21,401 bases of DNA from an uncultured Solibacteraceae bacterium. Its GTDB lineage: Bacteria > Acidobacteriota > Terriglobia > Bryobacterales > Bryobacteraceae. The notes under the pieces were generated by a model that was given only the letters and a program-made list of their open reading frames with translations, made no database searches and was not told the DNA's origin. Below are positions 1 to 21,401 of the stretch, one piece after another. Each line of letters begins with the position of its first letter. Positions within the stretch are counted from its first letter, which is position 1. The stretch is from the NCBI GenBank assembly GCA_964515555.1, contig CAZEVY010000094.1, forward strand, positions 1-21,401, given 5' to 3'. The position numbers and the translations under genes are program-made.

Positions 1-6
1 AACCCC

Positions 7-945
7 GTGGCGACCCCGGTGACCAATCCGCTTCCCGCCAAGATCGCCGCCGGCGGACTGCGGCGCGACACCGACCTCTCGGCCGCCGAGCTCCAGCAAC
101 TGCTCGCGCTCGCCGAGCAGGTGAAGCGCGCCCCGGCGCGATTCCGCAAGGCGCTCGACGGGCGCTACCTGAGCCTGCTGTTCGAGAAGCCCTCGCTGCG
201 CACGCGCCTCACCTTCGAGCTGGCGATGAAGCAGCTCGGGGGCGACGCGGTGGTCTCTTCCGGACCGGTGGCCGAGCGCGAGCCGGTGCGCGACGTGGCG
301 CGCAATCTCGACCGGTGGACGAACGCCATCGTGGCGCGCGTGTTTTCGCAGGACACCATCGAGGAGCTGGCGCGATGGTCGGCCGTGCCCGTCGTCAACG
401 CGCTCAGCAATCTCTACCATCCCTGCCAGGCGCACGCCGACCTGCTGACGATGCGCGAGCGCTTCGGCCGCCTGCGCGGGCTGAAGCTGGCCTACATCGG
501 CGACGGCAACAACGTCTCGCACTCGCTGCTGCTCAACGCGCCGCGCCTGGGCGTCGACGTCACCGTGGCGGCCCCGGCGGGCTTCGAGCCGAAGGAGGCC
601 ATCGTCGAGGAGGCGCGCGAGCTGAGCGACGGCGCGCGGGTCGAGGTGACCAACGACGTGCGCGAGGCCGTCGGCGGAGCGCACGCGGTCTACACCGACG
701 TCTGGGCGAGCATGGGGCAGGAGGCCGAGCGCGAGCGGCGCACGGCGGCGTTCCGCTCCTACCAGGTGGACGAGGCGCTGATGGCGCGGGCGCGGGAGGA
801 CGCGGTATTTCTGCACTGCCTGCCGGCGCGCCGCGGCGAGGAGGTCGCTGAAGGGGTGATCGATTCGCCGCAGTCGGCGGTCTTCGACCAGGCCGAGAAT
901 CGCCTGCACGTGCAGAAGGCGCTGCTGCTGATGCTGCTGGCGTGA
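7..945 (+). CDS. argF: ornithine carbamoyltransferase; start may lie at or upstream of nt 7 because the frame is open to the window edge
   Basis: Carries the carbamoyl-phosphate binding motif S-L-R-T-R (KPSLRTRLTFE) and the HCLP motif. Length is about 310 aa, matching the OTC/ATCase fold. It lies directly upstream of argG and argH. Confidence 0.85.
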   Translation: MATPVTNPLPAKIAAGGLRRDTDLSAAELQQLLALAEQVKRAPARFRKALDGRYLSLLFEKPSLRTRLTFELAMKQLGGDAVVSSGPVAEREPVRDVARNLDRWTNAIVARVFSQDTIEELARWSAVPVVNALSNLYHPCQAHADLLTMRERFGRLRGLKLAYIGDGNNVSHSLLLNAPRLGVDVTVAAPAGFEPKEAIVEEARELSDGARVEVTNDVREAVGGAHAVYTDVWASMGQEAERERRTAAFRSYQVDEALMARAREDAVFLHCLPARRGEEVAEGVIDSPQSAVFDQAENRLHVQKALLLMLLA

Positions 946-979
946 AGCCCGCGCGCGCGGCGCGCCATACTGGAATTCT

Positions 980-2182
<1,203 letters not shown>

Positions 2183-2186
2183 CGCG

Positions 2187-3569
2187 ATGAAGCTCTGGGG
2201 CGGCCGGTTCGACGAAGGCCCGTCGGAGGTCTTCGAGCGCTTCTCCGGCTCGCTCCACTTCGACCGGCGGCTGCTCGAGGCGGACGTGCGCGGGTCGCAG
2301 GCGTTCGCGCGGGCCCTGGAGCGCGCCGGGATTCTCACGGGCGGGGAGCGCGAGCGGATCGTGGCGGCGTTCGACCGCATCCTCGCTGATTCCGCGGCGC
2401 CGGCCTTCTTCGAGAGCGCGAGCGACGAGGACGTCCACACGCTGGCGATCCGCAAGCTCGGCGAGCTGGAGCCGGAACTGGCGGCGAAGATCCACACGGG
2501 GCGCAGCAGAAACGAGCAGGTCTCACTCGACACGCGATTGTGGCTGCGCGGGGAGATCGACCGCATCCGCGCGCGGCTGGTGGATCTGATGGAGGCGCTG
2601 GTGGGGCTGGCGCGGCGCCATCCGGACGCGGTCGTGCCGGGCTACACGCACCTGCGGCGGGCGCAGGCGGTGCTGTGGCCGCACTATCTCCTCGCGTACT
2701 TCGAGATGTTCGCGCGCGACTGGGAGCGGCTGGGGGAGGCCCGGCGGCGGACGAGCGTGCTGCCGCTGGGGTCGGGGGCGCTGGCCGGGAGCGGGTTTCC
2801 GTTCGACCGCGAGGCGATCGCGCACGACCTGGGATTCGAGGCCGTGTCGCGCAACAGCATGGACGTATCGGCGGACCGCGACTTCGCGCTCGACTTCCTG
2901 CACGCCGCCTCGACCTCGATGCTGCACCTGAGCCGGCTGGCGGAGGATTGGATTCTGTATTCGAGCGACGAATTCGGGTGGCTGGAGCTGGCGGACGCCG
3001 TGACGAGCGGGTCGTCGCTGATGCCGCAGAAGAAAAATCCCGATTCACTGGAGCTGATTCGGGGGAAATGCGGGCGGGTATTTGGCTGTTATTCGTCGTT
3101 ATTCGTGACAATGAAGGGGCTGCCCTCGACCTACAATCGCGACATGCAGGAGGATAAGGAGCCGCTGTTCGAGGCGGCCGACCAGTGGGCGGCGTCGCTC
3201 GAGATGGCGCGGGTGGTGGCGGAATCGGCGAAGCTGCGCGGGGAGGCGCCGGCCAGGGCGGCCGAAGAGAGCTGGGTAGTGGCGACCGATCTCGCCGAGG
3301 CGCTGGCTCGCGCGGGTGTGCCGTTCCATCGCGCGCATCAGCTTGTTGGGAAGCTCGTGTTGGAAAGCGTGAAGGCGGGGAAGGCGCCGTCGGCGTGGAC
3401 GGCGGTGGATCTGGCGGCGTTCGCGCCGGAGTTCACGGCGGAGATGGCGCGCCTGCTGGCCCCGGCGGAGGGGATGAAGTCGCGCGAGATTCCGGGTGGC
3501 ACGGGTCCGCGCACGGTGGCGGCGGCATTGGACGAGGCTTCGCGGCGCCTCGATGAAATGCGGCGATGA
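2187..3569 (+). CDS. argH: argininosuccinate lyase
   Basis: Fumarate-lyase signature GSSLMPQKKNPD is present. The 460 aa length fits. The ATG sits 4 nt after the argG stop. Confidence 0.95.
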   Translation: MKLWGGRFDEGPSEVFERFSGSLHFDRRLLEADVRGSQAFARALERAGILTGGERERIVAAFDRILADSAAPAFFESASDEDVHTLAIRKLGELEPELAAKIHTGRSRNEQVSLDTRLWLRGEIDRIRARLVDLMEALVGLARRHPDAVVPGYTHLRRAQAVLWPHYLLAYFEMFARDWERLGEARRRTSVLPLGSGALAGSGFPFDREAIAHDLGFEAVSRNSMDVSADRDFALDFLHAASTSMLHLSRLAEDWILYSSDEFGWLELADAVTSGSSLMPQKKNPDSLELIRGKCGRVFGCYSSLFVTMKGLPSTYNRDMQEDKEPLFEAADQWAASLEMARVVAESAKLRGEAPARAAEESWVVATDLAEALARAGVPFHRAHQLVGKLVLESVKAGKAPSAWTAVDLAAFAPEFTAEMARLLAPAEGMKSREIPGGTGPRTVAAALDEASRRLDEMRR

Positions 3570-4000
3570 ACAAGAAGCTGCGCCAGGCGAGGATTCTGAA
3601 GCTGATCGGCGCCGGCGGGATTCACACGCAGGAGGAGCTGGCGCGGGCGCTGGCGCGGGTGGGCGTGCAGACGACGCAGGTGACGCTGTCGCGCGACATC
3701 CACGAGCTGGGGCTGGTGAAGACGCCGCACGGGTACCGGCAGATGGGCGCCGCGAGCGCGGGTCCGCCGCTGGCGACGATGGCGGCGGAGTTTCTGACCG
3801 AGGTGAAGGTGGCGCAGAATCTGGTGGTGCTGCGCACGACGCCGGGCAACGCGAATTCGCTCGCTGTCGCGCTCGATCGGGAGGAGTGGGCGGACGTGAC
3901 GGGGACGATCGCGGGCGACGACACGGTGCTGGTGATCGCGCCGGACAAGGGGTCGGCGGCGCGGGTAGAGGTGCGGCTGCGGGAGATGATTGGGTCGTGA
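3566..4000 (+). CDS. argR: arginine repressor
   Basis: The 144 aa product has an N-terminal winged-helix region (ELARAL...VTQVTLSRDIHELGLVK). The C-terminal oligomerisation and arginine-binding motif GTIAGDDTVLVI is present. Its ATG overlaps the argH stop as ATGA. Confidence 0.85.
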   Translation: MNKKLRQARILKLIGAGGIHTQEELARALARVGVQTTQVTLSRDIHELGLVKTPHGYRQMGAASAGPPLATMAAEFLTEVKVAQNLVVLRTTPGNANSLAVALDREEWADVTGTIAGDDTVLVIAPDKGSAARVEVRLREMIGS

Positions 4001-4010
4001 ATGATATGGC

Positions 4011-4086
4011 CGCAGATGAACGCAGATTAACGCAGATGGGACAATCCTTTCAATCTTAATCTGTGTTCATCGGCATTCATCTGTGG
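4011..4086. repeat. AT-rich iteron-like array: three direct CGCAGAT repeats at 10-bp phasing, followed by two inverted ATCTGTG copies 20 bp apart
   Basis: The three direct CGCAGAT copies sit at 4012-4018, 4022-4028 and 4032-4038. Inverted copies ATCTGTG sit at 4060-4066 and 4080-4086, with TTCATC motifs at 4067-4072 and 4077-4082. Local GC is far below the window mean. The array lies between the convergent 3' ends of argR and vapC. Confidence 0.5.
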
Positions 4087-4169
4087 CCGGTAAATTCTAT
4101 TCGGGACAGGATACGAATGCGACCTCCACGATTGGATGTGTGAGGAGCGGGTCATGCCGCAACGCGCGA

Positions 4170-4529
4170 TCAAGCCAGCGGTACGACCTTCGACGCGAGC
4201 ATACGCCGGTCGCGGGTCACCAGCGGCGTTCCGTGACGAATGCTGGTCGCGGCGATGATCTCGTCGGCGGGGTCGGAGCGAAAATCGAGGCTGGCGAGAT
4301 GGCGGCACACTTCCAAATCGAGGGGAAAGATGACGACGGGCGCCAGGGCGCGGGCAAACTCCGCCGAATCGATATCCATCTCGATTCTTCCCAACTGAGC
4401 CAGCTTAGTAAGCTCCCATAAAACGATCGCGGAAATCGCCCATTGGTCCCCGGCAAGCAATCGATTCTCGCGTGCCGTCAACCGGCCCCCGAGCGCATGG
4501 ATCAGGATGTGCGTGTCAAGATTCAGCAT
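4170..4529 (-). CDS. vapC: PIN-domain toxin of a type II toxin-antitoxin pair (VapC-like)
   Basis: The 119 aa product has the N-terminal MLNLDTHILIHAL motif with the conserved acidic D. Its size and spacing fit a PIN nuclease. It overlaps the upstream antitoxin gene by 14 nt. Confidence 0.8.
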   Translation of the reverse strand: MLNLDTHILIHALGGRLTARENRLLAGDQWAISAIVLWELTKLAQLGRIEMDIDSAEFARALAPVVIFPLDLEVCRHLASLDFRSDPADEIIAATSIRHGTPLVTRDRRMLASKVVPLA

Positions 4530-4734
4530 CCCACTTCACCCCGGTCGAGAGGATGTCGCCGCGAACCTTGATTCTGCCCTTCAGGCTGCCAATGAGCGAA
4601 GCGCAGCTCTGGTTCGCTGGAAGCAGGCGGCCCACAGGCTTGCCGTGCTTGGTGATGACGATTCCGTCGGCGTCGAGACGATCGAGCAGGGAAAGACACT
4701 GCTCCTTGAATTTCGAGGCGCTGATGGTCCGCAC
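4516..4734 (-). CDS. Phd/YefM-family antitoxin partnered with vapC
   Basis: The 72 aa product contains ISASKFKEQCLSLLDRL...VITKHGKPVGRLLP, matching the Phd/YefM consensus (ISATEAR..LSELLD....VVITRHGKPVAVL). It has a GTG start. Its 3' end overlaps the vapC start. Confidence 0.75.
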   Translation of the reverse strand: MRTISASKFKEQCLSLLDRLDADGIVITKHGKPVGRLLPANQSCASLIGSLKGRIKVRGDILSTGVKWDAES

Positions 4735-4883
4735 GAGTCCATCCTAACAGATAAGCCACATATTATGACCAGTCACTTTTTCCGTCCACATGGCACTGAT
4801 GACGAAGGCGCTCTTTCGGTGGCTTTACCTGGCGCTGGCGGAATAGTCGGGGCCATCTTTCGATAAGCACCACAAGAAAGTGG

Positions 4884-4911
4884 TTGACAAATTCGAATGC
4901 GCCCCTATAAT
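4884..4911 (+). promoter_or_regulatory. near-consensus sigma70 promoter: TTGACA, 16-nt spacer, TATAAT
   Basis: TTGACA sits at 4884-4889 and TATAAT at 4906-4911, both exact hexamers. Both lie in an AT-rich patch of a GC-rich genome. The promoter points toward the tRNA-like element and the SPFH gene. Confidence 0.5.
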
Positions 4912-5024
4912 CGTAAAGAGTGAGGTCAATGCTTATGCACGCCTATGGTCGAGGTTCGAAAAGCCTCGCCGGTGCGGCTTCCCTGAAGCACCGCATGCCG
5001 GCGTGCGTCGGCGACTTCGCTGTC

Positions 5025-5096
5025 ACGCTCGTAGCTCAATTGCAGAGCACCGATCAGTTGAATCGGCGGTTGCGGGTTCGAATCCCGCCATTGAGT
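5025..5096 (+). tRNA. degenerate or chimeric tRNA-like element: a possible tRNA pseudogene or integration-site remnant, not a functional tRNA
   Basis: Cloverleaf spacing is canonical. Positions 8-9 are TA. The D-arm is GCTC/AATTGCA/GAGC. The anticodon arm is CCGAT/CAGTTGA/ATCGG. The T-arm GCGGG-TTCGAAT-CCCGC is perfect. The acceptor strands ACGCTCG and CATTGAG do not pair. Position 33 is A, so the loop is an Asn-GTT-like CAGTTGA with U33 changed to A and A37 changed to G. Confidence 0.35.
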
Positions 5097-5337
5097 CTGG
5101 TCGACAGCCAATAACACGCTGATCCGGGCACGCCCCGTCCGGTTCGACCGGAGGCGGCGGCCGTTGCCCTGAGCTTCCTGGAAACTGCCACCTACAACAC
5201 GAAGGCCGGAGTGTCCGCGCCCGCGGCGACGCCGAGGCCGAGTCGCGACGTGCGCTCATAGGGAACGCCCGCGGCGGCTGTCGTGGGGCAGGCCCGGGTC
5301 ATCGAAACAAACGATTCGAAGAGGGAGGTGGACGACA

Positions 5338-6465
5338 ATGCTGATCCTGACGCGCATCCTGGTTGGGGACCAGGAGCGCATTCTGATGAATTCCCGCGGG
5401 CGCTTCGTGACCATCCTGGAGCCGGGCGAGCACTGGGTATGGACGCTGGGGCGCGACATCCGCACCGAGACGCACGAGATCCGCAAGCTGGTTTTCACCA
5501 GCGAGTGGTCCGACTACCTGGTGAGGGAGCGCGCCGAGCTCGTGGCGCGGCTCTTCACGCTGGTGGAGACCGGCGACTCCCAGGTGGCCATCATCCGCCT
5601 CGACGGAAAGGTCGCCGGGGTGCTGGAGCCGGCGCGGCGCGTGCTGTACTGGCGCGGGCCGGTGGAGGTGTCGGCCGAGACGATCGACGTGAAGGCGGCG
5701 CCGGAGGTTCCGCAGCGGCTGGCGATGGCGCTGGCGCGGCTGGGGACCGAGGCGCGCGTGACCTGGGCGCAGGTGGAGGAGGGGAAGACGGCGCTGCTGT
5801 TCGTCGAGAACCGCTTCGTGCGCGCCCTGGAGCCGGGGATGCACGCGTTCTGGAACGCGGCGTCGCCGCGCGTCGAGGTGGTGGACCTGCGTTTGCAGGC
5901 GATGGAGGTCGCGGGTCAGGAGATCCTGACTTCGGACAAGGTAGCCATTCGCGTGAACCTGTGGGCGACCTACCAGGTGGTGGACGCGGTGAAGGCGCGC
6001 CAGTCGCTGAAGGACGCGACCGATCACCTGTACAAGACGTTGCAGCTGGCCGTGCGCCAGACGCTCGGGAAGCGGACGCTGGAACAGATCCTGGAGGAGA
6101 AGACCGCCATCGACGAGTCGGTGGCGGGAGAGGTCCGCCGGGAGATGGAGCAGTACGGGGTCCGCGTCGGGTCCATCGCTCTGAAGGACATCGTGCTTCC
6201 GGGCGAGGTGCGCGACATCCTGAACCAGGTGGTGACGGCGGAGAAGCAGGCGCAGGCCAACCTGATCCGCCGGCGCGAGGAGACGGCGGCCACGCGGTCG
6301 CTGTTGAACACGGCGCGGCTCATGGAGGGGAACCCGCTGCTGGTTCGCCTGAAGGAGCTGGAGACGCTGGAGGCGGTCGCGGCCAAGGTGGATAAGATCA
6401 CCATCCACGAAGGCTTCGACGGTCTGCTTCAGAAGCTGGTGAGTTTGCGCGGGGAGAATAGCTGA
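5338..6465 (+). CDS. SPFH/band-7 (stomatin/prohibitin/HflKC-like) domain protein with a repeat-containing N-terminal extension
   Basis: The C-terminal 200 aa is a classic SPFH domain (ILTSDKVAIRVNLWATYQVVD...LEQILEEKTAIDE...GVRVGSIALKDIVLP...AEKQAQANLIRRREETAA). A GGAGG ribosome-binding site sits 9 nt upstream of the ATG. Confidence 0.85.
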   Translation: MLILTRILVGDQERILMNSRGRFVTILEPGEHWVWTLGRDIRTETHEIRKLVFTSEWSDYLVRERAELVARLFTLVETGDSQVAIIRLDGKVAGVLEPARRVLYWRGPVEVSAETIDVKAAPEVPQRLAMALARLGTEARVTWAQVEEGKTALLFVENRFVRALEPGMHAFWNAASPRVEVVDLRLQAMEVAGQEILTSDKVAIRVNLWATYQVVDAVKARQSLKDATDHLYKTLQLAVRQTLGKRTLEQILEEKTAIDESVAGEVRREMEQYGVRVGSIALKDIVLPGEVRDILNQVVTAEKQAQANLIRRREETAATRSLLNTARLMEGNPLLVRLKELETLEAVAAKVDKITIHEGFDGLLQKLVSLRGENS

Positions 6466-6497
6466 TCGCGACGGCGATCCTCCTTAGTGCATGTGGT

Positions 6498-6527
6498 CCG
6501 GGCGGCGGTTTGAGGGTCGCCGTCCGG
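6498..6527. terminator. GC-rich hairpin with a 10-bp stem (one G-T wobble) and 10-nt loop, between convergent genes
   Basis: CCGGGCGGCG at 6498-6507 pairs with CGCCGTCCGG at 6518-6527. The hairpin lies between the SPFH gene stop (6465) and the kinase gene stop (6553). It has no clear U-tract. Confidence 0.35.
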
Positions 6528-6552
6528 GCTAATCCCGACGTCAGGGCTCTCG

Positions 6553-9432
6553 CTATTGGAGGGCCGACAGCTCGGTCCTCGCCTTGGCGATCAGGCCGAG
6601 ATCCGGATCCGCCTCTTTCCACCACTCCAGCAGCTCGCTGTACTGCCGATTCGCCTTGGCGGCGTCGCCTGCCATCGCCAGCGATCGCGCCAGTTGCAGG
6701 CGGGCGACGACGATAATCGGATCGGGACCGTTGAAGCCGGTCCGGGAGACGATGGACTGAAACTCCGCGGCGGCATCCGCGCCGCGGCGCAGGGCGAGAT
6801 TCGCGAGTCCGCGAACATACGTCGGCAGCATGTGGCCGTAGTCGGAATCGAAGGCGAGCCCGGGGAGATACAGTTCCGTGGATCGAGCCGGCTTCAGAAT
6901 TTCGAGCGCCCGGGCGGCCTGCCCGTTCCGCAGGGCGGCGAGGCCGCGCAGCACCGGCAGGTAGGTGGCCTGCACGGAGGTGTCCTCGGGATACCGTTGA
7001 TCCAGACTCATGGCGACGCTTTCCGTCCGGCTGACGTCTCCGGCGAGCGCGGCCGGGAGCGCCAGAGCGAACTCCAGGTCGCGGCCCGATTGCGCCAGAC
7101 GCCGGGCGTCGTCGAGACGGAGCCTCACTTCGGCCGGCCTGTCGAACAGCGCCAGCACATATGCCATCGCGGCGGCGAAGGTGGCGGCCCGTTCGGATCG
7201 GTCCGATTGCGCCGCCAGATCGGATGCGCGCCGCATGCGTTCGGATGCCAGGCGCAACTGCCCTCGAGAGGCCGCGGCCAATCCGTCGATCAGCGTCAGC
7301 GAATCCTCCCATCCGCTCTTGCCTCGGCTCTTCTCCAACTCGCGTTGCATCGCGGCGCGATCGCCTCTTAGGAATGCCAGACGGTAGCGCGCCACCCCGA
7401 GTTCCAGTCCATCCAGCCCATGCGCCTCGGCCTCCCGAAGCGTTTGAACGGCTTCGTCGAAGCGATTCAAATTCATTAAGGCGCTGGCGCGGGTAGCGTA
7501 CGGATAGATGCCCTTGGGGTTGAGTTGAGTCGACCGCCGGGATGCTTCAATCGCCAACTCAAACCGCGCCGTTCCCATGCTGGAGAATCCCGAAGTCAGC
7601 CCGGCGGCGAGCGAGTCGTCCGGGTAACGCTGAAACCACGCCTGGACCGCAGCGAGGGACTTTTCCAGATTGCCCCTGACCTGGCGTTCGTAAAGGAACG
7701 TGGTGTACAAGCGCTCGGGTTCGGTCATCCGATCGCGGAGCCCGTAGGCTTTGATGGTGGCCGCACGCGCCTGCCCGGCCTGCGCGACGCCGCTGTATCG
7801 AAGAGACACCTTGGCGTAAGCCATTCCGAATTCGGGATCGAGTTCGATCGCCCTCTGATAGAGCGGAATGGCAGAAGGGCCGGCATCGGTGTCTCCCTGA
7901 GTCGCCTGCGCGTAGACTTTGAGCGCCTGGAGCGAACGGGTGGTAACTTCCGGCAGAGGCCGCGGACGAGTCCCGGGAATCCGCGCCGATTCCACCAGTC
8001 CGCGGCTCAATTGCTTCGCCAGATCTCCGAACGCCGCCAGAACCTTCTCTTTTTCCGGGGCCTCCGTCTGATGTTCGGCTAATGTTCCTCCGGTGGCGCA
8101 GTTGAGCGCCTTCAGACCCAGCACGTAGGCGCTGCCCAGCCTCGCGATCGACCCGTTCACCACGGCCATACCGCCCAGACGTTCGCACACCTCGCGCGCC
8201 AGCTCCGGCGTCGGCGGTCTCTCCTCGGTCCGGCGCATCAGTTGCAGCATGAACCGGATCCGCGCGTCCGGGGCCACGTCCGCCGGCTTCGCTTCCGACA
8301 TGTGGACCAACAGCCGCTGGCGAAGCAGCTCGTCGAAAGTCGTGTCGCCGCTGGTATTGGTGAAACTCCCGACGACGAAAACAGGCCTCTCGACGGGCGC
8401 CGTGGGCGCGATCCGGAAACGGTAGGCGACTCCCGCGCCGATCAAGGCAAGCGCGGCTGCGCACAAGCCAACCCACCCGCGTCGCGACCGCCAGGCCGAT
8501 CGTTTCGGCACAAGGGCCGATCCGGCGAGCGTCGACGCCGTTGCCGGCTTCCCCGGATCCAGCTCTTCCAGGGCCGCCTGCACTTCGCCCATCTCCGCAT
8601 AACGATCGTCGCGATTCTTCTCCAGGCATCTGGCGACGATGGCGTCCAGGGCGTTGGGCAGCGACGGGTTCAGCTTGGTCGGCACGGGGGGCGTTTGGTG
8701 CAGGACCCCGCCGAGGATTTCCGCGGTCGTGGATCCCGGAAATGCACGGCGGCCGGTCGCCATCTCGAACAGCAGAACGCCAAACGAGAAGATGTCGGTG
8801 CGCGTGTCGATCTCTTCGCCGCGCACCTGCTCGGGGCTCATATACGGAGCGGTACCGACCACCAGACCCGTACCGGTGAAACCCGTATCGTCGGCCGCTT
8901 GCTGGCTGACCTGCTTGGCAAGTCCGAAATCCAGTACGCGGGCATCGCCGCGCCGGTTAACCAGGGCGTTGGCAGGTTTGATGTCGCGATGAATGATGCC
9001 GGCGGAGTGAGCGGCGGCCAAGGCGTCGACGATCTGGATCGCGAGCTTGCGAAGCTGCGGGACCGGCAGCGGCCCGCGCGCGATCAAGTCCTTGAGGGTC
9101 TCGCCTTCGAGGTACTCCATCACGATGAAGGAGCGGCCGTTCGATTCCCCGATATCGTATATGGCGCAAATATGCGGATGGTTCAGCGCCGACAGAGCAC
9201 GCGCCTCGCGCTGAAAGCGGGCGTCGAATTGCGCATGAGAAATCTTGATGGCCACTTTGCGGCCCAGACGGGTATCCTCGGCCAGAAACACCTGGCCCAT
9301 GCCACCCTGTCCAATCGGAGAAAGAAGCTGATAGGGGCCGAGGCGTTCCCCGCCGGTTGCCAGGCTAAGAGTCTTGTCGGCGTCGGCGGTGCCGTCCGGG
9401 TTCACGGTATGCGTCCTGCGCGAACATACCAA
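6553..9432 (-). CDS. Hanks-type Ser/Thr protein kinase with one transmembrane segment and a large C-terminal TPR-like, probably periplasmic, domain
   Basis: The N-terminus has IGQGGMGQVF, VAIK and HRDIKPANALV, followed by DFG and SPE. A transmembrane helix WVGLCAAALALIGAGVAYRF follows. About 600 aa of TPR-like helical repeats then run to the C-terminus. The annotated start is a TTG from the ORF track. The true start may be an internal GTG. Confidence 0.85.
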   Translation of the reverse strand: MVCSRRTHTVNPDGTADADKTLSLATGGERLGPYQLLSPIGQGGMGQVFLAEDTRLGRKVAIKISHAQFDARFQREARALSALNHPHICAIYDIGESNGRSFIVMEYLEGETLKDLIARGPLPVPQLRKLAIQIVDALAAAHSAGIIHRDIKPANALVNRRGDARVLDFGLAKQVSQQAADDTGFTGTGLVVGTAPYMSPEQVRGEEIDTRTDIFSFGVLLFEMATGRRAFPGSTTAEILGGVLHQTPPVPTKLNPSLPNALDAIVARCLEKNRDDRYAEMGEVQAALEELDPGKPATASTLAGSALVPKRSAWRSRRGWVGLCAAALALIGAGVAYRFRIAPTAPVERPVFVVGSFTNTSGDTTFDELLRQRLLVHMSEAKPADVAPDARIRFMLQLMRRTEERPPTPELAREVCERLGGMAVVNGSIARLGSAYVLGLKALNCATGGTLAEHQTEAPEKEKVLAAFGDLAKQLSRGLVESARIPGTRPRPLPEVTTRSLQALKVYAQATQGDTDAGPSAIPLYQRAIELDPEFGMAYAKVSLRYSGVAQAGQARAATIKAYGLRDRMTEPERLYTTFLYERQVRGNLEKSLAAVQAWFQRYPDDSLAAGLTSGFSSMGTARFELAIEASRRSTQLNPKGIYPYATRASALMNLNRFDEAVQTLREAEAHGLDGLELGVARYRLAFLRGDRAAMQRELEKSRGKSGWEDSLTLIDGLAAASRGQLRLASERMRRASDLAAQSDRSERAATFAAAMAYVLALFDRPAEVRLRLDDARRLAQSGRDLEFALALPAALAGDVSRTESVAMSLDQRYPEDTSVQATYLPVLRGLAALRNGQAARALEILKPARSTELYLPGLAFDSDYGHMLPTYVRGLANLALRRGADAAAEFQSIVSRTGFNGPDPIIVVARLQLARSLAMAGDAAKANRQYSELLEWWKEADPDLGLIAKARTELSALQ

Positions 9433-9637
9433 TTGTAGCCCTGCATAGCTGGAGTCAGGGGGTAATGGCGCTACGTGGTTACGGCCAGGTCGATCGGGTG
9501 GAAGCCTTCGGGCAGGTAGAGGCAGCCGCGCTGGAGCGGGTCGTCGTAGCGGGTGACGGTCCAGTCGAAGCCGAGCGAAGGCCTGTCAGCCCGTGGCGAA
9601 GACCGCTCCGTTGCGGTCGCGGCGCCGATTCGAGAGA

Positions 9638-9659
9638 GCCGCGCGCGTCGGCACGCGGC
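9638..9659. terminator. 9-bp GC hairpin with a 4-nt loop, 34 nt downstream of the small peptide gene stop
   Basis: GCCGCGCGC-GTCG-GCACGCGGC. A CCTTTTGG tract follows on the plus strand. An A-rich tract precedes it and a TCTCTC tract follows it on the minus strand. Confidence 0.35.
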
Positions 9660-9693
9660 CCTTTTGGACTTTCGCCATTGGGCGGCCGGACGG

Positions 9694-9990
9694 TCAGCAG
9701 CAGCCGGAGCCGCAGCAGCCCGCCGGCGCGTCGAGGCCGGTGTTCTCCGCCTCGGCGGCGGCCAACTTCGCGGACTGCTCCGCCTGCGGCGAACGGCGGC
9801 CGTACTTGGCCTGGAACCGTGCCTCCGCGCCGTTGTCGTTCGACGGCGCCGGCGCCGTCCGGGACCCGGCGGCATTCACCGTCGAGCTGCGGCCGTACTT
9901 CGCCTGAAACAGCGCCTGCGCGCCGTGGTCGCTCGCCGAGGCCAGCGACATCGCGCCAGCCGCCAGAATCAGTAACATCGTTTTTCTCAT
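9694..9990 (-). CDS. small secreted peptide (98 aa) with two internal repeats and a Cys-rich C-terminus GCCGSGCC
   Basis: A strong SD (GAAGGAG) sits 8 nt before the ATG. The signal peptide is MRKTMLLILAAGAMSLASA. Two repeats are present: DHGAQALFQAKYGRSS and NDNGAEARFQAKYGRRS. The C-terminal residues are C-C-G-S-G-C-C. Third-position GC is high. Confidence 0.6.
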   Translation of the reverse strand: MRKTMLLILAAGAMSLASASDHGAQALFQAKYGRSSTVNAAGSRTAPAPSNDNGAEARFQAKYGRRSPQAEQSAKLAAAEAENTGLDAPAGCCGSGCC

Positions 9991-10093
9991 TTTCGTTGCT
10001 CCTTCAAAGAGTTCCCGCGAATCTCCGCGGGCCGCCCCCATTCGGGCGGTGGCCGGAACCCGCCAACGCCACCGTTGGCATGACCGGCTGGAG

Positions 10094-10411
10094 CTAGATC
10101 AGGAGTGCGTGAATCTTCAGGTACAGGCGATGGGGCGGCGCCTCGAGGACCGGCGCGGCGAGACTGGATGTCATCAACACCGGCGCGGCCGCCGTCGGGG
10201 TGTGGACTCCTGCGTCCACTGCCTGCTTGCCCACGTGCCACACGGCCGGCGTTGAGCCGGACCCGCATGGTCCGATCGTGCAATCGGTTGCCGACGATGT
10301 CGTAGGAATCGGGCAGCAGTCGTGGCAGGCGGCGGGGATGGAAAGGGTGACCAGGGCGAGGAGCGCCAGGGTCGCCGGAAGGACCGCCCGAAGTCGCATA
10401 CGCCGTTTCAC
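10094..10411 (-). CDS. putative small secreted Cys-rich protein (105 aa). Alternative ATG start at 10399
   Basis: The signal-like N-terminus is MKRRMRLRAVLPATLALLALVTLSIPAAC. The mature part begins CHDCCPIP...DCTIGPCGSGST. A CGSG motif is shared with the adjacent peptide. An AGGAAA sits 10 nt before the GTG. Codon bias is moderate, so coding status is uncertain. Confidence 0.4.
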   Translation of the reverse strand: MKRRMRLRAVLPATLALLALVTLSIPAACHDCCPIPTTSSATDCTIGPCGSGSTPAVWHVGKQAVDAGVHTPTAAAPVLMTSSLAAPVLEAPPHRLYLKIHALLI

Positions 10412-10508
10412 CAGCAGGTTTCCTGCCAGGTTAGACGGCGTGCATCCTTTTACGTTTCGACAGTCCGGTTCCCGTGAACCGGGTGAAAAGACCCACCGCG
10501 CGATGGGC

Positions 10509-11381
10509 TCACCCAGCGCGCCGCTTCGCCTTCCAACTGTCGATGAACGTGGCCGCCACCTGCCGGCCCCGCGCGATCGCCTCGCCGTAGGCCAGCCGCC
10601 GCTCCTCGCGCGTCAACCCATAGCCGACGCGATAGAGCCGCTCCAGCGACAGCCCCGCGACGTAGGTGCCCGCGAAGGCGATCGCGGCCTTGGGAATCAC
10701 GCCGGCGCCGAATGGAATCTTGCCGGCCAGCTCGCGCGCCATGGTCCGCCATCCAAAGGCGCCCGCAATAATCCCCGCGATCTCCTTCTTCTGCTCGCGA
10801 TAGCCGACCGGCCGGTCGCTCGCCGCCGCCAGCAGGAACGCCATGCGGACCTGGTTCACCGTCAGCACCGCGGTGTCGGAGGCGGCTTCCGGCAGCGTCC
10901 ACGGCAGTGTCAGGCCCGGCGCCAGGTTGGGCAGCGCCGTGGCAATGGCGAACATGGCGTTCTCGCGCGCGATCGTCAGCATGACTTTGCCCGTCACGCC
11001 CGGGCGGAACGCCGGGAACATGCGCGCCAGCGCCAGCCCCTGGTCCTCCCGCTCGCGGAGGATCTCCTCGACCGCGAGCCCGGGCTGCGCTCTCAGGAAC
11101 ACGAAGCAACCGTCGGGCCGCGGCAGCCCTTCCTCGTAGATCTCGACGTCGCACTCCTCCGGCGCGCCCGGGTCGCCCTCCCGGAACAGCGCCCCGAAGA
11201 TCTCCTCGCGCTTCTTGCGCGAGATGGTCGCCGGCGCCAGAAAATCCTCCATGGCCGCGTAGCTTCGGCTGGTCGACGCCACCAGGCGCACACGCACCAG
11301 CCGCTCGGCGGAGTTGCGGACGTCTTGGGGATTCAGGTCCGAGATCGCATCGCGGACTTGCTGGAGGATTCGCGTTGCCAT
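10509..11381 (-). CDS. hypothetical protein with a C-terminal glycine-zipper region, possibly EcsC-like
   Basis: The 290 aa product has good GC3 codon bias. The C-terminal stretch is EIAGIIAGAFGW...GKIPFGAGVIPKAAIAFAGTYVAGLSLERLY. I cannot confidently assign a named family. Confidence 0.55.
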   Translation of the reverse strand: MATRILQQVRDAISDLNPQDVRNSAERLVRVRLVASTSRSYAAMEDFLAPATISRKKREEIFGALFREGDPGAPEECDVEIYEEGLPRPDGCFVFLRAQPGLAVEEILREREDQGLALARMFPAFRPGVTGKVMLTIARENAMFAIATALPNLAPGLTLPWTLPEAASDTAVLTVNQVRMAFLLAAASDRPVGYREQKKEIAGIIAGAFGWRTMARELAGKIPFGAGVIPKAAIAFAGTYVAGLSLERLYRVGYGLTREERRLAYGEAIARGRQVAATFIDSWKAKRRAG

Positions 11382-11499
11382 TTTCGGCGCGCCATCGTCA
11401 TTCTACAGGACGCGGCCCCATCCCGGCGTTCGCCGGTAACCCGCCGCCGTCCGCCGATTCGTGGTTTTCCGAAGGCCGGAGCCGCCCCAGAATCAAACC

Positions 11500-11703
11500 A
11501 TGACGAACGACAAGACGCGAACCAACGCCAACGGAGACGTCGAAACCGCCCTGAGCATGATCGTCATCGGCGCCGCGCTCCTGCTGCACCAGACCGGACT
11601 GCTCCCGCTGAGCGAACTGGTCCAGTTGTGGCCGCTGGTGCCGATCGCGGTGGGACTCAAGATGCTGCTCGCCCCGGTGCAACCGGAGGGAGAGCGCTCG
11701 TGA
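11500..11703 (+). CDS. small membrane protein, DUF5668-like (LiaF N-terminal transmembrane-hairpin type)
   Basis: The 67 aa product contains ALLLHQTGLLPLSELVQLWPLVPIAVGLKMLL, matching the LLGxxLLL...WPLxLIxxGxxLL pattern. Its TGA stop overlaps the next gene start as GTGA. Confidence 0.55.
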   Translation: MTNDKTRTNANGDVETALSMIVIGAALLLHQTGLLPLSELVQLWPLVPIAVGLKMLLAPVQPEGERS

Positions 11704-12386
11704 AGCACCGTAGCGCGTCGCTGATGACGCCGGGCTTCCTGTTCGGCGCCGTCGTTCTCCTGGTGGGCGTGTTTCTGCTGTTCCGCAACCTGGGCGTGAT
11801 CCCGCACCTCGACGACGACGTCATCCCGCCGGCCATCGTCATCGCCTTCGGCGCCGCCAACATGTTCAGCGGCTCGCTCTCCAAGCGCGCGATCGCCGCG
11901 GTGGTCGCCGTCGGCGGTCTCTATTGGTTCCTCGATCGACTCGGAATGATGCCGTATCGGTTCTCGCGGATCTGGCCGGTGTTCCTGATCCTGGCGGGAC
12001 TGCTGTTCCTTTGGCGCGCGCTCGAGAATCGCGCCGGCGGCGCGGCGTCGACCGTGGCGTCGCTCAACGAATTCGCCATGTTCGGCGGTGTCGGACGGAA
12101 GATCAGCTCGACGGATTTTCAAGGCGGGCAGGTGTTCGCGATTTTCGGAGGCCACGAGATCGACCTCACGCCGGCGAAGATGCAAGGCCCGGCGGTCATC
12201 GACTGCAACGTGATTTTCGGCGGTGTCGACATCAAGATTCCCGCCGAGTGGAGCGTGAGCGTCGAGGGCATTGCGATTTTCGGCGGATACGAGGACTCCA
12301 CCGTGCAGCCGAAGGCGGAGACATCGCCCCCGGTGCTGGTGGTGCGCGGATTCGCCATCTTCGGCGGCGTGGAAGTGAAAAACTAG
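11700..12386 (+). CDS. LiaF-like membrane protein: N-terminal transmembrane hairpins plus a C-terminal toastrack (DUF2154/DUF4097-like) domain
   Basis: The GTG start overlaps the upstream stop. Two more DUF5668-like hairpins are present (LLVGVFLLFRNLGVIP and IWPVFLILAGLLFLWRAL). Five xxIFGG beta-repeats follow: FAMFGGVGRKI, FAIFGGHEIDL, VIFGGVDIKIP, IAIFGGYED and FAIFGGVEVKN. Confidence 0.75.
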   Translation: MKHRSASLMTPGFLFGAVVLLVGVFLLFRNLGVIPHLDDDVIPPAIVIAFGAANMFSGSLSKRAIAAVVAVGGLYWFLDRLGMMPYRFSRIWPVFLILAGLLFLWRALENRAGGAASTVASLNEFAMFGGVGRKISSTDFQGGQVFAIFGGHEIDLTPAKMQGPAVIDCNVIFGGVDIKIPAEWSVSVEGIAIFGGYEDSTVQPKAETSPPVLVVRGFAIFGGVEVKN

Positions 12387-12392
12387 TAGGTC

Positions 12393-13463
12393 ATGATTCC
12401 GCTCTTCGCGAACAGGAAGCGGATGGGGCTCTACTTCGCCGCCTGGACCCCGGTCGCCGGGCTCCTCGTGGTGCTGTTCGCGCGCTCCGGCGGCCTGGAA
12501 TGGACGGCCGGGCTGGCGTTGTTCCTGCCGCTGGTCGCCGACCTGGCCGCGTCGACGCTTTCGATGGGACGGCTCTGCCGGACCTTCCCGCTGCACGGCA
12601 CGCCGCCGGCCAAAGTGCTGGCCGCGTGCCTGGCGAGCGGCCTCGCCTTCGGCCTGCTGTGGATGCTGGCGGCCAAGCTCCTGGCGCTGCTCTACGAAGT
12701 CCTGGGGCTGTTTCCCGGCCTTGCCGCGTGGGTCGACTTCCGGCTGGCGCTGCTGTTCGGGATCGCATTCCTTCTGAGCCTCGTCGCGATCGCGGTGCAC
12801 TACGCGCTCTACGAGCACAATGCGCTGGCCGAGGCGAAGAATCGGGAGGTGGAGGCGATGGTGGTGGCGCGCGAGGCCGAGCTGCGGGCGCTGCGCGCGC
12901 AGGTGAATCCGCACTTCCTGTTCAACACCCTGAACTCGATCAGCGCGCTGATCGGCGCCGACGCCGAGCGGGCGCGCCGCATGTGCGCCCTGCTGGCCGA
13001 CTTTCTGCGCAGCACGCTCAGCCTCGGCGAGAAGCTCAACATTCCGCTCTCGGAGGAAGTCGCGCTGGCGCGGAATTACCTGGCCGTCGAGAAGGTCCGA
13101 TTCGGTTCGCGCCTGGAAGTGGTGGAGGAGATCGAGCCCGACTGTCTCGCGATCCCGGTGCCGCCGCTGCTGTTCCAGCCGCTGGTGGAGAACGCCGTCA
13201 AGCACGGAATCGCGACGCTGCTCGACGGCGGCGTGATCCGGATCGAGGCGCGGCGGTCGCCGCGCTTTCTGCGCGTGGTGGTGGAGAACGGATTCGACGC
13301 GGAGGCCCCCGCGCGGCCGCAGGGCGGAATGGGCCTGGCGAACGTGCGGGCCCGCATCGCCGCGCGCTACGGCGACGACGGGCGGCTCGACGCCGGCCGC
13401 AGGGGCGATCTGTTCCGCGCCGAAGTGCTGCTTCCGGCGGCGGGCGGGCTGGGGACATCGTGA
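12393..13463 (+). CDS. sensor histidine kinase, LytS/YehU type (membrane domain, His_kinase and HATPase_c)
   Basis: About five or six N-terminal transmembrane helices are present. The phospho-acceptor box is ELRALRAQVNPHFLFNTLNSI. The C-terminal ATPase motifs are VENAVKHG and GGMGLANV. Confidence 0.85.
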   Translation: MIPLFANRKRMGLYFAAWTPVAGLLVVLFARSGGLEWTAGLALFLPLVADLAASTLSMGRLCRTFPLHGTPPAKVLAACLASGLAFGLLWMLAAKLLALLYEVLGLFPGLAAWVDFRLALLFGIAFLLSLVAIAVHYALYEHNALAEAKNREVEAMVVAREAELRALRAQVNPHFLFNTLNSISALIGADAERARRMCALLADFLRSTLSLGEKLNIPLSEEVALARNYLAVEKVRFGSRLEVVEEIEPDCLAIPVPPLLFQPLVENAVKHGIATLLDGGVIRIEARRSPRFLRVVVENGFDAEAPARPQGGMGLANVRARIAARYGDDGRLDAGRRGDLFRAEVLLPAAGGLGTS

Positions 13464-14197
13464 CGCGGACCGCAATCATCGTCGACGACGAGGAACTGGC
13501 GCGCGGATTGGTCCGCGAGTACCTGGCGCGTCACCCGGAGATTTGCGTTGTGGCCGAGTGCGCCAACGGGTTCGAGGCCGTCAAGGCGATCGGCGAGCAC
13601 AAACCGGACATCGTGTTCCTCGACGTGCAGATGCCGAAGCTGGACGGCTTCGAGGTGCTGGAGCTGGCCGGGCACGCGCCCGCCGTCGTCTTCGTGACGG
13701 CTTACGACACCTACGCCATGCGCGCCTTCGAGGTGCACGCGGTCGACTACCTGTTGAAGCCCTACACCGCCGAGCGTTTCGACAACGCGCTGGATCGGGC
13801 GATGGCGCGTCTCGGCCAGCCTGCGCCGGTCGTGGAGCTGGCGGCATCGGCGCGCGGCGGGGAGTTCGCCGAGCGCATCGTGGTGAAGGACGGCGCGCGC
13901 GTGCACGTGATTCCGGTGGCGCGGCTGGACTACGCCGAGGCGCAGGACGATTACGTCGCACTGCACGCCGAGGGCAAGCGCCACCTGAAGCAGCAGACCA
14001 TCGCGCAACTCGAGGCGTCGCTCGACCCGTCGCGCTTCGTGCGCGTGCACCGGTCGTACGTGGTGAACCTGGAGCGCGTCGACCGCATCGAACCGTACAG
14101 CAAGGACAGCCGCGTCGCGGTGCTGTCGACGGGCGTGAAGCTGCCGGTCAGCCGGTCGGGCTACGCGCGGTTGCAGGAGCTGCTGGGGGGACGATAG
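13460..14197 (+). CDS. LytTR-family response regulator
   Basis: The GTG start overlaps the kinase stop as GTGA. The receiver domain carries DD...FLDVQMPKLDG. The C-terminal LytTR DNA-binding domain carries HVIPVARLDYAEAQDDYVALHAEGKRHL...VHRSYVVNL. Confidence 0.9.
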   Translation: MTRTAIIVDDEELARGLVREYLARHPEICVVAECANGFEAVKAIGEHKPDIVFLDVQMPKLDGFEVLELAGHAPAVVFVTAYDTYAMRAFEVHAVDYLLKPYTAERFDNALDRAMARLGQPAPVVELAASARGGEFAERIVVKDGARVHVIPVARLDYAEAQDDYVALHAEGKRHLKQQTIAQLEASLDPSRFVRVHRSYVVNLERVDRIEPYSKDSRVAVLSTGVKLPVSRSGYARLQELLGGR

Positions 14198-14235
14198 GCC
14201 GGGTCAGCCGACTCCCGGCGCCAGAACGACGACAC

Positions 14236-14436
14236 TCATGCGGCGGAGTCGGACTTGTTATGTCCGCGCCACTCGTGAAGCGCGGATAGAAAGTCCTCGA
14301 TCGGTTCGTCGTCCGGCCAGACGTCACCCAGGAGTTCGCGAGGGTCACTGACGCGACGCTTGCCCTGCTGTGCGATCAACTCGGCAATTGTCGGATTCGC
14401 ATGGAAGTTTTCGCGAGGATCGTTGGACATTTCCAT
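14236..14436 (-). CDS. small hypothetical protein, possibly an orphan antitoxin-like (DUF2281-like C-terminus) ORF
   Basis: The 66 aa product ends ...LLGDVWPDDEPIEDFLSALHEW, resembling the W-x-x-D-F-D/E tail of DUF2281-type antitoxin partners of PIN toxins. No toxin lies adjacent. Its GC3 is lower than in neighbouring genes. Confidence 0.35.
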   Translation of the reverse strand: MEMSNDPRENFHANPTIAELIAQQGKRRVSDPRELLGDVWPDDEPIEDFLSALHEWRGHNKSDSAA

Positions 14437-14543
14437 GACTCCAAGCCGAGTATAGCATCCAGCCTGCGATTTCAGACCACCCGGAGAGATGTACCGCCGC
14501 GCGCCCGCCGCCCTCTGATATCGTGTGGAGCAGGAGACCTCCC

Positions 14544-14885
14544 GTGACGAGAAGAAACCTGTTGCTCTGGATCGCCGCCGCGGCGACGATGCTGGCCGCC
14601 GACATCACCGGCAAATGGAAGGCGGAGTTCACCACGCCGGACGGAACGCCGCGCACCAACACGTTCACCTTCAAGGTCGACGGCGCGAAGGTGACCGGCA
14701 GTGTCGCCGGCACTCAGGACGAGACCCCGATCCAGGACGGCAAGCTGAACGGAGACGACATTTCGTTCTCGGCGGAGCGCCCCTTCGGGCGGTTCGACTA
14801 CAAGGGCAAGATCGCCGGCAACGAGATCCGATTCAAGGTCTCCTTCGGCGACCAGAGTTTCGATATCGTCGCGAAGCGGTTGTGA
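14544..14885 (+). CDS. small exported beta-rich protein with a Tat-like signal
   Basis: The GTG start is preceded by a GGAG ribosome-binding site. The signal is VTRRNLLLWIAAAATMLAA. The mature part, about 90 aa, is rich in beta strands (KWKAEFTTPDG...TFTFKVDGAKVTGSV...IRFKVSF). It is the first gene of a three-gene redox cluster. Confidence 0.55.
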   Translation: MTRRNLLLWIAAAATMLAADITGKWKAEFTTPDGTPRTNTFTFKVDGAKVTGSVAGTQDETPIQDGKLNGDDISFSAERPFGRFDYKGKIAGNEIRFKVSFGDQSFDIVAKRL

Positions 14886-14902
14886 AAAGGTAAACTGAGA
14901 CC

Positions 14903-16087
14903 ATGCGGAAATCCATCGTCCTGTTCGCGGCCGTGTGCGCCGGCGCCCTGTTCGCCTGGCAGCAGGCCGCCCTGAAGCTCCCGCCGCCGAATCACACCGA
15001 GTCGGCCAAAAATGGACCCCGCGTGATCGCGCGGCCCGACGGAGCGCGCCTGCAACTGCCCCAGGGCTTCCAGATCGAGGAGTACGCCTCGGGCTTCCAG
15101 CGGCCGCGCTTCATGGAGACCGGACCGGGCGGCGAGATCCTGCTGAGCGACATGACGAACAAAGGCGTCGTCTACGTGCTCCAGGACAAGGACAAGAACT
15201 TCCAGGCCGAGGAGCGCAAGGCCCTGATCGAAGGACTCGATCGTCCCTACGGCATGGCGTTCTGGAAGGACTACCTGTACGTCGCCGAGGCCACCGCGGT
15301 GAAGCGCTACAAGTACGACCGCAAGGCGATGAGCGCCGGCCCCGGCGAGATGGTGGTCGACATGAAGGACTTCGCCAAGGGGCACATCACGCGCACGGTG
15401 CTGTTCGACGCCAAGGGCGAGAAGATGTACGTGGCGGTCGGGTCGCAGTCGAACGTCGACAAGGGGGAAGACCCCAAGCGCGCCGCGATTAACCGCTACA
15501 ATCCCGACGGCACCGGCCACGAGATCTTCGCCGCCGGAACGCGCAACCCGATCGGCATGCGATGGTATCCGGGCTCGAACACGCTGTGGGCCGCCGTCCA
15601 GGAGCGCGATCACCTGGGCGACGACCTGGTCCCCGACTACTTCACGTCGATCAAGCAGGGCGGCTTCTACGGCTGGCCGTTCGCCTACATCGGGCCGAAT
15701 GAGGACCCGCGCCGCAAAGGCGAAGAGCCCGCTCTGGTGGCCAAGACGATCGTGCCCGACGTTCCCCTCGGCGCGCACGTGGCAGTGCTGGACGCCTGGT
15801 TCTACACGGGACGGCAGTTCCCCGCCGAGTATCGCGGAGGCGCGTTCCTGGCGCTCCACGGATCGTGGAACCGGGCGCAGCGGGTCGGCTACTCGGTGGT
15901 GTTCGTTCCGTTCAAGGGCGGCAAGCCGGCGGGCGCGCCGCGCGACTTCCTGACGGGCTGGATGATGTCTCCCGACAAGGTCGAAGTGTGGGGCCGTCCG
16001 GTCGGGCTGTTGCAGCTTCCCGACGGCAGCCTGCTGGTGAGCGACGACGGCGGCAACAAGATTTGGCGGATCTCCTACAAAGGCTGA
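14903..16087 (+). CDS. soluble glucose/sorbosone dehydrogenase (SGDH, PQQ-type beta-propeller) family protein
   Basis: A Sec signal peptide is present. Propeller-like repeats carry YGMAF, NPIGMRW, GGFYGWPF and the C-terminal PDGSLLVSDDGGNKIWRISY. The length is 394 aa. Confidence 0.8.
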   Translation: MRKSIVLFAAVCAGALFAWQQAALKLPPPNHTESAKNGPRVIARPDGARLQLPQGFQIEEYASGFQRPRFMETGPGGEILLSDMTNKGVVYVLQDKDKNFQAEERKALIEGLDRPYGMAFWKDYLYVAEATAVKRYKYDRKAMSAGPGEMVVDMKDFAKGHITRTVLFDAKGEKMYVAVGSQSNVDKGEDPKRAAINRYNPDGTGHEIFAAGTRNPIGMRWYPGSNTLWAAVQERDHLGDDLVPDYFTSIKQGGFYGWPFAYIGPNEDPRRKGEEPALVAKTIVPDVPLGAHVAVLDAWFYTGRQFPAEYRGGAFLALHGSWNRAQRVGYSVVFVPFKGGKPAGAPRDFLTGWMMSPDKVEVWGRPVGLLQLPDGSLLVSDDGGNKIWRISYKG

Positions 16088-16692
16088 TCGTCTGCGCGGC
16101 CCTGACCGCCGCAACCGCATCGGCGCAGTCGAAGCCGTTTTCGCACCGCGCGCATCTGAAGCTCGGCCTGCAGTGCGCGGCGTGTCACGCGTCGGCGGCG
16201 GCAAGCACGCGCGTCGAGGACAACAATCTGCCGGAGGCGCGGACCTGCGCGTCGTGTCACGGGAAGGTGGCGATTCCGCCGCCGCGCGCGACGCTGGTGA
16301 CGAAGTTCTCCCACCTGCAGCACCTGAAGATGGGGAACTTCGGGAAGCTGATCGCGGCGGCCATCGACTCGAAGACGTACCTCGCGCCACCGGGCGATAT
16401 CCGCCGACACCTGAACAGCCCGAACGCCTGCGCGGCCTGCCATCGCGGGATGGAGGAATCGGACGCGGTCTCGAAGGCCGACATGCCGCAGATGGCCGAC
16501 TGCATCGTGTGCCACAACCAGATCGAGCCGCCGTTCAGTTGCGAGCAGTGCCACGCGCGCGGCCCGCACCTGAGTCCGACGAGTCATACACCGGCCTTCG
16601 CCGACGCGCATAGCACCGGGAAGATGAAGCTCGACAAGCCGTCGTGCGTGATCTGCCACGGACGGCAGTTCCGCTGCATGGGGTGCCACTAA
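16063..16692 (+). CDS. multiheme (heptaheme) c-type cytochrome of the cytochrome c3/c7 class. Start uncertain: no in-frame ATG or GTG, TTG at 16063 proposed
   Basis: Seven CxxCH motifs are present: CAACH, CASCH, CAACH, CIVCH, CEQCH, CVICH and CMGCH. A FSHxxHLK motif recurs. A signal-like stretch LIVCAALTAATASA is present. The gene overlaps the SGDH 3' end by about 25 nt in another frame. Confidence 0.65.
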   Translation: MADLLQRLIVCAALTAATASAQSKPFSHRAHLKLGLQCAACHASAAASTRVEDNNLPEARTCASCHGKVAIPPPRATLVTKFSHLQHLKMGNFGKLIAAAIDSKTYLAPPGDIRRHLNSPNACAACHRGMEESDAVSKADMPQMADCIVCHNQIEPPFSCEQCHARGPHLSPTSHTPAFADAHSTGKMKLDKPSCVICHGRQFRCMGCH

Positions 16693-16731
16693 GTTCCGCT
16701 CACTTCGGCGGCGGCTCAGTCCCGTGCTTCG

Positions 16732-17922
16732 TCAGCGGCCGTTCGTCCCTCGATCCGCCACCACCGCGACCACGTCGACGGCGAAGGACGCGTCTAGCGA
16801 CGGCAGGCCTTCGAACAGCAGCATGGTGCTGGCCGGCGGGCGCGAGCGGTCGTAGAACTCGAAGCGCAGCGCACGCACCTTGTCGGTCATGACCGAGCTG
16901 AGCGGATAGATGGATGACATGGCCACATGGCGCAGCGACGCACCGGTCGGCTCCATCGACTTGGAGAGACGCTCGAAGGCCAGGCGCACGTCATCGTCCT
17001 GCGCGCGGAAGGCCAGCTGCGACCCGGACAGCGCGACTCGCCCGGCGCCCACCAGCGCCACCTGCGAGTAGTTCGGCGAGGAAGCCAGGCCGGGCGGATT
17101 CACCAGCTTCAAGGGCGCGCCCGGCGGCGACTTCAGGCGCGCCACGGCCTCGCACTCCACGAGCCCCCGGGTGTGGCCGCGCTGCATCTGCACGAAGTTC
17201 AGCGCCGCATTCGGGTACTCGGCGCCGGCCAGCCGGCGAACCGCGTCCAGGTCGTGCAGCGACGAGCAGAAGCACGTCGCCCGCATCACATCGGCGGGGG
17301 CGAGCCCGGCGCCCGCCAGCGCGGTGCGCAACTGCCCGATCGACTTGGCCGCCAGGGGCTCGATGTTGAGCAGCTCCTCGTCGGCCGAGACCGCCTGGCC
17401 GGAGAGAAACGCCAGGCCATGCGGATTCACGTCGCGCCGCCCGGCCGAGACGGCTTCGAGTACCACCTGCGCGCCTTCCATCGGGAGCGCGCCGACCTGC
17501 ACGACGGTGATCACCGGCAGCGCGGCGCGGCGGGCGGAGAACTCCTCGCTGACGACCGCCTGGACGCGGCGCAGATCGCCGGTCCCCGCCACGAAGGCGC
17601 GCAGGCGGACGATGTTCGCGCCGCCGTTGAGGCGTCCGATCGCTTTGATGCCGTCGCGGACCTGCTGCGAGAGCAGTCCCTTGGGGCTCATCGGCGCGAC
17701 CTGAAAGGAGAGCTTGCGCGTCTCGGCGACGATGGCCGCCGGCGGATCGGGAAGGTCTTCCAGCGTCTGCGTGACCTCGGTCTTGGCCTTCTTCTTCCCC
17801 AGAACCTTCTCTTCGAGGACCGGCGGAAGGACCAGGTCGTCTTCCTGCTTCTTGCGTTTTTGCGGCTGCGATACCTGCGCGAGCGCGAGGATCGCCAGCG
17901 CGGTGACGAAAACTCGAAGCAT
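16732..17922 (-). CDS. secreted tandem RidA/YjgF-like (endoribonuclease L-PSP fold) domain protein
   Basis: A signal peptide MLRVFVTALAILALA is followed by a Lys-rich linker. Two RidA-like modules follow, the first containing VAGTGDL...FSARRAALPVITVVQVGALPMEGAQVVLEAV. Confidence 0.6.
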   Translation of the reverse strand: MLRVFVTALAILALAQVSQPQKRKKQEDDLVLPPVLEEKVLGKKKAKTEVTQTLEDLPDPPAAIVAETRKLSFQVAPMSPKGLLSQQVRDGIKAIGRLNGGANIVRLRAFVAGTGDLRRVQAVVSEEFSARRAALPVITVVQVGALPMEGAQVVLEAVSAGRRDVNPHGLAFLSGQAVSADEELLNIEPLAAKSIGQLRTALAGAGLAPADVMRATCFCSSLHDLDAVRRLAGAEYPNAALNFVQMQRGHTRGLVECEAVARLKSPPGAPLKLVNPPGLASSPNYSQVALVGAGRVALSGSQLAFRAQDDDVRLAFERLSKSMEPTGASLRHVAMSSIYPLSSVMTDKVRALRFEFYDRSRPPASTMLLFEGLPSLDASFAVDVVAVVADRGTNGR

Positions 17923-17967
17923 CTCTTCGAGTCGATTCTATCACTCGGGCGGCGGATGCCCGGCGCG

Positions 17968-18852
17968 CTACCCCTTCAGGTCGCGGAGGGCTTCCTCGAT
18001 CTCGCGGCGTGCCTCGGGACTCGCCGGACACAGCGGCAGGCGCGGCGGGCCGCCGTAGTAGCCGTTCAGGTCCATGGCGTACTTGAGGCCGGGAATTCCG
18101 TATTTGGACGTGACTAACTGCGCGGCGCGGGCGATGCGGCTCTGCCAGTCGCGCGCGGCCTCGGTCTCGCGCGTGCGGTGCGCCTCCCAGAGCGCGATCA
18201 CCGAATAGGGCGCGGCGTTGGCGTAGGCGAGCACAGCGCCGACTGCGCCCGCTTCGAGCGACGGCTGCAGCGTCGGCGCCGACCCGACGAGCACCTGGAA
18301 GCCGGGCTTCACCTCGCGAATCATCTGCATGACCTTTTCGAGATTGCCGGAACTCTCCTTGATCGCGACGATGTTGGGGTGCTCCGAGAGCGCCACCACG
18401 GCTTCGACGGGGATATCGACACCGGTGGTCTGCGGCCAGTTGTAGATCATCAGGGGAATCCTGGACTGGTCGGCGACGGCGCGGAAGTAGAGCGCCTGGG
18501 CGTCGGCGCGATTGACGAGGTTCTTGTAGTAGTGCGGCGTGCGCACCATGGCGGCCTTGTAGCCCATCGACGCGGCGCGATTGGTGAGGTCCACCGTCTC
18601 GCGCACGCTCTCGACGCCGGTGCCGGCGAGGAGCAGCTTCTCGGGCGCGGCGAACTCGGCGACCCACTCCCAGAGCTGAAGCTTTTCCTCGGGCGTGAGC
18701 ATGACGCTCTCGCCGGTCGACCCGCAGACCACGTAGCCGGCCAGCGCCAGCGCGTTCCACTTCCCGACGTTGTGGCGGAGCTTGGCCTTGTAGAGGTTGC
18801 CTTCGTGGTCGAACGGCGTGGCGATCGGCGGGAAAATGCCGTGGAGGTTCAT
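17968..18852 (-). CDS. dihydrodipicolinate synthase (DapA/DHDPS) family class I aldolase. Exact substrate not assignable
   Basis: It carries GSTGE, TGV, the Y in YNWP and the Schiff-base lysine context VAIKESSG. The length is 294 aa. Confidence 0.8.
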   Translation of the reverse strand: MNLHGIFPPIATPFDHEGNLYKAKLRHNVGKWNALALAGYVVCGSTGESVMLTPEEKLQLWEWVAEFAAPEKLLLAGTGVESVRETVDLTNRAASMGYKAAMVRTPHYYKNLVNRADAQALYFRAVADQSRIPLMIYNWPQTTGVDIPVEAVVALSEHPNIVAIKESSGNLEKVMQMIREVKPGFQVLVGSAPTLQPSLEAGAVGAVLAYANAAPYSVIALWEAHRTRETEAARDWQSRIARAAQLVTSKYGIPGLKYAMDLNGYYGGPPRLPLCPASPEARREIEEALRDLKG

Positions 18853-18860
18853 GGGGGAAT

Positions 18861-18888
18861 GCGGGGCGAACCCGAAAGTCCGCCCCGC
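18861..18888. terminator. perfect 8-bp GC hairpin (GCGGGGCG, 12-nt loop, CGCCCCGC) between atpE and the DHDPS-family gene
   Basis: The hairpin lies in the 50-nt gap. Its 3' arm ends 9 nt from the DHDPS ATG. No SD is present for that gene. Confidence 0.35.
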
Positions 18889-18901
18889 GAAGAGTCCTGC
18901 G

Positions 18902-19222
18902 CTAGCCGACGATCAACTGGTAGAAGACGACCACCAGCGTGTAGAGCGCCAGCGACTCGATCAGCGCCAGTCCGAGAATCAGCGCGCCGCGAATATTCGC
19001 CGCCGCTCCCGGATTCCGCGCCATCGACTCGACAGCCGCCGCCGTCGCCTTGCCCTGCGCCAGTCCGCAAATGCCGCTGGCGATCGCCATCGAGAGGCCG
19101 AACGTCACGGCCACCCAGTTGACGCCGGACTTGGCCGGCGCCGCCGCGCCGCCTTCCTGCGCCATCATCGGCGCCGCCAGAGCGAACAACGCCACCATCA
19201 ACAACACAGCCTTGAGTTTCAT
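18902..19222 (-). CDS. atpE: ATP synthase F0 subunit c with an N-terminal signal-like extension
   Basis: A GAAGGAG ribosome-binding site precedes the ATG. The product has a helix 1, loop, helix 2 hairpin: GLAQGKATAAAVESMARNPGAAAN...LGLALIESLALYTLVV. The ion-binding carboxylate is E in IESLALY. An extension of about 25 aa, MKLKAVLLMVALFALAAPMMA, precedes the hairpin. Confidence 0.85.
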   Translation of the reverse strand: MKLKAVLLMVALFALAAPMMAQEGGAAAPAKSGVNWVAVTFGLSMAIASGICGLAQGKATAAAVESMARNPGAAANIRGALILGLALIESLALYTLVVVFYQLIVG

Positions 19223-19345
19223 CTTTCGTTTCTCCTTCGTTATGAATCGCGCCCCGGAGGTGGTTCCCGTCATCCTCTTGCAGCCGGGCTCACGCGGAGC
19301 GCGGATAAGTCCGGCAAAAACGTCGGTACGTTTTTGCCATGAGTC

Positions 19346-20080
19346 CTAATGATCGTGCGCGACGGCGCCCTGCACGTAAACCATCGTCAGCAGCGCGAAA
19401 ACATATGCCTGTAGGAACGAGACGAACACGTGCAGGCCCATGAAAACCACCGGCGCGAGAAAATACGTCAACATGAGAAAGACGATCGTCACCTGCTCGC
19501 CCGCGAACATGTTGGCGTACAGACGAATCGTCAACGAGAGCGGCCGCGCCAGGTTGCTGATGATCTCAATCGGCACCATCAGCGGCGTCAGCCACACTGG
19601 CACTCCGCCGGTGAAGTGCGCCAGGTACTTCGCGAGGCCCTGCTCGCGAACGCCCATCAGGTTGTAATAGCCGAACGTCACCAGCGCGCAGCCGAGCGTC
19701 ACCGGAGGGAACATGGTCGGCGATTCGAACGCCGGAATAATACCGATCAGGTTGCAGAACAGGATGAAGAAAAACAGCGTCGCGAACATCGAAAGGTAGT
19801 GCGGTCCGTGGTGGCCCATCACTTCCTCCGACTGCCCGCGCAGGAAGCCGTAGAAAATCTCGATGGTGTGCTGCAACCCGCCCGGCCGGTCGGCCGAGAG
19901 CCGCGGGCGCGCCAGCGCGGCGATCAGCATGATCAGCAAAACCACCAGAATCTCGACGGTGATGAAGTTCGCCCACGGCTTGGCGTGGGCCTGCATCCCG
20001 ACTAGCTCCAGCGCCGCGTTGCCTACGCCCGCCAGGTAATTATTGAAGAGCGCTGTGATCCACAGCTCATGTTCTGGCAT
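19346..20080 (-). CDS. atpB: ATP synthase F0 subunit a
   Basis: It carries the conserved stator arginine motif LSLTIRLYANMFAGE. It has five or six transmembrane helices and 244 aa. Confidence 0.9.
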   Translation of the reverse strand: MPEHELWITALFNNYLAGVGNAALELVGMQAHAKPWANFITVEILVVLLIMLIAALARPRLSADRPGGLQHTIEIFYGFLRGQSEEVMGHHGPHYLSMFATLFFFILFCNLIGIIPAFESPTMFPPVTLGCALVTFGYYNLMGVREQGLAKYLAHFTGGVPVWLTPLMVPIEIISNLARPLSLTIRLYANMFAGEQVTIVFLMLTYFLAPVVFMGLHVFVSFLQAYVFALLTMVYVQGAVAHDH

Positions 20081-20447
20081 GGAAGATTTCGTACAGGATC
20101 TCGGCCATCACCGCCGCGCCTGCCACCAGCAGGCCCGCCAGCAGGCCGGTGAGTCTTGCTCCGAAGTATCTCACTATAACATAGCCCCCCATGGCCAGCA
20201 GCATGTAGCGCAAGCATAGGAACACGACGACGCGCCGCCGCGGGCGCCCGCCCGATCCGAGCGACGCCACGAACTGGTCGAGCCAGCGGAAGTTCATCGT
20301 CGACGCGGCCCCGCCGGCGAAGAAGCTCAGTCCCCATTGCCAATCGCGCGCGATCGCGCCGCCGGCGGCGCCCGCCGCCGTGATCGCCATCGCGAACAGG
20401 TAGATTCGGCGGAGTGCGCCGCCGGCGATCGGCCCCTCAGCGTCCAT
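20067..20447 (-). CDS. atpI: AtpI-like ATP synthase-associated membrane protein
   Basis: The 126 aa product starts MDAEGP. It has four predicted transmembrane segments (IYLFAMAITAAG, WGLSFFAGGAAST, VVVFLCLRYMLLAMGGYVIV and LLAGLLVAGAAVMAEIL). It overlaps atpB by 14 nt. Confidence 0.55.
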   Translation of the reverse strand: MDAEGPIAGGALRRIYLFAMAITAAGAAGGAIARDWQWGLSFFAGGAASTMNFRWLDQFVASLGSGGRPRRRVVVFLCLRYMLLAMGGYVIVRYFGARLTGLLAGLLVAGAAVMAEILYEIFHART

Positions 20448-20682
20448 TGGTCTTCGAGAGCTCACGCACCACGGAAACGAAGCCGGCGACGATGCCGATG
20501 AAGAAGAAGACGATTCGCAGGAACGTCGTGCCAAACAGGCGGTCGAGCAGGTAGCCCATCAGGTAGCCGATGAACATCGCCGACGGAATCAGGAACGCGA
20601 TCGTCGAATAGCGGCCGAAGTGCGCCCAGATGTTGTCGGGCTGTTGCCGGGGCGGGGGCTTTGGTGCGCTCACCGCCTTCAT
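20437..20682 (-). CDS. atpZ: AtpZ-like (ATPase_gene1 family) small two-transmembrane protein
   Basis: The 81 aa product contains STIAFLIPSAMFIGYLMGYLLDRLFGTTFLRIVFFFIGIVAGFVSV, matching the G..LDr.fgT.p.f pattern. It is the first gene of the atp cluster. Confidence 0.55.
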   Translation of the reverse strand: MKAVSAPKPPPRQQPDNIWAHFGRYSTIAFLIPSAMFIGYLMGYLLDRLFGTTFLRIVFFFIGIVAGFVSVVRELSKTNGR

Positions 20683-20745
20683 TGTCTCGCAGCGCTCCGT
20701 GGGAGCGTCGCCCAGGGGGTCGCCCCGGCGTTACACTGACCGGGT

Positions 20746-21327
20746 ATGGTGCTCTCCGACGTCGACATCCGCCGCTACCTGGACGAAGGGAAGATCAAGA
20801 TTTCGCCGGCGCCGGCGCCGGAGCAGTTCGGGTCGTGCTCGGTCGACTTCCGGCTCGGCAGCGTCTTCAACGTCTTCGAGCACAGCCGTCACGCCTTCAT
20901 CGACCCGCGCGACAAGCGCGGCATCGAGGACCTCATGAGCACGGTCATGGTGGCCGACGGCGACCCGTTTATCCTCCAGCCGCGCGAGTTCGTGCTGGCG
21001 ATCACCGAGGAATGCCTGGAGCTCGACGACGACGTGCTCGGCCGGCTCGAAGGGCGGTCGAGCCTGGGGCGCATCGGCATCATCGTGCACGGGACGGCGG
21101 GTTTGTTCGACCCGGGCTGGTCGGGCAAGGCGACGCTGGAGCTCAGCAACCTCGGCCGTATGCCGGTGGCGCTCTATCCGGGCATGCGGATTTGCTCGTT
21201 CACCTTCGAGCAGCTCTCTTCGCGCGTCGCGGTGCCGTACTCGAAGAAGCCCAACAGCAAGTACGCGGGACAGGAGCAGCCGCTGGCGAGTCGCCTGGCC
21301 GGCGAGGTCAGCCAGTTGAAGCCGTAA
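20746..21327 (+). CDS. dcd: dCTP deaminase
   Basis: The product carries MVLSDVDIRRYLDEG, DFRLG, GRSSLGRIGI and DPGWSGKATLEL. The 193 aa length is collinear with E. coli Dcd. It is divergent from the atp cluster. Confidence 0.9.
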   Translation: MVLSDVDIRRYLDEGKIKISPAPAPEQFGSCSVDFRLGSVFNVFEHSRHAFIDPRDKRGIEDLMSTVMVADGDPFILQPREFVLAITEECLELDDDVLGRLEGRSSLGRIGIIVHGTAGLFDPGWSGKATLELSNLGRMPVALYPGMRICSFTFEQLSSRVAVPYSKKPNSKYAGQEQPLASRLAGEVSQLKP

Positions 21328-21401
21328 CGGCGGCGCGCCCGGAAATCGCGGGCATTTCCAGGTGGAGTCGCGCGAGGCTGGCGCAATCCGCGGCGAGTAC
21401 C

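Follow-up and report, generated by a model that had tools for sequence, protein, structure and literature searches.

Introduction

Band-7-associated tRNA-like RNA was predicted computationally and has since been nearly forgotten. A role in RNA repair was reportedly predicted for a band-7-associated tRNA by Burroughs and Aravind in 2016, in an article said to be NAR 44:8525. The class has no Rfam family. In the part of bioRxiv 10.1101/312249 that deals with this class, it is termed b7a-tRNA and placed beside Band-7 and RtcB, with the prediction credited to Burroughs and Aravind 2016; that part presents the class as computational and reports it without experimental validation. In Pseudomonas aeruginosa, PaFlo8 lies within the rtc locus (PMC13086221). 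In Anabaena, translation stress induces the slipin alr0740 along with rtcB and a tRNA array, and translation inhibitors induce the slipin (PMC10272220). Other described systems that resemble the locus below in part are YrlA and related Y RNAs (RF02553, RF01053; PMC4201824, PMC7790460), the L-arrays or tRNA-mRNA units (PMC8421152, PMC4758250) and the vault, which combines MVP with vault RNA.

Here we analyse a locus in an acidobacterial window, the whole 21.4-kb stretch of DNA under study. Judged by its sequence, the locus matches a stand-alone, sigma70-driven acidobacterial copy of the predicted b7a-tRNA kind. Together with roughly 115 relatives, it gives a covariation-backed secondary structure, a clear promoter and a strict RNA-protein linkage across phyla.

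The tRNA-like domain in the window

The tRNA-like domain of the b7a-tRNA type is located at 5031-5089 on the plus strand, starts about 120 nt 3' of the promoter, and was delimited by an Rfam tRNA match and CM R1. The Rfam tRNA model gave a match of 39.9 bits at 5031-5089 (gathering score 29, E=2e-05). The match covers model positions 7-64 only, so the acceptor stem is missing. CM R1 scored 146.9 bits over 4939-5102. An earlier note on this DNA had described tRNA spacing with an intact T arm, and the match agrees with both. The D arm (5034-5048) has the stem GCTC/GAGC (5034-5037 with 5045-5048, 4/4 paired) and the loop AATTGCA. The anticodon arm (5050-5066) has the stem CCGAT/ATCGG (5050-5054 with 5062-5066, 5/5 paired) and the loop CAGTTGA, which carries GTT and, as that note had pointed out, A33 in place of U33. 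The variable region (5067-5071) is followed by the T arm GCGGG-TTCGAAT-CCCGC (5072-5088, 5/5 paired).

The acceptor strands, ACGCTCG at 5025-5031 and CATTGAG at 5089-5095, are indeed as unmatched as had been claimed. Their sole pair is G7:C66 (G5031:C5089), which amounts to 1/7 pairs overall and 1/5 inner pairs; 43/47 relatives form 4-5/5 of the inner pairs. The D-loop GG (G18G19) is absent from the window copy and present in all other sequences compared. ARAGORN found no tRNA in the window, and neither ARAGORN nor the Rfam tmRNA models found a tmRNA there, permuted forms included. When the tRNA-like region is folded in isolation, its MFE structure does not give a cloverleaf. By this comparison the window copy is an outlier: neither the 5-bp acceptor helix nor the D-loop GG survives in it, and no other member of the family has so degenerate an acceptor stem. 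With both features lost, its tRNA mimicry may be weakened. The window copy may thus be partly degenerate, while the family itself is not.

Promoter and 5' block

A sigma70 promoter is found at 4884-4911 on the plus strand. It consists of the -35 element TTGACA (4884-4889), a 16-nt spacer and the -10 element TATAAT (4906-4911). The earlier observation that such a consensus promoter is rare here holds: it is a 12/12 match and the sole one in 20 kb, the other match being 9/12. All 21 homologous leaders in alignment A2 have the -35 TTG in the same place, and the A that follows is nearly invariant. The spacer contains the palindrome ATTCGAAT (4891-4898), and a spacer inverted repeat, CCACCAC..GTGG, is present in ~10/21 homologous leaders in the same alignment. 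The promoter is strong and probably under repressor control, and transcription would start near 4918.

A purine-rich, SD-like block, GAGUGAGG, is located at 4918-4925 on the plus strand and was recognized in alignment A2 and in proteobacterial upstream sequences. Acidobacterial members have an ATG after it (4929 or 4935). Upstream sequences of proteobacterial members keep a GAGGU-like block without a conserved ATG. A possible upstream ORF of 59 codons (4935-5114, plus strand) spans the three-way junction described below and the tRNA-like domain, and is doubtful as a real gene. An SD and a start codon in the majority frame occur in 17/21 acidobacterial leaders (16 ATG, one GTG). In L012, L013, L018 and L024 an ATG is found in another frame only, and L012 also has the in-frame GTG already counted. 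The stops vary among leaders, falling in the D stem, in the anticodon loop or past the element. The peptide has no Pfam or NCBIfam match.

Flanking structured domains

The tRNA-like element is part of a larger structured RNA of about 420 nt. On its 5' side, RNAalifold and pair counts define a three-way junction at 4939-5004 on the plus strand. Helix P1 pairs 4939-4943 with 5000-5004. H1 pairs 4950-4954 with 4964-4968 around the loop UUCGAAAAG, and H2 pairs 4972-4981 with 4985-4996, with the loop CCU and a CA bulge. Among homologues, pairing is 95-96% in P1 (double changes at 4/5 pairs), 90-95% in H1 and 99.5-99.8% in H2. Folded by itself, the window sequence adopts the same junction as its MFE structure (z=-3.4, 0/200 shuffles). 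A second T-loop motif, GGTTCGAAA (4953-4961), and a GC-rich hairpin (4971-4999) had been noticed in this region before. Both are present, not as loose motifs but as helices H1 and H2 of the covarying junction.

On the 3' side, alignment A5 defines a structured domain at 5121-5300 on the plus strand. It is closed by a long helix between GAUCCGGGC.ACGCCCC (5121-5136) and GGGGC.AGGCCCGGGUC (5285-5300), and its conserved inner blocks include CCCUGAGCUUCCUGGAAACUGC. Single-sequence folds gave the same closing helix in most of the 19 homologues checked, and its two strands change compensatorily across sequences. MFE folds of long stretches were uninformative (z -2.2 for 4918-5340, -0.85 for 4995-5145). 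An unstructured A-rich linker (5301-5322, plus strand) leads to the Shine-Dalgarno sequence GGGAGG of the slipin gene (5323-5328, plus strand), which is unpaired in the folds. Terminator-like sites were found neither in 4000-6000 nor, within it, between the RNA and the slipin gene, and no fold sequestered the slipin SD. With neither a terminator nor a sequestered SD, the RNA is more likely to have a function of its own than to be a classical riboswitch.

Covariation and the free anticodon

Covariation was analysed in 48 distinct related sequences. Paired cells make up 96.7% of the total, compared with 35-50% in slid controls, and 0/500 shuffles reached the observed value. Double changes are found at 24/39 pairs, and the anticodon-stem pairs all covary. 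By this measure the element is a conserved, covarying structured RNA, far beyond chance. The compensatory changes in three stems argue for selection for structure and not for decay.

The anticodon loop, on the other hand, is free to vary: the 48 sequences contain 34 different loops. The commonest in the clade is the Ile-like CUGAUAA, GUU is one of the 34, and the parent tRNA-Asn suspected earlier does not exist. Across phyla the loops measure 2-8 nt and include the GNRA tetraloops GAAA/GCAA. Betaproteobacterial members linked to RtcR have the loop cut to tetraloops and keep the fold. ARAGORN assigned nonsense, stop or undetermined anticodons to the homologues. In enterobacterial leaders, which are too divergent to align, CM R1 found the T arm only.

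Linkage to the slipin gene

A slipin/Band-7 (SPFH) gene encoding 375 aa is located at 5338-6465 on the plus strand (Pfam Band_7, 6.9e-30), the same strand as the tRNA-like domain and 249 nt downstream of it. The protein starts with an all-beta N-terminal region (1-125), continues with an SPFH domain (about 140-290) and ends in long C-terminal helices. Its AlphaFold model has a pLDDT of 84, and Foldseek matched the model to stomatin, HflK/C and major vault protein. PADLOC and NCBIfam gave nothing specific for the slipin. An exact-protein look-up of the window slipin and VapC found no contig.

The homologous RNA is found upstream of slipin and on the same strand in 79/84 loci, whose 84 sources span Acidobacteriota, Gamma-, Beta- and Alphaproteobacteria, and Chloroflexota. 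The distance between RNA and slipin is usually 170-570 nt. It reaches 1.35-1.4 kb in L014 and L050. These two loci were considered as free-standing RNA genes and ruled out, as a secondary IS insertion and an intervening gene account for the distance. The reverse test began from 36 metagenome contigs chosen by the RNA motif alone, via H2. In the 29 with enough downstream sequence, slipin was found every time (29/29), 335-425 nt past the motif. The RNA-slipin linkage is strict across phyla.

Neighboring genes

The RNA-slipin pair co-occurs with RNA-repair genes. Genes downstream in homologous loci encode RtcB (23), RtcR (12) and RlaP (PF10127; 5). Citrobacter and E. coli have rtcR, a sigma54 promoter, the leader with its T arm, slipin and RlaP in this order. 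The slipin unit of Proteobacteria ends, or sits inside, same-strand arrays of 4-23 tRNA genes. An ORF domain search of the 21.4-kb window found no RtcB, RtcR, RlaP or Rsr, and no Ro/TROVE gene; since the window holds no repair gene, the repair link rests on the homologues.

A vapBC pair had also been proposed next to the element. The minus-strand ORF 4170-4529 does encode a PIN domain. The name vapB comes from position only, as the 78-aa ORF upstream of the PIN gene (4523-4759) has no Pfam match. We considered vapBC as a functional partner and rejected it: the window VapB and VapC have no homologue beside any other slipin locus. The adjacent vapBC is probably a local insertion, unrelated to the RNA. 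L001 and L002 contain a PIN pair of their own, which lies downstream there and is unrelated to the window vapBC.

Discussion

We propose with moderate confidence that a band-7-associated tRNA-like RNA of the b7a-tRNA class contains the element as its tRNA-like domain and would act with slipin in an RNA-damage response. The comparison of homologues indicates that the RNA is non-decoding, that it is not a recombination remnant, and that its tRNA shape is kept by selection. The suggestion in the earlier note of a strongly transcribed tRNA-derived RNA came close to the mark. Its separate motifs proved to be parts of the junction. In our model, the promoter would be followed by the purine block, the three-way junction, the tRNA-like core, the hairpin domain, the A-rich linker with an exposed RBS, and slipin. 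The RNA would be made together with slipin and probably cut out of the operon transcript. Excised RNA and slipin protein may then form an RNA-protein module against tRNA/RNA damage and translation stress. The tRNA-like Y RNA YrlA with Ro/Rsr, encoded in the rsr-yrlBA-rtcBA operon, offers a possible parallel. The tRNA-shaped domain could serve as a handle or decoy for the RtcB ligase, the RlaP nucleotidyltransferase, RNase P/Z or tRNA-cutting toxins. The structure, its conservation, the linkage to slipin and the company of repair genes are shown by the analysis, whereas slipin binding, processing and this biochemical role are what we infer.

Three features speak against this explanation: the window has no repair gene, its copy of the RNA has neither the acceptor helix nor the D-loop GG, and the strict 5', same-strand placement would suit a purely cis-acting leader equally well. 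In that last case RNase P, RNase Z or RNase E would read the tRNA-like fold as a processing or 'punctuation' signal and, by cutting, trim the primary transcript or, in Proteobacteria, a tRNA-array transcript; the slipin mRNA would keep a stabilising 5' hairpin domain, and the RNA itself would be functionless. We consider this possible but rather unlikely. The RNA and slipin do share a strand, with the RNA on the 5' side and no intervening terminator, proteobacterial copies are directly 3' of genuine tRNA arrays, as in tRNA-mRNA operons, and most members keep a 5-bp acceptor-like helix and the T arm. A precedent exists in M. smegmatis YrlA, which RNase P cuts at the tRNA-like domain (PMC4201824). 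However, a covarying three-way junction and a 3' domain far exceed the needs of a cleavage signal, and the acceptor has only 5 bp, whereas a length of 7 bp counts among the major determinants for RNase P. In addition, the window copy keeps everything else without an acceptor, and the RtcR-linked betaproteobacterial members keep the fold despite their anticodon tetraloops. A leader-peptide or attenuation mechanism is improbable. Here the small ORF (ATG 4929/4935) would sense ribosome stalling and tune slipin, or, in a variant, a cut at the tRNA-like domain would yield a non-stop mRNA, as in arfA. The SD and ATG directly 5' of P1 in 21 acidobacterial leaders speak for it, as do a consensus peptide, M-I-A-x-x-R-G-S-K-R-L-A-G-A-A-S-L-K-H-R-M-P-A, with many third-position changes, and the induction of the Anabaena slipin by translation inhibitors. 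Yet the frame differs in 4/21 leaders, stop positions are not conserved, Proteobacteria keep the purine block without a conserved ATG, and the peptide matches no family. In RNA helices these nucleotide changes compensate each other, even where they alter amino acids non-conservatively. An ArfA/BrfA-like non-stop design was downgraded on account of the frame changes, the variable stops and the missing proteobacterial ATG.

The other option of the earlier note was an attL/attR scar at an islet boundary. The element would be the remnant of a tRNA (Asn) left by integration of a vapBC islet, or else a decaying tRNA pseudogene. For the tRNA-like element this reading is already refuted by conservation, and we give it very little probability. 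Several local features speak for it: the GC content falls to 0.50-0.60 over 3900-5100, the acceptor strands are unpaired, a 15-nt direct repeat (14/15) is found at 3861-3875 and 5017-5031, and this vapBC pair adjoins no other slipin locus, so it was probably inserted locally. But the same element with its T arm occupies the same position upstream of slipin in 79 loci without this vapBC, its stems covary, and the upstream 'motifs' belong to the same conserved RNA. A scar keeps one real tRNA half, whereas both acceptor strands here are aberrant and match no real tRNA. The window contains the T-arm sequence just once, and the 20 scanned ORFs of the window contain no integrase domain. The repeat, the only flanking one, is itself near chance (a rough estimate of 0.25 expected in the 1.6-kb region), and argR contains its first copy. 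A functional but unusual tRNA-Asn GUU gene overlooked by detectors would explain the canonical D, anticodon and T arms and their spacing. Its probability is negligible given 1/7 acceptor pairs, A33 for U33, the lack of G18G19, the negative ARAGORN result, and the arbitrary anticodons and loop sizes of the homologues.

Returning to the band-7-associated RNA with slipin, a more specific version of this explanation is speculative and on balance unlikely. The large structured RNA (4918-5300, ~380 nt) would be a previously undescribed one and, once excised, might serve as RNA subunit in a vault-like assembly of cytosolic slipin that surveys or sequesters damaged tRNAs. The predicted slipin model, with MVP-like beta repeats, an SPFH domain and a cap helix, would fit such an assembly, and the three-way junction could be its sensing or protein-binding part. 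If so, horizontally transferred L-arrays, slipin and RtcB would belong to one translation-stress/RNA-repair system.

The locus and its relatives join SPFH/slipin proteins, the Rtc RNA-repair regulon and stress-induced tRNA arrays, which have so far been studied separately. The dealings of a cytosolic slipin with a tRNA mimic become a directly testable question. Our analysis also carries a warning for annotation, since elements of this kind get wrongly annotated as tRNAs whose anticodons are odd (Pyl, stop, undetermined), as tRNA pseudogenes or as att scars.

Among the known systems, the vault is similar in that MVP and the slipin model can be aligned over >440 columns (beta repeats, SPFH and long helix) and slipin comes with a cognate small structured RNA. 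This likeness is in fold and logic only and has modest TM-scores of 0.37-0.43. L-arrays resemble the proteobacterial slipin units in their same-strand tRNA arrays. The window, in contrast, has no array but a single non-decoding tRNA-like unit flanked by structured domains that are not tRNAs. YrlA shares more features: a tRNA-like ncRNA embedded in an operon with a putative scaffold protein, RtcR/sigma54 control in the enterobacterial relatives, and non-decoding tRNA mimicry. However, the D, anticodon and T arms are in tRNA order here, whereas a Ro-binding stem replaces the anticodon arm in YrlA. Membership in the YrlA or Deinococcus Y RNA families was rejected, since the scores (18.6 bits against a gathering score of 69, and 18.2 against 80) are not those of family-level homologues, and YrlA is kept as an analogy.

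The b7a-tRNA class is the closest. It shares with our family a tRNA-like ncRNA beside a Band-7/slipin gene, a spread across distant phyla, and RtcB, RtcR and a repair-type nucleotidyltransferase in homologous slipin loci. The window has the D/anticodon/T-arm core with the T loop UUCGAAU and the adjacent Band-7/SPFH gene; the acceptor helix, with its resemblance to an authentic tRNA, and the RNA-repair neighbourhood are absent from it and found in homologues. Unlike the class, the window copy stands alone, with no ligase, RtcR or nucleotidyltransferase within 21 kb, and is under a consensus sigma70 promoter rather than sigma54/RtcR. The part of the source that describes the class has its members 'strongly resemble an authentic tRNA', whereas the window copy has no acceptor stem. 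Set against that description of the 2016 class, the tRNA-like part here has a covarying three-way junction on one side and a 180-nt hairpin domain on the other, and the proteobacterial members are attached to long tRNA arrays.

Gene order and promoter of the locus

The tRNA-like element in the window (21.4 kb, GC 67%) is located between a 78-aa ORF (4523-4759, minus strand) and the gene of a slipin, a Band-7/SPFH protein (5338-6465, plus strand). The ORF lies upstream of a PIN/VapC gene (4170-4529, minus strand), which follows argF, argG, argH and argR (7-4000, plus strand). Judged by its slipin homologues, the window is acidobacterial and Bryobacteraceae-like, and the closest relatives are only about 69% identical. 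A 959-aa Ser/Thr kinase with TPR repeats (6553-9432, minus strand) is encoded convergently with the slipin. It scores strongly against the PADLOC PD-T4-6 defence-kinase models (E down to 9e-90), a match that may only reflect the common kinase domain. A 396-aa protein (16732-17922, minus strand) matches the domain of endoribonuclease L-PSP (RidA) in three stretches. The Anabaena TrcR translation-stress regulon also includes an L-PSP gene; the window copy is too distant for a link to be claimed.

The near-consensus sigma70 promoter claimed in the earlier note, TTGACA-16-TATAAT, is present at 4884-4911 with a consensus score of 12/12, the sole such match within 20 kb. Its -35 hexamer is conserved in the 21 homologous leaders of alignment A2, with TTG invariant. 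About 10 of these 21 promoters contain an inverted repeat, CCACCAC-N5-6-GTGG, between -35 and -10 (A2 columns 20-45), which resembles an operator. In its place, the window spacer (4890-4905) carries the palindrome ATTCGAAT at 4891-4898. These repeats suggest that the promoter is under repressor control, possibly by a different regulator in the window than in its relatives.

A tRNA-like domain within a larger structured RNA

RNAalifold analysis of the 21 acidobacterial leaders indicated two structured units. One is a three-way junction formed by P1 (4939-4943/5000-5004), H1 (4950-4954/4964-4968) and H2 (4972-4981/4985-4996), and the other is the tRNA-like domain with its D, anticodon and T arms. 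Among 48 distinct sequences, standard pairs are found in 96.7% of cells, compared to 35-50% with slid partners, and 24 of the 39 pairs change on both sides. None of 500 shuffles reached the observed pairing values. The window junction folds alone into the same shape (z=-3.4). The second T-loop motif and the GC hairpin reported earlier are both present, but they are not loose motifs: the covarying junction identifies them as the loop of H1 and as H2. On the 3' side is a further domain of about 180 nt, closed by a helix between 5121-5136 and 5285-5300 whose strands show compensatory changes across relatives. Next come an A-rich linker and a Shine-Dalgarno sequence that is unpaired. The junction is present in about 50 of 79 loci; a betaproteobacterial subset, mostly linked to RtcR/RtcB, has the tRNA-like part only.

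The Rfam tRNA model matches 5031-5089 with 39.9 bits, covering only model positions 7-64 and not the acceptor region, and ARAGORN calls no tRNA or tmRNA in the window; there is thus no canonical tRNA. Direct reading confirmed the tRNA-like arms, the flawless T arm (GCGGG-UUCGAAU-CCCGC) and the A33 described in the earlier note. Pairing is perfect in the D, anticodon and T stems. CAGUUGA forms the anticodon loop and AAUUGCA the D loop, where the GG dinucleotide is missing. The acceptor strands, previously considered completely non-complementary, form no helix but do share one pair, G7:C66. The family acceptor helix has 5 bp, not 7 bp, and 4-5 of the 5 pairs are formed in 43 of the 47 complete sequences. 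Among the complete copies, the one in the window alone forms a single pair of the five, and it is also the only one without GG in the D loop. It is therefore the most degenerate member in tRNA mimicry, with its junction and three arms perfect.

The anticodon loop is unconstrained in the family. Among 48 acidobacterial-type sequences 34 different loops are found, the commonest being the Ile-like CUGAUAA. Loop length across phyla ranges from 2 to 8 nt, GAAA and GCAA tetraloops included, and ARAGORN labels the homologues Pyl, stop or '???'. The element is a tRNA-shaped, non-decoding domain, under selection, within a larger structured RNA.

The RNA is strictly linked to the slipin gene

In two loci with slipins of 66-67% identity (L001 and L002), a "tRNA-Ile" with acceptor mismatches is located about 270 nt upstream of the slipin. 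Its T arm is the same as that in the window, and the window region containing GGTTCGAAA and the GC hairpin has a nearly identical counterpart 5' of this "tRNA-Ile". In L001, a DDE transposase gene and a group II intron lie directly upstream of the slipin RNA (613-3359); the intron comprises an RT/maturase ORF and an Rfam group-II-D1D4-4 match at 2305-2444.

Scanning species-representative genomes with the slipin alignment yielded 80 loci. Leaders were searched for with an nhmmer profile and then with covariance model R1. Of 84 sources, drawn from Acidobacteriota, Chloroflexota and Gamma-, Beta- and Alphaproteobacteria, 79 gave a hit on the strand of the slipin, as a rule 170-570 nt upstream of it; the others are contigs that end on the upstream side of the slipin. 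A reverse test, which makes no use of the protein, started from a DNA pattern of H2 and retrieved 36 metagenome contigs. The slipin follows the motif on the same strand, at 335-425 nt, in all 29 contigs with at least about 500 nt downstream. The linkage is therefore strict. Flanks of the module are non-syntenic among relatives. The gap between RNA and slipin reaches 1.35-1.4 kb in L014 (1304-2428), which has an IS transposase (DDE_3) there and a slipin with an altered N-terminus, and in L050 (1501-2298), which has a PhyH dioxygenase gene there on the opposite strand.

Genes of RNA repair recur at the homologous loci. RtcB follows on the slipin strand in 23, RtcR is divergently upstream in 12, including one of acidobacterial type, and the RlaP "RNA repair pathway" nucleotidyltransferase (PF10127) is present in five. 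In Citrobacter freundii the order is rtcR, a sigma54 promoter CTGGCACGCTTCTGGCA, leader, slipin and RlaP; E. coli STEC639 has the same order without rtcR. This enterobacterial island (L085, 2927-6880; L084, 4690-6928) sits between a DUF3811 gene and lysC, and its leader of about 300 nt retains hairpins and a T arm UGGGUUCGAUUCCCA. A RelE/XRE toxin-antitoxin pair is found beside the Citrobacter island.

Alternative explanations

The earlier note offered two readings, an attL/attR scar bounding a vapBC islet and a tRNA-derived RNA; the latter stands. The scar was rejected: the element is conserved at loci without this vapBC, both acceptor strands are aberrant, a domain scan of the window ORFs found no integrase, and the T-arm region has no second copy in the window. 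The only flanking direct repeat is 15 nt long (14/15), TCGCTGTC(G/A)CGCTCG at 3861-3875, inside argR, and at 5017-5031, covering exactly the non-pairing 5' "acceptor" strand. It is probably due to chance (about 0.25 expected, a rough estimate), and could instead be the trace of whatever event destroyed the acceptor helix. GC is 0.50-0.60 across 3900-5100, which spans the vapBC segment (4170-4759) and the intergenic region, and neither VapB nor VapC has a homologue near any other slipin. The segment thus probably arose by a small, local insertion in the interval from argR to the promoter of the slipin RNA. The tRNA-like element does not mark its boundary.

A translated upstream ORF is possible in Acidobacteriota. 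A small ORF (4935-5114) with a Shine-Dalgarno sequence and ATG is conserved in these leaders and reads through the structured RNA, with the consensus N-terminus MIAxxRGSKRLAGAASLKHRMPA; however, its frame and stops vary, and it is absent in Proteobacteria. No terminator was found between the RNA and the slipin. The main rival reading, which we consider unlikely, is that the RNA is purely a cis-acting leader for processing or stability. That it works as an RNP partner, and not only in cis, is a tentative proposal.

A candidate RNA-protein module and its known relatives

The element adds a new member to a class that is known but only predicted; this member stands alone, is driven by a sigma70 promoter and is somewhat degenerate. 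Very probably the class is the b7a-tRNA type, band-7-associated tRNA-like RNA. By analogy with YrlA-Rsr, the RNA would be co-transcribed with the slipin, probably excised from its transcript, and would then act with it as a cofactor, scaffold or decoy for tRNA-recognising enzymes in RNA damage or translation stress. As a whole, a b7a-tRNA-class RNA made together with the slipin and forming a joint module in such stress is the reading we favour, with moderate confidence.

The slipin model (pLDDT 84) has 125 N-terminal residues of beta repeats, followed by an SPFH domain and long helices, and shows no obvious membrane segment. Stomatin and HflK/C are among its matches. Over more than 440 columns, the whole chain can also be aligned with major vault protein (beta repeats, SPFH shoulder and cap helix), which would allow a speculative vault-like RNP of slipin and RNA.

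The 2016 abstract of Burroughs and Aravind reportedly describes SPFH/Band-7 modules as cofactors that may provide a scaffold and that have a novel tRNA-like molecule as their cognate partner. A preprint by Wang, Chen, Wolin and Xiong (bioRxiv 10.1101/312249) summarises the b7a-tRNA prediction of Burroughs and Aravind (2016) as purely computational, with the RNA interchangeable in context with YrlA/Rsr. Rfam 15 has no family matching this RNA, and our literature search found neither a description of the junction nor a link between slipin and tRNA arrays. Possible new descriptions here are the junction and the 3' domain that flank the tRNA-like part, and the linkage to tRNA arrays.

The SPFH protein PaFlo8 of P. 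aeruginosa is embedded in an rtc locus (2026 paper, PMC13086221). Many Proteobacteria have the slipin unit within a same-strand array of 4-23 tRNA genes or at its end, as in L077 and in L059, whose array has 23. RtcB often comes next, and the resulting order of tRNA array, tRNA-like unit, slipin and RtcB, seen for example in L035, L052, L061 and L062, ties such long arrays (L-arrays) to the Rtc RNA-repair operon. In a trcR mutant of Anabaena, and likewise under translation stress, the slipin alr0740 and the "hypothetical" alr0739 are derepressed together with rtcB and an array of 26 tRNA genes (PMC10272220). There, the tRNA array, slipin and rtcB are at separate loci and are only co-regulated, whereas in Proteobacteria they are physically joined.

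Follow-up and report, generated by a model that had tools for sequence, protein, structure and literature searches.

A conserved two-gene envelope cassette of soil Acidobacteria with a possible role in copper handling

The window analysed here, a 21,401-nucleotide stretch of DNA from an uncultured Solibacteraceae bacterium, carries two adjacent genes, pep1 and pep2, which together make up a two-gene unit, conserved in soil Acidobacteria and so far undescribed. We propose, at a probability of roughly one half, that their products form a pair for handling copper or another soft metal in the cell envelope, comparable to a CutF/DUF2946 protein combined with a SilE/PcoE-like binder, a function that we infer; such handling appears likelier than signalling through a neighbouring kinase because in some other genomes the pair lies inside copper-resistance clusters. 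In this proposal the two genes constitute a self-contained envelope cassette of Acidobacteriota and no appendage of that kinase. Acidobacteriota are among the most abundant soil bacteria and their metal homeostasis is almost unstudied. If the proposal is correct, two new protein families would join the periplasmic copper-handling repertoire, with at least 200 sequence clusters concerned, all now labelled hypothetical or left unannotated, and the locus would offer a concrete case of σ54 control together with translational coupling through RNA structure, while drawing attention to a MacB-type module not recognised before and to a structured RNA that may be new. The features of the region are:

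10465..10489, minus strand: upstream box TTTTCACCCGGTTCACGGGAACCGG, inverted repeat CCGGTTC-N4-GAACCGG, candidate σ54 activator site
10413..10428, minus strand: σ54-type −24/−12 promoter element TGGCAGGAAACCTGCT, with TGG and TGC invariant at this spacing in a 12-locus alignment
10094..10411, minus strand: pep1, small Cys-rich exported or membrane-anchored protein; 105 aa from GTG 10411, likelier 101 aa from ATG 10399
9991..10093, minus strand: structured pep1–pep2 spacer with a closing helix and three internal hairpins
9694..9990, minus strand: pep2, secreted protein of 98 aa with an ATG start; signal peptide, two repeats, Cys tail
9635..9662, minus strand: G+C-rich 12-bp hairpin, 32 nt after the pep2 stop codon
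6553-9432, downstream of pep2: Ser/Thr kinase, Pkinase domain at residues 34-279

The gene pair and its two protein families

Both reading frames were recovered where the preliminary description of this DNA had placed them, and a pep1-like ORF stands directly upstream of a pep2-family gene, on the same strand, in 14 other independent loci. This adjacency is found in L001, L002, L004, L005/6, L007/8, L009/10, L011, L012, L014, L015, L016, L017, L018, L019/20 and L021/22, the named sources of pair-bearing loci being Bryobacteraceae, Solibacteraceae and Terriglobia; conservation and synteny, whose absence had been put forward as grounds for abandoning the peptide genes, are thus both present. About 15 loci form the base of the neighbourhood statistics. 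A scan of a genome collection with a three-sequence alignment gave 32 pattern matches, none of them confirmed, a third alignment gave two loci, and a metagenome scan gave four short ones.

That one or both ORFs might be chance open frames in G+C-rich DNA, without expression, can be considered effectively refuted. Such a view could draw on the many spurious long ORFs that overlap the region and on the absence of pep1 from the protein database, in which its neighbours on the same NCBI contig are present (pep1 of the window appears to be unannotated, and a word-indexed protein search with it returned nothing, itself included). It is contradicted by GC3 periodicity (0.79 in pep1, similar to the kinase at 0.77; 0.90 in pep2 vs. 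0.62 and 0.63 at codon positions 1 and 2), by the protein-level conservation of both ORFs across the 14 other loci, where the DNA has diverged, by pN/pS values between two related loci of 0.22 for pep1 and 0.39 for pep2, which point to purifying selection on both genes, and by a conserved promoter and Shine-Dalgarno-sequestering helix placed exactly round both frames. Both ORFs are clearly beyond chance.

Also borne out is the view of two exported small proteins with cysteines, their signal peptides having been judged by eye from the sequence: both N-termini comprise one or two basic residues, then a hydrophobic stretch and then a small-residue site, that of pep2 reading MRK-TMLLILAAGAMSL-ASA/SD. 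Neither protein belongs to a described family, as had been claimed, in that no Pfam, NCBIfam or PDB match was obtained for either, and neither family was found described in the literature. For pep1, Pfam and NCBIfam gave no match (E ≤ 1), profile scans of the same two collections assigned no family to twelve relatives, and a PDB profile search with the family was empty at E ≤ 10; for pep2 and ten relatives, Pfam and NCBIfam yielded no match (E ≤ 1) beyond sub-threshold noise, the PDB profile search with the family was likewise empty at E ≤ 10, and Foldseek of the pep2 model against the PDB found no match. No metal-binding fold or known metal-binding domain was detected in either protein (Pfam, NCBIfam, PDB profile, Foldseek PDB). 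The homology to a copper chaperone or metallothionein that had been raised as a competing account was not seen, since the Pfam-A profiles for metallothionein, HMA/CopZ, CusF, CopC and SilE/PcoE matched neither pep1 nor pep2 at E ≤ 1.

For pep1 we favour ATG 10399 as the start because the σ54-type promoter ends 2 nt before the GTG; the 105-aa ORF originally described is present from GTG 10411, but the protein is likely the 101-aa form, which begins MRLRAVLPATLALL. It carries C-HDCCP and C-x4-C motifs and a C-terminal HRLYLKIHALLI, and in the alignment of loci the family conserves HPCCP, C-x3-GC (equivalent to C-x4-C) and a C-terminal R-x-L-x-L-H-Q-L-L-I, in members of 100-124 aa whose N-termini are, by inspection, basic and then hydrophobic. 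A lipoprotein assignment was considered (on inspection, a conserved Cys closes the hydrophobic segment) and rejected because position −1 is often V or I, unlike a lipobox. Since annotation systematically overlooks genes of the pep1 type or places them on the wrong strand, pipelines would gain from a model of the family.

The pep2 gene, by comparison already annotated in NCBI (P0001), does contain the two FQAKYGR repeats previously noted, within the helix-turn-helix repeats ALFQAKYGRSS and ARFQAKYGRRSPQAEQ, and ends in the tail GCCGSGCC; the repeat is visible in the DNA too (73 nt, 78% identity, spacing 93). An AF2 model with a mean pLDDT of 70 places helices at residues 22-32, 53-63 and 68-83 and leaves the Cys tail unstructured. 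The family comprises at least 212 clusters at 50% identity, with 206 matches in a 90%-identity database, and its members are built of a signal peptide, one to three ‘AEERFRMKYGRxTPAEEAR’ repeats, the helical repeat being the most conserved part, and, in most cases, a Cys/His tail that follows the pattern Cx3CC(K)H. Among 245 members a signal-like N-terminus is present in 215 and Cys in 198, with a modal count of 7, and 153 have Cx(2-4)CC within the last 16 residues, 117 of those with a nearby His. A relative in L004 has a Met-rich MAGMKGMAGMKGM insert and the end AGCCGTGCCKHGE, near the window’s AGCCGSGCC. There is furthermore a Cys-free subfamily that keeps the repeats and has one member inside a copper island (L021), and the repeat must therefore have a role other than metal binding by Cys. 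The C-G-S-G core said to be shared by the two proteins is present, as GPCGSGST in pep1 and GCCGSGCC in pep2, but is no family feature: pep1 relatives have C-x3-GC at this place and most pep2 relatives end in CxHxCCKH.

Promoter, spacer RNA and 3' hairpin

The element preceding pep1 has GG at −24 and GC at −12 with canonical spacing (TGGCAC-N5-TTGCW) and is conserved upstream of the operon, the sequence criterion by which we assign a putative σ54-dependent promoter to the cassette. In 12 of 15 loci the pattern TGG[CT]-N8-TGC closely precedes the pep1-like ORF, in 10 of those 12 at 2-16 nt before an in-frame start codon, and it is far commoner there than the background expectation of 0.02 per 80 nt. 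The sequence TTTCACCCnGTTCACG recurs at much the same distance from the promoter, on its upstream side, in L005, L018 and L014, and in weaker form in L011 and L019; the box is a candidate binding site for a σ54 activator. A gene for such an activator was not found among the scanned ORFs of the window; L021/22 alone has an adjacent Sigma54_activat response regulator, together with a putative sensor.

The pep1–pep2 spacer has a minimum free energy of −58.7 kcal/mol (z = −3.66), and none of 200 shuffles gave a fold as stable. Its closing helix is formed by GCUCC at 10090-10094, which takes in the G of the pep1 stop codon, and by GGAGC at 9998-10002, the pep2 Shine-Dalgarno. The probability that this Shine-Dalgarno finds its pairing partner within the first 30 nt downstream of the pep1 stop is 1.00 in the window and at least 0.88 in 11 of 13 loci. 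With the pep2 ribosome-binding site paired just after the pep1 stop, translational coupling of the two genes is suggested. The excellent Shine-Dalgarno and strong GC3 bias originally credited to pep2 both stand (AAGGAG, 7 nt upstream of the start), but the former is predicted to be sequestered. Translational coupling via long-range sequestration of a downstream ribosome-binding site is a classical mechanism, which the present arrangement resembles in that, in the same 11 of 13 loci, the sequence that pairs with the pep2 Shine-Dalgarno falls within the footprint of a ribosome that terminates on pep1. It departs from the classical case in that the genes are 73-145 nt apart with structured hairpins between them and, in ten loci, in a conserved loop-loop pseudoknot in the spacer, which is not in Rfam and could add control by a ligand or protein. 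At gathering score, the spacers of the window and ten loci matched nothing in Rfam 15 but tRNA; a covariance model of the canonical motif did not find it in the window, whose spacer retains only the Shine-Dalgarno-sequestering helix.

A hairpin had also been reported after pep2, and it is real and stable, with a 12-bp G+C stem that a terminator scan missed because it lacks a T-run. A comparable hairpin is found 3' of pep2 in L007, and the element is possibly a terminator or an mRNA-stabilising end of the cassette.

The neighbouring kinase and other window genes

The preliminary description further took pep1 and pep2 to be possible cognate ligands, or a metal- or redox-sensing input module, of the adjacent transmembrane Ser/Thr kinase, acting via its periplasmic TPR region. 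The kinase itself is as described, with its Pkinase domain, a single hydrophobic segment around residues 315-335 and TPR matches in its C-terminal half of ~620 aa, and the idea can appeal to the adjacency and same orientation of the genes in the window, to the large extracytoplasmic TPR-containing region, and to the resemblance of that region to the noncatalytic part of TIGR04510 ‘putative peptide modification system cyclase’ (E = 1.2e-42, 146.5 bits), which is named for its association with modified peptides. We nevertheless regard it as highly improbable. The TIGR04510 (mod_pep_cyc) score is far under the curated cut-off of 400, just as the 163.1 bits against TIGR03903 (TOMM_kin_cyc) are under 705.75, the likeness to both models being at the domain level only. 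None of the 14 other independent pair-bearing loci has an adjacent kinase, and tblastn detects neither the sensor domain of the window kinase nor the 290-aa protein nor the LiaF/LytS genes in any of them; the one locus with a Ser/Thr kinase, L017, has it 3 kb upstream and with a different (beta-propeller) sensor. The cassette has its own conserved promoter and in the window ends in the stable hairpin, 260 nt before the kinase start. The proposed co-occurrence of peptides and kinase is thereby refuted as far as synteny is concerned, the kinase is most likely a coincidental neighbour, and the locus is consequently a poor model for peptide-to-kinase signalling, in itself a useful negative for the original question.

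The 290-aa product, previously called a glycine-zipper protein, matches no family and is, as noted, confined to the window among these loci. The pair’s other neighbours in the window comprise an arg operon, ATP synthase, DHDPS and LiaF-like and LytS/LytTR genes, the last two divergent; the core pair alone is present, in a housekeeping neighbourhood.

Copper contexts and candidate envelope functions

In three loci the pair is found within copper islands containing multicopper oxidases, CusCBA-type efflux, CopA-type ATPase, CsoR, DUF411 and YHS. L005/6 has genes for a multicopper oxidase, OEP, CusB/CzcB and ACR_tran in a divergent arrangement; L019/20 has two multicopper oxidases, DUF411, OEP, a YHS/HMBD P-type ATPase, YHS and a CsoR-type repressor; and L021/22 has YHS, DUF411, OEP and a multicopper oxidase with a CusF domain, beside the σ54 response regulator. 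L015, with an RND pump, and L016, with a fragment of a P-type ATPase, are no more than suggestive, and the rest say nothing either way. Of the earlier idea of a metal- or redox-sensing input module, the metal part thus fits the copper islands of relatives, while the kinase input module does not. The Cys/His/Met motifs (CxHxCCKH, GCCxHM and the Met-rich insert) are typical of soft-metal sites.

Several observations weigh against a copper function. No copper gene is found in the 21-kb window, and clear copper islands make up only 3 of ~12 informative loci. Cysteines in an oxidising periplasm may merely form disulfides, and the window’s pep2 has lost the internal CC motifs, keeping only its four-Cys tail. 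The Cys-free pep2 subfamily, the lack of any match to a metal-binding fold or domain and the failure to find a σ54 activator gene among the scanned window ORFs count on the same side.

In the copper-handling mechanism that we propose, an enhancer-binding activator would turn on the promoter under stress, most likely an excess of copper or another thiophilic metal, and ribosomes terminating on pep1 would melt the closing helix and free the pep2 Shine-Dalgarno, such that both proteins are made together and both are exported by Sec. With its signal or anchor segment and Cys cluster C...HxCCP...C-x4-C, pep1 would be a small chaperone or relay of the Cu(I) type, a role modelled on that proposed for CutF/DUF2946 proteins. 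As a soluble protein of the periplasm, pep2, with its helical-hairpin repeats and flexible Cys(/His) tail, would bind or buffer the metal much as SilE/PcoE do, with thiolates as its ligands. More complete versions of the system encode, downstream of the pair, a putative outer-membrane protein, a MacB-type ABC machine and two small periplasmic proteins, a module that may remove the loaded protein or the metal.

CutF of Rhodobacter capsulatus is a small Sec-signal protein with a Cys motif that heads the copper operon cutFOG, in which a copper-responsive stem-loop lies in the spacer and operon integrity in cis is required (PMC8456105). CutF-like proteins are defined by a length of < 170 aa, a signal peptide, a central CXXXC (or CXXC) and a C-terminal PP motif (PMC8456105), of which pep1 has the size and signal (100-124 aa; basic-hydrophobic N-terminus by inspection). 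The likeness extends to overall build (~100-120 aa vs. 118 aa, a Sec-type signal at the N-terminus and a conserved Cys motif in the middle), to absent or weak Pfam coverage, which makes both easily missed in annotation, to the position as the operon’s first gene, to a structured RNA in the spacer before the next gene, to first and second genes that, as the evidence suggests, need expression in cis, and to copper neighbourhoods among relatives, which for pep1 are present in L005/6, L019/20 and L021/22 and absent from the window and several other loci. No sequence similarity is however detected, and 0 of 12 pep1-family members match DUF2946 (PF11162) at E ≤ 1; pep1 has HPCCP and C-x4-C in place of CXXXC/CXXC, a hydrophobic HQLLI C-terminus in place of the PP motif, pep2 rather than a multicopper oxidase downstream, and a home in Acidobacteriota rather than Proteobacteria.

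The second gene invites a different comparison. SilE and PcoE are ‘metal sponges’ of the periplasm, encoded in silver and copper resistance islands, and pep2 resembles them in being small, largely flexible and furnished with a signal peptide, repeated short helices and repeated soft-metal-type ligand motifs, and in having relatives encoded in metal-resistance islands. It differs in that no homology is detected, its ligands would be Cys (CC, Cx3CC) with some His/Met rather than Met/His motifs, its RFxxKYGR-TPAEEAR repeat has no counterpart, and Cys-free members exist.

We consider it fairly unlikely that the pair is instead a general envelope-stress or thiol-redox device, whether a thiol buffer against oxidants and electrophiles or chaperone-like, with no specific metal tie and with the copper contexts reflecting envelope-stress co-regulation. 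An odd modal Cys count is compatible with reactive thiols and the Cys-free subfamily retains its repeats, and stress-related genes do occur nearby: ECF sigma and anti-sigma genes adjoin the pair in L001, an ECF sigma gene is found in L018, peptidase M48 and HSP20 lie near L016, and the divergent LiaF-like and LytS/LytTR genes of the window concern cell-envelope stress. These envelope-stress neighbours are however not recurrent, whereas three loci have copper-specific ones (CsoR, CopA-type ATPase with YHS/HMBD, multicopper oxidases, CusF and DUF411), and the Cys/His/Met chemistry is the one generally associated with soft-metal sites.

In five loci the pair leads into a module that encodes three unknown proteins together with a MacB-type ABC transporter, with a MacB_PCD/FtsX permease and a LolD/MacB-like ATPase as judged from NCBIfam matches; tblastn found nothing of the module in the window. 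MacB/LolCDE-type (type VII) ABC machines extract or expel periplasmic cargo, and the five related loci share with them the permease and ATPase types but have three conserved proteins without family match in place of a HlyD-type adaptor.

The module also bears on the improbable case that pep2 is a RiPP-like substrate or a polyprotein precursor, processed or modified in its repeats or Cys tail, and the product, possibly an extracellular metallophore-like or antimicrobial peptide, is exported from the periplasm by the MacB-type ABC transporter with the outer-membrane protein, pep1 serving as an accessory or immunity protein. The pep2 repeats end in a basic GR site with Cys-rich segments between and after them, the MacB/LolCDE-type permease and ATPase stand downstream in the five loci, the ATPase resembles those of bacteriocin and darobactin exporters (among many others), S8 peptidases are found near the pair in L001 and L017, and copper-binding RiPPs with a Sec signal exist, namely the bufferins (PMC11626156). 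Yet precomputed Pfam calls recognise no modifying enzyme (MNIO/DUF692, radical SAM, YcaO, LanM-type etc.) in any locus, and the RiPP-precursor models suggested for comparison (NHLP, Nif11, SCIFF etc., NCBIfam) produced only noise at E ≤ 1 and no match. The part of pep2 that is best conserved is a helical repeat, unlike a core peptide, and the transporter is missing in about half of the loci, the window included. In L005, moreover, the module products read, ABC ATPase aside, start with a hydrophobic segment and are therefore probably extracytoplasmic, which likewise speaks against this case. Bufferins (BufA: DUF2282 / BUF_6/12Cys) are encoded in operons with the MNIO (DUF692) and DUF2063 modification enzymes, and thiooxazole formation also defines them (PMC11626156). 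They are similar in being small Sec-exported Cys proteins implicated in periplasmic copper buffering and sometimes controlled by an alternative sigma factor, but neither MNIO (DUF692) nor DUF2063 appears in any locus (precomputed Pfam calls) or among the scanned window ORFs, and pep1, pep2 and ten pep2 relatives show no match to DUF2282 or BUF_6/12Cys.

Returning to copper handling, a joint reading that we offer only tentatively would make the pair the core of an undescribed σ54-controlled envelope copper (soft-metal) system, so far found in Acidobacteriota only, with a spacer riboregulator and a MacB machine. Its parts would be pep1 as a near-leaderless Cys-rich relay, pep2 as a repeat protein with a thiolate tail and coupled translation, an RNA leader with a pseudoknot that in canonical versions lies between the genes and could be a new ligand- or protein-responsive riboregulator, and a MacB-type mechanotransmission ABC machine that, with its three proteins of no recognised family, would dispose of the binder or the metal across the outer membrane. 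These three proteins measure ~400-428, 225-234 and 123 aa, and the 123-aa one has a weak OB-fold/DUF4920/DUF5818 likeness.

Conservation of the pep1-pep2 pair

The two small genes for exported Cys-containing proteins, pep1 and pep2, lie on the minus strand between an ORF of 290 codons and a Ser/Thr kinase gene, in the following order of transcription:

10509-11381, minus strand: ORF for a 290-aa protein
10094-10411, minus strand: pep1, small ORF
103 nt, minus strand: spacer between pep1 and pep2
9694-9990, minus strand: pep2, small ORF
260 nt, minus strand: gap between pep2 and the kinase gene, holding a 12-bp G+C hairpin at 9635-9662
6553-9432, minus strand: Ser/Thr kinase of 959 aa, with Pkinase at residues 34-279, one hydrophobic segment and a C-terminal half with TPR

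Third-position G+C reaches 0.90 in pep2 and 0.79 in pep1, against 0.77 in the kinase gene and 0.58-0.68 in overlapping alternative ORFs, and thus marks both small ORFs as coding; the preliminary description was accurate as to their order, coordinates and coding signal. Comparison with related loci fetched for pep2-family genes (L001-L022, where slashed names denote one independent locus) confirms that the pair is conserved and forms a cassette, undescribed so far and in part unannotated, that has a promoter of its own and a putative coupling device.

A word-indexed protein search with pep2 returned only two distant relatives; a HMMER scan with a profile of pep2 and these two recovered 212 cluster representatives at E <= 0.001 (55 at E <= 1e-10), and a pep2 profile search of a 90%-identity database yielded 206 proteins. 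Family members are named 'hypothetical' or left blank, bar one 'cytochrome c5'; where a source is named, it is Bryobacteraceae, Solibacteraceae or Terriglobia. The family matches nothing in Pfam or NCBIfam, nor any PDB sequence or fold. It combines an N-terminal signal peptide, one to three copies of a repeat unit of ~30 aa (ND-GAEERFRMKYGR-TPAEEARQ), CC-containing linkers (e.g. GCCxHM, KCxELGxC) and a C-terminus of the form ...LLASA...C-x-H-x-C-C-K-H. Cys is present in 198/245 members, with a modal count of 7, and 153 of the 245 carry Cx(2-4)CC within the last 16 residues. Within the family the window's pep2 is short, carrying two repeats and lacking any internal CC; its tail, GCCGSGCC, is similar to that of a Terriglobia relative (L004:9944-10336), where a single repeat is followed by a Met-rich stretch, MAGMKCMQNGGMKGMAGMKGMSGMASKMAMP, with a MAGMKGM insert, and then by the tail AGCCGTGCCKHGE. 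AlphaFold2, run on pep2 with 36 relatives, predicts a helix-turn-helix for each repeat (pLDDT up to 93 in repeat 2) and an unstructured Cys tail. About one fifth of the family is Cys-free and keeps the repeats alone: this subfamily (P0014, P0016, P0022, P0024 and other proteins; L003:1579-1935; L021:5984-6412) carries only W-x-x-W-[FY]-x-A-K-[YF]-G-R-x-S-P-x-E-E-A-R repeats. Its member in L021 nevertheless lies within a copper island, preceded by a diverged pep1-like gene whose product ends in THSLLI, which argues that the repeat functions independently of the Cys motifs.

Relatives of pep1 were found by reading the sequence that precedes the pep2-family genes in the fetched loci. On the same strand, a pep1-like ORF of 100-124 aa is present in L001, L002, L004, L005/6, L007/8, L009/10, L011, L012, L014, L015, L016, L017, L018, L019/20 and L021/22, and none was seen in L003, the only Cys-free pep2 locus with little context. 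Common to all in the pep1-family alignment are an N-terminal hydrophobic segment with a Cys at its end, (A)HPCCP followed after 8-10 residues by C-x3-GC, a variable Pro/Ala-rich stretch and the C-terminus R-x-L-x-L-H-Q-L-L-I; the window's pep1 matches this pattern (...AACHDCCP...DCTIGPC...HRLYLKIHALLI). In a comparison of two related loci, pep1 has a pN/pS of 0.22 and pep2 one of 0.39. The window's pep1 had no match in the protein database, its own entry included, where pep2 and the 290-aa protein have entries from the same NCBI contig, so that pep1 appears to be unannotated. Gene callers often miss pep1-type genes or, in metagenomes, call an ORF on the opposite strand instead; cases of missed or wrongly called genes are the window's pep1 (10094-10411, minus strand), L002:1431-1739, L007:6561-6938 and L015:4350-4616.

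Promoter and spacer RNA

Between the 290-aa ORF and pep1 stands a sigma-54-type promoter, and a second conserved element lies in the spacer:

10465-10489, minus strand: upstream box TTTCACCCnGTTCACG, common to the window, L005, L018 and L014
10413-10428, minus strand: sigma-54-type -24/-12 element TGGCAGGAAACCTGCT, preceding pep1
10090-10094 with 9998-10002, minus strand: spacer helix GCUCC/GGAGC

TGG and TGC at -24/-12 spacing are invariant across 12 aligned loci, and TGG[CT]-N8-TGC lies directly upstream of the pep1-like ORF in 12/15 loci, 2-16 nt before an in-frame start codon in 10 of them, against a background expectation of 0.02 per 80 nt. Given standard spacing, this arrangement implies that transcription would start 3-16 nt before the pep1 start codon and yield near-leaderless pep1 mRNAs; in the window, the same spacing excludes GTG 10411 and favors ATG 10399 as the pep1 start. 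The upstream box may be a candidate site at which an activator binds. Among the window ORFs scanned, none encodes a sigma-54 activator; such a gene adjoins the pair in L021/22.

In the predicted fold of the spacer, the bases directly following the stop codon of pep1 are paired to the Shine-Dalgarno sequence of pep2. The window helix has a pairing probability of 1.00 within a spacer of minimum free energy -58.7 kcal/mol (z = -3.66); the same pairing reaches a probability of at least 0.88 in 11/13 loci, and the bases flanking the helix vary among loci with pairing kept (e.g. GACAUCUCC/GGAGAUGUC, GACUUUUCCC/GGGAGAAGUC). A ribosome that terminates on pep1 would sit over the 5' strand of this Shine-Dalgarno-sequestering helix, and translational coupling of pep2 to pep1 would be the simplest reading of the arrangement. 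Ten loci carry a further conserved element in the spacer (L005:6921-6976, L009:6922-6976, L016:7919-7973, L019:7921-7976; also L002, L011, L012, L014, L015 and L018), made of the hairpins UCCGA-NCGCGC-UCGGA and GUGCGG-...GCGCG...-CCGCAC with complementary loops. In the 10-sequence alignment 90.5% of cells pair and five pairs show double-sided changes, compared with 1.3 +/- 1.0 in shuffles (0/500 reach five); the loop-loop helix (CGCGC/GCGCG) shows 100% pairing and two independent compensatory changes. The element has no Rfam match, its covariance model matches only these spacers, and a search of the window with that model did not find it. We regard it as a candidate new cis-regulatory RNA in front of pep2-family genes.

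Conserved neighbors and a possible role in metal handling

In five independent loci (L002, L005/6, L009/10, L016 and L019/20; e.g. L005:7635-11932) the pair continues straight into a conserved five-gene module:

Gene 1: protein of ~400-428 aa, hydrophobic N-terminal segment, ends ...YYFYR; no family match
Gene 2: protein of ~225-234 aa; no family match
Gene 3: protein of 123 aa, weak OB-fold/DUF4920/DUF5818 signal; no family match
Gene 4: MacB_PCD/FtsX permease
Gene 5: LolD/MacB-like ATPase

The first product is possibly an outer-membrane protein; the module includes no HlyD-type adaptor, and none of its genes occurs in the window. The L018 cassette (L018:7424-8567) is ~90% identical at the protein level to that of L005 (L005:6439-7567) in unrelated surroundings, lying between transposase genes (DDE_Tnp_IS240, Transposase_mut) and without the MacB module, which hints that the pair is mobile as a whole. 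An ECF sigma/anti-sigma pair is found near the L001 pair and an ECF sigma gene near that of L018. Clear copper islands surround the pair in three loci:

L005/6: multicopper oxidase, OEP, CusB/CzcB, RND pump
L019/20: two multicopper oxidases, DUF411 (CopG-type), OEP, YHS/HMBD P-type ATPase, YHS, CsoR-type repressor
L021/22: YHS, DUF411, OEP, multicopper oxidase with CusF domain, sigma-54 response regulator and putative sensor

In L015 (RND) and L016 (P-type ATPase fragment, Rrf2) the context is only suggestive.

The conserved motifs of the two families comprise CC doublets flanked by His/Pro, Cx3CC(K)H tails, CCxHM and an occasional Met-rich insert, all of them tied to soft-metal sites; Met-rich runs like that of L004 are typical of Cu(I)-binding segments. 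Because of this motif chemistry, the export signals on both proteins, the copper-specific neighbors in three loci and the tight co-expression logic, we favor a role of the pair in envelope handling of copper or other soft metals, with a probability of about one half; the copper link itself, as read from sequence, is plausible but unproven. Against it stand the window context, with no metal gene among the ORFs scanned, the small number of informative loci and the Cys-free pep2 subfamily, which keeps its repeat without Cys. A non-metal envelope or redox role is unlikely, and an exported or processed peptide as the product of the pair is distinctly improbable.

For pep2 the nearest concept to metal handling is a SilE/PcoE-like protein, SilE and PcoE being periplasmic binders. 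The nearest precedent for pep1 is CutF/DUF2946: CutF, of 118 aa with a Sec signal and a Cys motif, heads the cutFOG copper operon, is hard to detect, requires operon integrity in cis and is followed by a copper-responsive stem-loop (PMC8456105). Membership of pep1 in that family was rejected, its defining features being absent, and the likeness is one of analogy only. Bufferins (PMC11626156) were likewise excluded as a family, the defining MNIO and DUF2063 genes being absent from the neighborhoods.

The kinase and the rest of the window

The preliminary description had also linked the pair to the adjacent kinase, as its possible ligands or as a metal- or redox-sensing input; the related loci do not support this link. 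A kinase adjoins the pair in 0 of the other loci, and tblastn of the kinase sensor half, LiaF, LytS and the 290-aa protein (itself without Pfam or NCBIfam match) gave no match in any locus; the catalytic domain matched in L017 alone, in a kinase that is encoded 3 kb upstream of the pair and bears a sensor of PD40/Tricorn type. That pep1 and pep2 are ligands of the kinase, as their adjacency in the window could suggest, is very improbable, and the kinase is no part of the conserved unit. Its extracytoplasmic half (residues 323-851) resembles the non-catalytic region of TIGR04510, the NCBIfam 'putative peptide modification system cyclase' (E = 1.2e-42). The score, 146.5 bits, stays below the cut-off of 400; membership was rejected, and the likeness is at the domain level only. 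The sensor type may be common to kinases and cyclases that Haft-type models tie to modified peptides.

The remaining genes of the window, which is the entire 21.4-kb contig at ~67% G+C, are housekeeping ones: argF/G/H/R, a Band-7 protein, LiaF-like proteins, a LytS/LytTR pair, GSDH, DHDPS, ATP synthase a/c and dCTP deaminase. G+C is lower, at 0.56-0.60, over 4000-5300, where three further features lie:

4170-4529, minus strand: PIN/VapC-like ORF, recognized by eye only, overlapping the next
4516-4734, minus strand: Phd/YefM-like antitoxin ORF, recognized by eye only
5031-5089, plus strand: tRNA-like sequence (Rfam tRNA positions 7-64, 39.9 bits), where ARAGORN calls no tRNA

A small integrated element next to a truncated tRNA may account for this stretch.
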